NCBI RefSeq assembly: GCF_988243305.1
Contig: NZ_OZ547136.1
Direction: 5' to 3' (one strand)
Length of the DNA: 64,000 nucleotides
The notes beneath the pieces were generated by a model. The model was not told where the DNA came from and searched no databases. It saw only the letters and a program-made list of their open reading frames with translations. Both the position numbers and the translations under genes were made by a program. Positions 1 through 64,000 of the stretch are shown one piece after another (positions within the stretch are counted from its first letter, which is position 1; the number at the start of each line of letters is the position of its first letter).

Positions 1-10406: not shown

Positions 10407-11390
10407 TTACCTTCCCGCTCTCCAGGCCACATCCCGCAGCGCCGATCGCGCAGCCTCACTGATACCACCTAACTGAAAAAATCCGTGGATAACGCCAAGG
10501 TAGCGTTGGCAGGTGCATTGCACTCCTTGCCCTGTCATGCGGTGATACAACGCTTCACCTTCATCGCAAAGTGGGTCGTATTCAGCGGTAATGATATGTA
10601 CAGGTGGCAAGCCATTGAAATCATCGCGCCAAAGAGGGCTGGCTTCAGGATGCCTGCGTTCAATGCCTGGCAGATACATCTCAAAGCCGCTCAGTAAAGT
10701 GTCGCGTGTGATGATGTAATCGTGACCATTGCGTATGTAGCTTTCGAAATGCGCAGTCGCATCAAGCATGGGATAAATTAAGATGAGTTGTGCCGGTTGC
10801 CACTCGCCAGCACGCTTTAATCGCAAAGCAGTTACCAGCGCCAGATGTCCGCCCGCACTGTCACCGGCAAGAGTTATCCGTTGTTTATCAACGCCGAGTC
10901 GTTCGGCGTGTTGCCAGACTAATTCTGCACCTCGTTGTGCATCATCATGGGCGGCGGGGAAAGTCTGTTCCGGTGCCAGCCGATACTGGACGGCAATAAC
11001 CCGACATTGCCCGTAATAGGCTAACTGGCGCAGCTGGTTGTCGTGAGTTGCGAACCCGCCGCTAACAAAACAGCCACCGTAGTAATAAATTATCGTCGGG
11101 AGTAATGTCGGGGCATTCAGCGGTGACACTATTCGTAAGATCATCCCTTCAAGTTCGATAGTCTGAATATCTACCCGCGTTTCTGTCTCACCCGCAAGGA
11201 CAGCGCTGGCGATATAGCCCTCCCTGCGCTGCGCAATACTTTGTTGACGCGATGAGGGGCGACCCGCAGCGATAAACTCTTCGACTAACTCTGCAATTCC
11301 TTTTTCCAGTGCCATAGTAGAACTCATTTTGCTGTATGAATGTACAGTTTTATACACCCGTTTTTGCTGGATGGATACAGGGAAATTCAC
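10407..11390 (-). CDS. Alpha/beta-hydrolase fold-3 esterase/lipase (Aes-like)
   Basis: YGGCFVSGG oxyanion region and GDSAGG nucleophile-elbow motif; 327 aa. Confidence 0.8.
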   Translation of the reverse strand: MNFPVSIQQKRVYKTVHSYSKMSSTMALEKGIAELVEEFIAAGRPSSRQQSIAQRREGYIASAVLAGETETRVDIQTIELEGMILRIVSPLNAPTLLPTIIYYYGGCFVSGGFATHDNQLRQLAYYGQCRVIAVQYRLAPEQTFPAAHDDAQRGAELVWQHAERLGVDKQRITLAGDSAGGHLALVTALRLKRAGEWQPAQLILIYPMLDATAHFESYIRNGHDYIITRDTLLSGFEMYLPGIERRHPEASPLWRDDFNGLPPVHIITAEYDPLCDEGEALYHRMTGQGVQCTCQRYLGVIHGFFQLGGISEAARSALRDVAWRAGR

Positions 11391-11412
11391 GGGCGTGAAA
11401 AATCTGGAAAGC

Positions 11413-11435
11413 GCCTCGCAAATGTAAAGACAAAC
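11413..11435 (+). promoter_or_regulatory. Shared upstream motif (TGGAAAGCGCCTCGCAAA) copy 1, upstream of higB-like gene
   Basis: Motif recurs at ~13086-13109 and ~13525-13548 upstream of yiiE and yiiF. Confidence 0.4.
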
Positions 11436-11543
11436 CCGGCAGAGACGTGGTTTTGCTGGAGCACTATCAGTAAGCTAGTGGTTTCAAGGGTGCGTCAATG
11501 ACGTACAAAAAGGATTGTTACTCTAAGCCAATGGCGTATAATT

Positions 11544-11855
11544 ATGCTCTTCATCGAAACGGAAATTTTTACTGAAGATGTTCAAAAACTGCTGACCGAC
11601 GATGAATTCAGTCGTTTTCAGTTTTTCCTGGCCTTGAATCCTGACTATGGTGAGGTAATACCTGAAACTGGTGGGTTAAGAAAGGTTCGATGGGTGTCAG
11701 GAGGAAAGGGGAAACGTGCTGGTGTCAGGGTTATTTACTTTCATCAGGTTAAACATTATGAGATCAGATTACTGCTTATTTATCGTAAGGGTATTAAAGA
11801 TGATCTGTCTCCCCAGGAAAAAGCAATGCTCCGGTTGTTAAATACGAGGTGGTAA
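11544..11855 (+). CDS. RelE/HigB-family type II toxin
   Basis: 103-aa ORF; toxin-first gene order; stop of toxin abuts start of downstream HTH gene. Confidence 0.65.
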   Translation: MLFIETEIFTEDVQKLLTDDEFSRFQFFLALNPDYGEVIPETGGLRKVRWVSGGKGKRAGVRVIYFHQVKHYEIRLLLIYRKGIKDDLSPQEKAMLRLLNTRW

Positions 11856-12146
11856 ATGGATAAGGCACTTTTTGAGCGGTTGACTCACAGCATGGCCCAG
11901 ATGAATGAAATTATTGAAGGAACGCGACACCCTTCACGGACTTTTGAAGTTGATGCTATGAAAATCAAAGAAATACGCCGCGCTTCAGGGTTGTCACAAT
12001 CTAAATTTGCCGAACTTATTTCCGTAAGCGTAGACACGTTGCGTAACTGGGAGCAGGGGCGACGTTCACCGACTGGGCCTGCAAAGGCTTTGCTGCGAGC
12101 GATTGCCAATGATCCGCAACATGTGCTGCAGGCACTTAACCGTTAG
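11856..12146 (+). CDS. HigA-like XRE-family HTH antitoxin
   Basis: 96-aa ORF with HTH (SQSKFAELISVSVDTLRNWEQGRR); immediately follows toxin. Confidence 0.65.
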   Translation: MDKALFERLTHSMAQMNEIIEGTRHPSRTFEVDAMKIKEIRRASGLSQSKFAELISVSVDTLRNWEQGRRSPTGPAKALLRAIANDPQHVLQALNR

Positions 12147-12222
12147 AGGCATGGTTATGCCATACAGAAAGCACCAGCATTCAGAACTCCTATGAAAGCG
12201 GCATAGTGCCGCCTGCTCAGGA
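12146..12222. repeat. ~80-bp repeat copy B (degenerate hairpin)
   Basis: Direct repeat of 10328-10406 (gccatacagaaagcaccagcattcagaactcct.tgaaagcggcatagtgccgc). Confidence 0.7.
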
Positions 12223-12230
12223 GTTTTACT

Positions 12231-12443
12231 ATGACCCGTAATCGTGCTGAACGTCGCCATCATATGGCGCGATTAAAAAAAATCCGCTGCCGTTATCGCA
12301 CTGCAGGCGATGGAAGCAAAAAAGCATCAGGTATTTGCTTTCGTACTCCCTGTATTTGTTCTTGTTGGATGTGTGGGCATCGACGCTATCATAATGGTCC
12401 CCGCGTATCGGAAATTCGAGCAAAAGCACGCTATGCGAATTAA
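12231..12443 (+). CDS. Hypothetical small basic Cys-rich protein (70 aa)
   Basis: ATG with SD (caggag) contributed by repeat copy B; no recognisable family. Confidence 0.3.
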   Translation: MTRNRAERRHHMARLKKIRCRYRTAGDGSKKASGICFRTPCICSCWMCGHRRYHNGPRVSEIRAKARYAN

Positions 12444-12504
12444 GGGAAAATGATGAACTATTTTAAGGAAGCACATTTTTAGAACTCTTAACAGGAGACT
12501 AAAA

Positions 12505-12783
12505 ATGTCCACGCTTAATACGCGTAAAGATAGGGATCGTAATGGTAAAGCGAAGCTGCATAATCATTCAGGGATCCCAACACTTACAGGTAAATGGCGT
12601 CACCCTTCAATGGATTGTTGGGTAAACTACAGTACACCGGGCGATCATGAATGGAAGCGGCTCTATACTACGCTTCGCCGTCGCGCAGATGATCGACGCC
12701 AATGTCATCGGGTAATGCAGGGGGATGATCCAGAAGGAATCGTCTGGTTCCCGGACTGTTATCCACAAATTTACTACTACTAA
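12505..12783 (+). CDS. Hypothetical protein (92 aa)
   Basis: ATG preceded by AGGAGA at optimal spacing; no recognisable family. Confidence 0.35.
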   Translation: MSTLNTRKDRDRNGKAKLHNHSGIPTLTGKWRHPSMDCWVNYSTPGDHEWKRLYTTLRRRADDRRQCHRVMQGDDPEGIVWFPDCYPQIYYY

Positions 12784-13201
12784 CAATTAAAGACCGGTTG
12801 GTGCGGCACTGACCGGTCAGTTATGAATGGTAGATTTCACCTTAAACCCTGGTGCGGTAAAGCTGCTGACTTTTTCGGGTACACCATCCTGATGAAGCAA
12901 ATGAACACCCAATCAAAAAAATATTCTTGAATATAAAATATTTATAGCACCCATAATTCATCCTTATTATTTATTGTTTCTTTTCTGTAGATGTGTCCCC
13001 GCTTAATTAAAAGTAATAAACCATCCTGGGTTATTACTAAACCATTTTTGAGTAACAATTGAAATAACTGCAACTGTTACATTATCTTTGGATGCCGTCT
13101 CGCAAAAACAAAACAGCATGCAAAAATCCGCTTTTTTTAAATGATTTTTCGGCGTAATTTTCGCACATACATTAATGAGTAATATATGTAAGGTGGTGGT
13201 A

Positions 13202-13420
13202 ATGGCGATGAATACGGTTTTTCTTCATTTATCAGAAGAGGCAATTAAACGGCTGAACAAGCTTAGGGGCTGGCGTAAGGTTTCACGATCTGCAATTTTA
13301 CGCGAAGCGGTAGAGCAATATCTGGAACGTCAGAAATTCCCGGTGCGTAAAGCAAAGGGAGGCAGGCAAAAGGGGGAGGTAGTTGGTGTTGATGATCAGT
13401 GTAAGAAGCATAAGGAATGA
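13202..13420 (+). CDS. yiiE: CopG/ribbon-helix-helix family protein YiiE
   Basis: 72-aa product from MAMNTVF; RHH-like N-terminus; synteny. Confidence 0.75.
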   Translation: MAMNTVFLHLSEEAIKRLNKLRGWRKVSRSAILREAVEQYLERQKFPVRKAKGGRQKGEVVGVDDQCKKHKE

Positions 13421-13662
13421 CAAAAATTTTTCATTCTTGAATATAAAAAAACAGATGCCCTTATTCTGGTATTAATACAAGGCTGTTTTACTTGAACTTA
13501 TAATAACTGCAACTGTTACATCATATCTGGAAAACGCCTCGCAAAAATAAAAAATGATGCGTAAATGAGCTTTCTTTAAAGATTCGGCAAGGGTACTTTT
13601 CTCTCCATAGATTCAAAAATGATATTGGCGAGATATTTATGAACTCTCTGGCAGGTATAGAT

Positions 13663-13881
13663 ATGGGCAGAATTTTACTCGATTTATCGAATGAGTTGTT
13701 TAAGCAACTTGATGATCTCGAGGTGCAGCGTAATCTTCCTCGTGCGGAGCTATTACGGGAAGCGGTAGATCAATACCTGGTAAATCAATCGCAAACAGCA
13801 AGAGCCAGTGCTTTTGGCATCTGGCAAGGGAGTGAGGAAGATGGTGTCGAATACCAGCGTAAGCTGCGCGAGGAATGGTAA
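13663..13881 (+). CDS. yiiF: CopG/ribbon-helix-helix family protein YiiF
   Basis: 72-aa product from MGRILLD; paralogous to yiiE including upstream region. Confidence 0.75.
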
Positions 13882-14062
13882 TGGCAAAAAGATTTGGCTA
13901 TTTGATATCGATATTGTTATCGATTTGTTCAGTGTGAAAATTGAGGCAAAACAGGCACTGGCAGCATAGCTTGAGGTGGTAACGCGGAATAAGAGAGATG
14001 GTGTCGTCACACCCTATGAACTGTAATCCGGGCGACCTGCGCCACCCGGAAAACGTCAGAGA

Positions 14063-14992
14063 TTACTCCCCTTCACCCGGGAACAGGAACGGGTTGATGG
14101 AACTGCGGGCGTAGCCTTCTTGCTCCATTCGCGCGTCCAGTACCAGAGAGGCGAGGTCATCTGCCACGGCTTCAACTTTCGGTTCTTTTTCCTGATAAAG
14201 AATCTTCAGGTAAGTGCCGCAGTCATCGCAGCTTTCGGCTTTAATCGCGGCCTGTTCGTCATCCAGCGACCAGTAATGCAGTTTGCCGCTCTGTTCACAG
14301 TTGCTGCATTTTACGCGCACCACGTGCCATTCGGTTTCACACAGGTTGCAGTGCAGGTAACGCAGCCCCTGAGTGGTGCCAATTTGCACCATGCTGGACA
14401 CCGGCATAGAGCCACATACCGGGCAATATTGACGTTGTTCGCCGTATTCAGCGCGGGCTTTGCCGGGGATCAGATTAGCCATCTGCGCCCAGTAGAGCGA
14501 CAGCGCAGCCCAGATAAACGGCGCTTTATCGCTACTGACGGATGAGAAATCAGAGGCAAACAGTGCGCTGGCCATATCTTCCAGCTCCTGGGTCGATGCC
14601 TTCTCCAGATTCTCAATCACTGCCAGCGCCGGGCCGCTCATTTCAGGTTTCAGCTCAGCAATCAGCGCCATCAGCAGCTTTTGCCAGTGCTTATCACGCG
14701 GCAGAACGTGAATATCCAGCGGGGGCTTGCCCTGTGCGCTGGCTTCTTTAATGCGTGCAGTCAGATCCATCTCCAGCGGATGGTCGTACAGCACCACTTC
14801 CTGGGCGTGGGCGATAAGCGCAGCAAAGCGCAGGTAATCACCCAGCGGATTATTTTCTGCCAGCTCGCGCAGACGCTCGGCGCGGCGGTTGTATAAATTC
14901 TTGAGCCGAGGGAACAATAACGGCGGAATCATATCCGCCGTACGTTTCTCGCTCGAACCCAGCTCATCTTGCGGGATTATGCGAATACTCAT
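14063..14992 (-). CDS. fdhE: Formate dehydrogenase accessory protein FdhE
   Basis: 309 aa with multiple CxxC pairs; synteny with fdoGHI. Confidence 0.9.
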
Positions 14993-15624
14993 TCAGCTTT
15001 CTTTTCCGTTGTCTTGCGGACCTCACGGTACCAGCGCGGGTGATGTTTCTTCGCCCAGGCGCTGGTAACCCATCCTTCCACCATGGCGGTAATAGTGCCT
15101 TTCACCCAAAGGGCGGCGTAGATATGCACCATGATAACCACAATTAACGCCACTGCGGCAAATGAATGCAGCATTAACGCGAATCGGATCACCGGGATTG
15201 AGAAAGCAGGCGCAAAATAAGGACGCCAGATAATCACGCCGCTCACCAGCAGCAGAACCAGGAAAATAATCGCCGCCCAGAAAACGCATTTCTGACCGAA
15301 GTTATAACGCCCGGTGTCACCTACTTCCTCGTTGACGACGATCTTACGAATATTCTTCGCCCAAAAGATATCATCCCGATTGATTAGGTTGTGATGCCAG
15401 TAACGGAAAAACATGATGATGAACGAGGCAAACATAACCACGCCGACAAACGGGTGCAGAATTCGCGCCAGCTGCGGTGTGCCCATGATTTGCATCAACC
15501 AGTTGAAGGACGGGAACAAAAAGCCCAGCCCGCTCACCGCCGCCAGGATGAAGCAGAAGGCGGTGATCCAGTGGTTGATACGTTCCGGCGCGGTGTAGCG
15601 CACGATGGTGTCACGTCGTTTCAT
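14989..15624 (-). CDS. fdoI: Formate dehydrogenase-O cytochrome b556 subunit
   Basis: 211-aa hydrophobic ORF; overlaps fdhE start and fdoH stop. Confidence 0.9.
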
Positions 15625-16523
15625 TTGCGCTCCTCGTCTTTCTCTTCGTGCAGATTATTCTCTTCCTCATCCGCACGGTTCGGACCGACACCCACGTAGT
15701 GGAAGATACTGGCTGCGAAGGTAGCCGCAAAGCCAACAGCTGCGAGCGGTTTCCAGATGCCTTTCCAGAATTTCACGGTTTCGCTGATTTCCGGGTTCTC
15801 CGGCAAGCCATGATACAGATTTGGCTTGTCAGCATGGTGCAGCACGTACATAACGTGTGTACCACCAACGCCTGCCGGATCGTACAGACCCGCATTGTCG
15901 TAACCGCGAGTTTTCAGCTCCGCCACGCGCTCGCTCGCCAGCGTTTTCATCGACTCTTTCGTACCGAAGTGAATCGCGCCCGTTGGGCAGGTCTTCACGC
16001 AGGCCGGTTCTTGCCCAACCACCACGCGGTCAACGCACAGCGTACATTTGTAGACGCGGTTGTCTTCCGGGTTGAGGCGCGGAATGTCGAACGGACAGCC
16101 CGCAATGCAATAACCGCAGCCGATGCACTGCTCGGACTGGAAGTCGACGATACCGTTGGCATACTGAATAATTGCTCCTTCCGCCGGGCACGCTTTCAGG
16201 CAGCCTGGATCGGAACAGTGCATACAGCCGTCTTTGCGGATCAGCCATTCCAGTTTGTCGTTCTGTTCCACTTCCGAGAAGCGCATCACCGTCCACGATT
16301 TGGCACTTAAATCATTGGGGTTGTCGTACACCCCAATGTTATTGCCGACGGTATCGCGAATGTCGTTCCACTCTGAACACGCCACCTGACAGGCTTTACA
16401 GCCGATACAGGTGGTGACGTCGATGAGTTTCGCCACTTCTTCCTGGAAGTCCCGCGCCTGAGGCGCGGGGGTCAGACCGTTAGTCGCGGAACGACGAATG
16501 ATATCTTGAGATTGATAAGCCAT
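15621..16523 (-). CDS. fdoH: Formate dehydrogenase-O iron-sulfur subunit
   Basis: 300 aa with four ferredoxin-type Cys clusters (CxxCxxCxxxCP). Confidence 0.9.
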
Positions 16524-16535
16524 ATGTCGTCTCCG

Positions 16536-19500
16536 TTACACCTTTTCCACATTCACAAGGAAGGACTTAAACTCTGGCGTCTGCGTGTTCGCATCACCAA
16601 CGAATGGCGTTAACGTATTGGCAATAAAGCCTTTTTTCGCAACACCTTCATAGCCCCAGTGAATCGGAATACCGATGGTATCGATATCTTTGCCGTTCGC
16701 TTTCAGCGTGCGAATACGTTTGGTCACCACCGCTTTGGCTTTGATATAGCCACGGTTGGAGGAGACTTTCACTGTATCGCCCTGGGCAATGCCAAGTTTA
16801 TTCGCCAGCGACTCACCGATTTCCACAAACTGCTCTGGTTGCAAAATCGCGTTCAACAGCGCGTGTTTGGTCCAGTAGTGGAAGTGCTCGGTCAGACGAT
16901 AGGTGGTTCCGACATACGGGAACTTATCGGCTTTACCCAATGCTTCGGCGTCGTCTTTAAAGATACGTGCAGCCGGGTTCGAGATAACGTTTGGATGCAG
17001 CGGGTTAGTTCCCAGCGGCGTTTCAAACGGCTCGTAGTGTTCCGGGAACGGACCTTCCGCCATCTTATCGAGGGCAAACAGACGCCCCATGCCTTCCTGC
17101 TGCATGATAAACGGCCCGACGCCGCTACCCGGAGGTGCTGCGCTGTAGTCCGGAATATCCCAGCCGGTCCACTTAGTGCCGTCCCATTTCAGCAACTGAC
17201 GCTTCGGATCCCACGGGTTACCCTGCGGATCTGCGGAGGCGCGGTTATACAGAATGCGGCGGTTAAGCGGCCATGCCCATGCCCAGCCCAGCGTGTTACC
17301 GAGGCCAGACGGATCGGCGTTATCACGACGCGCCATCTGGTTACCTTCTGGCGTCCAGCTACCGGCGAAAATCCAGCAGCCACAGGAGGTCGTACCGTCA
17401 TCGCGCAGTTGGGCGAACGAGCTAAGTTGTTGGCCTTTCTTGACGATAACCGCACCGGTTGCCGGATCGGTAATATCGGCCAGCGCCTTACCGTTGCTCT
17501 CCATCGCCACTTCTTCCGACTTCGGCTCATGCGGGATGGCGTAGTTCCAGGTCATGTTCAGCACCTGGTCCGGGTTCGCGCCACCCTGTTCGGCATACAT
17601 CTTGCGCAAGCGCAGGAAGATACCGGAGAGGATCTCGCCATCAGTCAGCGCAATCCCCGGGGCGTCCGCACCTTTCCAGTGCCACTGCAACCAGCGACCG
17701 GAGTTAACTATTGAACCGTTCTCTTCCGCGAAGCAGGTCGATGGCAGACGGAACACTTCGGTCTGGATCTTCGACGAGTCAACTTCGTTCAGCTCACCGT
17801 GGTTCTGCCAGAAGTTAGAGGTTTCAGTGTTCAGCGGGTCGATGGTGACGAGGAACTTCAGTTTCGACAGACAACCGATCACTTTGTTTTTGTTCGGGAA
17901 TGAGGCAACAGGGTTAAAGCCCTGGCAGATATAGCCATTGACTTTGCCCTCTTTCATCATCTCGAAGTATTGCAGGACGTCGTAGCCTTTATCCCACTTC
18001 GGCAACCAATCAAAGCCCCAGCTGTTTTCTGCCGTCGCTTTATCACCAAAGAAGGCCTTCATCATGGAGACGAAGAATTTCGGGTAATTGCCCCAGTAGT
18101 TAACCTGGCCTTCCAGCAGCGGTTTCGGCGTGTTGGCGGCAAGGTAGGTTTGCAGATCGGTCTGCTTCTCGCTTGGCAGCGTCATGTAACCTGGCAGGCT
18201 CTGCGACAGCAGCCCCAGGTCGGTCAGCCCCTGAATATTGGAGTGACCGCGCAGGGCGTTAACGCCGCCGCCAGCCATCCCCATATTGCCGAGCAGCAGC
18301 TGGATCATCGCCATCGTACGAATGTTTTGCGCACCAATGGAGTGTTGCGTCCAGCCGAGGGCGTAGAGGAACGACGCTGTTTTATCGTGAGCACTGGTTT
18401 CGGCGATGTATTCGCAGACTTTCAGGAACGCGTCTTTTGGCGTACCGCAGATGTTTTCAACCACATCTGGCGTATAACGGGAAACGTGCTGTTTCAGCAA
18501 GTTCCACACGCAACGCGGATGTTGCAGCGTGGTATCGCGTTTGGCGAAGCCGTTTTCGTCCAGTTCGTAAGTCCAGGAGGATTTATCGTACTTGCGTTTT
18601 TCCGCGTCGTAGCCGGTGAACAGGCCATCTTCAAAGCCGTAATCCTCACGCACGATCAGGCTGGCGTTGGTATAGGCCTCGGTGTATTCGCGGTTGAATT
18701 TTTCATTGTTCAGCAGGTACAGCAATACGCCTGACAGGAAAGCAATGTCAGTCCCGGAACGAATAGGGGCATAGTAGTCAGCCACCGCCGCCGTACGCGT
18801 AAAGCGAGGATCGATCACAATCAGCTTCGCGCCGTTGTGAATTTTGGCTTCCATCGCCCAGCGGAACCCGACCGGGTGAGCTTCAGCGGCATTACCGCCC
18901 ATCACCACGACGAGGTTGGCGTTCTTGATGTCGACCCAGTGGTTGGTCATCGCACCGCGACCAAATGTTGGAGCAAGACTTGCTACCGTTGGTCCGTGTC
19001 AGACACGCGCCTGGTTGTCGACCGCGAGCATCCCCAGCGCGCGGGAGAATTTTTGCGTTAAATAGCCGGTTTCGTTACTCGACGCGGAAGCACACAGCAT
19101 CCCGGTGGAGAGCCAGCGGTTAACGGTCACGCCTTCGGCGTTTTGCGCAATGTAGTTAGCATCGCGGTCTTCTTTCATCAGTTTGGCGATGCGATCAAAC
19201 GCCTCTTCCCAACTGATTTGCTGCCATTTATCAGAACCTGGCGCACGGTATTCCGGAAACTTCAGACGGCTTTCGGAGTGGATGAAATCCACCAGGCCAG
19301 CGCCTTTCGGACAAAGTGCACCGCGGTTGACCGGGTGATCCGGATCGCCTTCGATATGGAAGATAGATGCTTTGGCGTTTTTTGCTCCGTCACCGAGGCT
19401 GTACATCAACAGCCCACAGCCTACGGAACAATAGGTGCAGGTATTACGGGTTTCGCGGGTGCGCAGCAGTTTATACTGCCGGGTTTCCGCGAGTGCTACG

Positions 19501-19586
19501 CTGGGTGCAAAACCCAGTGCCGCTGCCGTGGTGCCTGCCATACCGCCAGCGCAGATCTTAAAGAACTGCCTTCTGCTGACCTGCAT
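16536..19586 (-). CDS. fdoG: Formate dehydrogenase-O catalytic subunit (selenoprotein; UGA at 18999-19001 read as Sec)
   Basis: ORF-track ORFs 18999..19586 and 16536..18950 are in the same frame, separated only by TGA; Tat signal SRRQFFK at N-terminus; sequence DNQARV-U-HGPTVASLAPTFGRGAMTNHW. Confidence 0.9.
18945..19001 (-). other. Selenocysteine UGA codon plus downstream SECIS-like hairpin
   Basis: mRNA immediately 3' of UGA: GGACCAACGGUAGCAAGUCUUGCUCCAACAUUUGGUC can fold as stem-loop. Confidence 0.6.
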
Positions 19587-19779
19587 GGATTGCTCCTTGT
19601 TTCGACATTGTCACGTCCCATTTACATTCGCTTGCTGCGTGTGCAGGGAGTGGGAGTTATTTTTCTTTGCGGAAGGGGCCGCAAAGGTCCAGAATTGGCT
19701 CAATTTCCCTCCATCCAGGAAGGGTTTGTAACAGAATACCATAATGTTGGTGTGTGTGTTCTTATCTGGTTAAGAGAAA

Positions 19780-20613
19780 GTGAAAAAAACACAGCAAAAA
19801 GAAATCGAAAATGTGACAAATATCACAGGTGTTCGTCAAATTGAGTTATGGCGGCGTGATGATTTACAACACCCACGGTTAGATGAGGTCGCGGAAGAAG
19901 TTCCCGTTGCGCTGGTCTACAACGGCATTTCGCATGTAGTGATGATGGCGTCGCCCAAAGACCTTGAGTACTTTGCGCTCGGTTTTTCGCTTTCCGAGGG
20001 GATAATAGAAAGTCCGCGCGATATCTTCGGCATGGATGTCGTTCCATCCTGTAATGGTCTTGAAGTACAAATTGAGCTTTCCAGCCGCCGCTTTATGGGG
20101 TTGAAGGAGCGCCGCCGGGCGCTGGCGGGACGTACGGGCTGTGGCGTATGCGGCGTGGAGCAACTTAATGACATCGGAAAACCGGTGCAGCCGCTACCGT
20201 TCACCCAGACGTTTGGTCTCAACAAACTGGATGATGCATTACGTCATCTCAACGATTTTCAGCCAGTGGGGCAGCTGACTGGTTGTACTCACGCCGCTGC
20301 CTGGATGTTGCCATCTGGCGAACTGGTCGGCGGGCATGAAGACGTGGGTCGCCATGTGGCGCTGGATAAACTGTTAGGCCGCCGGTCACAAGAAGGGGAA
20401 AGCTGGCAGCAAGGTGCGGTGCTGGTTTCCAGCCGTGCCAGTTATGAAATGGTGCAAAAGTCAGCGATGTGTGGCGTAGAGATTTTGTTTGCGGTGTCTG
20501 CCGCGACCACACTTGCTGTAGAAGTGGCTGAACGCTGTAATTTGACGCTGGTGGGCTTTTGTAAACCGGGCCGGGCAACGGTTTATACCCATCCGCAGCG
20601 TTTGAGCAATTAA
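19780..20613 (+). CDS. fdhD: Sulfurtransferase FdhD
   Basis: 277 aa; divergent from fdoG; synteny. Confidence 0.9.
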
Positions 20614-20621
20614 TTAAAATA

Positions 20622-20655
20622 AGTCCTGCGATATATATTAAATTGCAGGACTTAT
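20622..20655 (+). terminator. fdhD terminator hairpin (aagtcctgc...gcaggactt)
   Basis: 9-bp perfect stems flanking AT-rich loop, followed by T-rich run. Confidence 0.55.
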
Positions 20656-20662
20656 TCATTTC

Positions 20663-21325
20663 GTGAATTTTATTATTTTATTTATAGACAAAACGCATGT
20701 AGTGGCGTTAACGCCTGCGCTGCAACCTATTGATGGCGTGGCGGTGGGTTATATTGATGCTGCCGTGGCGTTGGGTAATACCATTAACGAAATGGATAAA
20801 TATTACACCCAGGAAAATTATAAAGACGATGCGTTTGCGAAAGGGAAAACGCTGCACCAGACATTCTTAAAAAATCTTGAAGCCTTTGAACCTGTAGCAG
20901 AATCTTATCATGCGGCGATTCAGGAAATTAACGATAAGCGCCAGCTTGCGGAACTGAAAAATATTGAACAAAGAGAAGGGAAAACATTCCACTACTACTC
21001 TCTGGCAGTCATGATTTCAGCGAAACAAATTAATAACCTGATTTCGCAAGAGAAGTTTGATGTTGATGCGGCAATGAAGAAAGTCTCTGAACTGGAAACG
21101 CTGGTGGCGCAGGCCAAAGAAGCGGATAAAGGCGGTATGAATTTCTCGTTCATTAATTCGGCAGACCAGTATCAACTCGAGGCTAAAAAATATGTTCGCC
21201 GCATCAGAGATAAAGTCCTGTACTCTGACTGGGATAAAGAGCAACTTCAGGACGCAAACTCAATCTGGATGGCCGAAGACTCATTTCCCGAGAGCATTAT
21301 GCGAGTACAACGAAATGGTCGATGA
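20663..21325 (+). CDS. yiiG: YiiG-like protein, apparently N-terminally truncated (possible pseudogene)
   Basis: Frame is closed by TAA at ~20639; ORF starts with GTG directly after fdhD terminator with no SD; K-12 YiiG recalled as ~351 aa. Confidence 0.45.
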   Translation: MNFIILFIDKTHVVALTPALQPIDGVAVGYIDAAVALGNTINEMDKYYTQENYKDDAFAKGKTLHQTFLKNLEAFEPVAESYHAAIQEINDKRQLAELKNIEQREGKTFHYYSLAVMISAKQINNLISQEKFDVDAAMKKVSELETLVAQAKEADKGGMNFSFINSADQYQLEAKKYVRRIRDKVLYSDWDKEQLQDANSIWMAEDSFPESIMRVQRNGR

Positions 21326-21745
21326 AATATTTCAGTCAATTGTAATCACGGGGCGGGTTTGTGATGAGCGCGGATATGTCACGAAGTCGTGACAATATAA
21401 AGCAGAGTGAAGGATAAATTTTGTGAATAAAGTATCATTATTTAATGATTTTGTGAATGTTTTAATGTCTCAGATAATTTGTTTAAGCGTTATTTATATT
21501 TGTGGCTTATGAGTCAGCGTGAATTATATCTAATATTTTTTACGATATTTGGTTAAAAACGGCACTATTGTTATATTCCTCACGTTCCAGGAAATCAACG
21601 GATTTACTCATATTATGCAGCGGGATACTATCCATCGGCCTGCTGAAGTTGGATTAAAAATTCGAAAGTGCACACCTTATATTTCTCTATATACGTATTC
21701 CTTTTGGAAAGCGTAGGGTCTCTTTTATTTCAGGGAACGTAAATA

Positions 21746-23140
21746 ATGAAAAAATCGACATTATCTTTAGCCATCGGTTTATTATTGGCATGTAGTACCG
21801 GAATGGCAAAAACACAGCATTTAACGCTGGAACAACGCATGGCATTGCTGGAAGAACGCCTGGAAGCTGCAGAAATGCGGGCAGCAAAAGCAGAGAGCCA
21901 GGTTAAACAGCTGCAGACACAACAAGCCGCTGAGATCCGCGAAATTAAGGCTGCCCAGGGCAATACGCCGGTAAATGGACAGGCAACGGCGGAATCTGCA
22001 AAGAAAAATTCCACCTCACCTAATCTTTTGCTCTCAGGTTATGGCGATTTAAAAATCTACGGCGACGTAGAATTTAATATGGATGCGGAAAGTAATCATG
22101 GCCTGCTGGCAATGACCAACGCTGATGTGAATAGCGATCCCACTAATGAACAGTGGAATCTCAATGGTCGTATTCTGTTAGGTTTTGATGGTATGCGAAA
22201 ACTGGATAATGGTTATTTCGCCGGGTTCTCCGCACAACCGCTGGGGGACATGCACGGTTCAGTAAATATCGATGATGCGGTATTCTTCTTTGGCAAAGAA
22301 AACGACTGGAAGGTCAAAGTAGGCCGTTTTGAAGCCTACGATATGTTCCCGCTGAATCAGGATACCTTTGTTGAACATTCCGGTAATACTGCGAATGATC
22401 TTTATGACGATGGCAGCGGTTATATCTATATGATGAAAGAGGGCCGCGGGCGCTCTAACGCTGGCGGTAATTTCCTCGTCAGCAAAAAACTTGATAACTG
22501 GTATTTTGAATTAAACACGTTACTTGAAGACGGAACATCTTTATATAATGACGGTAATTATCATGGACGCGATATGGAGCGGCAGAAAAATGTTGCTTAT
22601 CTGCGTCCAGTAATTGCCTGGTCGCCGACGGAAGAATTCACCGTTTCCGCAGCGATGGAAGCGAACGTAGTAAATAATGCTTATGGTTATACCGATAGCA
22701 AGGGTAATTTTGTCGATCAGTCCGATCGTACCGGCTATGGTATGAGCATGACCTGGAATGGCCTGAAAACGGATCCGGAAAATGGCGTCGTGGTTAATCT
22801 TAATACCGCCTATTTAGATGCTAATAATGAGAAAGATTTCACTGCCGGGATTAACGCGCTGTGGAAACGTTTCGAGCTGGGTTATATCTACGCGCACAAT
22901 AAGATTGATGAATTCAGCGGTGTAGTTTGTGATAACGACTGCTGGATTGATGATGAAGGGACGTACACCATTCACACCATTCATGCGTCTTATCAGTTCG
23001 CTAATGTGATGGATATGGAGAACTTTAATATTTACCTCGGGACGTATTACTCCATTCTGGATAGCGACGGTGATAAAAAACACGGTGATGATACTGATGA
23101 CCGTTACGGCGCACGTGTTCGCTTTAAATACTTCTTCTGA
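21746..23140 (+). CDS. Outer-membrane porin-like protein (signal peptide, coiled-coil N-domain, beta-barrel ending in Phe)
   Basis: N-terminal signal sequence MKKSTLSLAIGLLLACSTG; heptad-rich segment; alternating aromatic/polar pattern; C-terminal RFKYFF. Confidence 0.6.
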   Translation: MKKSTLSLAIGLLLACSTGMAKTQHLTLEQRMALLEERLEAAEMRAAKAESQVKQLQTQQAAEIREIKAAQGNTPVNGQATAESAKKNSTSPNLLLSGYGDLKIYGDVEFNMDAESNHGLLAMTNADVNSDPTNEQWNLNGRILLGFDGMRKLDNGYFAGFSAQPLGDMHGSVNIDDAVFFFGKENDWKVKVGRFEAYDMFPLNQDTFVEHSGNTANDLYDDGSGYIYMMKEGRGRSNAGGNFLVSKKLDNWYFELNTLLEDGTSLYNDGNYHGRDMERQKNVAYLRPVIAWSPTEEFTVSAAMEANVVNNAYGYTDSKGNFVDQSDRTGYGMSMTWNGLKTDPENGVVVNLNTAYLDANNEKDFTAGINALWKRFELGYIYAHNKIDEFSGVVCDNDCWIDDEGTYTIHTIHASYQFANVMDMENFNIYLGTYYSILDSDGDKKHGDDTDDRYGARVRFKYFF

Positions 23141-23180
23141 TGAAGGCGCGGTGCTGGATATTTTCCGGCACCGCAACTCA

Positions 23181-23495
23181 TTAAGGCAGGTAAAACACTT
23201 CTTGCAGCTCGCTACTGACTGGGCTGTTATCCGGGTTAGCTGGCATAACGTCGGTCATATATTTCCACCAACGTTGGCAAACATCAGTACTGGCTACCGT
23301 ATTCCACCGTTCTTCAGATTCAATCTCTACCGTGGCAAACAGCAGATTACGCGCTTTGTCGAGGTAAATGGCGTAGTTATGCGTACCGTGAGATTTCAAC
23401 ACTGCTTCCAGTTCCGGCCAGATTGGATTATGCCGACGCTGATACTCTTCGTGGGCGTCGGGGTTAACCTGCATGACAAAGGCTTTGCGGATCAT
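23181..23495 (-). CDS. rhaM: L-rhamnose mutarotase
   Basis: 104 aa, [22 protein letters not shown]; synteny. Confidence 0.9.
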
Positions 23496-23504
23496 GTTTG
23501 CTCC

Positions 23505-24329
23505 TTACAGCGCCAGCGCACTGGCGAGTGGTGTAACGCCGAAACGCTGGCCGAGCGCTATCAGCTCTTCACGGCTGATGGTCTGTTTCATGCCGCCCAT
23601 CGAATAAACCTTCACTAATACTTGTGCTGATTTTTCTGCGGTGTCGATTAAACCGAATGTTTCATCCAGTGTCGGACCGCTGCCGAAGACGCCGTGGAAG
23701 GGCCACAACACCAGCGAATGTTTTTGCATCTCTTGTGCGGTCGCCTGGCCGATTTCGTCCGTGCCGGGCACCATCCACGGCAGAATGCCAACGCCATCCG
23801 GGAACACTACCAGACACTCGGTGCTGCCTTCCCACAGTTGGCGAGTGAAGACCGCGGTGTCGTTTTCCAGCACGTAGGTGAGAGCGATCAGGTTAGTGGC
23901 GTGGCAGTGCATGATCACCCGATCTTTGCCGTTGGTGGCTTTAATGCGCTCGCAGTGGGAGAGAAAGTGAGCCGGAAGTTCGGATGTCGGGACGGCTTCG
24001 TTGGTTAACCCCCAGAGAATATGGTAGCCCGCGCCGTCGCTGTCGACTTTTACGACGCCTAAGTTAGCCGCAGGATCAAGCTGGACGTTACGAAAGAATT
24101 TGCCGGAGCCGGTGACAATAAACGGTGTATTTGCCAGTAAAGGCATGGGCTGGCTGAGCGGGATATAGCGCGGTTGTGCATGAAAGTTGCCGTGATAAGG
24201 CGCGATATCGGCGTCATCCAGGCGCAGCGTCAGGTTACCACCATTGCGCTCGTCCCAGCCTTTCAGCCAGGCGTCGGTGGTGGCTTTGATCATTCCCTGG
24301 ACAAACCAGGACTGGGTAATGTTTTGCAT
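23505..24329 (-). CDS. rhaD: Rhamnulose-1-phosphate aldolase
   Basis: 274 aa from [16 protein letters not shown]-track start at 24419 is an upstream extension. Confidence 0.9.
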
Positions 24330-24370
24330 GTTCTGTGTTCCTGTAAATTCGGTGTTGTCGGATGCACGAC

Positions 24371-24404
24371 CCGTAGGCCGGATAAGGCGCTCGCGCCGCA
24401 TCCG
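24371..24404. repeat. REP element between rhaA and rhaD
   Basis: gtaggccggataaggcgctcgcgccgcatccggc matches REP consensus. Confidence 0.55.
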
Positions 24405-24411
24405 GCAGTGT

Positions 24412-27424
<3,013 letters not shown>

Positions 27425-28261
27425 ATGACCGTATTACATAGTGTGGATTTTTTTCCGTCTGGTAACGCGTCCGTGGCGATAGAACCCCGGCTCCCGCAGG
27501 CGGATTTTCCTGAACATCATCATGATTTTCATGAAATTGTGATTGTCGAACATGGCACGGGTATTCATGTGTTTAATGGGCAGCCCTATACCATCACCGG
27601 TGGCACGGTCTGTTTCGTACGCGATCATGATCGGCATCTGTATGAACATACCGATAATCTGTGTCTGACCAATGTGCTGTATCGCTCGCCGGATCGATTT
27701 CAGTTTCTCGCCGGGCTGAATCAGTTGCTGCCACAAGAGCTGGATGGGCAGTATCCGTCTCACTGGCGCGTTAACCACAGCGTATTGCAGCAGGTGCGAC
27801 AGCTGGTTGCACAGATGGAACAGCAGGAAGGGGAAAATGATTTACCCTCGACCGCCAGTCGCGAGATCTTGTTTATGCAATTACTGCTCTTGCTGCGTAA
27901 AAGCAGTTTGCAGGAGAACCTGGAAAACAGCGCATCACGTCTCAACTTGCTTCTGGCCTGGCTGGAGGACCATTTTGCCGATGAGGTGAATTGGGATGCC
28001 GTGGCGGATCAATTTTCTCTTTCACTGCGTACGCTACATCGGCAGCTTAAGCAGCAAACGGGACTGACGCCTCAGCGTTACCTGAACCGCCTGCGACTGA
28101 TGAAAGCCCGACATCTGCTACGCCACAGCGAGGCCAGCGTTACTGACATCGCCTATCGCTGCGGATTCAGCGACAGTAACCACTTTTCGACGCTTTTTCG
28201 CCGAGAGTTTAACTGGTCACCGCGTGATATTCGTCAGGGACGGGATGGTTTTCTGCAATAA
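27425..28261 (+). CDS. rhaS: AraC-family activator RhaS
   Basis: 278 aa; C-terminal AraC HTH. Confidence 0.9.
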
Positions 28262-28334
28262 CGCGAATCTTCTCAACGTATTTGTACGCCATATTGCGAA
28301 TAATCAACTTCGTTCTCTGGCCGAGGTAGCCACG

Positions 28335-29183
28335 GTGGCGCATCAGTTAAAACTTCTCAAAGATGATTTTTTTGCCAGCGACCAGCAGGCAGTCGCTGTG
28401 GCTGACCGTTATCCGCAAGATGTCTTTGCCGAACATACACATGATTTTTGTGAGCTGGTGATTGTCTGGCGCGGTAATGGTCTGCATGTACTCAACGATC
28501 GCCCTTATCGCATTACCCGTGGCGATCTCTTTTACATTCATGCTGACGATAAACACTCCTACGCTTCCGTTAACGATCTGGTTTTGCAGAATATTATTTA
28601 TTGCCCGGAGCGGCTGAAGCTGAATCTTGACTGGCAGGGGGCGATTCCGGGATTTAGCGCCAGCGCAGGGCAACCACACTGGCGCTTAGGTAGCATGGGG
28701 ATGGCACAGGCGCGGCAGATTATCGGTCAGCTTGAACATGAAAGTAGTCAGCATGTGCCGTTTGCTAACGAAATGGCTGAGTTGCTGTTCGGGCAGTTGG
28801 TGATGTTGCTGAATCGCCATCGTTACACCAGTGATTCGTTGCCGCCAACATCCAGCGAAACGTTGCTGGATAAGCTGATTACCCGGCTGGCGGCCAGCCT
28901 GAAAAGTCCCTTTGCGCTGGATAACTTTTGTGATGAGGCATCGTGCAGTGAGCGCGTTTTGCGTCAGCAATTTCGCCAGCAGACTGGCATGACCATCAAT
29001 CAATATCTGCGGCAGGTCAGAGTGTGTCATGCGCAATATCTTCTCCAGCATAGCCGCCTGTTAATCAGTGATATTTCAACCGAATGTGGCTTTGAAGATA
29101 GTAACTATTTTTCGGTGGTGTTTACCCGGGAAACCGGGATGACGCCCAGCCAGTGGCGTCATCTCAATTCGCAGAAAGATTAA
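28335..29183 (+). CDS. rhaR: AraC-family activator RhaR
   Basis: GTG start giving MAHQLKLLK (282 aa); frame open from 28224. Confidence 0.85.
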
Positions 29184-30214
29184 TTCGCCATGCCCATGCC
29201 GACGATGTTGGCGGCAACAATAATCACCACACAACCGAGGCTCAACACCGTTACCGGACGGCGACCTGCATTGTTCCACTCTTTCAGCACCAACCCGACG
29301 ATACCGCCGCACAATACATAGAAGCTCATATGCAGCATCCAACTGATGTAGTCATACTGCGCCGGAATACGCGCGTGGCCCCAGGCATAGAAAAAGAATT
29401 GCAGATACCACATCAACCCGCCCAGTGCTGAGAGTAACACATTGTGAATGATCAGCGGTTTTGCCAGCGAGAAGTCGGCTTTTAGCGACAAATCCTTCAC
29501 TTTTGCCAGACGAATGAAGCAGAAACCGAGGTTGATGATCGCGCCGCCGCCCATGATGACAACATAGCTTGGCAGAGCGACATACAGTGGATCGACACCC
29601 AGTGCGGCAGCGGCTTCATGCATCGGTTTTGCGGCGTTCATCGCAAAGGACATCCCGGCAGAGAAAATGCCGCACATCACCGCCAGCACCAGCCCTTTTT
29701 TCAGGTTGAACTCTTCGGCTTTAATGCCCATTTTGCGCTCTTTCAACTGCCCGGCGCGAGTCACAATCCCTACACCAATCAGCGCCACCAGAACGCCGAG
29801 CAACGTCATGCGTCCGCCTTCGGTATTAATCAGAACATCGAAATTGCCGTTGATAATTGGCGTCATCAGCGTACCAACAATCAACGTGATACCAATGGCG
29901 ATACCAATCCCCATCGACATGCCGAGATAACGCATGGTCAGGCCGTAGTTGATATTACCAATCCCCCACATTGCGCCGAACAGAAAAACAGGCAGCAGCG
30001 TAGAGAGACTAAACGAGCTGTAATACGCCCAGAAATTCGGCAGTAACAGGGCGCTGATGGCCCACGGCAGAATAATCCACGAAACAATCCCACCGACTGA
30101 CCACATGGTTTCCCATGACCATTTTTTTACTTTTTTGAACGGAGCGTAAAAACAGGCTGCACTGGCCGCGCCGATCAAATGCCAAAATATCCCCATCGTA
30201 ATCGCGTTACTCAT
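29180..30214 (-). CDS. rhaT: L-rhamnose-proton symporter
   Basis: 344-aa hydrophobic ORF; synteny. Confidence 0.9.
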
Positions 30215-30498
30215 CTTCTTATCCTCATCATTTTTCGTCGCGTCACATCTCCGACGAGATGAGTGTAAAAATCGTCCTGTCGATTAACCTTTCGCCTGTT
30301 GCCGCCGTTGTCGATTTACTGGCAATCACGGCATTAAGTGGGTGATTTGCTTCACATCTCGGGCATTTTCCTGCAAAACCATACCCTTACGAAAAGTACG
30401 GCATTGATAATCATTTTCAATATCATTTAATTAACTATAATGAACCAACTGCTTACGCGGCATTAACAATCGGCCGCCCGACAATACTGGAGATGAAT

Positions 30499-31119
30499 AT
30501 GAGCTATACCCTGCCATCCCTGCCGTATGCTTACGATGCCCTGGAACCGCACTTCGATAAGCAGACCATGGAAATCCACCACACCAAACACCATCAGACC
30601 TATGTCAACAACGCCAATGCGGCGCTGGAAAGCCTGCCAGAATTTGCCAACCTGCCGGTTGAAGAGCTGATCACCAAACTGGACCAGCTGCCAGCAGACA
30701 AGAAAACCGTACTGCGCAACAACGCTGGCGGTCACGCTAACCACAGCCTGTTCTGGAAAGGTCTGAAAAAAGGCACCACCCTGCAGGGTGACCTGAAAGC
30801 GGCTATCGAACGTGACTTCGGCTCCGTTGATAACTTCAAAGCAGAATTTGAAAAAGCGGCAGCTTCCCGCTTTGGTTCCGGCTGGGCATGGCTGGTGCTG
30901 AAAGGCGATAAACTGGCGGTGGTTTCTACTGCTAACCAGGACTCCCCGCTGATGGGTGAAGCTATTTCTGGCGCTTCCGGCTTCCCGATTCTGGGCCTGG
31001 ATGTGTGGGAACATGCTTACTACCTGAAATTCCAGAACCGCCGTCCTGACTACATCAAAGAGTTCTGGAACGTGGTGAACTGGGACGAAGCAGCGGCACG
31101 TTTCGCGGCGAAAAAATAA
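30499..31119 (+). CDS. sodA: Manganese superoxide dismutase
   Basis: [36 protein letters not shown]...DVWEHAYY. Confidence 0.95.
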
Positions 31120-31164
31120 TCATTTGCCGCCTGCTGCAATGAGGCGTTTACGCCGCATATCAGC

Positions 31165-31200
31165 TTAAAAAATGAACCATCGCCAACGGCGGTGGTTTTT
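31165..31200 (+). terminator. sodA intrinsic terminator
   Basis: GC hairpin (ccatcgccaacggcggtgg) followed by TTTTTTT. Confidence 0.55.
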
Positions 31201-31378
31201 TTGTGATCAATTTCAAAATAAAAACAATGATCCGATAAAAATAAAACAGTGTTTCAATTGATGTGGTTTTGATCACTTTTATTGATTAAATGAATGTCTA
31301 TCTTCGTTTCCATCAACACTGATGCTCCATTGAGGAATTACGCATCAGCCCTTAAAAATATGCCGACAGGTGATGGAA

Positions 31379-32362
31379 ATGCAGATAAAACGCTCGATTG
31401 AGAAAATCCCGGGGGGGATGATGCTCGTCCCGCTATTCCTTGGCGCACTGTGCCACACCTTCTCGCCGGAGGCGGGGAAATATTTTGGATCATTCACCAA
31501 CGGGATGATTACCGGTACGGTGCCCATTCTGGCGGTGTGGTTTTTTTGCATGGGGGCGTCAATACAATTAAGCGCGACGGGAACGGTATTGCGTAAATCC
31601 GGTACGCTGGTGGTAACAAAAATTGCCGTCGCGTGGGTGGTTGCGGCAATTGCCTCGCGCATTATTCCGGAACATGGTGTTGAAGTTGGATTCTTTGCCG
31701 GACTTTCAACGCTGGCGCTGGTGGCGGCGATGGATATGACCAACGGCGGACTTTACGCTTCCATCATGCAGCAGTACGGCACAAAAGAAGAAGCTGGGGC
31801 ATTTGTGTTGATGTCATTGGAGTCCGGGCCGCTCATGACGATGATTATTCTGGGCACTGCCGGGATTGCCTCGTTTGAACCGCATGTTTTCGTCGGCGCA
31901 GTATTACCGTTCCTGGTGGGCTTTGCCCTTGGGAACCTTGACCCTGAATTACGAGAATTTTTCAGCAAAGCGGTGCAGACGCTGATTCCATTCTTTGCCT
32001 TCGCGCTGGGCAATACCATTGATTTGACTGTAATTGCCCAGACAGGTTTGCTGGGGATCCTGTTGGGTGTGGCAGTAATTATCGTGACCGGTATTCCGTT
32101 GATTATCGCCGATAAATTGATTGGCGGTGGCGATGGCACTGCCGGAATTGCCGCTTCCAGTTCCGCAGGGGCCGCGGTAGCGACACCTGTGCTGATTGCA
32201 GAAATGGTGCCTGCGTTTAAACCGATGGCTCCGGCAGCAACTTCGCTGGTCGCGACGGCGGTCATTGTGACTTCGATTCTGGTGCCAATTCTTACCTCTA
32301 TCTGGTCACGTAAAGTCAAAGCCAGAGCAGCGAAAATCGAAATTTTAGGTACGGTGAAATAA
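31379..32362 (+). CDS. kdgT: 2-keto-3-deoxygluconate permease
   Basis: 327 aa from [20 protein letters not shown]. Confidence 0.9.
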
Positions 32363-32510
32363 ACCTGCTTCCTTAATCCCCACAGCCGGATGAACTAACG
32401 TTCGTCCGGTTTGCTATTGAGTTCCTGCCTGGATACTTACCGCGAAAACAGCACGCCTGACATAAAATAAATATGGTCTAATGGGGAAATTTCTCGTGGA
32501 GAGGGAACAG

Positions 32511-33185
32511 ATGCGATATCCGGTTGATGTATACACAGGCAAGATTCAGGCTTATCCCGAAGGCAAACCCAGCGCAATTGCTAAAATCCAGGTTGATGGT
32601 GAGTTGATGCTGACGGAGCTGGGGCTGGAAGGTGACGAGCAGGCGGAGAAAAAGGTTCACGGCGGGCCAGACAGAGCGCTGTGTCATTATCCTCGTGAGC
32701 ACTATCTCTACTGGGCGCGGGAATTTCCGGAACAGGCGGAGTTGTTTGTTGCGCCTGCGTTTGGCGAAAATCTCTCAACCGACGGTCTGACGGAAAGTAA
32801 TGTTTATATTGGCGATATTTTCCGCTGGGGAGAGGCATTAATTCAGGTCAGCCAGCCACGCTCACCTTGCTATAAACTCAATTACCATTTTGATATCAGC
32901 GATATAGCGCAGTTGATGCAAAACACGGGTAAAGTGGGGTGGTTGTATAGCGTGATTGCGCCAGGGTTGGTATCTGCTGATGCGCCGCTGGAGTTGGTTT
33001 CCCGTGTCAGTGATGTGACCGTGCAGGAGGCTGCCGCCATCGCATGGCATATGCCGTTTGATGACGAGCAGTATCACCGTTTACTCTCCGCCGCCGGGTT
33101 ATCGAAAAGCTGGACGCGGACGATGCAAAAGCGCCGACTGAGCGGCAAGATCGAAGATTTTTCCCGCCGGTTGTGGGGAAAATAA
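32511..33185 (+). CDS. yiiM: MOSC-domain protein YiiM
   Basis: 224 aa from MRYPVDVYTGKIQAY. Confidence 0.85.
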   Translation: MRYPVDVYTGKIQAYPEGKPSAIAKIQVDGELMLTELGLEGDEQAEKKVHGGPDRALCHYPREHYLYWAREFPEQAELFVAPAFGENLSTDGLTESNVYIGDIFRWGEALIQVSQPRSPCYKLNYHFDISDIAQLMQNTGKVGWLYSVIAPGLVSADAPLELVSRVSDVTVQEAAAIAWHMPFDDEQYHRLLSAAGLSKSWTRTMQKRRLSGKIEDFSRRLWGK

Positions 33186-33193
33186 TCCCCGGA

Positions 33194-33254
<61 letters not shown>

Positions 33255-33255
33255 G

Positions 33256-34481
<1,226 letters not shown>

Positions 34482-34538
34482 TGATAAGACGCTATCTGAA
34501 CTGCACCCCAAATGTTGGACATAATCTGACATCTGAAG

Positions 34539-35069
34539 GTGCAGTTTATGAAACATTCATTTGAAGTAAAACTTGCCGCTGTAAATCATTACCTGGCCGG
34601 TCATGCTGGCATCATTTCTACGGCAAAACTCTTTCAACTTTCTCACACCAGCCTCTCACACTGGATTAATCTTTTTCTTCTTCACGGTCCTCGGGCACTG
34701 GATTGCAGACACAGGCGTAGCTATTCTCCTGAAGATAAACTTTGCGTGGTTCTTTATGCTCTCGGGCATTCTGAGTCTCTACCCCGGGTAGCTGCCCGGT
34801 TTAACATTCCCAGCCACAACACGGTTAAAAACTGGATAAAAGGCTACCGCAAATCTGGTGATGAGGCCTTTATCAGGCGCAGGAAGGAGAAAAGCATGAC
34901 CCGTTCTGATGATACCCATGAAAACGAGGCAAACATGACGCCGGAAGAGATGAAGAATGAGCTGCGTTATCTTCGCGCAGAAAATGCATATCTGAAAGCC
35001 ATGCAGGAGCATCTCCTGGAAAAAAAGCGCCAGGAGCTGGAGAAAAAACGAAAGTCATCCGGAGCCTGA
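34539..35069 (+). CDS. IS3-family transposase OrfA (HTH + leucine zipper)
   Basis: 176-aa ORF; slippery A_AAA_AAG at ~35020-35026. Confidence 0.8.
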   Translation: MQFMKHSFEVKLAAVNHYLAGHAGIISTAKLFQLSHTSLSHWINLFLLHGPRALDCRHRRSYSPEDKLCVVLYALGHSESLPRVAARFNIPSHNTVKNWIKGYRKSGDEAFIRRRKEKSMTRSDDTHENEANMTPEEMKNELRYLRAENAYLKAMQEHLLEKKRQELEKKRKSSGA

Positions 35070-35173
35070 GATGCGGACACTGCCAGTCTGACCTGTTAAA
35101 GGCTGCAGGGCTGGCCAGAAGCACGCTGTACTACCAGCTGTCACTGCAGAAGGCTAAGGACAAGTATGCTGAT

Positions 35174-35928
<755 letters not shown>

Positions 35929-35957
35929 ATCAGCGTCGCATCAGGCATCCTGCTCAA

Positions 35958-35995
35958 ATGCCGGATGCGGCGTAAACGCCTTATCCTGCCTACAA
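35958..35995. repeat. REP element
   Basis: gccggatgcggcgtaaacgccttatcctgcctac. Confidence 0.55.
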
Positions 35996-36004
35996 ATGCG
36001 GAGT

Positions 36005-37378
36005 TTAACTCCGCTTATACAGCGGCAACCAAATCACCAGCCGTAAACCGCCCAGCGGGCTGTCTTCCGCTTTAACCCAGCCACGATGCTGCTGAATGGC
36101 GGTTTCAACAATCGCCAGCCCCAAACCTGTACCGCCAGATTCACGATCGCGTGCTTCATCGGTCCGATAGAACGGACGGAAAATCTGTTCGCGATCTTCC
36201 GGGCTAACGCCAGGACCATCGTCGTCCACCGTAATGGTGATACCGTCTTTATCTACCGCAAAGCCCACTTCAATCTTCGTATGGGAATAACGCAGAGCAT
36301 TACGAACAATGTTTTCCAGCGCACTTTCCAGGGCGTTCGGATTGCCGTACAGCGGCCACGGCCCAGGCGGGAAGTTAACCATCAACGACTTGCCCATCTG
36401 CTCGGCTTCGAACGCCGCGTTATCCAGCACTTCGCCCCACAACTGGTTAGCTTTCAATGTCTCGCTTACCAGCGCGTTTTTCTGCTGATTACGTGACATC
36501 ACCAACAGATCGTTAATCATGCTGTCCAGACGTTGCGCTTCGGTTTCAATACGCTCCAGTTCCTTGCTTTCACCGCTACGACGGCGCAGTAACGCCGTAC
36601 CCAGTTGCAGACGCGTCAGCGGGGTGCGCAGCTCGTGAGAGATATCAGAAAGTAGACGCTGCTGAGAGGTCATCATGCGCTCCAGCGCGGTGACCATCTG
36701 GTTAAAACTGGCACCTGCGGCAAGGAATTCCTGTGGCCCCGCTTCCAGTTCCGGGTGCTGGCGTAAGTTTCCCTGGGCAACTTCATCGGCAGCGTTTTTC
36801 AGCTTACGCGCCGGTTTTGCCAGACTCCAGGCCAACCACAACAGCAACGGCGTACTGACCAGCATGGTGACAATCAGCAGTAATAGCGGGCGGTCAAACA
36901 GTAAGTTAATGAAATCGGATTGAGAACTGCTGGCCGGACGAATCAGATAAAGTTGGTAATTATCTTCGCCATCACGCACGGAGAACGGACCGACCAGTTC
37001 CACGCGCCCATACTTTTTCTTCTGCGGATGATCGGCGTTATCGGCCTGACCAATAAAGTTACGAATGATCTGCATTTCGCTGCGTTCAGCGCCGATCACG
37101 CGGCCTTCGGTGGTCACCAATAACAAACGCTGTCCTGGCGGTGCCCACTTATCAATCGCCCGGAACAGACGCCGCCACCACATTAAATCATTGGGCGGAT
37201 CGTTCGCCAGCTCCGCTTCGACATGCTGCTCAATCATCAGACCCTGACGCTGTTCGCTATCCAGAAGCTCGGTCATCTGGCGTGAATCGAGCTTGGGTAA
37301 CATCAAAACCAACATCAACACCAGCGCCAGCGTCAGCCAGAAGATGGCGAAGATGCGCGCGGTTAAGCTGCCTATCAT
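36005..37378 (-). CDS. cpxA: Envelope-stress sensor histidine kinase CpxA
   Basis: 457 aa; HAMP, H-box SHELRTPLTR, ATPase motifs. Confidence 0.95.
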   Translation of the reverse strand: MIGSLTARIFAIFWLTLALVLMLVLMLPKLDSRQMTELLDSEQRQGLMIEQHVEAELANDPPNDLMWWRRLFRAIDKWAPPGQRLLLVTTEGRVIGAERSEMQIIRNFIGQADNADHPQKKKYGRVELVGPFSVRDGEDNYQLYLIRPASSSQSDFINLLFDRPLLLLIVTMLVSTPLLLWLAWSLAKPARKLKNAADEVAQGNLRQHPELEAGPQEFLAAGASFNQMVTALERMMTSQQRLLSDISHELRTPLTRLQLGTALLRRRSGESKELERIETEAQRLDSMINDLLVMSRNQQKNALVSETLKANQLWGEVLDNAAFEAEQMGKSLMVNFPPGPWPLYGNPNALESALENIVRNALRYSHTKIEVGFAVDKDGITITVDDDGPGVSPEDREQIFRPFYRTDEARDRESGGTGLGLAIVETAIQQHRGWVKAEDSPLGGLRLVIWLPLYKRS

Positions 37379-38073
37379 GAAGCAGAAACCATCAGATAGC
37401 CGCGACCACGCAAGGTTTTAAACCACGGGTGACCATCTTTACGATCCGGCAGTTTACGACGCAGGTTGGAAATGTGCATATCGATAGCGCGGTCGAAAGG
37501 CGTCAGACGTTTGCCCAGCACTTCCTGGCTTAAATGTTCACGGGAAACCACCTGACCCAGATGCTGTGCCAGCAAATAGAGCAGGGTAAACTCAGTACCG
37601 GTTAACTCCAGCGTTTGCCCGTCGAAGCTGGCTTCCTGACGGCCTGGATTCAGCACTAAGGCATCAACTTCCAGTGTCGGTGAACCGTTGTCGTTGTTTT
37701 GCTGTTGCTCGCTCCAGTGCGAACGGCGCAGGATCGCGCGAATACGTGCCACCAGCTCACGATCATTAAACGGTTTCGGGAGATAGTCATCTGCGCCCAG
37801 CTCAAGGCCGAGAACGCGATCAAGTTCACTGCCGCGCGCCGTCAACATAATGACAGGCGTCTGGTGTGTCTGGCGAAGTGCTTTTAATGTGTCGATACCA
37901 TTTTTCTTCGGCATCATTACATCAAGCAAAAGTAAATCAATGCTGTCGTCCAGAAGATCAAGCGCCTGTTCCCCATCGTGGGCAACAATCACATTGAAGC
38001 CTTCCATCTCGAGCAGCTCCTTTAATAGGGAAGTCAGCTCTCGGTCATCATCAACTAACAGGATTTTATTCAT
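37375..38073 (-). CDS. cpxR: Response regulator CpxR (OmpR family)
   Basis: 232 aa, MNKILLVDDDRELTSLLKELLEMEGF. Confidence 0.95.
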   Translation of the reverse strand: MNKILLVDDDRELTSLLKELLEMEGFNVIVAHDGEQALDLLDDSIDLLLLDVMMPKKNGIDTLKALRQTHQTPVIMLTARGSELDRVLGLELGADDYLPKPFNDRELVARIRAILRRSHWSEQQQNNDNGSPTLEVDALVLNPGRQEASFDGQTLELTGTEFTLLYLLAQHLGQVVSREHLSQEVLGKRLTPFDRAIDMHISNLRRKLPDRKDGHPWFKTLRGRGYLMVSAS

Positions 38074-38128
38074 TGTTTAAATACCTCCGAGGCAGAAATT
38101 ACGTCATCAGACGTCGCTAATCCATGAC

Positions 38129-38143
38129 TTTACGTTGTTTTAC
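38129..38143. promoter_or_regulatory. CpxR box (GTAAA-N5-GTAAA) in cpxR/cpxP divergent promoter region
   Basis: tttacgttgttttac = reverse complement GTAAAACAACGTAAA. Confidence 0.55.
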
Positions 38144-38222
38144 ACCCCCTGACGCATGTTTGCAGCCTGAATCGTAAACTCTCTATCGTTGAATCGCGAC
38201 AGAAAGATTTTGGGAGCAAATG

Positions 38223-38723
38223 ATGCGCATAGTTACCGCTGCCGTCATGGCCTCAACGCTGGCAGTCAGTTCATTAAGCCACGCTGCTGAAGTCGGTTCA
38301 GGCGATAACTGGCATCCGGGTGAAGAACTTACGCAGCGCAGTACGCAGAGCCATATGTTCGACGGCATAAGTTTAACCGAACATCAGCGTCAGCAGATGC
38401 GAGATCTTATGCAACAGGCCCGGCACGAACAGCCTCCTGTTAATGTTAGCGAACTGGAGACAATGCATCGCCTTGTCACCGCAGAAAATTTTGATGAAAA
38501 CGCTGTGCGCGCACAGGCAGAAAAAATGGCGAATGAGCAAATTGCTCGTCAGGTTGAGATGGCAAAAGTCCGCAACCAAATGTATCGCCTGTTAACGCCG
38601 GAGCAGCAAGCGGTTTTAAACGAGAAACATCAACAACGAATGGAGCAGTTGCGCGACGTGACGCAATGGCAAAAAAGTTCATCGTTGAAGCTATTGAGTA
38701 GTAGCAACTCACGTTCCCAGTAG
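38223..38723 (+). CDS. cpxP: Periplasmic Cpx pathway inhibitor/chaperone CpxP
   Basis: 166 aa from [21 protein letters not shown]; two LTXXQ motifs. Confidence 0.9.
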
Positions 38724-38727
38724 TAAA

Positions 38728-38790
38728 CCCTGTTTTCCTTGCCATAGACACCATCCCTGTCTTCCCCCACATGATGTGGGGGTTTTTTTT
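38728..38790 (+). ncRNA. cpxQ: CpxQ sRNA (cpxP 3'UTR-derived) with intrinsic terminator
   Basis: ttttccttgccatagacaccatccctgtcttcccccacatgatgtgggggtttttttt immediately after cpxP stop. Confidence 0.55.
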
Positions 38791-38875
38791 ATCAATTACT
38801 TACATGCAATCAAAAGTAAAAACAGGTACTTATCGAAAGCTGTAAGGGTTTGGAGCGGTTTCAAAATTTCTTGAG

Positions 38876-38894
38876 TGTGGACACTATGTGGACA
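38876..38894. promoter_or_regulatory. Tandem TGTGGACA repeats (candidate Int arm-type binding sites) near attL
   Basis: tgtggacactatgtggaca upstream of int 3' end; recalled P2 Int arm consensus. Confidence 0.35.
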
Positions 38895-38909
38895 TTCAGA
38901 GGGGGAAAT

Positions 38910-39890
38910 TTATAACGTCACTCCGCCTTTTAGTGGATTCAGAGCGACGGCATTTTGCAGATAGTCAGGCGCAAGGTGCGCATAGGCCATCGTCTGCTGA
39001 ATGCTCGCATGTCCCAGAATCTGTTGCAGTGCGATTATATTGCCCCCATTCATCATGAAATGGCTTGCGAATGTATGCCGCAGGATGTGGGTTGCCTGAT
39101 TGGGTGGTATATCAGGTTTCACTCTGCGTAAAATCCCGCAAAATTTCTCATAATCAACTTTGAATAATTTGGCGCTGGCCTCCTCTTTAACTTTTTTCTC
39201 CAGTTCCTCAGAAATCGGCACGGTTCGCTTTTTACCGTTTTTGGTTTTCAGGAAGGTAACCCTGCAATTTGTAATCTGTGCTGGTTTTAGCGTGGCAACT
39301 TCCGTCCATCTTCCTCCGGTGCTCAGACATAAAAGCGCGACAAGTAAGTCATCACCAGCCAAAACATTTAACAGTTTTTCGATTTCTGCTTTTTCCAGGA
39401 ACGTCATTTCAGGGTTGGCCTCCGCCAGTGGCGGCAGTCCGTGAATTGGGTGTTGCCCGGAAAATTCATCCAATTGAATTAATTTTGTGAACATGCCGGA
39501 TAATCGGTACATGTCACGGTTTATCGTTGCGGCACTGATACCATCACGTAGTCGCATGGAACGATAATCCATCAAAGCCCTTTTGCTCATCCTGCTCACT
39601 GGTATATCACCTATGCCGCTGATGGTTTTGAGTAGATGATTAAACTCTTTTGTTCCATGCTCGTGGTTTTGCCCGTGATATTTCCACCAGATGTCCAGCA
39701 ACTCACTCAAAGTCCGGCGGTCTGCTCGCTGGCCTCCCCATTCTTTCTGACTGGCATTGGCGATTGTGTATCGCTCAAATGCTAGTGCTTCAGCTTTTCT
39801 TTCGAATTTCCTGCGGATGCGTTTTCCGTCGCGACCGCGAGGTCTAATGTCCACTTCATAGCGACCATCATCGAGCTTCTTAATTGCCAT
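38910..39890 (-). CDS. int: P2-like tyrosine integrase
   Basis: Protein from MAIKKLDDGRYEVDIRP...; C-terminal HxxR...Y catalytic motifs (ATHILRHTF, MAYAHL). Confidence 0.9.
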   Translation of the reverse strand: MAIKKLDDGRYEVDIRPRGRDGKRIRRKFERKAEALAFERYTIANASQKEWGGQRADRRTLSELLDIWWKYHGQNHEHGTKEFNHLLKTISGIGDIPVSRMSKRALMDYRSMRLRDGISAATINRDMYRLSGMFTKLIQLDEFSGQHPIHGLPPLAEANPEMTFLEKAEIEKLLNVLAGDDLLVALLCLSTGGRWTEVATLKPAQITNCRVTFLKTKNGKKRTVPISEELEKKVKEEASAKLFKVDYEKFCGILRRVKPDIPPNQATHILRHTFASHFMMNGGNIIALQQILGHASIQQTMAYAHLAPDYLQNAVALNPLKGGVTL

Positions 39891-39959
39891 AAGAAAGCCC
39901 TCCGGCGCTGTATTCACCATCTTGGTAGCAAATGGTAAAAATGTAATCTTTATATAGAG

Positions 39960-40253
39960 TTAGCCAATCCTTTTCGCGGAGTGGTTGGACTCTGTTGACT
40001 CTGGCCCAATGTGCGCGAGAGCCGGTGCGATTTGTCCTGCGTCCGGCGCGGTTTTATCTGTCATAAGCCATAGAGCATATTTTTGGAATGTGGGATGCAT
40101 AGTGATTTTTAGCAAAGCTGTGCCACCGGGTTCAAAGTTTCCTCCTTCATATTTTTTAAGTGTGCTTAGCGGTAACTCTATGATTTCACAGAATTTTGAT
40201 TGGCTTAGCCCTTCAGCCTCACGCAAGGCCTTAATCTTTTCGCTTAATTTCAT
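39960..40253 (-). CDS. C: P2 C-like immunity repressor
   Basis: 97 aa; similar to P2 C (…TKYALWLMTDKTAPDAGQIAPALAH…). Confidence 0.8.
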   Translation of the reverse strand: MKLSEKIKALREAEGLSQSKFCEIIELPLSTLKKYEGGNFEPGGTALLKITMHPTFQKYALWLMTDKTAPDAGQIAPALAHIGPESTESNHSAKRIG

Positions 40254-40264
40254 TTGACATGGTG

Positions 40265-40308
40265 CCTATATAGGGACTAAATTCCCTCAAAACTGGAACC
40301 TATATAGG
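40265..40308. promoter_or_regulatory. Early-promoter switch region with two cctatatagg operator-like repeats
   Basis: Two identical 10-bp palindromes between divergent C and cox. Confidence 0.45.
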
Positions 40309-40374
40309 TTCCATTGATTTGAGAATAAACCAGCATCTAAACGGTTTTGAGTGGTTTAGAAAGGGCTGGATCCT

Positions 40375-40662
40375 ATGAGGGTACCATATATGGACGCTGA
40401 AAATTATGTGATTCAGTATCCGCTTGATGCGGTTCATGTGGATAAATTTGCTGATTTATTAGGGAAGCCAAAGACAGCCGTCAGTGAAATGGTGAAGGCA
40501 AATAAATTACCAATTATTGAATTGCGTGATCCTTGCAAACCGAAGGCTCGTGCCGGTGAAAAATGGGTTTTCATTCCTGAGTTTAATCGCGCTGTACGTG
40601 AGGCGTTTTATAACCGACCGGTTGAACAGCGTGATGCATGGCTTTTGTGGATGGGGTTGTGA
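40375..40662 (+). CDS. cox: Cox-like excisionase/repressor
   Basis: 95 aa, similar to P2 Cox (…KLPIIELRDP…RAGEKWVFIPEFN…WLLWMGL). Confidence 0.75.
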   Translation: MRVPYMDAENYVIQYPLDAVHVDKFADLLGKPKTAVSEMVKANKLPIIELRDPCKPKARAGEKWVFIPEFNRAVREAFYNRPVEQRDAWLLWMGL

Positions 40663-40664
40663 TT

Positions 40665-40835
40665 ATGAATGAGCCGCGTTGTATTGCTCAGTTATTGCGT
40701 AACGAAAGCCCCAGGGCGATTGACTTCACTATCACCCACGGTAAGGGGCGTAAGGGAATCATTATCCGCACCAAAAAACAGAGTCCGTTAAAAAAGGCTC
40801 TGACCTTTCTGAAAAGCCGGAGGGTATGGAAATGA
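40665..40835 (+). CDS. Hypothetical early protein (P2 orf78-position)
   Basis: Small ORF between cox and B. Confidence 0.35.
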   Translation: MNEPRCIAQLLRNESPRAIDFTITHGKGRKGIIIRTKKQSPLKKALTFLKSRRVWK

Positions 40836-41332
40836 CAGTGATGACGCTCAATCTCGTTGAAAAACAGCCAGCAGCTATGCGCCGGATAATTGGCAAGCAT
40901 CTTGCCGTCCCTCGCTGGCAGGATACATGTGATTATTATAATCAGATGATGGAGCGCGAACGGCTAACGGTTTGCTTTCATGCACAGTTAAAACAGCGTC
41001 ACGCAACGATGCGTTTTGAAGAAATGAACGACGTCGAACGTGAACGACTGGTTTGTGCAATTGATGAATTGCGTGGCGCATTCTCAAAACGCCGTCAGGT
41101 CGGCGCAAGTGAGTATGCATATATTAGTTTTTTAACAGTCAGTCAGCGTCGTACTTTATTTATGCATGCGGGATTGACAGAAAAAGAATTCAATCAGCCG
41201 TACTGGCGAATTAATGAAGAATCATGTTACTGGCGTGATGCTTTATTCCGTGCATTACGTGAATTATTCAGTCTGTTTGAGTATGCACCGACAATTCTGA
41301 CGTCGGTAAAACCAGAGCAATATCTGCATTAA
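40826..41332 (+). CDS. B: P2 gpB-like replication protein (helicase loader)
   Basis: Similar to P2 B (…LNLVEKQPAAMRRIIGKHLAVPRWQDTCDYYNQMMERERLTVCFH…). Confidence 0.8.
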   Translation: MEMTVMTLNLVEKQPAAMRRIIGKHLAVPRWQDTCDYYNQMMERERLTVCFHAQLKQRHATMRFEEMNDVERERLVCAIDELRGAFSKRRQVGASEYAYISFLTVSQRRTLFMHAGLTEKEFNQPYWRINEESCYWRDALFRALRELFSLFEYAPTILTSVKPEQYLH

Positions 41333-41395
41333 ATAATTAACCAGAGTTTTTAACGCACTTAATCGTGCGGGGCTTCTTTTTGCCTGGAGAAAGTC

Positions 41396-41620
41396 ATGCA
41401 TACAGTTTCTGAAAATCAGTGCGGTAAATACGCATTACTGCTGCAACAGGCCAGAACCGAAGCACAGGCCGACGCTGCGACGCGCTTTTCTTCTCATCTT
41501 GACGCCATGATTCGCCACATCACAAAGGCGGAGTTATCCCGCGTGGAGATAGTTGAGCTGCTCAGTCAGGAGTCGGAAAAATTTCACAATATCGGATTGT
41601 CTCGCGGGGAGGTGCTTTGA
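41396..41620 (+). CDS. Hypothetical early protein (orf80-position)
   Basis: 74-aa ORF. Confidence 0.45.
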
Positions 41621-41922
41621 TGTCCTGTTCTCGTTCGGTTGTATTACTGAATAACGCCTTAAAAATCGCCGTTATGAAAAATGGTGATTTGTCTCTTATT
41701 CAACTTGGTATTGATAAAGAGAAGCGCGAAATAACTGAATCTGTTATCGCGATTTATCAGAGTGAATTAAACCTCCTGTCTGATGTGGTCAATTTACTTG
41801 TTAAACGCGCTGTATTCCACAAGCAAATTTCCTCAGTGGATGAACTGACAAAATTAACGACAGAACTCGCCAGTTATTGCGCTGATGAATTTAAGAAGCT
41901 GAACGACAAAAGGAGCTGGTAA
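41617..41922 (+). CDS. Hypothetical early protein (orf81-position)
   Basis: 101-aa ORF, translationally coupled. Confidence 0.45.
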
Positions 41923-42146
41923 TGCCGGACAACGTGGATTTTATTCAGGAACAACAGGCTGAATTACTGGAGCGCCAGATTAACGCGGCAAGGGTAAAAC
42001 ATTGCGGTGTTTCTGCGCTGGTTTGCGAAGAGTGTGACGCGCCAATACCTGCTGCCCGTCGTGCGGCTTATCCGTCAGCCACGCGTTGTGTTTCCTGTCA
42101 GTCAGTCTTTGAAGCAAAAAACAAACATTACCGGAGAACGGCATGA
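41922..42146 (+). CDS. TraR/DksA-type C4 zinc-finger protein (orf82-position)
   Basis: CEECDAPIP…CVSCQ. Confidence 0.55.
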   Translation: MPDNVDFIQEQQAELLERQINAARVKHCGVSALVCEECDAPIPAARRAAYPSATRCVSCQSVFEAKNKHYRRTA

Positions 42147-42418
42147 GTATTCGTATTGAAATTGGCGAACGTTATGTCGTTACCAGTGACAGCTTTCAGT
42201 TTATTCTCCACGAGAAAAAGAGAGCGGAAAGCGGTAAAAACGCCGGTCAGGAATGGCTGGCGGTGGTTGGTTATTACCCGAAATTAGGCCAGCTCGTTTC
42301 CGGCCTGATGCATCACGATATTCTGACCGGAAGCGCAAAATCTTTTGCTGATTTAAACGCGCAGGTTGAGCAACTCAGCAAGCGTTGTTCAGAGGCTTTT
42401 GGCTCATATGGCCGTTAA
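42143..42418 (+). CDS. Hypothetical early protein (orf83-position)
   Basis: 91-aa ORF overlapping gpA start. Confidence 0.45.
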   Translation: MSIRIEIGERYVVTSDSFQFILHEKKRAESGKNAGQEWLAVVGYYPKLGQLVSGLMHHDILTGSAKSFADLNAQVEQLSKRCSEAFGSYGR

Positions 42419-44684
42419 AGCCTCCGGGCGTTTTGTCCCTCCGTCAGCATTTACCGCAGGCACCGGTAAGGCGTTTACCGGTGCTTATGCATGGAACGCG
42501 CCACGCGAGGATGTCGGGCGCGAAAGACCTCTTACACGTGACGAGATGCGTCAGGTGCAAGGTGTTTTATCCACGATTAACCGCCTGCCTTACTTTTTGC
42601 GCTCGCTGTTTACTTCACGCTATGACTACATCCGGCGCAATAAAAGCCCGGTGCACGGGTTTTATTTCCTCACATCTACTTTTCAGCGTCGTTTATGGCC
42701 GCGCATTGAGCGTGTGAATCAGCGCCATGAAATGAACACCGACGCGTCGTTGCTGTTTCTGGCAGAGCGTGACCACTATGCGCGCCTGCCGGGAATGAAT
42801 GACAAGGAGCTGAAAAAGTTTGCCGCCCGTATCTCATCGCAGCTTTTCATGATGTATGAGGAACTCTGCGATGCATGGGTTGATGCGCATGGTGAAAAAG
42901 AATCGCTGTTTACGGATGAGGCGCAGGCTCACCTGTATGGTCATGTTGCTGGCGCTGCACGTGCTTTCAATATTTCCCCGCTCTACTGGAAAAAATACCG
43001 TAAAGGACAGATGACCACGAGGCAGGCATATTCTGCCATTGCCCGCCTGTTTAACGATGAGTGGTGGATTCATCAGCTTAAAGGCCAGCGTATGCGCTGG
43101 CATGAGGCGTTACTGATAGCTGTCGGGGAGGTCAATAAAGACCGTTCTCCTTATGCCAGTAAACACGCCATTCGTGATGTGCGTGCGCGCCGCCAGGCAA
43201 ATCTGGAATTTCTTAAATCGTGTGACCTTGAAAACAGGGAAACCGGCGAGCGCATCGACCTTATCAGTAAGGTGATGGGCAGTATTTCTAATCCTGAAAT
43301 TCGCCGGATGGAGCTGATGAACACCATTGCCGGTATTGAGCGTTACGCCGCCGCAGAGGGTGATGTGGGGATGTTTATCACGCTGACCGCGCCGTCAAAG
43401 TATCACCCGACACGTCAGGTCGGAAAAGGCGAAAGTAAAACCGTTCAGCTTAATCACGGCTGGAACGATGAGGCATTTAATCCAAAGGATGCGCAGCGTT
43501 ATCTCTGCCGTATCTGGAGCCTGATGCGCACGGCATTCAAGGATAATGATTTACAGGTCTACGGTTTGCGAGTCGTCGAGCCACACCACGACGGAACGCC
43601 GCACTGGCATATGATGCTTTTTTGTCATCCACGCCAGCGTAACCAGATTATCGAAATCATGCGTCGCTATGCGCTCAAAGAGGATGGCGACGAAAGAGGA
43701 GCCGCGCGAAACCGTTTTCAGGCAAAACACCTTAACCGGGGCGGTGCTGCGGGATATATCGCGAAATACATTTCAAAAAACATCGACGGCTATGCACTGG
43801 ATGGTCAGCTCGATAACGACACCGGCAGGCCGCTGAAAGACACTGCAGCGGCTGTTACCGCATGGGCGTCAACGTGGCGCATTCCGCAATTTAAAACGGT
43901 TGGCCTGCCGACAATGGGGGCTTACCGTGAACTACGCAAATTGCCTCGCGGCGTCAGCATTGCTGATGAGTTTGACGAGCGCGTCGAGGCTGCACGCGCC
44001 GCCGCAGACGGTGGTGATTTTGCGCTGTATATCAGCGCGCAGGGCGGGGCAAATGTCCCGCGCGATTGTCAGACTGTCAGGGTCGCCCGTAGTCTGTCGG
44101 ATGACGTTAACGAGTACGAGGAAGAAGTCGAGAGAGTGGTCGGCATTTACGCGCCGCATCTCGGCGCGCGTCATATTCATATCACCAGAACGACGGACTG
44201 GCGCATTGTGCCGAAAGTTCCGGTCGTTGAGCCTTTGACTTTAAAAAGCGGCATCGCCGCGCCTCGGAGTCCTGTCAATAACTGTGGAAAGCTCACCGGT
44301 GGTGATACTTCGTTACCGGCTCCCACACCTTCTGAGCACGCCGCAGCAGTGCTTAATCTGGTTGATGACGATGTTATCGAATGGAATGACCCGGAGGTCG
44401 TGAGGGCGCTCAGGGGCGCATTAAAACACGACCGGAGAACGCCAAACCGTCAGCAAAGAAACGGAAGCCCGTTAAAACCGCATGAAATTGCACCATCGGC
44501 CAGACTGACCCGGTCGGAACGATTGCAAATTACCCGTATCCGCGTTGATCTCGCTCAGAACGGTATCAGGCCGCAACGATGGGAGCTTGAGGCGCTGGCG
44601 CGTGGCGCGACCGTAAATTATGACGGGAAACCTTTCACTTATCAGGTCGCTGATGATTGGCCGGGATTTTTGTTACCCATTTGA
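42408..44684 (+). CDS. A: P2 gpA-like rolling-circle replication initiator
   Basis: From MAVKASGRFVPPSAF…; HWHMMLF HUH-type motif. Confidence 0.9.
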   Translation: MAVKASGRFVPPSAFTAGTGKAFTGAYAWNAPREDVGRERPLTRDEMRQVQGVLSTINRLPYFLRSLFTSRYDYIRRNKSPVHGFYFLTSTFQRRLWPRIERVNQRHEMNTDASLLFLAERDHYARLPGMNDKELKKFAARISSQLFMMYEELCDAWVDAHGEKESLFTDEAQAHLYGHVAGAARAFNISPLYWKKYRKGQMTTRQAYSAIARLFNDEWWIHQLKGQRMRWHEALLIAVGEVNKDRSPYASKHAIRDVRARRQANLEFLKSCDLENRETGERIDLISKVMGSISNPEIRRMELMNTIAGIERYAAAEGDVGMFITLTAPSKYHPTRQVGKGESKTVQLNHGWNDEAFNPKDAQRYLCRIWSLMRTAFKDNDLQVYGLRVVEPHHDGTPHWHMMLFCHPRQRNQIIEIMRRYALKEDGDERGAARNRFQAKHLNRGGAAGYIAKYISKNIDGYALDGQLDNDTGRPLKDTAAAVTAWASTWRIPQFKTVGLPTMGAYRELRKLPRGVSIADEFDERVEAARAAADGGDFALYISAQGGANVPRDCQTVRVARSLSDDVNEYEEEVERVVGIYAPHLGARHIHITRTTDWRIVPKVPVVEPLTLKSGIAAPRSPVNNCGKLTGGDTSLPAPTPSEHAAAVLNLVDDDVIEWNDPEVVRALRGALKHDRRTPNRQQRNGSPLKPHEIAPSARLTRSERLQITRIRVDLAQNGIRPQRWELEALARGATVNYDGKPFTYQVADDWPGFLLPI

Positions 44685-44940
44685 GTAAAAATACAGCGTG
44701 ATTTTATATGTCTTTGAATGGATTATGCGAAACACCTCTAAGGTAGATGAGGAGCAATAGCGTGTTGAATCAGAAGGCTAAATTGTATTGAATCGTTAGC
44801 ATGTAATTGAAGGCAGCTATTTGATTCGAGTCATAAAAGAGCATCTATTTCGGTTAATAAAACCATTGCGAGTGACTTTATGTCGAAGCATAATTCATCT
44901 CGAGCGAAGTCTTGCTAGTCTTTCATCGGATTGATGACGG

Positions 44941-44975
44941 GCGCAAAAAAACCACCCTGGCAGGTGGTTTTTTTG
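44941..44975. terminator. Bidirectional intrinsic terminator (A-run/hairpin/T-run)
   Basis: aaaaaaaccaccctggcaggtggtttttttg. Confidence 0.6.
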
Positions 44976-44976
44976 T

Positions 44977-45090
44977 TTGAAGCATACTAAAGAAAAATAC
45001 TTACATGGATATTACTGACGTTTACTGACAAACCACTCGGACTACCATATGGATAGCCAAAGAGGGCCAGAACGAGAATGCAGTAATAGC
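44977..45090 (-). CDS. Candidate small protein (37 aa, MKKCYYCILVLALFGYPYG…) with strong SD
   Basis: AGGAGG 4-5 nt upstream of ATG on minus strand; below ORF-track size cutoff; ends at bidirectional terminator. Confidence 0.3.
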
Positions 45091-45822
45091 ACTTCTTCAT
45101 ATCGCCTCCTGTAAGCAGAGGGCAATTTCCGCCGATATATGCGCTTCTAAGGCGGAGTGACTATTGAGCGAAGTCTTGCCCTGAAATAATGCTCTGTTTA
45201 AACGCAAAGTGATCTGGCATATCACCGAACAGAGGACCTGAACAACACAACATATAGTATGTCGTTGTTTCTGGTTGCATTTTATGTTGTGTAATACTGG
45301 TTTTGCATCAAGGATGTTTGAGCTTTTTTTGATATAGCTCAAAGTAAAAAGCAGAGACTACGGATGATAAGGTCTTGAAAGCAATGTAAATTTTTTAAAG
45401 TTGTGAGTGGCTAGAAATGCACAGTTTCAATATGGCGGATTTAAACAAGTAATTAAAAATAGCGACACAAATTCCAATAAAATCATTAAGTTGCGTTTTC
45501 TGTGGAAACTTCGGTGACTCTGAAATTTTCTTTTAGTATCGCTGAGGTTTAACAACTCGCTGCGCAAGTAGTTAGTGTTTTTTTTAACTCAATATTCTGA
45601 TTTATAAGGTTTTTTATAAATCGTGGGCTGGTTGCGCATATTCATCTCGTGTTATCAGCAAAGATAAGCTCTATATGCAGAACTGAATGCATATATGATG
45701 TCGAAAATGTTATGGGAAAACGTGGATTAGTGTTATAGTAATGGCTGAAAAACAGCCTTGACATAAAATAACAACTGTGATATGGCTGTGCATACTTAAC
45801 TTTTTTAACGTAGGAGGCAACC

Positions 45823-46308
45823 ATGAGCTATGCAGCTAAAAAACTGCTTGACCGCTATTGGGATCGCCGACTACCTGTCGATCCGTTTAAGCTTGCTAAA
45901 GCGTGGGGTGCTCGTGTTGAAGCACTTGAGGAATCGGCTTATAACAACGATGGGTTAAGCGGTCTGGCTGTCATCAAAAAGGGTGTCCATAGGATTTATT
46001 TTGATTCTAGTGAACATTCTAATCGTCAACGTTTTACTGTTGCACACGAGTTAGGTCATCATGTGCTGGGGCATACCCAGGACGGAGAGTACCATCGGGA
46101 TAATGTCGGGAATTATTCAACAGGTGCTCGTGATTACCGTGAGGTTGAAGCAAACAAGTTTGCTGCTGAGTTGTTAATGCCTGAGTCTGCTATACGTCAA
46201 TTGGTATCCAGAGAAGGTATTGATAGCACTTTGAGATTAGCAAGCATCTTTAATGTATCAGAAGCCGCTATGCATTGGCGCTTAAAGAGCTTAGGAATGG
46301 CTTATTAA
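45823..46308 (+). CDS. ImmA/IrrE-family Zn metallopeptidase (DUF955-like)
   Basis: HEXXH motif HELGHHVLGH; strong SD AGGAGG; AT-rich cargo gene at P2 tin/old position. Confidence 0.7.
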   Translation: MSYAAKKLLDRYWDRRLPVDPFKLAKAWGARVEALEESAYNNDGLSGLAVIKKGVHRIYFDSSEHSNRQRFTVAHELGHHVLGHTQDGEYHRDNVGNYSTGARDYREVEANKFAAELLMPESAIRQLVSREGIDSTLRLASIFNVSEAAMHWRLKSLGMAY

Positions 46309-46374
46309 TTAGCCTTTAACTTTTAACCTGTTTAAAATCACCTTTACGTTTGTACATGTAAGGGTGATTTTTTT

Positions 46375-46974
46375 ATGGCTGATATTGATTTATCTGGACA
46401 GTCCCCAGAGCAAGGAACCACTCCTAAGGGCGATTTAGATCCTGATATCCTTATAAGGCGAGATAGACGGGATGGTATAGAGCGTAGAAGTATGCGATTA
46501 GTGCTCTCTGCCGTTGTGCTTTGTTTTGCTTGTACATTTCTATGGCAGGGGCTTAACTTTGCTTTGGCTGTTGGAAATGGCTTGCTGGAAGCGAAAAGCA
46601 GTATTGCCGCAGCGATAACACAAAAAGTAGATACACAAACTTGTGTTTCAGCAGAAAAATGTTCTGCTTTATCTTCGGATCCGAAGATGGCTGATGAGAG
46701 GATAACACCATCTTCAGACACTAATAAAGTTAGAAAATCTATTTCTGGTTTATCCACCGATTGGTTATCGGCCAGTTCTCTAATAGCTATTGTTGCATTC
46801 ATCCTTGGTGTGGGTTTAACTTTGCTTTTGACTCTTCTTAAATCAGCATTTCAACACCCGACAGATAAAGACTTTAGAACAAAGTCGACATCTAATACTA
46901 TTGAGTTGGCCACGCCAATCAGTGAATTAATAATTGGTGTTCTGAATATAATTAAAGACAAACTATCTAAGTAA
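46375..46974 (+). CDS. Small membrane protein (two predicted TM helices), co-directional with the metallopeptidase
   Basis: Hydrophobic stretches LVLSAVVLCFACTFLWQGLNFALAVG and LIAIVAFILGVGLTLLLTLL; 66-nt gap after upstream gene. Confidence 0.5.
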   Translation: MADIDLSGQSPEQGTTPKGDLDPDILIRRDRRDGIERRSMRLVLSAVVLCFACTFLWQGLNFALAVGNGLLEAKSSIAAAITQKVDTQTCVSAEKCSALSSDPKMADERITPSSDTNKVRKSISGLSTDWLSASSLIAIVAFILGVGLTLLLTLLKSAFQHPTDKDFRTKSTSNTIELATPISELIIGVLNIIKDKLSK

Positions 46975-47056
46975 AGCATTAGTTGTGATTTTTTATTGGT
47001 TTTAGTGATAATACATCTCCAGTACTTATTGTTACTGGAGAGTATTTTTAGTCGTT

Positions 47057-47998
47057 TTATATTTTTAATGTTAGTGAATGATATTCACGAGAGTTCACGT
47101 TCGATGTGATGTAATCGGGGGCGTTAACACCAAGAATCGCAACGAGTAATCGGCAAATTAAAGCCTGCATTTGTTGTAATATGTCATCTCCATATTGATA
47201 ATTGTTAATAGTGGTAAAGCCAAGTGGTTGACCATGAAACATAGCTTCATGAAAGTTTTCATTGCGGATGTTTGTAATGTTTTTTTTACCTGTAACCCAT
47301 GATGGTCGTGGTATTCCATAAGTTTTGCAGATCCACTTCAAGCGCCTGGAGTGATTTAGAGTCTTTTCTGTACACTTGTTCTTTTCTGCCCATGTTAAAG
47401 CAAAGCAACTATCCAGTGCCATATAAAGATACTGGAATTTTTCGAAGCTAAGGTATTGTGGGTTTTGGGATAAAAATAGTGCATGCACTATTGCTGCTAT
47501 ATTTATTGGTGCGTGTTTGGTTTTTGTCTCGCTAGACATGTATTTGAGTGCTAATTCTATAACCTCTTTTTCAGAGCACTTGACCAGAATAAAGTCAGTT
47601 AATTTGCTGGGTTTTATTGGGGTTGCGTCTAAAAAACCGGCATCAGTAGTTGTTAATCTTATCCCTTTGAAAAAAGACAGACACCACACAGCAAAATTGA
47701 GAGTTTCTAGTGAAGATGTATTTTTTAATTTTAGTGAGTGTGTTTTGGGTAAGCCAAATACTCGTTGGCTAAAAGGCATTGTGGATATGCCTCCATTGAG
47801 GTTATATACTTCTTGGTTTCCTGGGTATATCCAACCGTTAATAACATTTCTGTGATTGTTTATAAGATTTGTTTTTTCCGCTAGACCGGGTAAAGTAAGT
47901 AAAGAAAAATCATCAGTTTCAACGTTAACTTCTACTGGATAGTATCCAAACTCAGCTTCAATATCATTGGATTGCTGTTCGTCAACTTTACCTTGCAT
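47057..47998 (-). CDS. Hypothetical protein, 313 aa, AT-rich, no recognised domain
   Basis: ORF with GGAG SD; transcribed from cos side toward gpA. Confidence 0.5.
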   Translation of the reverse strand: MQGKVDEQQSNDIEAEFGYYPVEVNVETDDFSLLTLPGLAEKTNLINNHRNVINGWIYPGNQEVYNLNGGISTMPFSQRVFGLPKTHSLKLKNTSSLETLNFAVWCLSFFKGIRLTTTDAGFLDATPIKPSKLTDFILVKCSEKEVIELALKYMSSETKTKHAPINIAAIVHALFLSQNPQYLSFEKFQYLYMALDSCFALTWAEKNKCTEKTLNHSRRLKWICKTYGIPRPSWVTGKKNITNIRNENFHEAMFHGQPLGFTTINNYQYGDDILQQMQALICRLLVAILGVNAPDYITSNVNSREYHSLTLKI

Positions 47999-48236
47999 AC
48001 ATTGCTCCGGTCAAAAATAGGCTCGATAATTCTCGTAAGCCTATCATGTTCGCAAAGTATCCATACCTGTGGATTTTGTAAATTTAAGTTGATTTGTCAT
48101 TAAATAAGCCGTTGCATGCAACAAGTGAATGTTTTTGCATGCGTCGGGGATGTCCGTTCAGGCTGCGTGCGGTCAGGACTGGTGCGGATCCATAGTATCT
48201 ATGCAACTGCATTAAAACCGCCCCATGAAGCGGGCG

Positions 48237-48255
48237 GGCGAGGCGGGGAAAGCAC
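48237..48255. other. P2-type cos site (19-nt cohesive end GGCGAGGCGGGGAAAGCAC)
   Basis: Exact 19-mer as recalled for P2 cos, in GC-rich region upstream of Q. Confidence 0.65.
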
Positions 48256-48424
48256 TGCGCGCTGGCGGTGGTGCTGATTTTATTTTTTCAGCGTCTCAGC
48301 GCGTCGTGACGGCGTTTGGATTGTGCGCCGGGGCGTTGGTGTGTCTGTGGGGTGTTTTGTGCGGTGGTGAGCGTGTGAGGGCGTGATGACGGGGTGTAAA
48401 AAAGCCGCCCGCAGGCGGCGATGT

Positions 48425-49459
48425 TCAGCCGTTGTCGGTGTCCAGTGAGTAGTTTTTAAAGCGGATGACCTCCTGACCGAGCCAGCCGTTTATCTCGCGG
48501 ATCCTGTCCTGTAACGGGATAAGCTCATTGCGGACAAAGACCTTTGCCACTTTCTCAATATCACCCAGCGACCCGACGTTCTCCGGCTTGCCGCCCATCA
48601 ACTGAAAAGGGATGCGGTGCGCGTCCAGCAGGTCTGCGGCGCTGGCTTTTTTGATATTAAAAAAATCGTCCTTCGTTGCCACTTCACTGAGCGGGATAAT
48701 TTTAATGCCGTCGGCTTTCCCTTGCGGGGCATAGAGAAACAGATTTTTAAAGTTGTTGCGGCCTTTCGACTTCACCATGTTTTCGCGGAGCATTTCGATA
48801 TCGTTGCGATCCTGCACGGCATCAGTGACGTACATGATGTATCCGGCATGTGCGCCGTTTTCGTAATACTTGCGGCGGAACAGCGTGGCCGACTCATTCA
48901 GCCAGGCAGAGTTAAGGGCGCTGAGATATTCCGGCAGGCCATACAGCTCCTGATTAATATCCGGCTCCAGCAGGTGAAACACGGAGCCGGGCGCGAAAGG
49001 TGTCGGCTCATGGAAGGACGGCACCCACCAGTAAACATCCTCTTCCACGCCACGGCGGGTATATTTTGCCGGTGAGGTTTCCAGTCTGATGACCTTACCG
49101 GTGGTGCTGTAACGCTTTTCCAGAAACGCATTACCGAACACCAGAAAATCCAGCACAAAGCGGCTGAAATCCTGCTGGGAAAGCCACGGGTGCGGAATAA
49201 ACGTTGAAGCCAGAATATTACGTTTGACGTAAATCGGTGAGCTGTGATGTACGGCAGCACGCAGGCTTTTTGCCAGACCGGTAAAGCTGACCGGTGGCTC
49301 ATACCATCTGCCGTTACTGATGCACTCGACGTAATCCAGAATGTCACGGCGGTCGAGTACCGGCACCGGTTCACCAAAGGTGAATGCCTCCATTTTCGGG
49401 GCGCTGGCGGTCATTTTTTTTGCCGCAGGTTGCGGTGTTTTCCCTTTTTTCTTGCTCAT
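48425..49459 (-). CDS. Q: Portal protein gpQ
   Basis: 344 aa P2 Q-like. Confidence 0.9.
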   Translation of the reverse strand: MSKKKGKTPQPAAKKMTASAPKMEAFTFGEPVPVLDRRDILDYVECISNGRWYEPPVSFTGLAKSLRAAVHHSSPIYVKRNILASTFIPHPWLSQQDFSRFVLDFLVFGNAFLEKRYSTTGKVIRLETSPAKYTRRGVEEDVYWWVPSFHEPTPFAPGSVFHLLEPDINQELYGLPEYLSALNSAWLNESATLFRRKYYENGAHAGYIMYVTDAVQDRNDIEMLRENMVKSKGRNNFKNLFLYAPQGKADGIKIIPLSEVATKDDFFNIKKASAADLLDAHRIPFQLMGGKPENVGSLGDIEKVAKVFVRNELIPLQDRIREINGWLGQEVIRFKNYSLDTDNG

Positions 49460-51231
49460 TAGTAAAACTCCAGAATGGTGGATGTCAGCGGGGTGCTGAT
49501 ACCGGCGGTGAGTGGCTCATTTAACAGGGCGTGCATGGTCGCCCAGGCGAGATCGGCGTGGCTGGCTTCCTCGCTGCGGCTGGCCTCATAGGTGGCGCTG
49601 CGTCCGCTGCTGGTCATGGTCTTGCGGATAGCCATAAACGAGCTGGTGATGTCGGTGGCGCTGACGTCATATTCCAGACAGCCACGGCGAATAACGTCTT
49701 TTGCCTTGAGCACCATTGCGGTTTTCATTTCCGGCGTGTAGCGGATATCGCGTGCGGCGGGATAGAACGAGCGAACGAGCTGGAACACGCCGACACCGAG
49801 GCCGGTGGCATCAATTCCGATGTATTCGACGTTGTATTTTTCGGTGAGTTTGCGGATGGATTCAGCCTGGGTGGCAAAGTCCATGCCTTTCCACTGGTGA
49901 CGCTCAAGTATTCTGAATTTGCCACCGGCCACCACCGGCGGTGCCAGCACCACGCATCCGGCACTGTCGCCACGGTGTGACGGGTCGTAACCAATCCAGA
50001 CCGGGCGGGAGCCGAACGGATTCGCGGCAAACGGCGCATAGTCTTCCCATTCTTCCAGCGTGTCGACCATGCAGCGTTGCAGCTCCTCGAACGGGAACAC
50101 CGACGCCTTGTCGTCAACAAATTCACACATGAACAGGTTTTTAAAATCGTCGGCGCTGTTTTCGCGTTTAAGCTGCTCAATGTCGAACAGCGTGCAGCCA
50201 CCTTTCAGGGCGTCCTCAATGGTGACAATCTGCCGCCACTGACCGTCCGCACAGAGAAGCCCACCGGCAAGAGCGTTATGACTGACGTCGATTTCCACGC
50301 GTTCGGCGGCGCTGGCGCGTCCCCGGTTGAACAGTTCACCCGACCAGAACGGGTAGGCGTCGTGCGCCAGCGTGGACGGGGTGGAGAAATAGGTCGAGCG
50401 CAGGTGACTCTGTGAGGCCATACCTGATGCCACCTTACGCAGTACCTGAAAATTCGGTATCCAGAAAATCTCGTCGACGTACAGGTCGCCGTTATGGCTC
50501 TGCGCGGTGTTGGAGTTGGTGCCGAGAAAAATCAGTTTTGCGCCGTTATTGCCCAGGACAATTGGGTCACCGGTCAGGTCAACGTCAACCAGCCGGGCAA
50601 AGGCGATGATGTATTCGCGGAACACATACGCCTGCGTTTTACTGGCCGACAGAAAAATCTGGTTATGACCGGTTTTCAGGGCGCGCAGCAGCGCCTCGCG
50701 GGAAAAATAAAACGTCGCGCCAATCTGGCGGGATTTCAGGATATCGCGGATGCGGTGCTCAAGCCCTGCGCGATACCAGTGCAACTGATATTCGAAAGAC
50801 TGCTCAAAGAAAATCTGCTCCAGCTTTTCGATGGCCTCGTCACTGAAAAAATTCTTTTTCGGTTTGCGACGCCCGCCTTTGTTGCGGTTAGCGACGTTCG
50901 GATTAAAGTCTGCCTCGTTGCCGGTCTGACTGTAACGGTTGACCCGTGCCAGTCGTTCAATCTGGCGTCCGAGCAGGTCAATTTCCTTGAAGTCACCGCC
51001 GGTTTTCTGCGGTTTGATGATGAGCTGGGTCAGCCGCGCTTCCAGACTCATTTCGACACGGCTGATGGGGGCAACGCTGTCCCAGCCGTCGCGCTGTTTC
51101 CAGCTCTGCACCGTCGGGCGTTTCATCTGCAACATGGCGGCAATCTGCGGCACGGAAAATCCCTGCCAGTACAGCAGCGCCGCCTGACGACGCGGGTCGT
51201 GTAAAAGAGTGGTGTCTGTGGTGATGGTCAT
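49459..51231 (-). CDS. P: Terminase large subunit gpP
   Basis: From MTITTDTTLLHDPRRQAALLYW…; ORF-track start at 51261 is an upstream extension. Confidence 0.9.
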   Translation of the reverse strand: MTITTDTTLLHDPRRQAALLYWQGFSVPQIAAMLQMKRPTVQSWKQRDGWDSVAPISRVEMSLEARLTQLIIKPQKTGGDFKEIDLLGRQIERLARVNRYSQTGNEADFNPNVANRNKGGRRKPKKNFFSDEAIEKLEQIFFEQSFEYQLHWYRAGLEHRIRDILKSRQIGATFYFSREALLRALKTGHNQIFLSASKTQAYVFREYIIAFARLVDVDLTGDPIVLGNNGAKLIFLGTNSNTAQSHNGDLYVDEIFWIPNFQVLRKVASGMASQSHLRSTYFSTPSTLAHDAYPFWSGELFNRGRASAAERVEIDVSHNALAGGLLCADGQWRQIVTIEDALKGGCTLFDIEQLKRENSADDFKNLFMCEFVDDKASVFPFEELQRCMVDTLEEWEDYAPFAANPFGSRPVWIGYDPSHRGDSAGCVVLAPPVVAGGKFRILERHQWKGMDFATQAESIRKLTEKYNVEYIGIDATGLGVGVFQLVRSFYPAARDIRYTPEMKTAMVLKAKDVIRRGCLEYDVSATDITSSFMAIRKTMTSSGRSATYEASRSEEASHADLAWATMHALLNEPLTAGISTPLTSTILEFY

Positions 51232-51404
51232 GAATACCTCGCCGTGATGAATACACGGCAAGGCTACTGAGTCGCGCCCCGCGATTCGCTAAGGTGCTGT
51301 TGTGTCAGTGATAAGCCATCCGGGACTGATGGCGGAGGATGCGCATCGTCGGGAAACTGATGCCGACATGTGACTCCTCTAATCACTATTCAGGACTCCT
51401 GACA

Positions 51405-52259
51405 ATGGCAAAAAAAGTCTCAAAATTCTTTCGTATCGGCGTAGAGGGTGACACCTGTGACGGGCGTGTCATCAGTGCGCAGGATATTCAGGAAATGGCC
51501 GAAACCTTTGACCCGCGAGTCTATGGTTGCCGCATTAACCTGGAACATCTGCGCGGCATCCTGCCTGACGGTATTTTTAAGCGTTATGGCGATGTGGCCG
51601 AACTGAAGGCCGAAAAGATTGACGATGATTCGGCGCTGAAAGGCAAATGGGCGCTGTTTGCGAAAATCACCCCGACCGATGACCTTATCGCGATGAACAA
51701 GGCCGCGCAGAAGGTCTATACCTCAATGGAAATTCAGCCGAACTTTGCCAATACCGGCAAATGTTATCTGGTGGGTCTGGCCGTCACCGATGACCCGGCA
51801 AGCCTCGGCACGGAATACCTGGAATTCTGCCGCACGGCAAAACACAACCCCCTGAACCGCTTCAAATTAAGCCCTGAAAACCTGATTTCAGTGGCAACGC
51901 CCGTTGAGCTGGAATTTGAAGACCTGCCTGAAACCGTGTTCACCGCCCTGACCGAAAAGGTGAAGTCCATTTTTGGCCGCAAACAGGCCAGCGATGACGC
52001 CCGTCTGAATGACGTGCATGAAGCGGTGACCGCTGTTGCTGAACATGTGCAGGAAAAACTGAGCGCCACTGAGCAGCGCCTCGCTGAGATGGAAACCGCT
52101 TTTTCCGCACTTAAGCAGGATGTGACTGACAGGGCGGATGAAACCAGCCAGGCATTCACCCGCCTGAAAAACAGTCTCGACCACACCGAAAGTCTGACCC
52201 AGCAGCGCCGCAGCAAGGCCACCGGTGGTGGCGGTGACGCCCTGATGACGAACTGCTGA
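51405..52259 (+). CDS. O: Capsid scaffolding protein gpO
   Basis: From MAKKVSKFFRIGVEGDTCDGRVISAQD. Confidence 0.9.
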   Translation: MAKKVSKFFRIGVEGDTCDGRVISAQDIQEMAETFDPRVYGCRINLEHLRGILPDGIFKRYGDVAELKAEKIDDDSALKGKWALFAKITPTDDLIAMNKAAQKVYTSMEIQPNFANTGKCYLVGLAVTDDPASLGTEYLEFCRTAKHNPLNRFKLSPENLISVATPVELEFEDLPETVFTALTEKVKSIFGRKQASDDARLNDVHEAVTAVAEHVQEKLSATEQRLAEMETAFSALKQDVTDRADETSQAFTRLKNSLDHTESLTQQRRSKATGGGGDALMTNC

Positions 52260-52317
52260 CCGGCGTCAGTCAGTCCGGGAAAACCTTCACGATTAACCCT
52301 TAATTTCAGGAAAAACT

Positions 52318-53391
52318 ATGCGCCAGGAAACCCGCTTTAAATTTAATGCCTACCTGTCCCGTGTTGCCGAACTGAACGGCATCGACGCCGGTGATGTGTC
52401 GAAAAAATTCACCGTTGAACCGTCGGTCACCCAGACCCTGATGAACACCATGCAGGAGTCCTCTGACTTTCTGACCCGCATCAACATTGTGCCGGTCAGC
52501 GAAATGAAAGGGGAAAAAATTGGCATCGGTGTCACCGGCTCCATCGCCAGCACCACCGACACCGCCGGTGGCACCGAGCGTCAGCCGAAGGACTTCTCGA
52601 AGCTGGCGTCAAACAAGTACGAATGCGACCAGATTAACTTCGATTTTTATATCCGCTACAAAACGCTGGACCTGTGGGCGCGTTATCAGGATTTCCAGCT
52701 CCGTGTCCGTAACGCCATTATCAAACGCCAGTCCCTTGATTTAATCATGGCCGGTTTTAACGGCGTGAGGCGTGCCGAAACCTCTGACCGCAGCAGCAAT
52801 CCGATGCTGCAGGATGTGGCGGTCGGCTGGCTGCAGAAATACCGCAATGAAGCCCCGGCGCGCGTGATGAGCAAGGTCACTGACGAGGAAGGACACACCA
52901 CCTCTGAGGTTATCCGCGTGGGTAAGGGCGGTGATTATGCCAGCCTTGACGCACTGGTGATGGATGCGACCAACAACCTGATTGAGCCGTGGTATCAGGA
53001 AGACCCTGACCTTGTGGTGATTGTGGGACGTCAGCTACTGGCGGACAAGTATTTTCCCATCGTCAACAAGGAGCAGGACAACAGCGAAATGCTGGCCGCT
53101 GACGTCATCATCAGCCAGAAACGCATCGGTAACCTGCCGGCGGTACGCGTCCCGTACTTTCCGGCGGATGCGATGCTCATCACAAAGCTGGAAAACCTGT
53201 CCATCTACTACATGGATGACAGCCATCGCCGCGTGATTGAGGAAAACCCGAAACTCGACCGCGTGGAGAACTACGAGTCAATGAACATTGATTACGTGGT
53301 GGAAGACTACGCCGCCGGTTGTCTGGTGGAAAAAATTAAGGTCGGTGATTTCTCCACACTGGCTAAAGCGACCGCAGAGCCGGGAGCGTAA
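52318..53391 (+). CDS. N: Major capsid protein gpN
   Basis: 357 aa P2 N-like. Confidence 0.9.
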   Translation: MRQETRFKFNAYLSRVAELNGIDAGDVSKKFTVEPSVTQTLMNTMQESSDFLTRINIVPVSEMKGEKIGIGVTGSIASTTDTAGGTERQPKDFSKLASNKYECDQINFDFYIRYKTLDLWARYQDFQLRVRNAIIKRQSLDLIMAGFNGVRRAETSDRSSNPMLQDVAVGWLQKYRNEAPARVMSKVTDEEGHTTSEVIRVGKGGDYASLDALVMDATNNLIEPWYQEDPDLVVIVGRQLLADKYFPIVNKEQDNSEMLAADVIISQKRIGNLPAVRVPYFPADAMLITKLENLSIYYMDDSHRRVIEENPKLDRVENYESMNIDYVVEDYAAGCLVEKIKVGDFSTLAKATAEPGA

Positions 53392-53394
53392 CCG

Positions 53395-54138
53395 ATGACG
53401 AGTCCCGCACAGCGCCACATGATGCGGGTCTCGGCAGCGATGACCGCGCAGCGGGAAGCCGCCCCGCTGCGACATGCAACTGTCTATGAGCAGATGCTGG
53501 TTAAGCTCGCCGCAGACCAGCGCACACTGAAAGCGATTTATTCAAAAGAGCTGAAGGCCGCGAAAAAACGCGAACTGCTGCCGTTCTGGTTGCCGTGGGT
53601 GAACGGCGTGCTGGAGCAGGGCAAAGGTGCACAGGATGACATTCTGATGACGGTCATGCTGTGGCGTCTGGATACCGGCGATATTGCCGGTGCGCTGGAG
53701 ATTGCCCGTTATGCCCTGAAGTACGGTCTGACCATGCCGGGTAAACACCGCCGTACCCCGCCGTACATGTTCACCGAGGAGGTAGCGCTCGCGGCCATGC
53801 GCGCTCACGCTGCCGGTGAGTCTGTGGATACCCGCCTGCTGACGGAGACCCTTGAACTGACCGCCACGGCTGACATGCCTGATGAAGTGCGCGCAAAGCT
53901 GCACAAAATCACCGGTCTGTTTCTGCGTGACGGTGGTGATGCCGCCGGTGCGCTGGCGCACCTGCAACGTGCGACACAGCTCGACTGTCAGGCAGGCGTC
54001 AAAAAAGAGATTGAACGACTGGAGCGGGAGCTGAAACCGAAGCCGGAGCCGCAGCCAAAAGCGGTCACCCGCGCCCTGCGTAAGACCCGGAGCGTGACAC
54101 CGGCAAAACGTGGACGCCCGAAAAAGAAAGCCAGTTAA
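53395..54138 (+). CDS. M: Terminase small (endonuclease) subunit gpM
   Basis: 247 aa P2 M-like. Confidence 0.85.
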   Translation: MTSPAQRHMMRVSAAMTAQREAAPLRHATVYEQMLVKLAADQRTLKAIYSKELKAAKKRELLPFWLPWVNGVLEQGKGAQDDILMTVMLWRLDTGDIAGALEIARYALKYGLTMPGKHRRTPPYMFTEEVALAAMRAHAAGESVDTRLLTETLELTATADMPDEVRAKLHKITGLFLRDGGDAAGALAHLQRATQLDCQAGVKKEIERLERELKPKPEPQPKAVTRALRKTRSVTPAKRGRPKKKAS

Positions 54139-54237
54139 CAACCGAATGCGCCCCGCGCCAGGGCGGCACGCCGGTCAGTGAGGGTGAATCACCTGACACT
54201 GCACCGGCGTCCACCGCCCGACTTTTCAGAGGTAGTC

Positions 54238-54747
54238 ATGATGACGCTGATTATTCCGCGAAAGGAGGCTCCCGTGTCCGGTGAGGGTACGGTGGTCATC
54301 CCGCAACCGGCAGGCGACGAGCCGGTGATTAAAAACACGTTCTTTTTTCCCGATATCGACCCGAAGCGCGTCCGGGAACGTATGCGCCTTGAGCAGACCG
54401 TCGCCCCCGCCCGTCTGCGTGAGGCCATCAAGTCAGGCATGGCGGAGACGAATGCGGAGCTGTACGAGTACCGCGAACAGAAAATTGCTGCCGGTTTTAC
54501 GCGTCTGGCGGACGTCCCGGCGGACGACATCGACGGTGAAAGCATCAAAGTTTTTTACTACGAGCGCGCCGTGTGTGCGATGGCGACCGCATCGCTTTAT
54601 GAGCGTTATCGCGGCGTGGATGCCAGTGCGAAAGGCGACAAGAAGGCCGACAGCATTGACAGCACCATTGATGAGCTGTGGCGGGATATGCGCTGGGCGG
54701 TGGCGCGTATCCAGGACAAGCCGCGCTGCATCGTGAGTCAAATCTGA
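54238..54747 (+). CDS. L: Head completion protein gpL
   Basis: From MMTLIIPRKEAPVSGEG. Confidence 0.85.
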   Translation: MMTLIIPRKEAPVSGEGTVVIPQPAGDEPVIKNTFFFPDIDPKRVRERMRLEQTVAPARLREAIKSGMAETNAELYEYREQKIAAGFTRLADVPADDIDGESIKVFYYERAVCAMATASLYERYRGVDASAKGDKKADSIDSTIDELWRDMRWAVARIQDKPRCIVSQI

Positions 54748-54950
54748 TGAAGACCTTTGCGCTACAGGGCGACACGCTCGACGCCATCTGTGTCCGGTAT
54801 TACGGGCGCACTGAGGGCGTGGTTGAGACCGTGCTCGCCGCAAATCCGGGACTGGCTGAACTGGGCGCGGTGCTGCCGCACGGCACCGCCGTCGAACTGC
54901 CCGACGTTCAGACCGCGCCCGTGGCTGAAACTGTCAATCTGTGGGAGTAA
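54747..54950 (+). CDS. X: Tail protein gpX (LysM-like)
   Basis: 67 aa from MKTFALQGDTLDAICVRYYG. Confidence 0.8.
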   Translation: MKTFALQGDTLDAICVRYYGRTEGVVETVLAANPGLAELGAVLPHGTAVELPDVQTAPVAETVNLWE

Positions 54951-54953
54951 CGC

Positions 54954-55235
54954 ATGACAGCAGAAGAAAAAAGCGTCCTGTCGCTTTTCATGATTGGGGT
55001 GCTGATTGTTGTCGGCAAGGTGCTTGCCGGTGGTGAACCCATCACCCCGCGTCTGTTTATCGGGCGCATGTTGCTCGGTGGTTTTGTCTCGATGGTTGCC
55101 GGTGTTGTTCTGGTGCAGTTTCCTGACCTGTCACTGCCTGCGGTGTGCGGCATCGGCTCCATGCTGGGTATCGCCGGTTATCAGGTGATTGAGATTGCCA
55201 TTCAGCGCCGCTTTAAGGGCAGGGGGAAACCGTAA
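54954..55235 (+). CDS. Y: Holin gpY
   Basis: 93 aa with TM segments. Confidence 0.85.
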   Translation: MTAEEKSVLSLFMIGVLIVVGKVLAGGEPITPRLFIGRMLLGGFVSMVAGVVLVQFPDLSLPAVCGIGSMLGIAGYQVIEIAIQRRFKGRGKP

Positions 55236-55732
55236 TGCCGGTTATTAACACGCATCAGAATATCGCCGCCTTTCTCGACATGCTGGCCGTGTCCGAAGGG
55301 ACGGCAAACCATCCGCTGACGAAAAACCGGGGCTATGACGTGATAGTCACCGGACTGGACGGGAAGCCGGAAATTTTCACCGACTACAGTGACCACCCGT
55401 TCGCACATGGCCGACCGGCGAAGGTGTTTAACCGTCGCGGTGAAAAATCCACGGCCTCCGGTCGCTATCAGCAGCTTTACCTGTTCTGGCCGCATTACCG
55501 CAAACAGCTTGCCCTGCCGGATTTCAGTCCGTTGTCACAGGACAGACTTGCCATTCAGTTGATCCGCGAACGCGGTGCACTGGATGACATCCGGGCGGGA
55601 CGCATTGAGCGCGCCATTTCACGCTGTCGCAATATCTGGGCGTCCCTGCCGGGTGCCGGTTACGGTCAGCGTGAGCATTCACTGGAAAAACTGGTCACCG
55701 TCTGGCGTACCGCTGGCGGCGTACCGGCTTAA
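55235..55732 (+). CDS. K: Endolysin gpK (lysozyme)
   Basis: 165 aa P2 K-like. Confidence 0.85.
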   Translation: MPVINTHQNIAAFLDMLAVSEGTANHPLTKNRGYDVIVTGLDGKPEIFTDYSDHPFAHGRPAKVFNRRGEKSTASGRYQQLYLFWPHYRKQLALPDFSPLSQDRLAIQLIRERGALDDIRAGRIERAISRCRNIWASLPGAGYGQREHSLEKLVTVWRTAGGVPA

Positions 55733-55746
55733 ACGGAGTAAACACC

Positions 55747-56172
55747 ATGAAGAAATTATCCCTTTCACTGATGCTGAACGTGTCGCTGGCGCTGATGCTG
55801 GCACTGTCCCTGATTTACCCGCAGAGCGTGGCCGTCAATTTTGTCGCCGCCTGGGCGATTCTGGCGACGGTTATCTGTGTGGTTGCCGGTGGTGTCGGCG
55901 TGTATGCCACTGAGTATGTGCTGGAACGCTACGGGCGGGAGCTGCCGCCGGAATCGCTGGCCGTGAAGATTGTCGCGTCGCTGTTTTTGCAGCCGGTGCC
56001 GTGGCGCAGACGGGCGGCGGCTCTGGTGGTGATGGTGGCGACGTTTATCTCGCTGGTCGCTGCCGGGTGGATTTTTACCGCGCTGATTTACCTCGTGGCG
56101 TCGGTGTTCTTCCGGTTGATACGCACGGCCTGTCGTCAGCGTTTTGAGGGGCGGGAACCATGTCAAAGCTGA
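55747..56172 (+). CDS. lysA: Lysis accessory membrane protein LysA
   Basis: 141 aa hydrophobic. Confidence 0.75.
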   Translation: MKKLSLSLMLNVSLALMLALSLIYPQSVAVNFVAAWAILATVICVVAGGVGVYATEYVLERYGRELPPESLAVKIVASLFLQPVPWRRRAAALVVMVATFISLVAAGWIFTALIYLVASVFFRLIRTACRQRFEGREPCQS

Positions 56173-56585
56173 TGATTGTGCTGGTTGTGTTGTTATCACT
56201 GGCGGTGGCCGGTCTGTTTCTGGCGAAGCATGAAAACGCCAGCCTGCGCACCTCGCTGGACAGGGCGAACAACGTCGCCAGCGGGCAGCAGACGACCATC
56301 ACCATGCTGCAAAATCAGCTTCATGTTGCCATCACCAGGGCAGACAAAAACGAGCTGGCGCAGGTGGCACTGCGTCAGGAACTGGAGAACGCCGCGAAGC
56401 GTGAAGCACAGCGCGAGAAAACCATCACGAGGTTACTTAATGAAAACGAAGATTTTCGCCGCTGGTACGGTGCTGACCTGCCTGATGCTGTGCGCCGGTT
56501 GCACCAGCGCCCCGCCTGCACTGACGCCAGTGATTGTCGCCAACGCCTGCCCGAAAGTGAGCCTTTGCCCGATGCCGGGCAGTGA
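56160..56585 (+). CDS. lysB: Spanin inner-membrane subunit LysB (Rz-like)
   Basis: 141 aa, N-terminal TM. Confidence 0.75.
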   Translation: MSKLMIVLVVLLSLAVAGLFLAKHENASLRTSLDRANNVASGQQTTITMLQNQLHVAITRADKNELAQVALRQELENAAKREAQREKTITRLLNENEDFRRWYGADLPDAVRRLHQRPACTDASDCRQRLPESEPLPDAGQ

Positions 56586-56730
56586 CCCGCAGACGAACGG
56601 CGATTTAAGTGCCGATATCCGGCAGCTTGAGAACGCGCTGGCACGCTGTGCCAGCCAGGTAAAAATGATTAAACACTGTCAGGACGAAAACGATGCTCAA
56701 ACCCGACAGCCTGCGCAGGGCGCTGACTGA
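56440..56730 (+). CDS. lysC: Spanin outer-membrane lipoprotein LysC (Rz1-like), embedded in +1 frame of lysB
   Basis: MKTKIFAAGTVLTCLMLCAGCTSAPP: lipobox LCAGC, Pro-rich. Confidence 0.65.
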   Translation: MKTKIFAAGTVLTCLMLCAGCTSAPPALTPVIVANACPKVSLCPMPGSDPQTNGDLSADIRQLENALARCASQVKMIKHCQDENDAQTRQPAQGAD

Positions 56731-57160
56731 TGCCGTCACGGTGCTGAAAACTAACCCCGATATGTTGCGGATATTCGTGGATAACGGGAGTATTGCCTCC
56801 ACGCTGGCGACGTCGCTGTCATTCGAAAAACGTTACACGCTCAATGTGATTGTGACCGACTTTACCGGTGATTTTGACCTGCTCATCGTGCCGGTGCTGG
56901 CGTGGCTGCGGGAAAATCAGCCCGACATCATGACCACCGACGAAGGCCAGAAAAAGGGCTTCACGTTTTATGCGGACATCAACAATGACAGCAGCTTTGA
57001 TATCAGCATCAGCCTGATGCTGACCGAGCGCACGCTGGTCAGTGAGGTGGACGGCGCGCTGCATGTGAAGAATATCCCGGAACCCCCGCCGCCGGAGCCG
57101 GTCACCCGCCCGATGGAGCTTTATATCAATGGTGAACTGGTGAGTAAGTGGGATGAATGA
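56693..57160 (+). CDS. R: Tail completion protein gpR
   Basis: 155 aa P2 R-like. Confidence 0.8.
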   Translation: MLKPDSLRRALTDAVTVLKTNPDMLRIFVDNGSIASTLATSLSFEKRYTLNVIVTDFTGDFDLLIVPVLAWLRENQPDIMTTDEGQKKGFTFYADINNDSSFDISISLMLTERTLVSEVDGALHVKNIPEPPPPEPVTRPMELYINGELVSKWDE

Positions 57161-57605
57161 GTTTAAGCGTTTTGAAGACCGGCTGACCGGACTGATTGAG
57201 TCGCTGTCACCGTCAGGGCGTCGGCGACTGAGCGCCGAACTGGCGAAACGTCTGCGTCAGAGTCAGCAGCGCCGGGTGATGGCACAGAAAGCCCCGGACG
57301 GCACACCCTACGCACCACGCCAGCAGCAGAGCGCCAGAAAAAAGACCGGTCGCGTTAAGCGAAAAATGTTTGCGAAACTTATCACCAGTCGTTTTTTGCA
57401 TATCCGCGCCAGCCCGGAGCAGGCATCAATGGAGTTTTACGGCGGGAAGTCGCCGAAAATCGCCAGTGTGCATCAGTTCGGTCTGTCGGAAGAAAACCGG
57501 AAAGACGGTAAGAAAATTGATTATCCGGCGCGTCCTCTGCTCGGCTTTACCGGTGAGGATGTGCAGATGATTGAAGAGATTATCCTGGCTCACCTCGACC
57601 GTTAG
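57153..57605 (+). CDS. S: Tail completion protein gpS
   Basis: 150 aa P2 S-like. Confidence 0.8.
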   Translation: MNEFKRFEDRLTGLIESLSPSGRRRLSAELAKRLRQSQQRRVMAQKAPDGTPYAPRQQQSARKKTGRVKRKMFAKLITSRFLHIRASPEQASMEFYGGKSPKIASVHQFGLSEENRKDGKKIDYPARPLLGFTGEDVQMIEEIILAHLDR

Positions 57606-57671
57606 TTGTGCCATTCCCGACACCTCATCGTCACATTGCCGCCGGTATGACCCGGCGGCATCCTTCCCGTT

Positions 57672-64000: not shown

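Follow-up and report, generated by a model that had tools for sequence, protein, structure and literature searches.

A repeated motif upstream of a higB-like toxin gene, yiiE and yiiF that is probably a CRP-S site for cAMP-CRP and Sxy

The window analysed here, a stretch of 64,000 nucleotides from contig NZ_OZ547136.1 (assembly GCF_988243305.1), carries a toxin-antitoxin (TA) pair followed by two genes for RHH proteins and the remnant of a further toxin gene, arranged as follows.

11544..11855, plus strand: higB-like toxin gene of the RelE superfamily, an ORF of 103 aa, hypothetical in RefSeq
11856..12146, plus strand: nadS/higA-type HTH antitoxin gene, 96 aa, Pfam HTH_3 (E = 3.9e-10), annotated as NadS family protein
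13202..13420, plus strand: yiiE, CopG-type RHH protein, by Pfam RHH_1 (E = 1.2e-11) and annotation
13639..13881, plus strand: yiiF, RHH protein of the VapB antitoxin type, weak Pfam RHH match
13880..13969, plus strand: vapC (PIN toxin) remnant, approximately the first 30 codons, detected by BLASTP

The higB-like product gives a weak Pfam RelE match (E = 0.0045) that lies under the curated cut-off, and the higB-like/nadS module is strain-variable. In Citrobacter, Superficieibacter and Enterobacter the yiiF orthologues have a PIN-domain vapC gene behind them, and the remnant downstream of yiiF in the window is identical to the N-terminus of Citrobacter VapC at 13 of 21 residues (BLASTP, E = 4e-7); this arrangement shows yiiF to be a stranded VapB antitoxin gene whose vapC partner has decayed.

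YiiE and YiiF are 38% identical, and the paralogy of their upstream regions, asserted in the first-pass annotation, is borne out by a 79-nt block of 80% identity, in an alignment that reaches the start codons; the two regions have the 16-mer ATTCTTGAATATAAAA in common. yiiE and yiiF are thus tandem paralogues, promoters included. The annotation had also described a 19-mer as identical upstream of both genes, at the following positions.

13064-13082, plus strand: 19-mer ATAACTGCAACTGTTACAT upstream of yiiE, here a strain-limited allele
13503-13521, plus strand: 19-mer ATAACTGCAACTGTTACAT upstream of yiiF, found in all compared strains that possess the yiiF upstream region

An imperfect inverted repeat, TGCAAC-T-GTTACA, lies within this 19-mer. 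The identity of the 19-mer at the two genes holds in the present strain but not at yiiE of K-12 and five other strains (L022, L137-L140), where the position is occupied by ACAACTGCAAC(A/G)CTCTTAT; the yiiE-upstream copy in FDAARGOS_1300 has one mismatch.

A second shared element of about 18 nt lies upstream of the higB-like gene as well as of yiiE and yiiF. Copies had been placed at ~11413, ~13086 and ~13525, and all three are present within a few bases of those positions.

11405-11422: motif copy 1, TGGAAAGCGCCTCGCAAA, 139 nt 5' of the higB-like gene
13089-13106: motif copy 2, TGGATGCCGTCTCGCAAA, with 4 differences, 113 nt 5' of yiiE
13528-13545: motif copy 3, TGGAAAACGCCTCGCAAA, 111 nt 5' of yiiF

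Between copies 1 and 3, 24 of 27 positions are identical. Within the window, the 18-mer with up to three mismatches was observed twice against 0.21 occurrences expected, as was the exact core TGGAA-N6-TCGCA (2 against 0.21), whereas the core with one mismatch is at chance level (6 observed, 5.76 expected). The yiiE copy of this strain is therefore credible solely because it is homologous to an exact yiiE copy in K-12. A small ORF or leader peptide spanning the motif was considered and rejected: only copy 1 has an open frame there, and copy 3 lacks a start codon.

A genome-wide search, proposed in the first-pass annotation as a check on the motif, was carried out with the exact 18-mer over 100,044 species genomes (298 Gb), and its frequency proved to be far above chance. 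Among the first 120 matches listed there are at least 54 occurrences in Enterobacteriaceae and Erwiniaceae, in about 20 contexts; the non-chance occurrences listed all belong to these two families, which constitute the sxy-bearing clade, and the remaining matches are scattered at about chance level. The contexts observed include yicR(radC)/coaBC, prlF-yhaV, relBE, ccdAB, vapBC and Gp49-type higBA cassettes, together with a NUDIX gene and a rhuM gene located after symE. The E. coli yicR(radC)-dfp spacer contains the exact 18-mer, radC being a member of the Haemophilus influenzae competence regulon, and in Pantoea latae the exact 18-mer stands 139 nt before sxy, within the spacer that separates sulA from that gene. 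In K-12, the core TGGAA-N6-TCGCA lies 141 nt before prlF.

The pattern of variation between strains was likewise observed directly. In E. coli strains both pentamers of the motif are fixed and the spacer is variable (AACGCC, AACGTC or AACACC at yiiE; AGCGCC or AGCAAC at the higB-like gene), and the half-sites at the higB-like gene are unaltered in the divergent E. coli strain with the spacer AGCAAC. A changed distal pentamer is limited to the window-type yiiE allele, which is common to FDAARGOS_1300, while K-12-type yiiE alleles are unchanged. Fixed pentamers around a drifting spacer are the behaviour expected of a bipartite protein-binding site.

Several other origins for the motif were tried and set aside. 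A plasmid or phage origin was rejected, 31-mer BLAST matches being essentially only chromosomes mislabelled as plasmids; a known RNA family was rejected after an Rfam scan of positions 11000-14100 (E up to 10) that returned sub-threshold noise only; and a terminator or hairpin was rejected, as pairing of GCGCCTC with sequence downstream occurs in a few loci (L029, L049) and is not general. A literature search with the motif sequence string returned nothing relevant. A 13-mer, TGAAAGCACGACA, which we take to match the RyhB core, lies downstream of the yicR-dfp copy in E. albertii (L006) and at other Escherichia loci; it does not explain the motif.

The repeated element is probably accounted for by the CRP-S motif of E. 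coli, the asymmetric and non-canonical type of CRP site that depends on Sxy, published as 5'-T4G5C6G7A8-6N-T15T16C17C18A19-3' (Sondberg et al. 2019, PMC6728893, citing Sinha et al. 2009). Extended to 22 bp, the three copies are read as the following sites.

11402..11423, plus strand: predicted CRP-S site 1, ATC TGGAA AGCGCC TCGCA AAT, 22 bp, centre 11412.5
13086..13107, plus strand: predicted CRP-S site 2 (yiiE), CTT TGGAT GCCGTC TCGCA AAA, a degenerate allele
13525..13546, plus strand: predicted CRP-S site 3 (yiiF), ATC TGGAA AACGCC TCGCA AAA

The reverse complements of sites 1 and 3, TGCGA-GGCG(C/T)T-TTCCA, match the CRP-S consensus exactly. Enterobacterial CRP-S half-sites without C6 always have G6 (Cameron & Redfield 2006, PMC1635313), and this holds at all three sites, where the TGCGA half has C6 and the other half (TGGAA) has G6. 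Site 1 lies in the spacer between two divergent genes, the higB-like one, whose ATG is at 11544, and an alpha/beta-hydrolase gene on the minus strand with its start codon at 11315. Site 2 is a homologue of the exact yiiE site in K-12, TGGAA AACGCC TCGCA, although its distal half-site is ATCCA instead of TTCCA (one mismatch) and its spacer is altered, and in this strain it may be weak or inactive. Site 3 is unchanged in K-12 and in all compared strains that possess the yiiF upstream region. The sxy (MG1655) promoter site, CGGAA AGAGCC TCGCA AA, which has been validated, matches site 1 at 14 of 16 positions. Because the motif corresponds to the CRP-S consensus and is near-identical to the sxy site, shared control by cAMP-CRP and Sxy is its best reading: it is probable that the motif is a CRP-S site, which would place three small units under these two regulators. 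The sites at yiiE, yiiF and the higB-like gene would then be further members of an already known CRP-S kind, and a repeat that was puzzling locally can be assigned to a known regulon.

The comparison yields an extended working consensus for annotating members of the Sxy regulon, yTC-TGGAA-ARCGCC-TCGCA-AA. Over unrelated loci the spacer, A-R-C-G-C-C, is more conserved than the '6N' of the consensus implies; this conservation reflects either richer site information than has been published or, in part, an artefact of querying with the full 18-mer. An information-content profile of 23 contexts revealed no further fixed-distance element conserved beyond ~7 nt upstream and 1 nt downstream of the motif.

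From the sequence we infer the binding, the dependence on Sxy and the promoter positions described next. Class-I-type activation by cAMP-CRP and Sxy is most likely for such sites. CRP-S sites are in general bound by cAMP-CRP only weakly and activated only jointly with the competence co-activator Sxy (TfoX), which contacts CRP, and CRP contacts RNA polymerase in a Class-I-like manner from roughly -60 to -90. One predicted CRP-S site stands before each unit, namely the toxin-first higB-like/nadS operon, yiiE and yiiF, so that all three are predicted members of the Sxy/CRP-S regulon and would be turned on together at high cAMP when Sxy is present. Candidate promoter elements in suitable positions are as follows.

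11471..11476, plus strand: candidate -10 TAAGCT of the putative distal promoter P1 of the higB-like gene, a TAnnnT hexamer 66 nt after the start of TGGAA
13155..13160, plus strand: candidate -10 TAATTT of the putative yiiE P1, TAnnnT at 66 nt
13594..13599, plus strand: candidate -10 TACTTT of the putative yiiF P1, TAnnnT at 66 nt
11515..11542, plus strand: candidate P2, sigma-70-like TTGTTA-16-TATAAT, from a promoter scan (10 of 12 matches)

All three window sites thus have a TAnnnT hexamer 66 nt beyond the start of TGGAA; the corresponding distance in the E. coli sxy promoter, where the hexamer is TAAGTT, is 67 nt. The putative P1 -10 hexamers would put the centre of each site near -70.5, and those of yiiE and yiiF fall in a GTA(A/C)TTTTC block that is conserved between the paralogous upstream regions. 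Helical phasing of -10-like hexamers over ~20 sites was not significant (p ~0.2, 10.5-bp period). The -10 element of the candidate P2 ends 2 nt before the ATG of the higB-like gene, and transcripts from it would therefore begin inside the toxin ORF. The layout suggests, by analogy, a two-promoter scheme like that of hicAB, in which a distal, CRP-S-dependent P1 would give an mRNA for toxin and antitoxin and the proximal sigma-70 P2 would serve the antitoxin only.

Four other readings of the motif were weighed. The first-pass annotation had taken the shared operator and promoter architecture as a sign of autoregulation by the RHH proteins, with cross-talk to the TA module; the common cis-regulatory element is genuine, but the autoregulation and cross-talk are not supported, as the motif is without symmetry and precedes unrelated repressors. 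RHH antitoxins commonly autoregulate, the motif precedes both RHH genes and the regions upstream of yiiE and yiiF are paralogous, all of which would suit an operator for YiiE and/or YiiF. Inspection of the sequence, however, found no symmetry and no internal direct or inverted repeat such as RHH operators show. The same 18-mer stands before operons with HTH, PrlF, CcdA and RelB repressors in many genera, and before the non-TA genes sxy, yicR/coaBC, NUDIX and rhuM. TA operators, moreover, normally overlap the proximal promoter, whereas the motif is 111-139 nt from the start codons, and a GATATT-N5-GATATT repeat adjoining the yiiF start codon (13621-13637) is a better operator candidate; an RHH operator is accordingly highly improbable. 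The least probable reading makes the motif a sigma-54 promoter with -24/-12 elements, cTGGaaaacgccTcGCa. Its GG-N10-GC spacing is like that of sigma-54 promoters, the flanking C/T-TGG and GCA fit, and ~10 of the 14 specified positions of TGGCACG-N4-TTGCW match; the consensus match is nevertheless poor, TGGAAA being a poor replacement for TGGCAC, and there is no conservation of an upstream activator site. K-12 has the same sites, and neither the ChIP-seq (PMC4591121) nor the RpoN genomic SELEX (PMC8743547) tables record any at yiiE, yiiF or yicR-dfp, although they do include the nearby intragenic fdoI site that is present in the window; on these grounds a sigma-54 promoter was rejected.

A recombination or insertion site, or the scar of a 'mobile promoter' at cassette boundaries with no regulatory role, would explain why the copies in the window bracket cassette-like units (higBA and two ORFs, then yiiE, then yiiF) and why two genera (L029, L051) have, at one genomic position, different TA cassettes behind the same combination of flanking gene end and motif. 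Where relBE is inserted between nrdG and cybC, the motif belongs to the inserted DNA; comparison of the occupied and empty nrdG-cybC alleles places it inside the replaced segment and not at the junction, so that a cassette attachment site was rejected. At most loci the motif is single-copy, with no second copy at the opposite end of the cassette, the K-12 deletion end-points do not fall at it, true plasmids and phages lack it, and it occurs at core, non-mobile promoters (sxy, yicR-dfp). Retention of the half-sites while the spacer drifts also speaks for protein recognition rather than strand exchange, and the scar reading is very unlikely. It is unlikely, too, that the CRP-S-like sites at yiiE and yiiF are inert relics, on the argument that both genes are decayed TA remnants, or that the sites serve neighbouring genes. 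Downstream of yiiF only a stub of vapC is left, the present strain has a degenerate yiiE site and, according to the authors of PMC3330819, Sxy is hardly expressed in laboratory conditions; site 1 is equidistant from the divergent hydrolase gene, which it could serve instead of, or besides, the higB-like gene. Against decay, the pentamers are unchanged in all compared K-12-type yiiE and all yiiF alleles despite polymorphism in spacer and flanks, and the yiiF-type site, as the exact 18-mer, is kept before an intact vapBC in three other genera.

On the preferred reading, that of a CRP-S site, the motif has a bearing on TA modules at large. Known TA loci under the control of Sxy and CRP-S sites are toxTA of H. 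influenzae and, in E. coli, chpSB, higBA, hokD and hicAB, the last with a CRP-S site at its P1 (PMC11951105; PMC6957337). The 18-mer or its core TGGAA-N6-TCGCA precedes prlF-yhaV, the relBE insertion, ccdAB, vapBC, Gp49-type higBA, higB-like/nadS and rhuM, as well as the orphan antitoxin genes yiiE and yiiF; this short published list is widened by the occurrence of the same site, in many genera, before members of at least six TA families unrelated to one another. It is conceivable, if somewhat short of probable, that CRP-S sites are a regular, portable part of type II (and some type I) TA cassettes throughout Enterobacteriaceae. If so, no other non-competence class of the Sxy regulon would be as large as the TA modules, and a coordinated TA response would be set off by the DNA-uptake state, for instance to guard against incoming DNA; alternatively, selfish cassettes would be exploiting the competence signal. 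Why TA modules should be wired to a competence regulator can now be tested on many loci. For the window, the prediction is that yiiE, yiiF and the strain-variable higB-like/nadS module respond to cAMP-CRP and Sxy; among the papers in the library searched, none links yiiE or yiiF with Sxy.

hicAB of E. coli, reportedly treated by Turnbull and Gerdes in 2017, and toxTA resemble the higB-like operon in that the toxin gene comes first, a CRP-S site, predicted in the window, lies upstream and a strong proximal sigma-70-like promoter, a candidate in the window, is so placed that its transcripts would start inside the toxin ORF. The families differ, a RelE/HigB-like toxin with an HTH NadS antitoxin in the window as against HicA/HicB, the P1 and P2 of the window are predicted from sequence, and the K-12 hicA upstream region has no exact TGCGA-N6-TTCCA. 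For hicAB and toxTA, the layout of P2 starts has been described; P1 depends on the CRP-S site and P2 is repressed by the antitoxin (PMC6957337). Canonical CRP-N sites, TGTGA-N6-TCACA, are like the window sites in their 22-bp length, in having two pentamers 6 bp apart and in the protein, CRP, that is predicted to bind the window sites. CRP-S sites are unlike them in carrying C6 in one half and G6 in the other in place of T6, in a non-palindromic second half, TTCCA, and in a G+C-rich spacer; unlike canonical CRP sites they need Sxy and have low affinity (PMC1635313; PMC6728893). The ppdD CRP-S site has been validated by EMSA (PMC1635313). In MG1655 it reads TGCGA GGCGTT ACGAA and has 13 bases in common with the yiiE and yiiF sites, the 13-mer shared with the reverse strand of site 3 being TTTGCGAGGCGTT; sbmC and chpS of MG1655 have TGCGA-N6-TCGCA.

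The E. coli sxy (tfoX) promoter's CRP-S site is reportedly due to Jaskolska and Gerdes in 2015 and is also treated in Sondberg et al. 2019 (PMC6728893). Downstream of it lies the competence activator gene, whereas the window sites precede TA or antitoxin-like genes and their control is predicted. As in the window, the TGCGA half is conserved and promoter-proximal, and the other half is TTCCG in sxy against TTCCA. The site stands 144 nt before the ATG in E. coli sxy (MG1655) and 139 nt before the gene in Pantoea, compared with 111-139 nt in the window, and the spacers, GGCTCT in sxy and GGCGCT in the window, are nearly identical.

Upstream of the higB-like gene, yiiE and yiiF is an 18-nt motif (core TGGAA-N6-TCGCA) whose half-site TCGCAAAA suggests a CRP site that depends on Sxy (CRP-S). 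The first-pass annotation was correct in describing a shared cis-element before the three genes, and its three copies were recovered at 11405-11422, 13089-13106 and 13528-13545 (sites 1, 2 and 3). Sites 1 and 3 are equal at 24 of 27 positions; site 2 carries four differences in the window strain and has the exact TGGAAAACGCCTCGCAAA as its K-12 counterpart. The sequence is 100% identical to that of strain C4, the species being E. coli, and the genes are ordered as follows:

fabY, first in gene order
8385-10238, 617-aa open reading frame (ORF), uninterrupted in the ORF listing
10407-11315, minus strand, alpha/beta hydrolase gene
11544-11855, higB-like gene
11856-12146, nadS/higA
12231-12443, small ORF (70 aa) between nadS and yiiE
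12505-12783, small ORF (92 aa) between nadS and yiiE
13202-13420, yiiE
13639-13881, yiiF
fdhE, after yiiF

K-12 is without the stretch from the start of the 617-aa ORF to ~12789; it retains the first ~39 codons of this ORF, joined to sequence near window position 12789, and the K-12 deletion is therefore ~4.3 kb. In the RefSeq annotation of strain C4, 8385-10238 is divided between a pseudogene ("hypothetical protein, incomplete") and a "transposase," and of the two small ORFs only the one of 92 aa is included. Both small ORFs are rich in Arg, Cys and His, no Pfam match was found for either, and the segment encoding them is absent from some strains, e.g., KV7. An exact copy of the intragenic sigma-54 site CTGGCGCGAATTCTGCA, IS47 of a K-12 sigma-54 ChIP-seq study (PMC4591121), is located within fdoI (15455-15471, minus strand).

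The proposed paralogy of the yiiE and yiiF upstream regions is confirmed by a 19-mer and a 79-nt block with 80% identity; the proteins share 38% identity. Presence of the 19-mer before both genes (13064-13082 and 13503-13521) holds for the window strain but not as a general feature of yiiE, where it is a strain allele, found with a single mismatch in one other strain and absent from K-12 and five further strains. Of the two haplotypes of the yiiE upstream region, the window type (13086-13107) combines a degenerate CRP-S site (TGGAT GCCGTC) with the yiiF-like 19-mer, and the K-12 type (positions 3071-3092 of comparison locus L002) has an exact site and no 19-mer. The pattern suggests that the tandem paralogues have exchanged sequence in patches, by recombination or gene conversion. 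The window-type yiiE upstream allele is also that of strain FDAARGOS_1300, which wholly lacks yiiF. Directly 3′ of yiiF is a ~30-codon stub of a PIN-domain vapC (13880-13969; 13/21 identical to Citrobacter VapC, E = 4e-7), which marks yiiF as an antitoxin of the VapB type left without its toxin; in Citrobacter youngae, Superficieibacter and Enterobacter vapBC is intact and is preceded by the same CRP-S site. Within the yiiF coding sequence, TGGTA AATCAA TCGCA AA (13778-13793) is a one-mismatch bipartite core that is probably meaningless, since one-mismatch cores occur at chance level in the window.

Sondberg et al. (2019; PMC6728893), with Sinha et al. (2009) as their source, write the CRP-S motif of E. 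coli as 5′-TGCGA-6N-TTCCA-3′, an asymmetric, orientation-independent element that needs both half-sites. The reverse complement of the window motif, TTT-TGCGA-GGCG(C/T)T-TTCCA-GA, matches it exactly. Enterobacterial half-sites without C6 always have G6 (Cameron and Redfield, 2006; PMC1635313), and the corresponding half-site here is TGGAA. The relevant MG1655 promoters were retrieved and scanned, for comparison with validated CRP-S sites. The sxy promoter contains CGGAA AGAGCC TCGCA AA, 144 nt before the ATG, which matches site 1 at 14 of 16 positions and, like the window sites, has the conserved half promoter-proximal. In the EMSA-validated ppdD site (TGCGA GGCGTT ACGAA), both the proximal half and the spacer equal those at yiiE and yiiF. 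TGCGA-N6-TCGCA is found at sbmC and chpS, the latter with an additional TGGAA AGCGGC TCGGA, TGGAA CGTCCC TCGCA lies 141 nt before the prlF ATG, and the yicR-dfp spacer contains the exact 18-mer. The exact 18-mer is also located between sulA and sxy of Pantoea latae, 139 nt before sxy, which makes it orthologous to the validated sxy site of E. coli. Among E. coli strains both pentamers are fixed (the window-type yiiE allele TGGAT aside) and the spacer varies (AACGCC, AACGTC and AACACC at yiiE; AGCGCC and AGCAAC at the higB-like gene), as is characteristic of a site that a protein reads in two parts.

An operator for the ribbon-helix-helix (RHH) proteins, the autoregulatory role earlier given to the shared motif, is not borne out and appears unlikely, since the motif is without internal symmetry, is at a long distance from the proximal promoters, and also precedes both operons with repressors of unrelated folds and non-toxin-antitoxin (TA) genes. 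If YiiF does autoregulate, the repeat GATATT-N5-GATATT adjoining the yiiF start codon (13621-13637) would, speculatively, be the better operator candidate. A sigma-54 promoter, considered for the GG-N10-GC spacing, was rejected, the same sites in K-12 being absent from the sigma-54 ChIP-seq and RpoN SELEX tables.

The 18-mer family is over-represented in the window (2 observed, 0.21 expected). The genome-wide search that had been called for was run with TGGAAANCGCCTCGCAAA on 100,044 species genomes, with counts that are lower bounds as they come from the first 120 matches. Of these at least 54 are enterobacterial, in ~20 unrelated flank contexts (Escherichia, Enterobacter, Lelliottia, Leclercia, Citrobacter, Kosakonia, Phytobacter, Buttiauxella, Pantoea and others), and in all 54 the free position of TGGAAANCGCCTCGCAAA is A or G; the remainder, dispersed over unrelated phyla, approximate the number that chance would give with 17 fixed bases and 2 x 298 Gb. 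The contexts have in common only the motif, with ~7 nt on its upstream and 1 nt on its downstream side. Use of the full 18-mer as query inflates the apparent conservation of the spacer. True plasmids and phages essentially lack the motif. In most contexts with an identified neighbour gene, the motif is oriented like the first gene and precedes it by ~100-140 nt. The contexts include:

yiiE and yiiF
yiiF-like vapB, then intact PIN vapC (Citrobacter, Superficieibacter, Enterobacter)
Gp49-type higB with HTH antitoxin
ccdAB
prlF-yhaV, the motif just after garD
rhuM gene downstream of symE
NUDIX gene
yicR(radC)/coaBC divergent spacer

A relBE cassette between nrdG and cybC in ~450 E. coli genomes carries the motif within the inserted DNA, inverted and 65 nt upstream of relB. 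This spacer shows a three-state polymorphism in E. coli, the site being empty in most strains, where it has a terminator hairpin of its own, and an O145 strain having kept relB and lost relE; three GCATTACA repeats in the relB promoter region probably represent the RelB operator. A family of ~150-170-aa proteins, without a significant Pfam match, is encoded 220-310 nt from the 18-mer at several unrelated genomic positions in Enterobacter, Lelliottia and Leclercia, and may be another Sxy-regulon gene family. In the Escherichia yicR-dfp spacer, the CRP-S site is followed at ~15-30 nt by the 13-mer TGAAAGCACGACA (GAAGGCACGACA in K-12, one mismatch), which matches the core of the sRNA RyhB, possibly by coincidence.

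At CRP-S sites cAMP-CRP binding is weak, Sxy contacts CRP residues Q194 and L196, and activation is of the Class-I type and goes through AR1 of CRP (PMC1635313, PMC6728893, PMC10767902). Each of the three units would possess a distal Sxy-dependent promoter. Each of the three window sites has a TAnnnT hexamer 66 nt downstream of its start (TAAGCT, TAATTT, TACTTT), compared with 67 nt for TAAGTT at the sxy promoter; with these candidate hexamers as -10, the site centres would be near -70.5. A test of helical phasing across sites was not significant. The K-12 yiiD(fabY)-yiiE spacer is listed among RpoS-holoenzyme SELEX sites (PMC5493296), and yiiE, within a set of genes silenced by H-NS, is up 2.5-fold when SlyA is over-expressed (PMC5797941), so that yiiE probably has inputs besides CRP-Sxy. 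In the higB-like operon the toxin gene is first, and a strong predicted, near-consensus sigma-70 promoter (TTGTTA-16-TATAAT, within 11515-11549) has a -10 hexamer ending 2 nt before the higB-like ATG, so that its transcripts would start inside the toxin ORF, without the toxin start codon.

CRP-S is a known kind of element, and TA loci under Sxy control comprise hicAB, chpSB, higBA, hokD and toxTA (PMC11951105). The predicted site before the strain-variable higB-like/nadS cassette appears to go beyond statements in the accessible papers, as does the breadth of TA association that genome sequences point to across genera; it is tentatively proposed, as a possibility somewhat short of probable, that TA cassettes regularly include a CRP-S site as a portable component. 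In hicAB and toxTA, a CRP-S-dependent distal promoter (P1) is combined with an antitoxin-only proximal promoter (P2) whose transcripts start inside the toxin ORF (PMC6957337), an arrangement that the toxin-first order and predicted proximal promoter of the higB-like operon resemble.

Follow-up and report, generated by a model that had tools for sequence, protein, structure and literature searches.

Several described systems resemble parts of the locus presented here. In bacteriophage Mu, the DNA-modification enzyme Mom is made once Com, a zinc-finger protein of 62 aa, has opened a hairpin at the start site of mom and so activated its translation. In the RNA phage MS2, coat-replicase/lysis expression relies on ribosome-mediated translational coupling through start-site hairpins. 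Type II toxin-antitoxin (TA) operons consist of two small co-directional genes, reside on plasmids or in variable islands and are often lost or decayed, and type I toxin 5' UTRs sequester the Shine-Dalgarno sequence (SD) by mRNA structure. Furthermore, T5-like phages carry, in their early region among tRNA genes, genes for proteins of the family phrog_4499, which includes T5.055 (ORF053) of phage T5.

The locus consists of two small genes, ORF1 and ORF2 (Table 1), in a 64,000-nt stretch of contig NZ_OZ547136.1 (RefSeq assembly GCF_988243305.1), hereafter the window. The region is 100% identical to Escherichia coli strain C4, and the segment concerned lies between fabY (yiiD) and yiiE-yiiF-fdhE. 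A preliminary description of the window, made from the sequence alone, had reported a 70-aa basic Cys-rich ORF and a 92-aa ORF between a repeat copy and an AT-rich gap before yiiE, and both the ORFs and their position are borne out. Indeed, repeat copy B abuts ORF1, being made up of the last 19 nt of nadS and of the ORF1 5' leader with its SD hairpin, and the gap has a GC content of 35% between ORF2 and yiiE (12784-13201) and of 30% in its distal part (12900-13201), compared with 51% for the whole window. ORF1 contains 19 Arg and Lys residues against three Asp and Glu residues. Both proteins have RefSeq entries as 'hypothetical protein' (WP_000197769.1 for ORF1; WP_001315112.1 for ORF2). A terminator-like site (12854-12866) lies further downstream than the stem-loop 3' of ORF2; in most other genera, a canonical intrinsic terminator closes the gene pair at the place where E. 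coli has this stem-loop. No phage structural genes were found near ORF1 in the variable fabY-yiiE segment of the chromosome.

Table 1. Coordinates of the two ORFs, their signals and their neighbours in the window
Feature	Position	Strand	Remarks
617-aa gene	8385-10238		
Repeat copy A	10311-10408		98 nt, 88% identical to its partner, copy B
RelE-like toxin/NadS pair	11544-12146		adjacent to ORF1
Repeat copy B	12128-12225	+	98 nt, directly precedes ORF1
Two-tier RNA hairpin over ORF1 SD	12183-12227	+	AACUCCU..GCGGCA-UAG-UGCCGC..AGGAGUU; inner stem GCGGCA-UAG-UGCCGC; SD in 3' arm
ORF1 SD	12219-12223	+	AGGAG, 7 nt before ATG
ORF1	12231-12443	+	70 aa, pI 11.1, 6 Cys
Mini-ORF (candidate)	12450-12482	+	MMNYFKEAHF*, 6 nt after ORF1 stop, own weak SD
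Hairpin pairing ORF2 start codon	12469-12516	+	CAUUUUUAG with CUAAAAAUG
ORF2 SD	12493-12497	+	AGGAG, 7 nt before ATG
ORF2	12505-12783	+	92 aa, pI 9.3, basic
Stem-loop 3' of ORF2	12792-12818	+	arms GACCGGUUGGUG...CACUGACCGGUC, without U-tract

ORF1 and ORF2 are real protein-coding genes under purifying selection. Other Enterobacterales have homologues that share 40-60% identity with the two proteins, and dN/dS over both ORFs is 0.10-0.23 for pairs with unsaturated synonymous sites (0.10-0.16 overall for ORF1; 0.14-0.23 overall for ORF2). In brief, the values are 0.10-0.11 for ORF1 and 0.18-0.23 for ORF2 in the Edwardsiella tarda, E. ictaluri and Kosakonia comparisons (dS 0.25-0.48), and 0.13 and 0.23, respectively, between E. 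coli and Klebsiella spallanzanii. This conservation across genera at such dN/dS values places the ORFs far beyond chance. Residues are invariant in the family alignments (39 sequences for ORF1; 48 sequences, nearly invariant positions included, for ORF2), and the exact alleles of the window are each found in at least 1000 contigs. The reading in which the ORFs are spurious, the region being non-coding or holding RNA elements only, could call on the fact that PGAP leaves ORF1 unannotated in several genomes of identical sequence and that databases hold frameshifted variants; these variants are limited to fewer than 10 contigs each, and the conservation analysis excludes this reading, to which hardly any probability can be attached. 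Dismissal for want of conservation as coding sequence, a possibility raised in the preliminary description together with the dN/dS check, thus fails because of the homologues, the low dN/dS and the number of contigs per allele. The 553-nt length of the pair is kept in 14 of 15 full-length copies from a spread sample. Phase variation at two A runs of ORF1 (A8, 12275-12282; A6, 12318-12323) was considered and rejected, frameshifts being rare relative to intact alleles. The +1 frame of ORF1 contains a hydrophobic 47-aa ORF (12310-12453), which was likewise rejected as a type I toxin, as it is not conserved in other genera; it is a by-product of the ORF1 Cys codons.

The preliminary description recognised no family for either protein, which does not hold for ORF1. 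Judging by profile and motif, ORF1 belongs to the phrog_4499 / T5.055 N-terminal family: it matches phrog_4499 with E = 8e-14, its residues 3-67 aligning to positions 6-73 of the 88-position profile, and tblastn retrieved homologues in 446 phage records, mostly of T5-like Salmonella and Escherichia phages, 441 of which cover at least 80% of ORF1. In T5.055 and in the homologue of phage AKFV33, the ORF1-like domain forms the first ~67 residues of 103-104 aa, and ORF1 shares ~50% identity with the T5-like proteins over their first 67 residues. The family consensus is RAxRRHHxxRxK...TPCxCSCWMCG, and both of its motifs (RRHH..R.K and TPCxCSCWMCG) are shared by ORF1 and the phage proteins; the RRHH helix is conserved in the family. 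In the 39-sequence alignment, R9, R19, G34, C43, C45, C48 and G56 are invariant and H11, T39, P40 and C41 nearly so. Three of the Cys residues are therefore invariant (CxCxxC) and a fourth is nearly invariant, with the spacing CxCxCxxC, a cluster which probably binds a metal, most likely zinc. The T5-like proteins differ from ORF1 in their length (91-104 aa) and in an extra acidic C-terminal tail (..SNDEFDGFVG..EDERPDL), which ORF1 lacks. Members of phrog_4499 are phage-borne, whereas ORF1 is chromosomal here and has homologues on conjugative Klebsiella plasmids as well; the T5-like homologues have neither an ORF2 partner nor a significant SD hairpin. No match to ORF1 was found in Pfam, NCBIfam or PADLOC (E <= 1), and a literature search for T5.055, phrog_4499, WP_000197769.1 and WP_001315112.1 found no mention of them; one PIRT-Seq paper does mention nadS, but deals with another K-12 locus. 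The AlphaFold2 model of ORF1 is poor (pLDDT 63), and sequence-profile searches of the PDB with ORF1 and ORF2 returned chance-level matches only.

ORF2 is a member of a family that is both rare and undescribed. When 1.84 billion representatives were searched exhaustively by profile, only 62 cluster representatives were found at E <= 1e-3, and neither ORF2 nor 48 family members match Pfam, NCBIfam, PHROGs or PADLOC. The N-terminus of ORF2 carries the motif MSxFNTRKDRxxxGK (family consensus MSxFNxxxDR...G) and the C-terminal consensus of the family is PxWWxRLxxTRPRR...GxDPDGxxWPxxxKPHxYYW, the last residue being [WY]; P47, R60, G73, D75 and P87 are nearly invariant. The AlphaFold2 model (pLDDT 71), likewise too poor for use, contains a single confident helix and had no match in the PDB with Foldseek. 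ORF1 and ORF2 were rejected as paralogues (hhalign probability 0.1%). Alignment scans found no ORF2 relatives in viral contigs, and the sole 'phage' match, a 3.6-kb record flagged UNVERIFIED_ORG, was discarded. The distant members of the family sit on contigs too short for gene context.

The pair is a self-contained, horizontally mobile cassette. Indeed, an ORF1 homologue lies directly upstream of an ORF2 homologue at 11 loci of 10 genera, and additionally on one contig of unverified origin (L003). The adjacent pair occurs in the same order in Salmonella, Edwardsiella tarda, E. ictaluri, Klebsiella spallanzanii, Citrobacter, Mixta, Kosakonia, Atlantibacter and Huaxiibacter, and on 20 Salmonella IncFIB plasmids. 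The gap between the genes is 41-66 nt in most loci, with no overlap. Outside E. coli, in about 10 other genera and on the Salmonella plasmids, the pair comes without the hydrolase or TA genes that precede it here; its flanks vary by genus and include Dnd genes, SNF2 helicases, CbtA/CbeA, sugar-metabolism genes and 195-236-aa proteins without assignment. In the several genera examined, most neighbours have no family and give no functional clue. The suggestion that the two ORFs are further cargo of the islet is only partly right: both lie in the variable fabY-yiiE segment, but they are not cargo of the TA module as such. The protein divergences of ORF1 and ORF2, compared pairwise over the 11 loci, are correlated (Mantel r = 0.82, p = 2e-4), which shows co-inheritance without reshuffling and is not by itself proof of interaction.

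Each gene also occurs alone, so the two need not act together. ORF1 is found without ORF2 in T5-like phages, Vibrio, Photobacterium and Klebsiella indica and on about 130 plasmids, mostly conjugative plasmids of Klebsiella pneumoniae. A short form of ORF2 (76-83 aa) stands alone in Pantoea, Rouxiella and Mixta, and is part of a 2285-bp unit with an IS3-family transposase, present in two different contexts. Of 14 loci with long-form ORF2, 13 have ORF1 or a remnant of it next to ORF2, in at least 10 genera and between differing flanks. Decay affects either gene: in Lelliottia the pair is present but ORF2 carries a nonsense codon, in Leclercia ORF2 stands beside a mere ORF1 remnant, and one metagenome-assembled genome has a frameshift in ORF2.

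A conserved RNA hairpin over the ORF1 SD and a second one at the ORF2 start are new observations. The preliminary description had credited both ORFs with good SDs, which is correct in that both are a canonical AGGAG but needs qualifying for ORF1, where the SD is base-paired in a hairpin with an MFE of -21.5 kcal/mol (z = -4.5; none of 200 shuffles reached this stability). All 16 loci folded, among them loci with ORF1 alone and a Klebsiella plasmid, have an equivalent hairpin ahead of the ORF1 homologue, always with the SD in its 3' arm at 1-9 nt from the start codon; in the eight loci compared with shuffles, z ranges from -3.1 to -6.9. The stems differ in sequence by locus, both the outer (ACUCC/GGAGU, CCUCAUA/UAUGAGG, ACUCCGGG/CCCGGAGU) and the inner (GCGGCA, GGGGC, GCGCGGU). 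When 12 sequences were aligned, 85.7% of the inner-helix cells were paired (71% in shuffles), both sides changed in four of the seven pairs of this helix, and its covariation score was 0.364 against 0.127 in shuffles, none of 500 shuffles scoring as high. These scores refer to the inner helix, since MAFFT shifted the outer helix out of register and it could not be scored by column. The copy in T5 has no significant upstream hairpin (z = -1.0). Two other identities of the hairpin were rejected: a dispersed repeat, because the window has only two copies of the inner-stem core AAGCGGCATAGTGCCGC, and an intrinsic terminator, because no U-tract follows it in most genera. Neither this hairpin nor that of ORF2 matched an Rfam family, and the sole hit was a sub-threshold one to Thr_leader (13040-13140, E = 0.44), outside the cassette. 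SD sequestration by mRNA structure is a trait that ORF1 has in common with type I toxin 5' UTRs, but the small hydrophobic membrane peptide of such toxins is absent, both proteins being basic and hydrophilic.

The region between the two genes contains the candidate mini-ORF. Similar peptides could be encoded at this place in other genomes, namely MNYFKEAHF in K. spallanzanii, MRYIQEHW in Salmonella, MYLLQEHF on the Salmonella plasmid, and MHHDT[IT]GEHL in Citrobacter, Atlantibacter and Lelliottia; the Edwardsiella group has merely MR. The end of the mini-ORF (CAU UUU UAG; general pattern CAU-xxx-stop) forms the 5' arm that pairs with the ORF2 AUG, and the ORF2 SD lies in the inner stem-loop of the same hairpin. 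The ORF2 AUG is paired with upstream sequence in all seven intergenic regions folded, with differing stem sequences. The same topology is seen in loci L021, L005, L033 and L025 (UUUUUAG/CUAAAAA, GGUAAC/GUUACC, GUAAGU/GCUUAC), and in L008 and L027 it is the sequence around the mini-ORF start that provides the 5' arm. The z-scores lie between -3.0, for the window, and -0.6, and some folds are individually weak: that of L008, of the Edwardsiella group, is not significant alone (z = -0.6) and two others are not significant against shuffles (z = -1.3 and -1.5).

Taken together, these features are best explained by a mobile cassette with throttled and coupled translation, whose two small accessory proteins would stem from phages or plasmids and bind nucleic acids, a reading to which an even chance is given. 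Such a cassette would run from an SD-sequestering hairpin through ORF1, a mini-ORF with an AUG-occluding hairpin and ORF2 to a stem-loop or terminator. No promoter-like site was found between the toxin gene and ORF1 (11543 to 12231), and in E. coli the cassette, with no detectable sigma-70 promoter of its own, would be transcribed by read-through from the upstream toxin-nadS operon. Translation of ORF1 would be throttled by the stable hairpin in which its SD is sequestered, and ORF2 would be translated only if ribosomes leaving ORF1 or the mini-ORF melt the AUG hairpin, so that both proteins would be made together and at a low level. This gating is suggested by the conserved structure. As in MS2, the ORF2 start codon is paired with sequence inside an upstream reading frame, and upstream translation would therefore be expected to open it; the cassette differs in that the upstream element would be a mini-ORF of 2-10 codons between two small genes. 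Both proteins could act together, most plausibly in phage-host or plasmid-host conflict. Binding of nucleic acids is suggested by their composition and context.

Other readings give the two proteins different roles. A new TA or abortive-infection module, in which one of the small basic proteins would be toxic and its partner would neutralise it, with T5.055 as a phage decoy antitoxin or counter-defence protein, is rather improbable. It would fit two adjacent, co-oriented small genes that are inherited as a unit and tightly restricted in translation, next to a RelE-like/NadS pair here and, in other islands, with Dnd, SNF2 helicase/AAA/peptidase S8, CbtA/CbeA and RES-type genes and reverse transcriptases; phages have homologues of only one partner, and loss and decay are frequent, as in type II TA operons. 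However, a toxin without its antitoxin should not be tolerated, and the occurrence of each gene alone in many genomes and plasmids argues against an obligate pair, as does the fact that either gene can decay. Moreover, the genes are mostly 41-66 nt apart rather than overlapping, the spacer is structured and there is no recognisable DNA-binding fold. Neither protein matches Pfam or NCBIfam (E <= 1) or any family of the PADLOC-DB 2.0 defence models; beyond the gene arrangement, no TA-defining feature and no feature of a known defence system was found. Unlikely too, by analogy with Mu, is a circuit in which ORF1 would be a zinc-binding, RNA-binding protein that opens the ORF2 hairpin or regulates its own synthesis, ORF2 being the effector. 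A small basic protein with a Cys cluster is indeed encoded directly upstream of a gene whose start codon lies in a conserved hairpin, and the SD hairpin accompanies ORF1 even where ORF2 is missing, as expected of an autoregulatory site. Set against this are the lack of detectable similarity to Com in family and PDB searches, the CxCxCxxC spacing, which differs from the CxxC...CxxC of Com, and the upstream hairpin of the T5 homologue, which is not significant. ORF2 also differs from Mom in being a basic 92-aa protein without a catalytic signature.

Decidedly unlikely is the possibility that the two are unrelated accessory genes derived from phages or plasmids, neighbours by inheritance and without functional coupling. 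Each gene is found alone in many contexts and the two families show no detectable mutual homology, but the persistence of long-form ORF2 beside ORF1 or its remnant and the conserved mini-ORF and AUG hairpin between the genes speak against it. A further proposal, likewise decidedly unlikely, is a previously unrecognised two-component conflict system in which an RNA-binding ORF1 with a Cys3-metal site would gate the production or activity of a DPDG-YYW effector, ORF2, via the hairpins, ORF1 alone having been captured by T5-like phages, Vibrio cassettes and conjugative Klebsiella plasmids as a counter-measure; if it were true, ORF2 would define a new family of small effector proteins. Under the preferred reading of a translationally gated mobile cassette, if the hairpins work as proposed, the locus would offer a compact natural case of SD sequestration with coupling through a mini-ORF, and a first handle on T5.055, which is conserved in hundreds of T5-like phages. 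Two 'hypothetical proteins' become a defined, testable unit, a mobile cassette with a phage T5 relative. Nothing in this is surprising in kind, small accessory genes being common in variable regions.

Within E. coli, 1269 of 5426 complete genomes (23%) carry the intact pair, in each case at this locus, and ~1185 further genomes retain merely the first ~50 nt of ORF1. In O157:H7 and in strain 53, a deletion begins in the A8 run of ORF1 (at about 12281) and ends within ORF2, at about 12675-12679. O157:H7 also lacks exactly the block between the 98-nt repeats (hydrolase, toxin and nadS), and its ORF1 remnant lies directly 3' of the 617-aa gene. In K. spallanzanii, the order hydrolase-toxin-nadS-ORF1-ORF2 is found between fabY and fdhE. 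This history marks the pair as a long-standing, dispensable occupant of the variable segment, distinct as a module from the TA pair; the repeated deletion of the cassette likewise implies that it is dispensable for growth of E. coli. In K-12, a larger deletion starts around codon 39 of the 617-aa gene and stops short of the last ~12 ORF2 codons, so that the fabY-yiiE region of this strain is the deletion scar of a larger ancestral segment. The K-12 fusion joins ~39 codons of the 617-aa gene to ~12 ORF2 codons read in another frame, and the resulting 52-aa ORF is annotated by PGAP as a 'pseudogene'.

The alpha/beta-hydrolase, RelE-like toxin and nadS genes form a block that is flanked on both sides by 98-nt direct repeats (Table), and the end of repeat copy A, directly 3' of the hydrolase stop codon, is a perfect 41-nt palindrome. 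Because O157:H7 lacks exactly this bracketed block, its gain or loss through recombination between the repeats is suggested. Upstream of the block, an intact 617-aa ORF carries a CX5R-type motif and resembles the SopB/IpgD phosphoinositide phosphatases; a search of Pfam gave nothing above threshold, and a PDB sequence search gave no match. For the identical sequence, PGAP breaks this ORF into a pseudogene and a 'transposase'; its counterpart in O157:H7 consists of two ORFs, and only about 39 codons of it are left in K-12.

Features in the window and at loci with ORF1 or ORF2 homologues (L numbers; coordinates of the locus itself)
Feature	Position	Details
617-aa ORF, intact	8385-10238 (+)	CKSAKDRT
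98-nt direct repeats	10311-10408; 12128-12225	88% identical
27-nt motif	11402-11428; 13086-13112; 13525-13551	ATCTGGAAA.CGCCTCGCAAA..; 5' of toxin gene, yiiE, yiiF
Promoter-like site	11515-11544	TTGTTA-16-TATAAT; 10/12 matches
47-aa hydrophobic ORF	12310-12453	+1 frame of ORF1, overlapping it
Putative conserved mini-ORF	12450-12482	in the ORF1-ORF2 spacer; ..Y[FIL][KQ]E(A)H[FWL]-stop
79-nt repeat	13063-13141; 13502-13580	5' of yiiE and of yiiF
2285-bp segment	L017 2656-4940; L018 2656-4940; L019 155-2437	short-form ORF2 and IS3-family orfA/orfB
Two tandem ORF2 paralogues	L023 (Mixta sp.) 4001-4234; about 4293-4547	3' of single ORF1 homologue
211-236-aa protein gene	L008 4245-4880; L024 2953-3663; L027 2882-3554; L030 3139-3809	5' of the pair

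The region has a single good promoter-like site, and it ends 1 nt 5' of the ATG annotated for the RelE-like toxin gene. Either the toxin is translated from a leaderless mRNA, or the true position of its start or promoter differs from the annotation. The 27-nt motif and the 79-nt repeat may represent an operator or promoter common to the ribbon-helix-helix regulators.

Two further reading frames were considered around ORF1, the 70-aa Cys-rich member of the pair. Frameshifted ORF1 variants in databases run into the 47-aa hydrophobic ORF, which is probably a by-product of the ORF1 Cys codons, since its conservation was sought in other genera and none was found. The mini-ORF also occurs in the intergenic regions of six other loci (L021, L005, L033, L025, L038 and L043), and E. 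coli and K. spallanzanii differ in it by three changes, all synonymous; selection may act here either on the peptide or on RNA pairing alone.

Homologues of ORF2, the 92-aa member, occur in other arrangements. A short-form homologue (76 aa), whose SD likewise lies inside a hairpin, is encoded 118 nt 5' of IS3-family orfA/orfB, and the segment comprising them is found at 99.9% identity in two different chromosomal contexts, so that this gene may move with the insertion sequence. In Mixta sp., where ORF2 is duplicated, the ORF1-ORF2 spacer is unusually long (212 nt). The only 'phage' record with ORF2, L003 (OR851001.1), is a 3578-nt contig that is named 'Salmonella phage S.Kent 1-2-1' and flagged UNVERIFIED_ORG; its ORF1 and ORF2 homologues share 97% and 92% identity, respectively, with the Salmonella cluster representatives and are thus nearly the same as the Salmonella chromosomal proteins, which argues that it is probably bacterial DNA and not phage. 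Furthermore, a 211-236-aa protein (MxRKHTPFTSLSRRKRRAKTLKIK..), to which Pfam assigns no family, is kept across the Edwardsiella, Kosakonia and Leclercia group; its gene is broken by frameshifts in two genomes and may be the third gene of a cassette variant of this group.

Follow-up and report, generated by a model that had tools for sequence, protein, structure and literature searches.

The 64-kb stretch of DNA analysed here (the window) carries fdoG, the gene for the alpha (catalytic) subunit of formate dehydrogenase-O, on its minus strand, together with the genes for the beta and gamma subunits and the divergently oriented accessory gene fdhD (Table 1), in the order fdhD / fdoG-fdoH-fdoI-fdhE. 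An earlier note on this DNA had described fdoG as a gene split by a read-through UGA and had left the strand unstated. The reading frame comprises 1016 codons and a stop as judged by translation, and is preceded by a Shine-Dalgarno sequence, AAGGAG, located 6 nt 5' of the ATG. Among its 1017 codons, the translation shows stops at codons 196 and 1017 only, the first of these being followed within the coding sequence by a bacterial SECIS element.

Table 1. Features of the fdo locus in the window, with the evidence for each.
Feature	Coordinates	Strand	Evidence
fdoG, formate dehydrogenase-O alpha (catalytic) subunit	16536..19586	-	Translation, TIGR01553, K-12 b3894, 1kqf_A
Tat (twin-arginine) signal peptide, residues 1-33, MQVSRRQFFK...VALA/E	19488..19586	-	Sequence inspection; predicted cleavage site
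In-frame UGA, codon 196, Sec196	18999..19001	-	Frame, TIGR01553, 1KQF, K-12, published MS
Bacterial SECIS inside coding sequence, Rfam RF01989 SECIS_3	18946..19004	-	Covariance model, covariation
Apical SelB-binding minihelix (predicted), nt 15-32 from U of UGA	18970..18987	-	MFE fold, alignment
SECIS lower stem and spacer, nt 4-14 with nt 38-46	18956..18998	-	MFE fold
fdoH, beta (Fe-S) subunit, 300 aa	15621..16523	-	TIGR01582, 478.7 bits; named fdoH in strains C4 and K-12
fdoI, gamma (cytochrome b556) subunit, 211 aa	14989..15624	-	NF007924
fdhD, accessory sulfurtransferase for formate dehydrogenase, 277 aa, divergent	19780..20613	+	TIGR00129, 337.5 bits; annotation

Identity of the gene and its neighbourhood

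Comparison of the window protein (with its two halves joined) with the two E. coli K-12 paralogues revealed identity at 1013 of 1016 amino acids (99.7%) to FdoG (b3894) and 77% amino acid identity to FdnG (b1474). This alignment, which the earlier note had proposed as a check, bears out its naming of the gene, as do the FdoI-type neighbour and the synteny of the locus. K-12 fdoG has the same length (3051 nt) and the same locus architecture, and likewise has TGA as codon 196; the two genes agree at all 57 nt following the UGA, and their SECIS elements do not differ at any nucleotide. The two genes differ at 57 nucleotides and three amino acids (window/K-12 I417V, A483T and K689S), with none of the differences falling in the SECIS or near Sec196 and the three substitutions lying far from the active site.

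Both halves of the protein match the NCBIfam equivalog TIGR01553, the N-terminal half at profile positions 1-194 and the C-terminal half at positions 196-1009; the C-terminal 820 aa by themselves reach 1277.9 bits, exceeding the cut-off of 814.2, and the N-terminal 195 aa contribute 271.4 bits. The FdnG structure in PDB 1kqf_A aligned over residues 1-1015 with 1902.7 bits. The twin-arginine motif SRRQFFK occupies residues 4-10, within the predicted signal peptide, and cysteines are present at residues 50, 53, 57 and 92, which are ligands of the 4Fe-4S cluster (PMC3636253). With this full-length homology, UGA196 followed by His197, and the Tat and cysteine motifs, the predicted product is a selenocysteine-containing formate dehydrogenase of the TIGR01553 type. 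The paralogue FdnG (b1474, 1KQF) shares Sec196, the Tat signal, C50, C53, C57, C92 and the fold template with the window protein; it differs in its locus (yddG-fdnGHI-yddM) and in having other partner subunits. Expression of fdnG is induced by nitrate and anaerobiosis, rather than being aerobic.

Regarding the neighbouring genes, the fdoI product scores 453.3 bits with NF007924 (FdoI type) and 243.6 bits with NF007558 (FdnI type). In the closest complete genome, that of strain C4 (99.8% identity across fdoG), one side of the fdo operon is occupied by rhaBADM, a gene for a porin, a yiiG pseudogene and fdhD, and fdoG-fdoH-fdoI-fdhE come next, while in K-12 the fdnGHI genes lie between yddG and yddM. 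Judged from orthology with b3894 and from the gene order fdhD / fdoGHI-fdhE, the gene is fdoG and not fdnG. In RefSeq (PGAP) annotation the orthologue is named 'fdnG' in every E. coli genome among the matches listed, next to genes named fdoH and fdoI.

Elsewhere in the window, a 2.7-kb insertion relative to strain C4, consisting of IS1397 and IS621, lies between yiiM and cpxA, and a P2-like prophage adjoining cpxP extends from position 38794 to the end of the window. The variable region of this prophage contains a gene encoding an M78/CapP-like peptidase and two ORFs that match no family.

The in-frame UGA at codon 196

The minus-strand sequence around codon 196 reads GCG CGT GTC TGA CAC GGA CCA ACG GTA GCA AGT CTT GCT CCA ACA TTT GGT CGC GGT GCG ATG, the TGA corresponding to TCA on the plus strand and being followed directly by CAC (His197). 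The mechanical ORF list contains two ORFs on either side of it, one of 195 aa (18999..19586, minus strand) terminated by TGA196, and one of 804 aa (16536..18950, minus strand) beginning at the first ATG, which encodes Met212; the 16 open codons between them (18951..18998, HGPTVASLAPTFGRGA) are outside both listed ORFs. The segment lengths of both ORFs are divisible by 3, which places them in one common frame. The description of the two ORFs in the earlier note as in frame around the TGA is thus correct, and the frame mismatch that it had named as refuting evidence was looked for between the two fdoG ORFs and found to be absent.

UGA196 occupies position 195 of TIGR01553, the sole profile position between the two matched halves, and lies opposite position 196 of FdnG in 1KQF, a non-standard residue printed as X. 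A TGA at codon 196 is common to the window fdoG, K-12 fdoG and K-12 fdnG. The window gene encodes exactly the peptide VU196HGPTVASLAPTFGR, which was identified by MS/MS in FdoG/FdnG of the K-12-derived strain MC4100, where cysteine was never found at position 196 and where translation ended at codon 196 in selC mutants, which have no Sec-tRNA(Sec) (PMC3636253). The designation of FdoG as a selenoprotein, given in the earlier note as established knowledge, accords with this decoding of codon 196 as selenocysteine in published mass spectrometry.

Structure of the SECIS element

With gathering thresholds applied, an Rfam search covering all 64 kb of the window yielded a single hit, RF01989 (SECIS_3) on the minus strand, with 84.3 bits (gathering score 63) over model positions 1-59 of 59 and an E-value, referring to the whole window, of 1.4e-18. 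The hit closely coincides with the interval 18945-19001 where the earlier note had placed a sequence capable of forming a stem-loop, and both this score and the minimum free energy (MFE) fold, which includes U17, G23 and U24, answer its call for a SECIS structure prediction in the affirmative. Membership of SECIS_2 (RF01988, the fdhF type) was rejected because the score, 28.1 bits, lies below the gathering threshold of 70; the element is thus one of the FDH-N/O type. Given that the two protein halves match consecutive parts of one profile, and given the Rfam E-value, the observation lies beyond chance.

Numbered from the U of the UGA as nt 1, the 46-nt segment beginning at the UGA has as its ViennaRNA MFE structure a hairpin of -12.7 kcal/mol. 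In its lower stem nt 6-13 pair with nt 38-46 and C14 is unpaired, and with nt 4-14 as the spacer the apical minihelix begins 11 nt after the UGA. The minihelix consists of the pairs G15-C32 and G16-C31, the bulged U17 (18985), a stem formed by A18-A22 and U26-U30, and the loop G23 (18979), U24 (18978) and C25 (18977). The stability of the hairpin was no better than that of dinucleotide shuffles, with z = 0.21 for 61 nt, -1.37 for 46 nt and -0.64 for 49 nt. The folding energy being uninformative, the SECIS structure rests on the covariance model and on covariation; excess hairpin stability is not a defining SECIS feature in the literature.

The E. coli SECIS has an apical stem-loop located 11 nt past the UGA, with the bulged U17 and with G23 and U24 in the loop, and U17 and G23 touch SelB (reviewed in PMC8659212). 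By its model score, spacer, U17, G23 and U24, and the covariation described below, the predicted hairpin of the window is a bacterial SECIS. It shares the UGA, the 11-nt spacer, the minihelix with bulged U17 and the loop nucleotides G23 and U24 with the SECIS of E. coli fdhF (RF01988), and its apical loop/stem of 18 nt is one nucleotide longer than that of fdhF. The hairpin of fdhF, the experimentally dissected prototype of the element in E. coli, has an apical loop/stem of 17 nt.

Conservation and covariation around the UGA

Among 5433 E. coli records, 5320 carry the 91-nt segment around the UGA at 99% identity or more, compared with only seven E. coli records in which the whole of fdoG reaches that level. 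Between the paralogues, the window fdoG and K-12 fdnG have 75% nucleotide identity overall; the longest stretch without a difference covers 71 nt beginning at codon 195, the runner-up being 37 nt. Synonymous-codon conservation, pooled over 108 loci with full flanks among the matches listed, was 0.62 in the SECIS and 0.50 in the flanks; this contrast is modest and the flanks are noisy, the paralogue and within-species comparisons being clearer.

For comparison with other species, one genome per species was scanned with the pattern TGA CAY GGN CCN ACN GTN GC (encoding U-H-G-P-T-V-A), which demanded the TGA and partly fixed the 5' arm of the resulting alignment. This gave at least 121 matches on at least 120 DNA stretches. 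Of the 121 matches listed, 117 lie in genes of other species that are FdoG-like on both sides of the TGA; the remaining four, which have in-frame stops and no similarity to formate dehydrogenase, are chance matches and were excluded. The 59-mer is the same as that of the window in 26 of the 117 loci among the matches listed, the genera and species concerned including Citrobacter, Enterobacter, Klebsiella, Yersinia, Photorhabdus, Providencia and E. albertii.

The 72 distinct 59-mers from these 117 listed loci could be aligned without gaps, and the apical helix is paired in 97.8% of cases. Among these 72 sequences, the pair of alignment columns 21-33 occurs as GC (54), AU (14) and CG (2) and the pair 24-30 as AU (49), CG (19) and GC (2), so that double changes are found at two apical pairs (37 cells). 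The covarying columns fall on the third codon positions for one Val and two Ala residues and on the first codon position for a Leu; the compensatory changes in the apical helix are synonymous, and protein coding therefore offers no explanation for them. The covariation score was matched by none of 500 shuffles, and in a control in which the 3' partners were slid by one to three columns pairing fell to 26-49%. G23 and U24 (G26 and U27 of the alignment), although outside the search pattern, are invariant in the 72 distinct sequences from the matches listed, U24 being the third position of a codon.

The window sequence is a full-length match to SECIS_3 (RF01989), the Rfam family of FDH-N/O-type genes, but its lower stem may be in another register. 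Pairing across the alignment is 85.2% of cells in the Rfam register and 84.0% in a continuous stem shifted by one base, so that pair counting does not separate the two. In the Rfam register the window sequence has two lower-stem non-pairs, A/C at 8-48 and A/G at 12-44; the continuous stem with A12-U45 suits the window (E. coli) sequence better, whereas most other taxa suit the Rfam register.

Decoding of UGA196 and alternative readings

Thus, the window almost certainly contains an intact fdoG of an Escherichia coli chromosome in which UGA196 is recoded as selenocysteine with the help of a SECIS located 3' of it. In this gene UGA196 would specify selenocysteine as the active-site residue of formate dehydrogenase-O, with the adjoining 3' part of the mRNA, which is itself coding, folding as a SECIS hairpin whose lower stem would keep the minihelix at its 11-nt distance from the UGA. 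Domain IV of SelB would bind the apical minihelix (U17, G23 and U24), and SelB would compete with release factor 2 by bringing to the ribosomal A site Sec-tRNA(Sec), which derives from selC and is produced by SelA and SelD. Recognition of the SECIS by SelB bound to Sec-tRNA(Sec), with recoding of UGA against release factor 2 competition, is described for this system (PMC8124441), and the binding of SelB and the insertion of selenium at fdoG may be expected from this literature. No sel genes were found within the window, nor any tRNA genes, and hence no selC, in its 64 kb. Among 5426 complete E. coli genomes, selAB is present in 5425 and selC in 5424, and the presence of the sel genes in the genome to which the window belongs can be presumed from the species.

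The two separate ORFs of the mechanical list, and a downstream hairpin whose folding energy is not significant, could be taken to mean that TGA196 arose by true nonsense mutation or by an error of sequencing and that the strain carries fdoG as a pseudogene. This is scarcely credible, since K-12 fdoG and fdnG carry the same TGA196, a TGA is found in 117 formate dehydrogenase loci of many genera among the matches listed (the TGA being required by the pattern), the 91 nt around it are conserved at 99% or more in those 5320 of 5433 E. coli records, no further stop or frameshift occurs across 1016 codons and a SECIS follows directly after codon 196; the pseudogene is effectively refuted. Equally hard to credit is read-through of UGA196 without SelB and SECIS, for example by near-cognate insertion of Trp or Cys. 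The inserted amino acid cannot be read from sequence alone, but a full-length SECIS with the SelB determinants is present, and in the published mass spectrometry selenocysteine and never cysteine was seen at position 196, with termination there in selC mutants (PMC3636253).

Slightly less remote, but still highly improbable, is that the gene is the nitrate-inducible formate dehydrogenase-N gene fdnG instead of fdoG. Its orthologue carries the RefSeq label 'fdnG: formate dehydrogenase-N subunit alpha' in all matches listed, the top NCBIfam model, TIGR01553, bears the name of the FDH-N alpha subunit, and the SECIS and the selenocysteine peptide are the same in both paralogues. These points are set against an amino acid identity of 99.7% with K-12 FdoG versus 77% with K-12 FdnG, a gamma subunit that scores 453 bits as FdoI type versus 244 bits as FdnI type, and the neighbours fdoH, fdoI, fdhE, fdhD and the rha operon, which are those of the fdo locus and not of K-12 fdnGHI between yddG and yddM; moreover, the curated K-12 record calls the gene fdoG. 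An intact fdoG with a selenocysteine codon at position 196 hence remains the reading adopted here.

Implications for annotation and for the SECIS family

Sec196 and the SECIS of fdoG are already known from E. coli K-12, and the window adds nothing new to them. The feature is, as the earlier note had stated, an ordinary one, and it is relevant only to annotation, the gene matching K-12 fdoG with its Sec196 and SECIS. Gene calling in which every UGA counts as a stop produces fragments of 195 aa and 804 aa, or a pseudogene, instead of the 1016-residue FdoG, and the proper annotation is a single CDS with a selenocysteine translation exception at codon 196. Since the gene of the fdo locus bears the RefSeq (PGAP) label 'fdnG', counts of FDH-N and FDH-O that are based on names will be wrong.

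Regarding the FDH-N/O-type SECIS as a family, the lower stem might exist in two forms, a continuous stem with A12-U45 in Enterobacterales and the Rfam register with bulged C14 in most other Proteobacteria, and the 71-nt identity of fdoG and fdnG and the identical 59-mers of many enterobacterial genera might then result from selection for one SelB-tuned variant, possibly together with gene conversion between the paralogues. This proposal is speculative and on balance rather unlikely. If true, a lower-stem register specific to Enterobacterales would refine a known element in a minor way and would not amount to a new system.

Gene naming and flanks of the formate dehydrogenase-O locus

Regarding nomenclature, PGAP gives orthologues of the alpha-subunit gene at the fdo locus (16536-19586) the name "fdnG: formate dehydrogenase-N subunit alpha" in every E. 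coli genome among the RefSeq matches listed, while the neighboring genes in these same genomes are labeled fdoH and fdoI, and the curated K-12 record names the alpha-subunit gene fdoG. The label fdnG at this locus is a naming artefact of the NCBIfam equivalog TIGR01553, which does not split the paralogues fdoG and fdnG.

Strain C4, the best-matching complete E. coli genome over fdoG, is annotated with a YiiG-family pseudogene, frameshifted and N-terminally truncated, in the interval between fdhD and a carbohydrate porin gene. Flanking the counterpart of the C4 nadS and alpha-beta hydrolase genes are two segments of approximately 105 nt (10305-10408 and 12121-12225), each of which also matches, in a separate megablast alignment (87.6% identity), the C4 site collinear with the other; this pattern implies that the two segments would constitute a dispersed direct repeat.

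Insertion elements and prophage

The insertion between yiiM and cpxA combines IS1397 (IS3 family) and IS621 (IS110 family). Among 5426 complete E. coli genomes, only two carry 80% or more of this composite at a single location. Strain N3, the one of the two that was examined, has it elsewhere, at the ybaL-gsk locus. At the yiiM-cpxA site, IS1397 occurs on its own in several strains.

The P2-like prophage begins with the integrase gene, followed by genes for Cox, the replication endonuclease, portal, terminase, capsid, lysis and tail proteins. It is absent from the cpxP site of strain C4, which is elsewhere collinear with the window, and is present at the same site in strain EC1 (97% covered, 99.1% identical).

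Features of the window outside the fdo operon
Feature	Position	Strand	Remarks
Region matching the C4 YiiG-family pseudogene	20663-21325	+	C4 record 77216-77906; pseudogene status from C4 annotation
IS1397 + IS621 composite insertion	33200-35928		Between yiiM and cpxA; 2.7 kb, relative to C4
P2-like prophage	38794-64000		Adjoins cpxP; continues beyond window end
Replication endonuclease gene	42366-44684	+	Borders variable region
Prophage variable region	44685-48424		Between replication endonuclease and portal genes; three ORFs
Predicted M78 ImmA/IrrE peptidase ORF	45823-46308	+	PADLOC capP match, E = 1e-30
ORF, 199 aa	46375-46974	+	In variable region; no family match
ORF, 313 aa	47057-47998	-	In variable region; no family match
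Portal gene	48425-49459	-	Borders variable region

Searches of Pfam and PADLOC with the 199-aa and 313-aa ORFs of the variable region returned zero matches. In P2-like phages, the position between the replication endonuclease and portal genes serves as a hotspot for cargo genes of anti-phage defence.

Follow-up and report, generated by a model that had tools for sequence, protein, structure and literature searches.

A yiiG remnant and a RafY-family porin gene beside rhaM: two deletions at an Escherichia coli locus

Gene content of the fdhD–rhaM interval

The window is a stretch of 64,000 nucleotides from contig NZ_OZ547136.1 (NCBI RefSeq assembly GCF_988243305.1). Between fdhD and rhaM, it carries the remnant of yiiG, followed by an intact porin gene (Table 1); both are features backed by homology and not chance open reading frames (ORFs). 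A previous examination of the letters alone (the sequence-only reading) had described a 464-residue ORF that follows an AT-rich stretch and directly precedes rhaM, and this layout is confirmed. The absence of the frv operon relative to yiiG–frvRXBA–rhaM, which we take to be the K-12 gene order, also holds, as no frv gene has a tblastn match anywhere in the 64-kb window. The same search of the window returned no match for rafR, rafA, rafB or rafD, and linkage of the porin to a raf catabolic cluster was not found there. Between the porin gene and rhaM, which converge, the inverted repeat probably serves as a two-way terminator.

Table 1. Features of the fdhD–rhaM interval in window coordinates. 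The end of fdhD, the hairpin behind it and the inverted repeat were read from the sequence.
Feature	Position	Strand	Remarks
fdhD	end at 20613		followed by the hairpin 20621–20653
fdhD terminator-like hairpin	20621..20653	+	AAGTCCTGC ... GCAGGACTT; just 5' of the spurious GTG
220-codon ORF	20663..21325	+	mechanical call; yiiG-derived only over 20702–21325
Deletion 1 junction	20702..20709		one GTGGCGTT left of two 8-bp direct repeats; 479 bp lost
yiiG remnant: +1 frameshift close to the 3' end	21284..21296	+	TTTCCCGAGAGC vs TTTCCACGAGC in intact alleles
Deletion 2 junction	21325..21326		4,791 bp lost
Former divergent frvA–porin intergenic region	21326..21745		AT-rich; now the porin upstream region; homologous to L002 9001–9459
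Promoter-like site	21654..21683	+	TTAAAA-18-TATATT; putative, the scan as a whole being not above chance
Leader stem-loop	21693..21714	+	ACGTATTCC-TTTT-GGAAAGCGT; 32 nt before the porin ATG
RafY-family glycoporin gene, intact	21746..23140	+	464 aa; signal peptide ~1–21, helix 28–71, barrel 101–463, end ...RFKYFF
10-bp G+C-rich inverted repeat	23148..23174		GCGGTGCTGG / CCGGCACCGC; between convergent porin and rhaM
rhaM	23181..23495	-	directly after the porin gene; its constant downstream neighbour in all genera examined

This gene-order variant, referred to here as arrangement C, is ordinary and known, being common in E. coli and already annotated. Among 5,426 complete E. coli genomes, it is found in about 1,165 (21%), 042 and JJ1886 (ST131) among them; the entire 3.2-kb arrangement was recovered from 1,166 and an intact deletion 2 junction from 1,163. 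The frvRXBA genes are present in 4,185 of these genomes and a copy of the porin gene in 2,557. Outside arrangement C, about 340 genomes have no detectable yiiG 5' segment, and the one such case that was checked is an IS1-mediated deletion reaching from yiiG to rhaR. A literature search on frv deletion returned nothing relevant.

The porin and its upstream region

The 464-residue product matches the whole of the Pfam profile PF16966 (Porin_8; positions 1–372 of 372, residues 104–464) with an E-value of 3e-154 and a score of 514 bits (cut-off 25). It is identical to plasmid RafY, the rafRABD-linked copy in locus L006, at 358 of 464 positions (77%) and equal to it in length. By sequence, the porin is thus assigned to the RafY glycoporin family (PF16966 / TCDB 1.B.15). 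The signal-like N-terminus (MKKSTLSLAIGLLLACSTGMA/K) predicts export via a Sec signal peptide, and the C-terminus (...KYFF) ends on an aromatic residue. The AlphaFold model (pLDDT 67.5, with a conserved segment at 197–237 below 50) contains the N-terminal helix and 16 long beta strands. Its best Foldseek matches are 16-strand trimeric porins (E 1e-11); the sequence itself has no meaningful match in the PDB (best E 0.76). The predicted plan is therefore a periplasmic, coiled-coil-like N-terminal helix joined to a 16-strand barrel like those of the trimeric general porins, which agrees with the secreted coiled-coil and beta-barrel protein of the sequence-only reading. By analogy with plasmid RafY and Klebsiella GlyP, the protein may form a wide channel through which oligosaccharides and other carbohydrates diffuse.

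The G+C content is 0.31–0.38 across the 420 bp upstream of the porin gene. A scan of promoters and terminators gave counts no higher than those in shuffled sequence. A TATAT-like box lies 7–10 nt before the leader hairpin in the Citrobacter and Kluyvera rows of the leader alignment. The position of this stem-loop is conserved across genera, with differing sequence. When each leader was folded individually, with shuffles and positional controls, the mean z was -2.0 and folding was significant in 17 of 31 orthologues, against z of about 0 and 1–3 of 31 in three control windows. RNAalifold found no consensus on the MAFFT alignment of the porin leaders, because the register of the hairpin shifts between genera, and a search of positions 19500–24000 against Rfam returned no family. 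It is possible, if tentative, that the stem-loop shared by the rhaM-linked porin genes of Enterobacteriaceae sits at the very 5' end of the transcript and is an mRNA stabiliser like that of ompA, or a regulatory element, and that the gene, retained by strong purifying selection in E. coli lineages without raf and frv, which they lost, encodes a conditionally expressed wide-channel porin. If so, such a stand-alone porin could matter for carbohydrate competition in the gut or for antibiotic entry, as reported for Klebsiella GlyP.

The porin is under strong purifying selection, with dN/dS values of 0.05–0.09 among E. coli copies and 0.04 in the comparison with Kluyvera. The lack of raf and frv genes in the window suggests another reading, in which the porin gene is silent and being lost, a relic without the catabolic genes that it once served. 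The gene is missing from about half of E. coli, is frameshifted in one arrangement-C strain (L004) and is interrupted by IS5 in strain EC05 (H13), and the very AT-rich upstream region would fit silencing. However, the low dN/dS also holds between two arrangement-C genomes, the gene is intact in the window and in seven of eight arrangement-C relatives, and both the leader hairpin and the ribosome-binding region are conserved. A relic is thus the unlikely reading of this gene.

Two deletions, the yiiG remnant and the ancestry of the porin

The differences between the window and the intact state, represented by locus L002, come down to two deletions, which were mapped by blastn and side-by-side sequence. 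Deletion 1 removed the promoter and upstream region of yiiG, its start codon, the lipoprotein signal and codons 1–138. Deletion 2 corresponds to L002 4210–9000 and took the last 19 bp of yiiG, all four frv genes (frvR, frvX, frvB and frvA) and a further 18 bp ahead of the frvA start codon; the TGA stop of the 220-codon ORF (21323–21325) was formed at its junction. The seven arrangement-C sequences that were aligned (the window, L001, L004, 042, M1/5, APEC O2-211 and ChlosBP-23-1) all share identical junctions for both deletions. C4 aligns with the window over 3.9 kb without a gap, and JJ1886 has the gene layout of the window and an unbroken match across junction 1.

The ancestral order would have been fdhD – yiiG – frvRXBA – porin – rhaM, with the porin divergent from frv and convergent with rhaM. 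As to the order and mechanism of the two events, which we infer, deletion 1 looks like slippage or illegitimate recombination between two GTGGCGTT repeats, and deletion 2 has little or no homology at its junction. Very probably, these two deletions produced the derived arrangement, and the porin has come down by vertical inheritance at this site, where it now stands alone without raf or frv partners.

What is left of yiiG is a decaying pseudogene, as had been suspected. The 220-codon ORF does open with GTG after the fdhD terminator-like hairpin, which is kept in all arrangement-C loci, and its frame is closed upstream by a TAA (20639–20641), as first described. However, this GTG and the first 13 codons are former fdhD–yiiG intergenic DNA, and the apparent start is an accident of ORF calling. 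The Pfam DUF3829 profile is matched with an E-value of 3.7e-65, only over positions 65–271 of 285, and in the alignment to full-length YiiG that had been proposed as a check, only residues 139–337 of 351 are matched. A full-length YiiG of about 351 residues with its N-terminal lipoprotein signal (…LTGC) is absent, since residues 1–138 and the upstream region are deleted. The native frame to the stop codon is not intact either, owing to the +1 frameshift and the loss of the last 19 bp. This frameshift is common to the window, L001, 042 and APEC O2-211 and is absent from the type of remnant that M1/5 and JJ1886 carry. Other remnants bear additional, independent lesions, namely a 135-bp deletion (L004, M1/5 and ChlosBP-23-1), a -1 change (042) and a +3 change (APEC O2-211). 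PGAP labels the equivalent yiiG a pseudogene in eight of eight relatives.

The frame is nevertheless open for 220 codons, the exact 220-residue protein is recorded on 222 contigs, with a protein annotation by some submitters, and dN/dS in the remnant is 0.15–0.25 rather than close to 1, also when two lineages with the remnant are compared, albeit from small counts (7–9 non-synonymous and 8–9 synonymous, fewer than 20 substitutions per comparison). These observations could be taken to mean that the ORF encodes a working, shortened YiiG-family protein from a new GTG start. Recombination or a recent origin could also lie behind the low ratio. A working protein is very improbable: the lipoprotein signal and lipobox by which full-length YiiG is exported are missing, the putative start directly follows a terminator-like hairpin with no Shine–Dalgarno-like purine run seen before it, the C-terminus is frameshifted, sister lineages carry different added lesions, and all eight relatives examined have a pseudogene call. 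The decaying pseudogene should carry no protein annotation.

The sequence-only reading had further proposed that laterally acquired cargo had taken the place of frv. The porin gene occurs together with an intact yiiG–frvRXBA in O157-like and other E. coli (L002 and L005) and in a divergent Escherichia sp. (L015). Orthologues are found in at least eight other enterobacterial genera and adjoin rhaM in Kluyvera, Citrobacter, Klebsiella, Raoultella, Enterobacter, Trabulsiella, Pseudocitrobacter and Superficieibacter; they are 66–85% identical, a level similar to that of the flanking FdhD (79–91%). The gene is a conserved one, which the sequence-only reading itself had named as evidence against its proposal, and the lateral-cargo idea is not supported. 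Linkage to raf genes at the equivalent locus is present in Klebsiella, Raoultella and Enterobacter. Replacement of frv in a single event by a porin cassette is hardly credible and already contradicted, for although K-12 has frv without the porin and the window the porin without frv, although the porin and its upstream region are lower in G+C (0.31–0.48) than the flanks (about 0.55), and although a 77%-identical copy resides on plasmids with rafRABD, the state in which both coexist is converted into that of the window by a clean 4.8-kb deletion, the orthologues beside rhaM show core-like divergence, no transposase, integrase or repeat was found flanking the porin gene, and G+C is equally low in yiiG, which nobody considers foreign.

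K-12 itself retains no remnant of the porin; its frvA–rhaM spacer is about 80% identical over 190 bp and then unrelated. Because the porin coexists with frv in other E. coli and adjoins rhaM in at least eight other genera, K-12 is, on parsimony, a strain that lost the porin, and its order would be derived in this respect. The K-12 gene order is a poor guide to ancestry here: K-12 lost the porin, and strains such as 042 and JJ1886 lost frv and yiiG.

The idea that the porin is functionally tied to the frv operon, from which it is divergent, was considered and rejected, because three unrelated genes intervene between frvA and the porin in Citrobacter and Kluyvera (AzlD-like and AzlC-like ORFs and a helix-turn-helix regulator, judged by size and N-terminal sequence) and rafB is the upstream neighbour in Klebsiella; adjacency to rhaM alone is constant. 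Locus L008 ("E. coli E69") has only the porin–rhaM segment in common with E. coli.

Comparison with known systems

The arrangement has little significance beyond correct annotation. YiiG of E. coli K-12 is a 351-residue DUF3829 lipoprotein of unknown function. The remnant aligns with its residues 139–337 at about 94% identity, but it is without the signal peptide, the lipobox and the first 138 residues, and its C-terminus is frameshifted and truncated.

The sucrose porin ScrY combines an N-terminal coiled coil with a barrel. The window porin resembles it in having a predicted signal peptide, a periplasmic coiled-coil extension and a sugar-related barrel. In contrast to ScrY, its model folds best, according to Foldseek, like the 16-strand general porins, chitoporin and OprB, and not like the 18-strand LamB/ScrY class.

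RafY is described as the glycoporin of the raffinose plasmid pRSD2 (Ulmke et al. 1997; Andersen et al. 1998, as cited in PMC4827864 and PMC4809568) and belongs to TCDB family 1.B.15, with 16 predicted strands (PMC4827864). The two proteins share the length of 464 residues, 77% end-to-end identity, the N-terminal helical segment and the ...RFKYFF end. The window porin differs in being chromosomal, beside rhaM and without rafR, rafA, rafB and rafD. Because the two genes have diverged at synonymous sites (dS ~0.94), the chromosomal gene forms a lineage of its own and does not stem from a plasmid that integrated recently. The copy in O157, annotated as rafY2 (PMC4809568) and as "carbohydrate porin" by PGAP in O157:H7, is the same gene in the same position beside rhaM, with 98.5% amino-acid identity. 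There, however, the porin is divergent from an intact frvABXR with a full-length yiiG beyond, whereas in the window frv is deleted and yiiG truncated.

In extraintestinal pathogenic lineages, the retained RafY-type porin could offer carbohydrates or drugs an alternative way in. GlyP, a chromosomal porin of the RafY family, is an alternative carbohydrate porin in K. pneumoniae and is considered to let through larger carbohydrates than the major porins do (bioRxiv 10.64898/2026.03.29.715108). It is the last gene of a LacI-type-regulated operon with a permease and a hydrolase (bioRxiv 10.64898/2026.03.29.715108), whereas the window porin stands without such partners. The comparable paralogues in Klebsiella and Raoultella reach only about 60% identity.

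The fdhD–rhaM interval and its three arrangements

Two open reading frames (ORFs) separate fdhD from rhaM in the window, and the sequence-only reading had described them accurately, since ORFs, Pfam assignments and tblastn results all agree with it. The first is assigned to DUF3829 (YiiG family), of which it covers only profile positions 65-271 of 285, and its tblastn match to YiiG is confined to residues 139-337. The second matches the entire profile of PF16966 ("porin-like glycoporin RafY", E 3e-154). No tblastn match to the frv or raf genes was found anywhere in the 64-kb window.

Features of the fdhD–rhaM interval (window coordinates)
Feature	Position	Strand	Remarks
fdhD	19780-20613		left border of interval
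Hairpin	20621-20653		10 nt before the GTG of the 220-codon ORF
In-frame TAA	20639-20641		closes the frame upstream of the 220-codon ORF
220-codon ORF (yiiG remnant)	20663-21325	+	GTG start
GTGGCGTT	20702-20709		single copy surviving deletion 1
+1 frameshift	~21284-21296		last ~14 residues altered
Junction of deletion 2	21325/21326		TGA stop of the 220-codon ORF arises here
Promoter-like site	21654-21683		TTAAAA-18-TATATT
Leader stem-loop	21693-21714		within the 44 nt at -62 to -19 relative to the porin start
464-codon ORF (porin)	21746-23140	+	preceded by ~420 bp of 31-38% G+C
rhaM	23181-23495	-	right border of interval

Three arrangements of this interval occur in E. coli. Arrangement A, K-12-like, reads fdhD, yiiG (351 aa), frvRXBA, rhaM, without the porin. 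Arrangement B, found in an O157-like locus (L002) and a pig isolate (L005), reads fdhD, yiiG, frvRXBA, porin, rhaM, with frvA and the porin divergent across a 477-bp spacer. Arrangement C, that of the window, L001, L004 and others, reads fdhD, yiiG remnant, porin, rhaM.

Among 5,426 complete E. coli genomes, the whole 3.2-kb stretch of arrangement C was present in 1,166 (~21%) and the junction of its second deletion in 1,163. The frvRXBA genes were present in 4,185, the yiiG 5' segment in 3,882 and a porin copy in 2,557, a minority of these being plasmid or other rafY copies of 80-90% identity. Arrangement B is estimated at about one-fifth to one-quarter of the genomes and arrangement A at about one-half. 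Arrangement C is a common variant for which annotation already exists; its members include strain 042 (phylogroup D), ST131 strain JJ1886 and M1/5 (both B2), APEC O2-211 and the bovine strain C4. About 340 genomes have no detectable yiiG 5' segment, yet do not carry this arrangement. In E. coli PI12 (L091 6904-8436), an IS1 links a truncated rhaR to the sequence directly following fdhD, with loss of yiiG, frv, rhaM, rhaD, rhaA, rhaB and rhaS.

Two deletions and the decay of yiiG

Alignment shows arrangement C to be arrangement B minus two deletions. Deletion 1, which lies between two copies of GTGGCGTT (L002 3108-3115 and 3587-3594), took away 479 bp: ~65 bp of sequence preceding yiiG, and the gene's first 138 codons, among them those for the lipoprotein signal MKRNLLSSAIIVAIMSLGLTGC present in K-12 YiiG. 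Deletion 2 removed 4,791 bp (L002 4210-9000), comprising the last 19 bp of yiiG, the entire frvR, frvX, frvB and frvA genes and the 18 bp that precede the frvA start codon. Both junctions are exactly identical in all seven arrangement-C sequences aligned, which means a single origin for each. C4 matches the window without gaps across 3.9 kb, and JJ1886 has the same layout, its match running uninterrupted through junction 1. The fdhD–rhaM interval is prone to deletions.

What is left of yiiG is a decaying pseudogene, because it lacks the export signal and a ribosome-binding site, is frameshifted and has acquired independent lesions. These differ among the aligned arrangement-C lineages: in L004, M1/5 and ChlosBP-23-1 the remnant has a 135-bp deletion, 042 has a -1 frameshift, APEC O2-211 a +3 insertion and the group of the window the +1 frameshift. 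The NCBI pipeline PGAP labels the remnant a pseudogene in 8 of 8 relatives. Its dN/dS (0.15-0.25), based on fewer than 20 substitutions, is only slightly above that of intact alleles (0.08-0.20). Full-length alleles show a 15-bp length variant in the 5' region (spacing 669 vs 684 bp, L002 3173-3586), probably within the Pro/Ala-rich linker after the lipobox.

Half of the interpretation in the sequence-only reading holds: the frv operon, relative to K-12, has been deleted and yiiG is a pseudogene, but its view of the porin as laterally acquired cargo replacing frv does not stand. Arrangement B and a divergent Escherichia sp. (L015) carry the porin together with frv, and the porin has rhaM-adjacent orthologues in eight other genera.

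Ancestry of the porin at the rhaM site

When one genome of each species was scanned, porin orthologues of 66-85% identity were found directly upstream of rhaM and in convergent orientation to it in Kluyvera, Citrobacter, Klebsiella, Raoultella, Enterobacter, Trabulsiella, Pseudocitrobacter and Superficieibacter. C. braakii, one C. amalonaticus genome (L025), Kluyvera and Trabulsiella have the order frvRXBA, porin, rhaM, and two Enterobacter genomes have frvRXBA, porin, rafRAB. The nearest orthologues outside Escherichia (Citrobacter, Kluyvera) share 79-85% identity, comparable to the 80-91% of the neighbouring FdhD, as vertical descent would predict. The most parsimonious reading is that the rhaM site carried the porin ancestrally and that K-12 lost it.

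No porin remnant is present in the 300-bp frvA–rhaM spacer of K-12 (L003 14289-14588 vs L002 8983-10894). Its first 190 bp are ~80% identical to arrangement B, far under the usual 96-98%, the next ~110 bp bear no relation to it and the rhaM terminator differs; the mechanism of the loss is therefore not visible.

On Klebsiella, Raoultella and Enterobacter chromosomes, rafR, rafA and rafB lie directly beside the rhaM-linked porin (order rafR, rafA, rafB, porin, rhaM; L016, L017, L022, L023 ~2700-9400; L019, L028), which suggests a chromosomal locus of this kind as the source from which plasmids captured the raf operon together with rafY. In Citrobacter and Kluyvera, three extra ORFs of ~107, 219 and 182 aa, not found in Escherichia, lie between frvA and the porin (L020 6032-7664; equivalents in L013, L012, L014, L029); judged only by size and N-terminal sequence, they resemble AzlD, AzlC and a helix-turn-helix regulator. 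In CP089930.1 ("E. coli E69", L008 7564-9750), the porin–rhaM segment alone is homologous to E. coli (~90% DNA identity; porin dS 0.41 vs the window) and neither flank is related to the fdhD/frv and rhaD surroundings normal for this site; the genome is either rearranged or that of a divergent Escherichia lineage.

The porin and its leader

The porin evolves under strong purifying selection, with a dN/dS of 0.05-0.09 in comparisons with other E. coli alleles, one of them from a second arrangement-C genome, and of 0.04 in the comparison with Kluyvera. Of eight arrangement-C relatives, seven carry an intact gene. It is frameshifted in the O25:H1 strain CU39ES-1 (L004 4310-5705) and broken by an IS5-family element in strain EC05; occasional loss therefore continues.

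The protein is already known, an identical sequence being deposited as "carbohydrate porin", and the O157:H7 copy has been named rafY2 (PMC4809568). A sequence search of the PDB detected no solved structure. An AlphaFold model built with 57 orthologues, of moderate confidence (pLDDT 67.5, pTM 0.63), has a signal helix (3-19), a single long helix (28-71) and 16 long strands (101-463), in agreement with the 16 predicted for TCDB family 1.B.15 (PMC4827864). Its top Foldseek matches in the PDB are 16-strand trimeric porins (BpsOmp38, chitoporin VhChiP, OprB, OprP, OmpF/OmpU; E ~1e-11, target-normalised TM 0.5-0.66).

Plasmid RafY of E. coli, encoded downstream of rafRABD, is identical in length to the window porin and 77% identical in sequence; a study cited in PMC4827864 calls RafY, in its title, a general diffusion pore, not a specific sugar channel. 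GlyP, a RafY-family porin of K. pneumoniae, is silent until a LacI-type regulator mutates, and then makes strains without the major porins fitter in a carbohydrate-dependent manner (bioRxiv 10.64898/2026.03.29.715108). By analogy, the product of the window gene is most likely a wide-channel porin whose expression is conditional.

The porin leader folds as a stem-loop, and most rhaM-linked orthologues (L007-L037) have one of 5-10 bp at that position; its sequence differs completely between genera while the pairing is kept. Against dinucleotide shuffles, the mean z-score was -2.0 and 17 of 31 sequences, related orthologues whose counts overstate independence, fell within the most stable 5%, vs z near 0 and 1-3 of 31 in three adjacent control windows. 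No Rfam family was found for it. From the promoter-like site upstream, the transcript start would fall ~3 nt before the stem, and the stem-loop may be 5'-terminal in the mRNA. The ompA mRNA carries a stabilising hairpin at its 5' terminus, and the placement of the porin leader stem-loop would be similar.

Follow-up and report, generated by a model that had tools for sequence, protein, structure and literature searches.

The segment at 38724-38910 is very probably the left attachment junction (attL) of a P2-like prophage of the WPhi/L-413C type (Peduovirus), inserted at the known attachment site (attB) between cpxP and fieF in such a way that the 3' part of the small RNA CpxQ is restored by the phage. 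Both the integration site and the type of phage are already known. In the window, i.e., the whole 64-kb stretch of DNA that was analysed, cpxP lies directly to the left of the junction, while in related lysogens fieF is found beyond the right attachment site (attR).

On the host side, cpxP occupies 38223..38723 on the plus strand (166 aa, from the open reading frame list; Pfam LTXXQ, E = 8e-22). It is the source gene of the 3' UTR from which CpxQ derives, ends with a TAG stop codon at 38721-38723 and is annotated as cpxP in every matching E. coli record. The cpxP/CpxQ Rho-independent terminator is located on the same strand at 38764..38790, 41 nt from the stop codon, as judged by a terminator scan and RNA folding. 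Its stem, at 38764-38782, has 8 pairs (6 of which are G-C) closed by a 3-nt loop, and is followed by a run of 8 T at 38783-38790. A first-pass annotation, made from the sequence alone, had described an intact cpxP terminator hairpin, an integrase gene (int) ending approximately 190 bp past cpxP and tandem repeats beside int. The terminator scan confirms the hairpin and its T-run, the gap measures 186 bp, and the repeats are 2 copies of TGTGGACA, starting at 38876 and 38887; every sequence feature named in that annotation could be located in the window.

CpxQ is an Hfq-dependent sRNA of approximately 58 to 60 nt that is cut by RNase E from the cpxP 3' UTR, with its seed at the 5' end and the cpxP terminator as its 3' end (PMC9438474; PMC6755755). 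The sequence in the window agrees with this description, as it lies in the cpxP 3' UTR and has its 3' end at the cpxP Rho-independent terminator. Counting 58 nt, the published length (PMC6755755), back from the U-tract would put the 5' end near 38733, and we therefore place CpxQ at 38733..38790 (plus strand), the 3' end being given by the terminator U-tract and the 5' end solely by that length. The predicted fold has 3 parts: a single-stranded 5' end, stem-loop 1 with the sequence AGACA-CCAUCCC-UGUCU (38746-38762), and the terminator. In the DNA, stem-loop 1 (38746..38762, plus strand) corresponds to the dyad AGACA-CCATCCC-TGTCT, in which 7 bp separate two 5-bp arms. In an Rfam scan of the plus strand, no family was matched apart from weak terminator-like hits. 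On the minus strand, RF02628 (Hrs1) matched 38718-38790 with 44.5 bits, which is under its gathering score of 56.4; Hrs1 is the orthologous cpxP/fieF sRNA family of Erwinia (PMC4070566).

The attachment core was defined by comparing attL, attR, the phage site (attP) and the empty attB. The sites read were the empty site of DH10B, the attR of strain EC1, the attP of WPhi and of L-413C, and a circular P2-like element of 32,330 bp. The right end of the window prophage is beyond the window, and attR was read in EC1 and other lysogens as proxies. EC1 is the best-matching complete genome (99.1% identity over 89% of a 24-kb query), and its prophage shows 99% similarity to the window prophage. All sites read have in common the sequence GACACCATCCCTGTCTTCCCCCACATG(A/C)TGTGGGGGTTTTTTTTATC, which is 47 bp long (45 bp in the circular element) and occupies 38747..38793 (plus strand) in the window as the attL copy of the core. 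The sequence GACACC...TTTTATC is present in the EC1 attR and in the WPhi and L-413C attP exactly as in the window, and the window core is identical to the WPhi and L-413C attP cores at 47 of 47 positions. A 601-bp junction query matched all 5,425 cpxP-bearing E. coli genomes; in prophage-free genomes, the homology ends at query base 294, which is 38793 in the window. A second copy of the core, the expected attR, was sought in the 64-kb window and is absent, leaving a single copy. Judged from relatives (31.5 kb separate the cores in EC1), the prophage would extend past base 64000. In EC1, the region upstream of fieF is joined to attR.

The core spans CpxQ stem-loop 1, the terminator, the U-tail and 3 nt beyond the U-tract, overlapping approximately the last 44 of the 58 nt of CpxQ, with the seed outside. 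The first-pass annotation had placed the core so that it would overlap or abut the sRNA 3' end, and the core at 38747-38793 does fall within CpxQ. The overlap between core and sRNA is larger than had been supposed there.

Beyond the core, the P' arm (38794..38909, plus strand) is phage DNA that is missing from empty sites and separates the core from int; it is 96.6% identical to L-413C and approximately 70% identical to WPhi. The int gene (38910..39890, minus strand) encodes a tyrosine integrase of the P2/WPhi type, with 326 aa by the RefSeq start in a reading frame that is open to 39920, and matches the Pfam domains Int_N (99 bits) and Phage_integrase (71 bits). Its stop codon (38910-38912) is 116 bp from the core, and the gene is convergent with cpxP. 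Further into the prophage follow the immunity repressor gene C (39960..40253, minus strand; a helix-turn-helix protein matching Pfam HTH_3, with C at the same position in WPhi and L-413C) and cox (40375..40662, plus strand; Pfam Phage_Cox, E = 1e-23), which encodes the excision directionality factor and Pc repressor and is annotated as Cox in homologous prophages. The order int-C-cox is that of the P2 early region with divergent Pc and Pe, a promoter-like TTGACA being present at 40254 between C and cox, and this order together with the Pfam matches substantiates the earlier assignment of the element as P2-like. The sequence features that bear on a possible Int-, IHF- (integration host factor) and Cox-dependent integration and excision are the intact int frame, both arm repeats and an IHF-consensus match.

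The 2 TGTGGACA octamers in the P' arm, P'1 at 38876..38883 and P'2 at 38887..38894 (both plus strand, P'2 starting 11 bp after P'1), were suspected from the outset to be Int arm-type sites. Octamer frequency by itself is compatible with a chance repeat that has no role, given that 2 copies are observed in the 64-kb window and 1.96 are expected by chance. However, the copies are only 11 bp apart, an adjacency that is not chance-like, and a second pair is present on the P arm at fixed offsets: in WPhi and L-413C, TGTGGAC repeats are found at -67, -56, +129 and +140 from the core start. The window pair is the +129/+140 pair; the P-arm pair is seen in homologous attR and attP sites, and the window holds the P' pair. 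The repeats are exact in WPhi despite only approximately 70% identity in the rest of its P' arm. In the circular element, whose Int is 67% identical, TGTAGAC/TGTAGTC repeats occupy the same 4 offsets, a change that is as would be expected for arm-type sites co-varying with their integrase. Finally, the window repeats match the published consensus for P2-type arm repeats, tgTGGaCa (Nilsson et al., PMC3448106). The fixed offsets, the conservation in WPhi and the consensus match together argue for arm-type sites, and a chance origin of the pair is barely credible. A candidate IHF site, TATCAATTACTTA, lies across the boundary between core and P' arm at 38790..38802 (plus strand). The IHF consensus WATCAANNNNTTR is matched nowhere else in the 64 kb, against 2.9 matches expected anywhere, and the motif is retained in WPhi as TATCAATCACTTA; IHF may bind at 38790-38802.

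Comparison with known phages places the element in the WPhi/L-413C type of P2-like phages. Over the core and int, identity is 99% with L-413C and its relatives and 95% with WPhi. WPhi has the same 47-bp core, the same host site, the same 4 arm repeats at the same offsets and the same ogr-attP-int-C-cox order, whereas its int region is 95% identical, its P' arm is approximately 70% identical from the core to the arm sites, and its C/cox immunity region differs, as judged by annotation and protein identifiers of WPhi-like lysogens. The relatives of L-413C (P24B2, HQ103, vB_YpM_50, P2_AC1 and FSLSP004) share 99% identity over core and int, and the attP of this group is identical, at 96 of 96 positions, to the phage half of the window junction joined to the P arm of EC1. 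The members of the L-413C group were isolated as free phages, on Yersinia pestis or Salmonella, whereas the element described here is integrated in E. coli. The L-413C attP core has been reported as identical to that of WPhi (Nilsson et al., PMC3448106), and the Yersinia genomes sequenced by then had no attB matching L-413C (PMC3448106). As for the host site, cpxP-fieF is the listed location of prophage Wphi1 in E. coli W (PMC3032704), and a prophage of approximately 31 kb between cpxP and fieF is listed for an O157:H7 outbreak strain (PMC7609406) and also for Salmonella Infantis.

Phage P2 itself offers a mechanistic precedent, with a heterobivalent tyrosine integrase and paired direct repeats on both arms as in the window type (PMC3448106), arm sites of the sequence TGTGGACA, and Cox as directionality factor (PMC3448106; PMC3936717). 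P2 uses other host sites, whereas the core of the window type is a 47-bp copy of the 3' part of an sRNA. The P2 core is shorter than, and unrelated to, the WPhi-type core. Phages that integrate at the 3' ends of RNA genes include 186 (in a tRNA-Ile gene) and Fels-2 and SopEPhi (both in ssrA). In such cases, a phage-borne duplicate of the 3' portion of the RNA keeps the gene intact (PMC3448106); for E. coli W, K-12, B and Crooks, P2-like elements are listed at rybB, cyaR and ssrA (PMC3032704), and the sdsR locus is a noted phage attachment site (PMC3333887). The window junction has the same character, as the block of identity reaches 3 nt past the U-tract and the int-proximal junction carries the phage allele. 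Unlike the tRNA, tmRNA and sRNA genes used by other phages, CpxQ is not a free-standing gene and is cut from the 3' UTR of an mRNA.

A natural polymorphism allowed us to locate the recombination event within the core. Position 38774 (plus strand), in the terminator loop, is the only variable base of the core, with A in the window, in all phage attP sampled and in most hosts, and C in K-12-like hosts such as DH10B. For the phages, A is found in 10 records that exactly match a query with the A version, and in WPhi, L-413C and the circular element, which were read directly. Among the 4,593 empty E. coli sites, C is present in approximately 900 to 930 (approximately 20%) and approximately 70% exactly match the A-version query; the empty site of Salmonella Infantis SARB27 also has A. 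We then read 7 lysogens with C at attR (ST167, 800, AF51, M217, 005008, JSMCR1 and 41EC2), and all 7 have A at attL. They span at least 2 clearly different prophages (2 or 3 lineages): one contains numerous IS elements together with a helicase gene as cargo, another has Dcm and ParB-domain cargo genes, and a third form is a 1.9-kb int-ogr remnant. Six of the 7 share the CpxA protein allele of K-12, while 005008 has another, and the K-12 allele in those lysogens fits a C-type host site. A 96-nt attL query with C found no 100% match among the 819 attL junctions, the best match being 99.0%. The equivalent attR query with C was matched at 100% in 6 of 28 sampled attR rows; this corresponds to roughly 170 of 785 genomes, a figure extrapolated from rows sampled at even intervals (6 of 60), and the resulting fraction resembles the approximately 20% C of empty sites. 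With the phage allele at attL and the host allele at attR, both exchanges would have to be to the left of 38774, within 38747-38773.

The distribution of these alleles bears on where the integrase acts. With A in the loop, the terminator DNA forms a perfect palindrome of 19 bp, CCCCCACAT-G-ATGTGGGGG, and as such is the most obvious recombinase dyad in the core. Exchange could be centred on it, with the hairpin arms as core-type sites and the loop in the overlap region. However, an A/C mismatch in the overlap would give a heteroduplex, and C would be expected at attL in about half of the cases, whereas each of the 7 lysogens read with C at attR has A at attL, and 0 of 819 attL junctions are exact to the C version. 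We rejected the terminator palindrome as the crossover on this asymmetry between the attL and attR alleles, and consider such an exchange very improbable. A phage that carries C and recombines to the right of the loop was likewise rejected: the attP of the L-413C group, of WPhi and of the L002 element carry A, and the predominance of the K-12 CpxA allele among lysogens with C at attR also speaks against it. The allele data, in other words, point to strand exchange left of 38774. A candidate for the crossover in that interval is the stem-loop 1 dyad (38746-38762), which may provide the core-type sites of Int with a 7-bp overlap region. In its predicted fold, AGACA-N7-TGTCT has a 5-bp stem and a 7-nt loop, a geometry resembling that of an anticodon arm, and lies within the interval to the left of 38774. 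The anticodon stem-loop is the classic target of phages that integrate into tRNA genes.

It had been proposed in the first-pass annotation that lysogeny could alter CpxQ. Three observations lend this some plausibility: the core overlaps approximately 44 of the 58 nt of CpxQ, the loop base changes from C to A upon lysogeny in C-allele hosts, and beyond 38793 the host sequence is swapped for phage DNA. However, attL is 100% identical to many prophage-free genomes from cpxP to 38793, i.e., to 3 nt past the U-tract, and at the level of DNA the CpxQ 3' end is the same as in prophage-free strains. The CpxQ sequence is hardly altered because the phage carries an identical copy of its 3' segment. The proposal is not supported in substance, since the phage copy restores the sequence; the single exception concerns C-allele (K-12-like) hosts, which receive the C to A change at 38774. 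Even there, CpxQ is predicted to adopt the same structure with the same energy (-17.4 kcal/mol) with either base, the 8-bp stem being the same after the change, and A likewise occurs at most empty E. coli sites and at the empty site read in Salmonella. That integration changes the sequence, 3' end or termination of CpxQ, leaving lysogens with an altered non-coding arm of the Cpx response, is improbable in our view, and CpxQ expression is likely to be unchanged in lysogens.

An indirect effect could also be envisaged, in which the prophage Pc-C-int transcript, which converges on cpxP, would be extended by read-through into RNA antisense to CpxQ and thereby affect CpxQ or cpxP. The corresponding transcript of the free phage would meet a terminator on the ogr side. 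This option is reminiscent of lambda sib, with 3' contexts that differ between prophage and free phage. The genetic layout would permit it: int is convergent with cpxP, the terminator scan found no terminator-like site on the minus strand from int to the core, the cpxP hairpin lacks a T-run on its minus-strand side, and in attP a hairpin flanked by an A-run and a T-run is present approximately 100 bp beyond the core. On the other side, the argument is drawn from sequence, a G+C hairpin of this strength could nevertheless halt or destabilise transcripts, the prophage is present in approximately 15% of E. coli genomes, and no link of CpxQ to a prophage or integrase was found in the literature searched. 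We regard this scenario as unlikely. More generally, any regulatory effect of lysogeny on CpxQ seems unlikely from the sequences at hand. That the prophage, besides probably supplying most of CpxQ (stem-loop 1, terminator and Hfq-binding U-tail) in approximately 1 in 7 of the complete RefSeq E. coli genomes searched, would also tune the non-coding Cpx arm, either by antisense read-through or by a seedless CpxQ 3' copy at attR acting as an Hfq decoy, is improbable as well.

The reading that we favour, restoration of CpxQ by the phage, may be summarised in mechanistic terms as follows. The attP carries a 47-bp copy of host sequence, comprising CpxQ stem-loop 1, the terminator, the U-tail and 3 further nt. 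A heterobivalent Int would bind the paired arm sites (TGTGGACA twice per arm, one helical turn apart) and the core, and, placed by the 4 arm sites and probably by IHF, would recombine near the left end of the identity block. The remainder of the block could then serve as a replacement cassette for the stem-loop 1, terminator and U-tail of the host. After integration, the 5' seed of CpxQ would be host DNA and the terminator loop, 3' half of the stem and U-tail would be phage DNA, so that probably most of the 3' approximately 44 nt of CpxQ is phage-derived in lysogens. Since the phage DNA at the 3' part of CpxQ has the same sequence, cpxP termination and CpxQ would be preserved, and the region upstream of fieF would be kept intact at attR. 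This would be the logic familiar from phages that use tRNA and tmRNA gene 3' ends as integration sites.

The arrangement is common in the species. The attL junction is present in approximately 15% of complete E. coli genomes (791 to 819 of 5,426, the 601-bp junction query being matched in full in 791), with the matching attR in 785 and an intact attB in 4,593 of the same set, although these genome counts are not counts of independent integration events. Literature on CpxQ with prophages or integrases yielded no link of the WPhi core or of phage integration to CpxQ, and that on cpxP-fieF with prophages yielded only listings of prophages at this locus, none mentioning a link to CpxQ. The overlap of core and CpxQ follows directly from published sequences and is a small added detail to a known finding; it leaves the understanding of P2-like integration and of the Cpx response unchanged. 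For annotation, the site is the published WPhi-type site, and cpxP, CpxQ and fieF are not disrupted by the prophage. The definition of the WPhi core predates the discovery of CpxQ. This core corresponds to the 3' two-thirds of the sRNA, so that an sRNA derived from a 3' UTR joins the list of RNA genes that are targeted and rebuilt by phages. The natural loop polymorphism locates the strand exchange, and a K-12-type C is converted to A by lysogeny. When CpxQ alleles are compared or the cpxP 3' UTR is engineered, the sequence found in a lysogen may accordingly be of phage origin.

The Rfam family RF02628 (Hrs1) matches window 38718-38790 on the minus strand with 44.5 bits (gathering score 56.4), i.e., on the reverse complement of CpxQ. 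Apart from weak terminator-like hits, CpxQ on its own strand has no match to any Rfam family. Hrs1 of Erwinia amylovora is described as a 74-nt, Hfq-dependent sRNA located between cpxP and fieF; it shares the strand of these two genes and ends in a Rho-independent terminator (PMC4070566). Given this shared position and strand, the terminator and the Hfq dependence, Hrs1 is the orthologue of CpxQ, and the RF02628 model as stored seems to be in antisense orientation.

The same host site is found outside E. coli. Salmonella Infantis SARB27 carries an empty cpxP-fieF site at 1501-1547 of AFYI01000005.1, a bacterial WGS contig that sits in the "phages" collection. The 47-bp attachment core there does not differ from the one in E. 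coli and in the phages, and has A at the variable position in the terminator loop (the loop base). Salmonella is lysogenised by the same phage group because its empty-site core is identical to that of the phage.

A circular sequence of 32,330 bp (L002, NZ_JBQJRQ010000002.1), deposited under the label "plasmid unnamed3", is a whole P2-like genome, perhaps a prophage in an excised or replicating state. The CpxQ core that it shares with the window spans 45 bp (3001-3045), and the Int proteins of the two have just 67% identity. The arm repeats read TGTAGAC/TGTAGTC, with the four offsets exactly as in the window's phage type. L002 looks like a second integrase lineage that targets the same host site.

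The stretch of the P arm that separates ogr from the core contains the ogr terminator hairpin AGCCCCTCAGTTGAGGGGCT (approximately 9690-9720 on the reverse strand of L001, and 497-525 in L004, both homologous sequences compared with the window). Because the hairpin has an A-run on its upstream side and a T-run on its downstream side, it could, judging from the sequence, terminate transcription bidirectionally. Reading downstream from int on the circular phage genome, one meets the core and then this hairpin; in the prophage, the hairpin and int are parted. The arrangement may be likened to lambda sib.

The window's prophage also has a variable cargo region (44690-47998), beyond the replication gene, which may be a defence or regulatory module. 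Its first approximately 1.1 kb is AT-rich and contains no ORF of at least 90 aa. This is followed by an M78/ImmA-IrrE peptidase (45823-46308; Pfam Peptidase_M78; PADLOC capP-like, E 1e-30) and by 2 ORFs, at 46375-46974 (plus strand) and 47057-47998 (minus strand), neither of which has a match in Pfam or PADLOC.

Prophages at cpxP-fieF can be strongly decayed. In one widespread prophage lineage, that of the ST167-type lysogens (L006, L011, and L014), insertions of IS150, ISEc22, and ISEc12 have left the prophage heavily degraded, with a split replication endonuclease gene, missing tail genes and a core-to-core size of 19.7 to 38.2 kb; it is probably no longer inducible. The att sites are intact at both ends. 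E. coli JSMCR1 (NZ_CP030152.1) has a remnant of 1.87 kb between cpxP and fieF, containing only int, a truncated regulator and ogrK. The 47-bp core is still present at both ends, with loop base A at attL and C at attR, and the remnant illustrates how the site decays with cpxP/CpxQ and fieF left intact.

Follow-up and report, generated by a model that had tools for sequence, protein, structure and literature searches.

Layout and spread of a conserved module downstream of gpA

The window (the whole 64-kb stretch of DNA that was analysed) has an ORF-poor stretch 3′ of gpA with a GC content of 0.375, compared with 0.506 for the whole window and 0.537 for gpA. Judged by comparison of its copies, what follows gpA in this lineage is, for the first ~0.7 kb, a conserved module and not cargo. 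The module is self-contained, ~570 nt in length, and its parts and flanks are as follows, with arrows giving the direction of reading on the minus strand.

44685–44820, no strand: prophage-specific spacer from the gpA stop codon to the module, variable, with no conserved ORF
44821–45392, no strand: the complete conserved module, in which an sRNA gene and a small-protein gene converge on one common terminator
44866–44894, plus: predicted sRNA promoter, −35 TTGCGA (44866–71), 17-nt spacer, −10 CATAAT (44889–94)
44901–44977, plus: sRNA of about 75 nt and candidate antitoxin, with 5′ seed, stem-loop 1 and intrinsic terminator (predicted start)
44902–44915, plus: repeat copy 1, putative 5′ seed of the sRNA; exact repeat, co-varying with copy 2
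44918–44942, plus: sRNA stem-loop 1, compensatory changes in 6 of 8 pairs, 85% of cells paired
44945–44974, no strand: bidirectional intrinsic terminator of both RNAs, read in the sequence and folded
44987–45100, minus: gene for a 37-aa small hydrophobic protein, candidate toxin, SD AGGAGG at 45110→45105
45166–45179, minus: repeat copy 2, putative sRNA target site in the mRNA 5′UTR, 66–79 nt upstream of the AUG at 45100
45192–45234, minus: two-level hairpin in the 5′UTR, 94.9% of cells paired, 6 pairs with compensatory changes
45240–45270, minus: 5′-terminal mRNA hairpin, predicted by folding; similar to an NrdR box as well in the E. coli clade (ATACTATATGTTGTGT)
45279–45342, minus: predicted promoter of the small-protein mRNA, two FNR boxes and −10 TAAAAT (45284→45279), homologous to nrdDG
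45311→45298, minus: FNR box 1, TTGATGCAAAACCA, similar to nrdDG box 1
45342→45329, minus: FNR box 2, TTGAGCTATATCAA, half-sites identical to those of nrdDG box 2
45401–45822, no strand: outside the module; variable tail (45401–45449) and leader of the ImmA/CapP-like cargo (45450–45822)

The limits of the module are those of the homology common to prophage and plasmid copies, and were taken from alignments (prophage, Citrobacter, Klebsiella, Salmonella and metagenome copies) together with the profile of variable sites. The spacer at 44685–44820 is absent from the plasmid copies, and the boundary on the cargo side is set by an empty site in one locus (L009) and by other cargos. The earlier note had described the remainder up to 45822 as AT-rich with no convincing ORF: the composition and the absence of any other conserved ORF stand, but 45180–45400 is not featureless, and where only AT-rich DNA had been seen we place the putative 5′UTR of the small-protein mRNA and an nrdDG-type FNR promoter. 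Four ORFs in 45400–45824 were rejected, being broken in loci L003 and L005; the cargo leader has the promoter-like motifs TGtTATAGT (45731–39) and TTGACA (45760–65).

The module lies 3′ of gpA in P2-like prophages in 149 of 5,426 complete E. coli genomes (one carrier is an ST131 isolate), and among the 80 closest gpA loci it is the second most common type (22, after 33 of the orf91 type). Diverged copies (~73% identity) are found on about 390 large Klebsiella conjugative plasmids, as well as on Salmonella, Enterobacter and Citrobacter plasmids, and metagenomes hold copies too. The plasmid copies were traced from a scan of species-representative genomes with a degenerate pattern of the peptide, which gave one real match, a Citrobacter copy that sits on a plasmid contig, and 10 chance matches; the same pattern gave no new clades in viral contigs, and tblastn of the peptide against phage records returned only three near-identical records. 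In the listed E. coli records, the RefSeq annotation over the module is blank or, at the most, shows a “hypothetical protein.” Conservation of the repeat and the ORF, which had been proposed as a check, is seen both behind gpA in prophages and on plasmids, and the comparison of copies supports a module that is autonomous and mobile between the two.

The position is that at which P2 carries orf91, tin and old (the gpA-to-portal hotspot). Like phage morons and P2 hotspot cargo, the module appears to be transcribed independently, from promoters of its own to a terminator of its own, between conserved phage genes; unlike the variable cargos of the hotspot, however, it behaves as a semi-fixed first module. 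It precedes ImmA, AAA-ATPase, SIR2 and other cargos (at least five different) or no cargo, and because it is found with these, without cargo and on plasmids, it is not part of the ImmA/CapP-like cargo, to whose company and boundaries it does not keep. The earlier suggestion that it belongs to the hotspot cargo is not supported. Hotspot cargos occur on either side of cos.

The same distribution bears on a plainer reading, in which the stretch is the regulatory leader of the downstream cargo, or the gpA-operon terminator followed by decayed DNA, with a fortuitous ORF and repeat. The location between gpA and the cargo would suit this, and the gpA early transcript must end somewhere, the first terminator being that at 44945–74; but the variety of cargos, their absence and the plasmid copies all contradict it, both predicted promoters of the module point inward, away from the cargo, and a plus-strand extended −10 promoter predicted at 45164–45190 was rejected, as it is not conserved outside E. 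coli. Purifying selection on the 37-aa ORF and covariation of the RNA structures and the repeat (see below) likewise oppose it, and we regard this reading as already contradicted and highly improbable.

The small-protein gene and its nrdDG-like promoter

The minus-strand ORF (45100→44987) encodes MKKCYYCILVLALFGYPYGSPSGLSVNVSNIHVSIFL, and its AGGAGG lies 4 nt ahead of the ATG, so that both the ORF and the SD described in the earlier note were verified. Comparison of copies supports a protein-coding gene under purifying selection: the ORF is intact in 28/28 unique prophage copies, in which the variable sites fall 3/0/9 by codon position (P = 0.004), and the homologues, of 37–39 aa, have dN/dS values of 0.13–0.33. 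Two other minus-strand ORFs (45161–45280 and 45097–45342) were rejected, being neither intact across copies and clades nor biased by codon position.

If the plus-strand transcript encoded the basic, 37-aa ORF at 44821–44934 (TTG start), the module would instead consist of two convergent small protein genes. The frame is intact in 28/28 prophage copies, and a similar open frame is present in the Klebsiella copies, but the variable sites have no third-position bias (5/7/11, P = 0.11), and the frame is lost across clades: in the Citrobacter copy, in L163 and in the type-2 clades L137 and L145 (alleles are described below), while L154 has unrelated open frames there. Furthermore, the TTG start has no good SD, and the seemingly conserved residues fall where the promoter hexamers and the seed lie. 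The ORF was rejected, and we consider that coding of this kind is extremely improbable.

The peptide has a basic N-terminus and a hydrophobic core of about 13–15 residues, similar to a signal peptide; after the hydrophobic segment, polar and apolar residues alternate, and the C-terminus is uncharged. AlphaFold2, run on the peptide alignment, gives a helix only at residues 3–15 (mean pLDDT 55) and is otherwise uninformative. Four variants of the peptide have no family match in Pfam (E ≤ 1) and NCBIfam, and thus match no toxin family of these two databases; literature searches by peptide and DNA strings, and for P2 with type I toxin-antitoxin systems, returned nothing relevant. At 37–39 aa, and beside an RNA gene, the protein is nevertheless of the small (under about 60 aa), hydrophobic kind seen in type I systems, and it may be toxic. 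Of the features of Fst and Ldr, PXXXG is not evident by eye, the C-terminal tail lacks charge and no Pfam model matches; with the short hydrophobic core, this unlikeness speaks against a toxin.

In an nrdDG-type FNR promoter, the −10 is preceded, at the distance seen in nrdDG, by a pair of TTGAT-N4-ATCAA boxes that lie 31 bp from each other. The boxes in the module (TTGAG-CTAT-ATCAA and TTGAT-GCAA-AACCA, separated by a 17-nt gap) are also 31 bp apart, and are followed after 13 nt by TAAAAT, the same −10 and the same distance from box 1 as in nrdDG; both boxes and both spacings are kept in all clades (14 representative modules). The homology continues upstream to about −120: over 97 nt, 45302–45398 and the region upstream of K-12 nrdD have 85.6% identity. 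Of the 54 bases of a published FNR-binding nrdDG oligonucleotide, 46 are matched in the window; the nrdDG FNR sites are published at −64.5 and −33.5 (PMC10425943). The nrdDG promoter drives the anaerobic ribonucleotide reductase, whereas that of the module would drive a 37-codon ORF on a mobile element, with an mRNA start predicted near 45271–45272, and the 5′UTR beyond about +35 is unrelated to nrdDG. A minus-strand promoter TTTACA-15-TATCAT (45390–45364) was set aside for the nrdDG-homologous −10.

The NrdR regulon is typified by 16-bp NrdR boxes in tandem pairs, with about three helical turns between the two. Compared with nrdDG, the prophage clade lacks the first NrdR box, and there is a 10-nt insertion ahead of the second NrdR-like box. 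By eye, the prophage clade has one NrdR box-like palindrome with a poor upstream box, and in the plasmid clades the upstream box is partly preserved and the downstream box is replaced by an unrelated hairpin.

We infer from the homology that the module promoter is FNR-dependent, and the module is probably induced anaerobically. A promoter under FNR control, however, would suit a toxin no better than a regulated protein with a physiological role. The pair of sRNA and small protein would then be equally real, but the peptide would be an FNR-induced, anaerobic small membrane protein with a physiological or lysogenic-conversion function, for which the sRNA sets the threshold. The homology of the promoter to that of a regulated housekeeping operon, nrdDG, agrees with this, as do the short signal-peptide-like segment followed by uncharged polar/apolar alternation, and the lack of similarity to known toxins (Pfam, NCBIfam). 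Carriage by prophages and conjugative plasmids argues the other way, and so does an AgrB-type antitoxin RNA 600 nt away from the module on a Klebsiella plasmid, which suggests a toxin-antitoxin neighbourhood. Additionally, the convergent layout, common terminator and repeat are a hallmark of par-type type I loci (PMC7472228). On balance we think a non-toxic protein unlikely, if still a serious contender.

The convergent sRNA and its contacts with the mRNA

The sRNA promoter was found by a promoter scan; its −10 is invariant among copies, the −35 is TTGCGN or, in two clades, TTGTCT or TTGCCT, and the spacer (17–18 nt) is kept in length and diverged in sequence. The segment 44901–44980 folds with −31.9 kcal/mol (z = −5.1), and all 17 unique sRNA variants fold into the same three parts. 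Stem-loop 1 has a covariation score of 0.256, compared with 0.114 in shuffles (0/500 as high), with many G·U pairs that are valid only on the plus strand. In the two-level hairpin of the 5′UTR the score is 0.376, compared with 0.132 (again 0/500 as high), and the G·U pairs are valid only on minus-strand RNA; the strand-specific pairs therefore support the expected sense of both transcripts. Of the Rfam and covariance check proposed in the earlier note, the covariation part came out in favour, in both structures, while no Rfam family was matched: there was no match at the gathering score on the module, either in the window or in the plasmid loci, hence none to an Rfam antitoxin RNA, and in E-value mode the window gave only sub-threshold, terminator-driven matches (ColE1 RNAI, Phe leader, P9).

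The bidirectional terminator, earlier placed at 44941–44975, was verified at 44945–44974, and is composed of AAAAAAACCACC-CTGGCA-GGTGGTTTTTTT, with the loop at 44957–44962. A simple terminator scan did not detect it, presumably because its A and T runs are themselves paired as part of the stem. The stem is invariant among the retrieved copies, most of which were retrieved by a pattern that includes the terminator; the Citrobacter copy has the loop CTGGCC.

The 14-nt repeat, GAGCGAAGTCTTGC, occurs exactly twice in the window, at 44902–44915 and 45166–45179, both on the plus strand, confirming what had been noticed in the sequence; two or more matches were found in 0/100 shuffles. In four divergent loci this allele (type 1) is replaced by GAGCAAAGCCTTAC (type 2), both copies being altered together by the same three substitutions, and a minor allele (L163) has TTGT in both copies, giving the co-variation of seed and target a base of two main alleles and one minor. 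Because the copies co-vary, we read the repeat as a pairing site, and the sequences support its being the one through which the sRNA would pair with the peptide mRNA. Cognate sRNA–mRNA duplexes have computed energies of −30 to −42 kcal/mol, compared with −15 to −23 kcal/mol for the type-2 sRNA on the type-1 mRNA; all of the seed substitutions are transitions, and the type-1 sRNA could therefore still pair with the type-2 mRNA through G·U.

A second putative contact is found in the 5′UTR hairpin, whose loop UGCCAG (45219→45214) is complementary to the terminator loop CUGGCA of the sRNA and keeps TGGCA across copies (TGGC in the Citrobacter copy, L132). In the type-2 copies, the hairpin at 45240–45270 is replaced by an unrelated, GC-rich one, and in the folded mRNA the SD is occluded by a hairpin. 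The two RNAs thus have what is expected of an antisense pair, namely 14–18 nt of complementarity with co-variation, loop–loop complementarity and overlap at the terminator, and we would expect the sRNA to pair with the peptide mRNA. The plus-strand RNA, with its free 5′ seed followed by a stem-loop and a U-tailed terminator, also has the classical shape of a trans-acting phage or plasmid sRNA, which would act mainly on host mRNAs through its seed, the match in the neighbouring 5′UTR being secondary. Such a role is very unlikely in our view, given that the seed co-varies with the adjacent 5′UTR site within each module and that a second complementary site exists, loop against loop.

Relation to known systems and possible function

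The layout of the module is that of the par locus of Enterococcus pAD1 (Fst mRNA RNA I, antitoxin RNA II) and of par-like loci of Firmicutes, with convergent promoters, one bidirectional intrinsic terminator, direct repeats that are read in opposite directions to give complementary 5′ regions, an intramolecular SD hairpin and a 5′-end hairpin on the toxin mRNA, a small hydrophobic peptide, and carriage by plasmids and phages (PMC7472228). It differs from par in having no sequence similarity to it, one repeat and not two, Enterobacteriaceae as hosts, FNR boxes in the putative toxin promoter and a 5′UTR hairpin loop as the second contact; furthermore, the par repeats lie over the toxin translation initiation region, which is not the case for the target at 45179–45166.

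In TisB/IstR-1, ZorO/OrzO, ShoB/OhsC and DinQ/AgrB, the antitoxin binds far upstream in the 5′UTR, through short complementarity (about 14–21 nt) in a long structured leader, well ahead of the ribosome-binding site; their genes diverge without overlapping, and the tisB and dinQ promoters are LexA-regulated. The module, compared by description only, resembles these four in its short upstream complementarity in the 5′UTR and is unlike them in its convergent genes, its common terminator and its predicted regulator, FNR and not LexA. No match to the known enterobacterial families (Hok/Sok, Ldr/Rdl, Ibs/Sib, TisB/IstR, ShoB/OhsC, Zor/Orz, DinQ/AgrB) was found with Pfam, NCBIfam or Rfam. In TimP/TimR of Salmonella and E. 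coli, an overlooked ORF of fewer than 50 codons encodes a membrane-targeting small protein whose mRNA is repressed by an sRNA (PMC7667032). The module likewise combines a small ORF for a candidate membrane peptide with an sRNA complementary to its mRNA; TimP/TimR is described from Salmonella and other enterobacteria, not from phages or plasmids, and the two are set apart by database search (no family match of peptide or RNA in Pfam, NCBIfam or Rfam).

We therefore favour, with moderate confidence, the reading that the module is a new par/Fst-like locus of the type I toxin-antitoxin type, probably induced anaerobically. At the level of sequence, this has support from the coding constraint, the conservation of both promoters, the two RNA structures, the co-variation of seed and target, the promoter homology and the mobility of the module. 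The earlier note had offered a small toxin or membrane peptide, or else an ncRNA module: both are supported at once, as a pair.

On the minus strand, the nrdDG-like promoter (two FNR boxes 31 bp apart, −10 TAAAAT) would give an mRNA of ~330 nt starting near 45271, with a structured 5′UTR of 172 nt, the SD-occluding hairpin, the 37-codon ORF and the common terminator. From a sigma-70 promoter on the plus strand (TTGCGA-17-CATAAT), the ~75-nt sRNA would start at about 44901 and end at the same terminator. Three contacts are proposed. Repeat copy 2 in the 5′UTR would pair with the 14–18-nt seed at the 5′ end of the sRNA, the hairpin loop UGCCAG with the terminator loop CUGGCA, and the mRNA terminator with the 3′ end of the sRNA, to which it is complementary throughout. 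These contacts might block translation (e.g., at a standby or entry site), trigger cleavage, or both; since the seed target is 66 nt upstream of the AUG, and not over the ribosome-binding site, this mode of repression is a guess. The peptide would be kept off unless the mRNA outruns the sRNA, as in anaerobiosis via FNR, or the module is lost, and the biological role may lie in element maintenance, defence or anaerobic physiology.

A bolder version, which we put forward only as a speculation with the odds against it, is a new type I family with a captured nrdDG promoter, in which only anaerobic cells, such as those in the gut, make the toxin message and the always-on convergent sRNA restrains it through the seed and a kissing loop. 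The seed alleles would then be specificity groups that let modules of P2-type prophages and of Klebsiella resistance/virulence plasmids coexist, and the whole would be an addiction or abortive-infection device specific to anaerobiosis within the P2 defence hotspot. We know of no other type I toxin with a promoter recognisably copied from an FNR-dependent host promoter.

If confirmed, the module would represent a toxin-antitoxin-type family in Enterobacteriaceae that is absent from current annotation, and an instance from enterobacteria of the par-type arrangement, with convergent genes and one terminator for both. The link to oxygen makes an action specific to the anaerobic gut testable, and the two seed alleles provide a natural experiment on antitoxin specificity. 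Finally, the map of the P2 hotspot is refined by the recognition of this module as distinct from the cargo.

An unannotated unit behind gpA

Within the P2-like (Peduovirus) prophage present in the window, the studied region is the 1.1 kb separating gpA from ImmA, with a GC content of 0.375 against 0.506 for the window. Its surroundings are laid out as follows:

42366-44684, plus strand: gpA, replication endonuclease
44685-44820: prophage-specific variable spacer
45401-45449: variable tail
45450-45822: leader of the ImmA cargo, 74% identical to the version in prophage loci L003 and L005
45823-46308: ImmA/IrrE-type protease gene, between gpA and cos
48237-48255: cos sequence GGCGAGGCGGGGAAAGCAC
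48425-49459, minus strand: portal gene, with the terminase gene next after it

By megablast, the element occurs in 149 of 5,426 complete E. coli genomes, chromosomal in all, and lies directly 3′ of gpA in each locus examined. Common to most matches are only the first ~765 nt (44685-45449, 86-95% identity), followed by an ImmA cargo (loci L001, L003, L005, L012), an AAA ATPase with a hypothetical protein in two versions (L002, which is E. coli KO11FL, and L010), a SIR2 protein (L007), a 333-aa protein (L008), an IS4-family element (L011) or no cargo at all (L009, E. coli 377323_2f, 4001-5081). The earlier note had suggested that the module could belong to the hotspot cargo, the variable genes between gpA and the portal gene; this was not borne out, because the same element precedes differing cargos or none. 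In L009, the ~1.08 kb from gpA to the portal gene has no annotated gene and contains the element and cos; this empty hotspot would be a useful natural background for the module alone.

The 28 unique prophage copies compared, all pairs of which share 85% identity or more, vary at 44685-44865 and 45403-45449 and are strongly conserved over 44865-45400. Homology common to all contexts runs from ~44821 to ~45392, and we take that stretch as the unit. At its left edge in all clades is a TTG-N7-TCAT motif (TTGATTCGAGTCAT, 44821-44834), ~35 nt upstream of the sRNA −35 and perhaps serving as an UP element or binding site; an AATAAA immediately 5′ of the −35 is conserved too. The cargo leader 45450-45822 has conserved promoter-like motifs near 45731-45765 and, compared with the L003/L005 version, no conserved ORF. 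The earlier description of an AT-rich remainder without a convincing ORF holds for base composition and for this leader, but part of that remainder is the predicted mRNA 5′UTR and an nrdDG-like promoter. The SIR2 and 333-aa loci share ~80 further nt (45450-45527) with the cargo-side leader of the window before pre-cos sequence begins, so the backbone/cargo boundary differs among lineages.

The window's cargo (45823-47998) opens with a 161-aa ImmA/IrrE (Peptidase_M78) protein matching the PADLOC capP model at 1e-30 and also RmrA models; it further encodes, between gpA and cos, a 199-aa membrane protein and, on the opposite strand, a 313-aa protein, neither with a family match. This cargo is perhaps an uncharacterised cassette with a role in defence or regulation. 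In the window cos lies 3′ of the cargo; in the AAA-ATPase, SIR2 and 333-aa loci (L002, L007, L008, L010) it lies 5′, and the cargo is found between cos and the portal gene. The gpA-to-portal hotspot therefore seems to offer two sites of insertion, one on either side of cos. Of the 80 gpA relatives closest in IMG/VR, the element is present in 22, and a P2 orf91-type sequence takes its place in 33. The gpA C-terminal residues (window 44670-44684; loci L042-L121) read ...PGF(L/S)LPI with the module and ...PGFSTVMEWT with the orf91 type, and because the gpA end tracks the downstream content, we place a recombination junction inside the final gpA codons.

Plasmid copies show the module to be mobile. 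With a degenerate peptide pattern, a copy was found on a Citrobacter freundii contig (L132), which is plasmid DNA as it carries an IncFII repBA pseudoknot; with this copy and the window as queries, 414-423 plasmids were matched in PLSDB, comprising 394 Klebsiella plasmids, mostly conjugative IncFIB/IncFII(K), and others from Enterobacter, Salmonella and further genera. The Klebsiella plasmid copies are ~73% identical to the window across 44886-45393, and a metagenome search probed with the invariant terminator added the clades L145, L154 and L163. The module is unannotated in nearly all PLSDB matches listed, no RefSeq annotation underlies the element match in the records listed, and the ORF is labelled a hypothetical protein in one phage record and some GenBank entries. 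In K. pneumoniae pGN-2 (L135, 4097-4184, minus strand), ~600 nt to the right of the module, Rfam finds AgrB, the antitoxin sRNA of dinQ/agrB (45.1 bits; gathering score 40), which suggests a cluster of RNA-controlled small-toxin loci.

Two predicted convergent genes and their terminator

The 14-nt repeat, the bidirectional terminator and the minus-strand 37-aa ORF with its AGGAGG SD, all described in the earlier note, were confirmed at these positions:

44866-44894, plus strand: sRNA promoter TTGCGA-17-CATAAT, from a promoter scan
44902-44915 and 45166-45179: the two exact copies of the 14-mer GAGCGAAGTCTTGC
44945-44974, both strands: terminator AAAAAAACCACC-CTGGCA-GGTGGTTTTTTT
45100 to 44987, minus strand: 37-aa ORF, with AGGAGG at 45110 to 45105
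45192-98/45228-34 and 45209-13/45221-25, minus strand: outer and inner stems of a two-level 5′UTR hairpin
45311 to 45298, minus strand: FNR box 1, TTGAT-GCAA-AACCA, 31 bp downstream of box 2
45342 to 45329, minus strand: FNR box 2, TTGAG-CTAT-ATCAA, half-sites identical to nrdDG

The ORF is conserved in related prophages, being intact in 28/28 unique copies, with variable sites at codon positions 1/2/3 numbering 3/0/9 (P = 0.004); no other ORF of the element has such a bias or comparable conservation among these copies. Distant homologues of 37-39 aa (MNKWHYCILVLALFGYPTGSQSGWSLTVSHISISFIM, MNRLCLCILVLTLFGYPVGSQSGWSVNVSHINVNISL, MDRRDCMCLFILTLISHLITGQESWMVYLNHISLTVQFY and others) give dN/dS values between clades of 0.13-0.33, with synonymous sites near saturation, and by these measures the ORF is a gene. 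The peptides follow one pattern: the N-terminus is basic, the hydrophobic core (~13 residues) contains an invariant Cys, a G-S/Q-x-S region often includes Trp, and in the uncharged tail apolar residues alternate with polar ones. AlphaFold2 predicts a helix at residues 3-15 only (mean pLDDT 55), and neither Pfam nor NCBIfam holds a model for the peptide.

On the plus strand, the conserved core starts at the sRNA promoter, whose −10 is kept in every clade, its −35 (TTGCG.) in all except two, and its spacer in length (17-18 nt) but not in sequence. Transcription would start ~7 nt past the −10, exactly at the repeat, and end at the terminator, giving an RNA of 73-77 nt. Folding of 44901-44980 yields −31.9 kcal/mol (z = −5.1); the terminator is absent from the consensus-scan output, presumably because its A and T runs pair. 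All 17 unique sRNA variants adopt the same predicted three-part fold of free seed, stem-loop 1 and terminator. The sequence of stem-loop 1 varies by clade while its pairing is kept, with compensatory changes at 6 of 8 pairs, 85% of cells paired, and a covariation score of 0.256 against 0.114 for shuffled alignments (0/500 as high), above all slid registers; about one fifth of its pairs are G·U, which would be C·A mismatches on the opposite strand. An overlapping plus-strand ORF (44821-44934) was rejected as a gene because its frame is lost in several clades.

Predicted pairing between the two RNAs

Two or more matches to the repeat arose in 0/100 shuffles. Copy 1 forms the 5′ end of the predicted sRNA and copy 2 lies in the 5′UTR of the predicted opposite-strand mRNA, so the two transcripts would be complementary there. 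E. coli, Citrobacter and Klebsiella copies have GAGCGAAGTCTTG(C/T) at both sites, with identity extending to 14-18 nt, while the mutually divergent L137, L149, L145 and L154 have GAGCAAAGCCTTACC, the type-2 allele, at both: three coordinated substitutions and zero uncoordinated ones. L163 has TTGT in both copies, and the one-base difference between copies in L002 and L150 makes a U·G wobble in the sRNA-to-mRNA sense. We infer that gene conversion does not explain these changes, the repeat being too short and its flanks too dissimilar. Cognate duplexes are predicted at −30 to −42 kcal/mol; between the two seed/target alleles, type-2 sRNA on type-1 mRNA falls to −15 to −23, and type-1 sRNA on type-2 mRNA is tolerated through three G·U pairs. 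The pattern of co-change marks the repeat as a predicted RNA-RNA pairing site.

The 5′UTR hairpin has six compensatory pairs, 94.9% pairing and a covariation score of 0.376 against 0.132 shuffled (0/500 as high), with G·U pairs valid on the minus-strand RNA only. Its loop, UGCCA(G/A) in every clade except Citrobacter, where four of these bases remain, is complementary to the loop of the sRNA terminator, CUGGCA. The two loops may form a second, kissing-type contact, whose position would suit antiparallel pairing together with the seed site. MFE folds predict the SD inside a local hairpin and another hairpin at the mRNA 5′ end.

A predicted FNR-type promoter and the relation to known systems

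A 65-nt stretch that matches the Salmonella nrdD-treC spacer prompted a comparison with E. coli K-12, where 45302-45398 aligns with the nrdD upstream region at 85.6% identity over 97 nt, ungapped. The 54-mer used to show FNR binding to both nrdDG sites, centred at −64.5 and −33.5 (PMC10425943), matches the window minus strand at 46 of 54 positions. From FNR box 1 to TAAAAT there are 13 nt, and both spacings equal those of nrdDG exactly; by homology, the mRNA would start at 45271/45272, the point from which the transcribed region is strongly conserved. The 14 representative modules all retain the two boxes, the two spacings and TA(A/G)AAT; this and the nrdDG homology argue that the mRNA would be transcribed anaerobically and in dependence on FNR.

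NrdR might also control the promoter in the E. coli clade, where a single palindrome resembles an NrdR box; for the other clades this is unsupported. This palindrome (45239-45256, ATACTATATGTTGTGT) agrees at 13/16 positions with the 16-bp NrdR consensus and, once a 10-nt insertion is allowed for, aligns with K-12 nrdDG NrdR box 2; at the same place in other clades there is an unrelated hairpin rich in GC. Citrobacter, Klebsiella and Salmonella plasmid copies carry FNR boxes like Salmonella-type nrdD (TTGTT...ATCAA, TTGATGCAAATCAC; L006 3998-4041; L122 2880-2925) and the E. coli prophage copy boxes like E. coli-type nrdD. Recombination with the nrdD promoters of the hosts, or parallel constraint, may account for this. 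In the decayed prophage L011 (~4625-5955), the IS4-family ISVsa5 is inserted in FNR box 1 (window equivalent ~45307); the boxes are thereby cut off from the −10, and the small-protein promoter has probably been inactivated by this natural insertion.

The module resembles par/Fst (layout as in PMC7472228) in its convergent promoters, shared bidirectional terminator, direct repeat providing 5′ complementarity, and predicted SD and 5′ hairpins; it, too, encodes a small hydrophobic peptide and is carried by both plasmids and phages. It differs in its peptide, which lacks all the Fst sequence features checked, in the position of its pairing site, well 5′ of the start codon, and in its promoter, which is of FNR type. 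A pairing site well upstream of the start codon is known from the TisB/IstR-1 and ZorO/OrzO class, which the module resembles in this respect. Expression, FNR dependence, repression and peptide toxicity are all predictions, and the main rival reading is a non-toxic small membrane protein, anaerobically induced and under antisense control. Given the par layout combined with a different peptide, pairing site and promoter, we believe that the module would function in the manner of a type I toxin-antitoxin system, with par architecture, while belonging to no described family.

Follow-up and report, generated by a model that had tools for sequence, protein, structure and literature searches.

A conserved pair of a stand-alone M78 metallopeptidase and a two-helix membrane protein at the P2 hotspot: a putative conflict module

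Proteases of the ImmA, IrrE and CapP type are known as cleavers of helix-turn-helix (HTH) repressors. The M78 zinc-peptidase fold and its catalytic motifs are found in CapP/CapH, IrrE/DdrO and ImmA/ImmR alongside an HTH substrate gene, and these switches, too, are carried on mobile elements and occur next to immune operons. CapP and IrrE sense single-stranded DNA in a groove between their peptidase and GAF domains (PMC13228613). M78 domains are also present in toxin–antitoxin (TA)-like defence systems, in the RmrA protein of RosmerTA and in PD-lambda-2B, where PD-lambda-2 consists of a HigB-like toxin, an Xre–peptidase fusion and a P4-antitoxin-like protein (PMC9519451). The closest described arrangement is found in the P2-hotspot tables of Rousset et al. 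2022, which already include 'Peptidase_M78 + hypothetical' entries and from which one pair, of E. coli TA280, was cloned as pFR104 under the name 'Peptidase + TM' (PMC9122126).

Here we analyse the window, a 64,000-nucleotide stretch of contig NZ_OZ547136.1 (assembly GCF_988243305.1), in which the gpA–cos hotspot of a P2-like prophage carries a self-contained two-gene module of 1.15 kb. The module comprises the following features.

45758..45817, plus strand: putative promoter and ribosome-binding site for expression of the peptidase, assigned at consensus level from sequence reading and conservation
45758-45763, plus strand: −35 element TTGACA, shared with P2-like loci of E. coli and Klebsiella
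45781-45786, plus strand: weak −10 element TATGGC, from sequence reading
45812-45817, plus strand: Shine-Dalgarno sequence AGGAGG, conserved in 8/8 aligned loci
45823..46308, plus strand: gene for a 161-aa stand-alone M78 (ImmA/IrrE-type) zinc metallopeptidase, from the ORF and family matches
46334..46374, plus strand: intergenic hairpin with a 14-16 bp stem followed by U7, from an inverted repeat and folding
46375..46974, plus strand: gene for a 199-aa protein with two transmembrane (TM) helices, from the ORF; predicted inner-membrane location and topology
47016..47041, both strands: bidirectional terminator-like hairpin with a 9-bp stem, from a terminator scan

Both genes proposed in the first-pass annotation, an HEXXH protease (HELGHHVLGH) and a 199-aa two-helix protein separated by 66 nt, were recovered as ORFs. 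They lie in an AT-rich block (GC 0.34-0.46 over 44600-48200 vs 0.51-0.59 in the flanking DNA) between the end of gpA at 44684 and the portal and terminase genes, which begin at 48425 on the minus strand. The block replaces orf91, tin and old, as the annotation had it, with no ORFs resembling these genes between gpA and cos, and the HTH partner is indeed missing, with no HTH-like ORF within 44685-48237. The sole ORF of at least 60 aa between gpA and the peptidase gene encodes 81 aa and overlaps other features. The suggestion that the block has promoter-like elements of its own stands in part: TTGACA and AGGAGG are kept in the enteric loci, at consensus level only, whereas a generic promoter scan behaves much as on shuffled sequence (13 sites vs 10.5 expected) and does not pick the site upstream of the peptidase gene. 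A LexA box 5' of the peptidase gene was considered and rejected, as reading by eye gave no CTGT-N8-ACAG palindrome, and an Rfam search of 44400-48400 returned nothing close to gathering scores. The hairpin at 47016..47041 closes the two-gene unit and, on the opposite strand, a convergent gene for a 313-aa protein.

The peptidase matches Pfam PF06114 (Peptidase_M78, E = 8e-21), the metallo-protease family phrog_87 and, as its best PADLOC match, the capP model (1.1e-30, profile positions 8-153 of 242). CapP is also the best match among PDB sequences (7t5t, 7.6e-7, residues 75-155 of the 291-aa CapP chain), followed by IrrE (3dte), and these alignments take in HEXXH and the segment E..AN.FAA.LLMP. 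The HEXXH catalytic site is intact and is accompanied by the downstream glutamate ligand characteristic of M78 zinc peptidases; H75, E76, H79, E107 and the 'FAA..MP' segment are invariant in 16/16 paired homologues. The protein consists of the protease domain alone, with neither an HTH fusion nor a GAF domain. This sets it apart from IrrE and CapP, which carry a central HTH plus GAF region C-terminally, and means that their single-stranded-DNA-binding groove is absent here. The partner differs too, a two-TM protein taking the place of the HTH substrate.

Beyond CapP, the PADLOC matches of the peptidase are likewise limited to the protease parts of the RmrA and PD-Lambda-2_B models: 16 RmrA models align through their C-terminal peptidase part only (roughly positions 140-305 of 357-400), and PD-Lambda-2_B matches weakly (1.3e-6). 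The pair resembles RosmerTA and PD-lambda-2 in combining an M78 domain with a variable second gene, in being prophage-borne and in its apparent TA-like logic. However, the RosmerTA antitoxin RmrA is an Xre-type HTH–M78 fusion of about 360-400 aa encoded downstream of its toxin, whereas the window peptidase lacks an HTH and comes first, and the window membrane protein matches no RmrT or PD-lambda-2 model. Neither a HigB-like gene nor the third PD-lambda-2 component was found at the window locus. The likeness to bacterial gasdermin–protease operons, lambda RexA/RexB and e14 Lit is functional only, in that abortive infection there comes from a membrane effector teamed with a cytoplasmic sensor or enzyme, or from a prophage-encoded zinc protease; no sequence or fold relationship to them was found, the protease family differs and our pair has no sensor domain. 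As supposed at first pass, no named system accounts for the pair, and a literature search by keywords and RefSeq accessions found no named combination of M78 and TM proteins. We also considered the 'ImmA/IrrE + hypothetical' morons of the LF82 prophage Tritos (PMC9928086) as a source of expression evidence and rejected them, as they consist of a RosmerTA-like HTH–M78 fusion preceded by another gene and belong to a different family.

The two hydrophobic helices of the membrane protein span approximately residues 41-63 and 128-157. They are flanked N- and C-terminally by basic residues, which suggests, by the positive-inside rule, that both ends are cytoplasmic. A disordered N-terminal tail with a conserved D-L-S-G motif, found family-wide as D-[LMF]-[SA]-x-G..P, leads through a basic juxtamembrane stretch into TM1 and a variable periplasmic loop; the distal half is made up of a near-invariant TM2 (AFILGVGLTLLLTLLK) and an amphipathic, lysine-rich C-terminal helix. 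Identity is 82% in TM2 and 25% in the loop, which ranges from about 10 to >90 residues among relatives. That the cytoplasm-facing parts and TM2 are conserved while the periplasmic loop varies speaks for an interaction with a cytoplasmic enzyme and against sensing in the periplasm. Conservation of the N-terminus also supports the long start at 46375.

This protein belongs to a small family, with 55 representatives among 1.84 billion proteins. The 53 homologues examined are all named 'hypothetical protein' and none has a Pfam domain; the window protein itself has no match in PADLOC, NCBIfam, Pfam or a PDB sequence search, and matches only PHROGs of unknown function. AlphaFold2 predicts a helical hairpin (pLDDT 74.8) and not a gasdermin fold, and a Foldseek search with this model found no PDB match and no BFVD match below E = 2. 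When the protease was joined by a linker to the membrane protein and modelled from a shallow alignment of 16 paired sequences, the N-tail was predicted as poorly as in the membrane-only model (pLDDT <50) and no signal of its docking was seen.

The peptidase and membrane-protein genes are a real, conserved module. In a search starting from the membrane protein, every locus reached (in E. coli, Klebsiella, Serratia, Vibrio and Acinetobacter, and on 15 IMG/VR contigs) carries the peptidase gene immediately in front of the membrane-protein gene and in the same orientation. Distant peptidase relatives (36-51% identity) from Aeromonas, Pseudomonas, K. grimontii, Pseudoalteromonas, Burkholderia, Desulfovibrio, Alcaligenes and Cupriavidus all have a downstream two-TM protein of like architecture (8/8 checked). 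The hosts of the pair include Gamma-, Beta- and Deltaproteobacteria. The co-occurrence that the first-pass annotation offered as a test of its proposal holds very strongly, and the pair is confirmed as a cargo module of the P2 hotspot between gpA and cos. None of >20 homologous loci has an HTH gene linked to the pair, and the constant neighbour of the peptidase in them is the two-TM protein without a Pfam domain. The carriers are unrelated, and include P2-like and Mu-like prophages, a lambdoid prophage in which the pair lies beside an S24 CI repressor, a DUF927 element and non-phage islands, with the Serratia and Desulfovibrio copies outside prophages. This makes a cognate repressor encoded elsewhere an unlikely substrate, and leaves the partner or something universal; the protease substrate probably lies inside the module. 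The Serratia locus also contains a true RosmerTA-like pair, which is separate and 1.8 kb downstream of the module.

The two genes are joined by an element that the first-pass annotation did not mention, a hairpin and U7 run (46334-46374) abutting the second gene. The U-run stops exactly at the AUG of the membrane-protein gene, and the 3' arm of the hairpin contains the only SD-like purine run, GGGUGA. The fold is stable (-25.1 kcal/mol, z = -5.3), and has the appearance of an intrinsic terminator in which the SD of the membrane-protein gene is buried as well. The same hairpin–U-run–AUG layout, with differing stem sequences, is found at 13/20 distinct loci, comprising every one whose spacer measures 56-74 nt (Enterobacterales, Vibrio, Aeromonas and Pseudoalteromonas). 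It is missing from the Acinetobacter copy, which has a 30-nt gap, and from those of Pseudomonas, Burkholderia, Alcaligenes, Cupriavidus, Desulfovibrio and a Gordonia phage, in which the genes are overlapping or closely spaced.

The first-pass annotation had offered the pair as an undescribed candidate. This does not hold, as it had already been tabulated and cloned as pFR104 by Rousset et al. 2022 (PMC9122126). The pFR104 sequences are identical to the locus of the P2-like phage DC1 (OU784750), and the window proteins are 87.6% (peptidase) and 56.3% (membrane protein) identical to those of pFR104. The two loci have in common the gpA–cos hotspot, the gene order, an upstream 1.1-kb stretch and the intergenic hairpin; they differ as allelic variants, with divergence in the tail and loop of the membrane protein, and the Rousset locus lacks the 313-aa gene. 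The membrane protein of Rousset et al. was annotated from an internal Met, as '1 TM'. In their work pFR104 is grouped under 'additional tested systems', apart from the validated ones, with a panel of eight coliphages; the only additional P2 systems that protected were three, DUF4238, 3HP and DprA+PRTase, and the lysogens reported as protective do not include DC1, a phage with this same pair (PMC9122126). The placement of pFR104 in this listing implies that it gave no protection against the eight phages. The first-pass annotation had itself named a lack of protection as evidence against a defence role, and its proposal is partly weakened here, the pFR104 homologue not being among the validated systems. 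The contribution of the present analysis to this known candidate, for which the sole published test implies no protection, is the definition of the family and of its regulation.

Our preferred explanation, which we put forward tentatively and with less than even confidence, is that the pair could be a horizontally mobile two-gene conflict module of TA-like or abortive-infection character, in which the protease would target the cytoplasmic tail of a membrane effector whose synthesis is kept under tight restraint. The downstream two-TM protein would be the membrane-acting effector and would cause membrane damage by oligomerizing via its near-invariant TM2. Its dedicated partner, the cytoplasmic M78 protease encoded upstream, would act on the N-terminal tail, which carries D-[LMF]-[SA]-x-G..P, most likely trimming or destroying the effector so that it stays harmless, in the manner of an antitoxin or guardian. 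In enteric copies the terminator-like hairpin at the effector's AUG would hide the ribosome-binding site and throttle synthesis further. Infection or loss of the element might then disturb the supply or activity of the protease, or raise read-through, with membrane damage and growth arrest as the outcome. We infer the topology and the toxicity, the cleavage of the partner and which way control runs, and likewise any effect on phages.

Several aspects of the locus agree with such a scheme. By analogy, the protease-first order fits the antitoxin-first layout usual in TA operons, and the terminator-like, SD-sequestering hairpin at 13 of the 20 loci fits a throttled effector, much as the ToxI:ToxN ratio is set by a terminator. 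The operon structure, gene order and terminator-limited second gene are together compatible with a type II-like TA layout. The constant pairing of a large clade of stand-alone M78 proteases with a two-helix membrane protein suggests that the family has a second, uncharacterized use, and, if the proposal is correct, a protease-controlled membrane effector would join the repertoire of prophage conflict systems. The module offers handles in the HEXXH glutamate, the D-L-S-G tail motif, the invariant TM2 and the start-codon terminator.

Judged from sequence, the protease could be either an inhibitor or an activator of the membrane protein. In the activating, gasdermin-like direction, which is the model of the first-pass annotation and which we consider unlikely, a phage cue would lead the M78 protease to remove an inhibitory cytoplasmic tail from a pro-form of the effector, and the hairpins would form pores that cause abortive infection. 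Co-occurrence, motif and topology speak for this model just as they do for inhibition, protease-activated pore formers are an established defence design in the bacterial gasdermins, and the P. aeruginosa pair closely follows the prophage CI gene in the same orientation, which recalls rexAB and hints that the pair is expressed in the lysogen. However, the 161-aa protease has no sensor domain, lacking the GAF domain of CapP and IrrE; a constitutively active protease in excess over a pro-toxin would be lethal; and the tested homologue on pFR104 showed, as its listing implies, no protection.

We also doubt that the target of the protease lies outside the module, be it a repressor (which would make the protease an antirepressor or induction switch), a protein of an infecting phage or, as for Lit, a host factor, with the two-TM protein serving as its membrane anchor, inhibitor or signal input. 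The characterized M78 relatives ImmA, IrrE and CapP all cleave HTH repressors (PMC13228613), and 186-type phages hold the SOS antirepressor gene tum in the same genome slot. The ACA1 paper annotates a homologue of the peptidase as 'antirepressor' and claims homology to Tum (PMC10612066), but we reject homology to the 186 antirepressor (BLASTP E = 15), Tum being DinI-like. An external target is also difficult to reconcile with the lack of a linked HTH gene in all of the loci and with the movement of the module among phages with unrelated immunity and into the non-prophage settings of Serratia and Desulfovibrio, and terminator-limited synthesis is hard to explain for a mere anchor.

P2-like phages carry a complete lysis cassette elsewhere, which counts against a lysis-timing role. 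Such an accessory holin/antiholin-like function and the other roles beside defence, as an addiction or stabilization module for the mobile element or as a superinfection-exclusion membrane function, with the protease as regulator, would agree with the implied negative phage panel, with the resemblance of two TMs, two apparently internal ends and a charged C-terminus to class II holins, with the position of the pair directly upstream of an endolysin gene in an Aeromonas Mu-like prophage and with the finding that in about a quarter of P2 hotspots the cargo is unrelated to defence, for example partition systems (PMC9122126). We regard these roles as improbable given the chromosomal, non-phage copies of the pair, the enrichment of the hotspot for defence genes (PMC9122126) and the small size of a panel of eight phages.

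A broader extension of the preferred explanation, which we view as a distinctly long shot, is that the pair might represent a widespread unnamed class of protease-gated membrane effector modules in Gamma-, Beta- and Deltaproteobacteria and possibly actinophages, carried by P2-, Mu- and lambda-type prophages. In these a stand-alone ImmA-like protease would have a membrane protein as substrate in place of a repressor, the enteric effector would be freed by terminator read-through or unfolding when an infecting phage perturbs transcription or RNA, and protection would extend to phages beyond the eight tested.

The block around the pair contains further genes that were passed over in the first-pass annotation. 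The 313-aa ORF (47057..47998, minus strand) matches only PHROGs of unknown function in searches of PADLOC, NCBIfam, PHROGs and Pfam. We rejected it as a third component of the module, because it is missing from all other pair-carrying loci and is found alone beside other cargo. Just upstream of the pair, at 44866-45180, an unannotated small ORF for a 37-aa peptide and a putative antisense sRNA of about 80 nt from 44901-44980 make up a conserved element.

The locus forms the right-hand end of a P2-like prophage, in which a 3.5-kb block lies between replication gene A (gpA, ending at 44684) and the portal and terminase genes. The GC content of this block is 0.34–0.46, against 0.51–0.59 in its flanks, and it contains no tin, old or orf91 gene. 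The AT-rich block lacking the canonical genes, together with the two ORFs that the first-pass annotation placed within it, was recovered as described. That annotation did not mention a 313-aa ORF, a 1.1-kb stretch after gpA that is free of long ORFs, or a strong intergenic hairpin within the pair. The features of the region are as follows:

44866-44894, plus strand: promoter-like site of a putative sRNA
about 44901-44980, plus strand: putative sRNA of ~80 nt, convergent with the small ORF
44902-44915 and 45166-45179: 14-nt repeats
44943-44977: bidirectional terminator
44987..45100, minus strand: small ORF encoding a hydrophobic protein of 37 aa (MKKCYYCILVLALFGYPYGSPSGLSVNVSNIHVSIFL), with a strong Shine–Dalgarno (SD) sequence
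45823..46308, plus strand: M78 peptidase gene, 161 aa, with the motif HELGHHVLGH
46375..46974, plus strand: membrane protein gene, 199 aa, with two hydrophobic (TM) helices, 66 nt after the peptidase gene
47057..47998, minus strand: ORF of 313 aa, within the AT-rich block and convergent with the pair
from 48425, minus strand: portal and terminase genes

Among 5426 complete E. coli genomes, 45 carry the whole block at >99% identity, as does Salmonella phage MET_P1_103_31, and 49 have a detectable copy of the two-gene pair.

The pair is conserved across very different elements. At all loci identified from the membrane protein, an intact M78 gene in the same orientation lies directly upstream. 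The set comprises a divergent E. coli P2-like allele (peptidase 88% and membrane protein 56% identical to those of the window), Klebsiella 186-like prophages, a Serratia chromosomal island in which the pair stands beside a RosmerTA-like pair, a Vibrio harveyi island with recombinases, an Acinetobacter DUF927 element and IMG/VR contigs (15/15). In the reverse check, all eight peptidase relatives examined (36–51% identity to the window peptidase) are followed by a 2-TM protein that shares the tail motif, the two helices and the helical C-terminus. The loci reached through the peptidase are a Mu-like prophage of Aeromonas (pair flanked by mor and the endolysin gene), a prophage of P. aeruginosa (right after an S24-type CI gene), K. 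grimontii, Pseudoalteromonas phage ACA1 (gp1-gp2, L025 277-1520), Burkholderia phage Carl1 (gp1-gp2), Desulfovibrio, Alcaligenes and Cupriavidus. ACA1 gp1 is 44% identical to the window peptidase and gp2 belongs to the 2-TM partner family. ACA1 gp1 has been published as an 'antirepressor' homologous to 186 Tum (PMC10612066). We reject homology between the peptidase and Tum: BLASTP of the window peptidase against Tum yields E = 15, and Tum carries a DinI-like annotation.

Two of the loci outside the window merit separate description. In the Serratia island (L011/L012 7463-9246), a gene for a 223-aa protein and, after it, one for a 371-aa HTH_3 + Peptidase_M78 fusion lie ~1.8 kb downstream of the pair in a RosmerTA-type layout, and two different M78-based modules therefore adjoin in one island. 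Gordonia phage Kita encodes, between its tail genes and integrase/immunity region, an M78 'metalloprotease' (gp32, 39.5% identical to the window peptidase) and an overlapping gene for a 119-aa protein (gp33) with an acidic N-tail and two TM helices (L046 2447-3339). The likeness of gp33 to the partner family is one of architecture, and the protease plus 2-TM arrangement may thus extend beyond the Proteobacteria.

The upstream gene of the pair encodes a stand-alone zinc peptidase of the M78 (ImmA/IrrE) type (Pfam PF06114, 8e-21) that also matches phrog_87 'metallo-protease'. Its top PADLOC model is capP (1e-30), which it matches in the protease part only (profile positions 8-153 of 242); likewise, it matches 16 RmrA (RosmerTA) models and PD-Lambda-2_B through their peptidase parts only. 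It can be aligned by sequence to the structures of CapP (7t5t) and IrrE (3dte) over HEXXH and E..AN.FAA.LLMP, and the catalytic residues are invariant in 16 peptidase homologues from paired loci. CapP and IrrE use an HTH/GAF region to bind ssDNA (PMC13228613), whereas the window peptidase lacks this region.

The membrane protein has no match in Pfam, NCBIfam, PADLOC or the PDB, and falls in PHROG 8096 (function unknown). Its family is real but rare: clustering at 90% identity gives 53 clusters, and a set of 1.84 billion proteins contains only 55 representatives. Alignments show a disordered N-tail with a short conserved motif, which reads D-L-S-G in enterics and D-[LMF]-[SA]-x-G..P across the family, then a basic juxtamembrane stretch, TM1, a loop of ~10 to >90 residues and a near-invariant TM2 (AFILGVGLTLLLTLLK; mean identity 82%, against 25% in the loop). 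The C-terminal segment forms an amphipathic helix rich in lysine. Basic residues on the N- and C-terminal sides of both helices predict, by the positive-inside rule, that both termini are cytoplasmic. An AlphaFold2 model built from 55 sequences is a long helical hairpin (pLDDT 74.8) with no fold match in the PDB or BFVD. Many database entries (P0016, P0018, P0038-P0041) and Table S2 of Rousset et al. (PMC9122126) start the protein at an internal Met (in the window, at 46495), giving products of ~145-168 aa with '1 TM'. Residues 1-40, with the D-L-S-G motif among them, are nevertheless conserved across genera, which supports the start at 46375 and points to the longer form as the real product.

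A strong SD (AGGAGG) precedes the peptidase gene, and its upstream TTGACA -35 box is conserved in enteric loci. The gap between the genes contains a hairpin with a 14-16-bp stem followed by U7 reaching exactly to the AUG of the membrane protein gene, and the 3' arm of the hairpin is the sole site of SD-like purines before that gene. This layout is present in 13 of 20 distinct loci, that is, in every locus with a 56-74 nt spacer; in the other lineages there is no such hairpin and the genes overlap or are separated by 5-30 nt. The stems differ (AAAUCACC... in Enterobacterales, AAGCCCUCA in Vibrio, AAGCCACC in Aeromonas and AGCCCUU in Pseudoalteromonas) while the layout recurs, so it is the structure of the hairpin that is conserved and not its sequence. 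This putative intrinsic terminator could also occlude the ribosome-binding site, and would keep the membrane protein far less abundant than the protease.

We place the pair, as a candidate, among the M78-protease conflict modules. Most simply, the substrate of the protease would be its constant neighbour, the membrane protein, of which a cytoplasmic enzyme could be expected to reach only the cytoplasmic tails; these tails and TM2 are the conserved parts. A fused AlphaFold2 model of the two proteins gave no docking signal but was too shallow to be decisive. The protease-first gene order and predicted tight limitation of the second gene resemble toxin–antitoxin operons, and the M78 domains of RosmerTA and PD-Lambda-2 provide a precedent. 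On these grounds we tentatively favour a toxin–antitoxin- or abortive-infection-like module, in which the M78 protease would guard a membrane-damaging effector whose expression would be tightly limited. It seems unlikely that the protease has an external substrate and that its constant neighbour serves as an anchor or regulator. A non-defence role in addiction, lysis timing or exclusion is similarly doubtful. Proteolytic activation of the effector, the model first put forward for this locus, is improbable too, and is weakened by the lack of a sensor domain in the protease. A cognate repressor overlooked elsewhere is unlikely, because the module is carried by elements with unrelated immunity systems and also outside prophages.

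The pair had been proposed as an undescribed phage-defence candidate, but it had already been cloned. The survey of the P2 hotspot by Rousset et al. (2022) tabulates 'Peptidase_M78 + hypothetical' and 'hypothetical + hypothetical + Peptidase_M78' arrangements (PMC9122126), the latter probably being that of the window. The pair from E. coli TA280, together with the native sequence upstream of it, was cloned there as pFR104 'Peptidase + TM' (PMC9122126), the proteins of which are identical to those of phage DC1 from the same study (OU784750). Only three of the additional P2 systems were protective (DUF4238, 3HP and DprA+PRTase), the other systems tested being placed in a separate table of 'additional tested systems', and of four lysogens tested AC1 alone was reported as protective (PMC9122126). 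A close allele of the pair has therefore been assayed against eight coliphages with no reported effect. Literature searches found no paper naming or characterizing the pair. The original interpretation is upheld in part; what stands is a real, conserved and unnamed module, already noticed and tested without effect.

The 313-aa protein has no match in Pfam, PADLOC, NCBIfam or the PDB, and falls in PHROG 5937 (function unknown). We reject its gene as part of the module: it is missing at all other pair loci, and occurs alone beside different cargo in other P2 hotspots (P2-EC67, E. coli H9 and others; 77-82% DNA identity). It is therefore an independent single-gene cargo.

The stretch after gpA contains what looks like an undescribed type I toxin–antitoxin-like element (44866-45180), which has no match in Rfam, PHROG, NCBIfam or the literature. 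The first 14 nt of the putative sRNA (GAGCGAAGUCUUGC) recur exactly at 45166-45179, making them complementary to the 5' UTR of the small-ORF mRNA. Of 5426 E. coli genomes, 151 contain the element, unannotated and beside various P2-hotspot cargos, and it lay inside the pFR104 clone (PMC9122126). A copy on plasmid pJ53-KPC_Vir (L030, 75% identity) retains the 37-codon ORF, SD, sRNA promoter, both repeats and terminator; the middle stem of its sRNA differs in sequence and, by eye, could still pair. In the P2-like prophage of E. coli LY180 (L003 6165-8163), the conserved post-gpA stretch with the element is followed by a different cargo, namely genes for a 477-aa AAA-family ATPase and a 190-aa hypothetical protein. 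The element is thereby shown to be a marker of the hotspot's left border, regardless of cargo.
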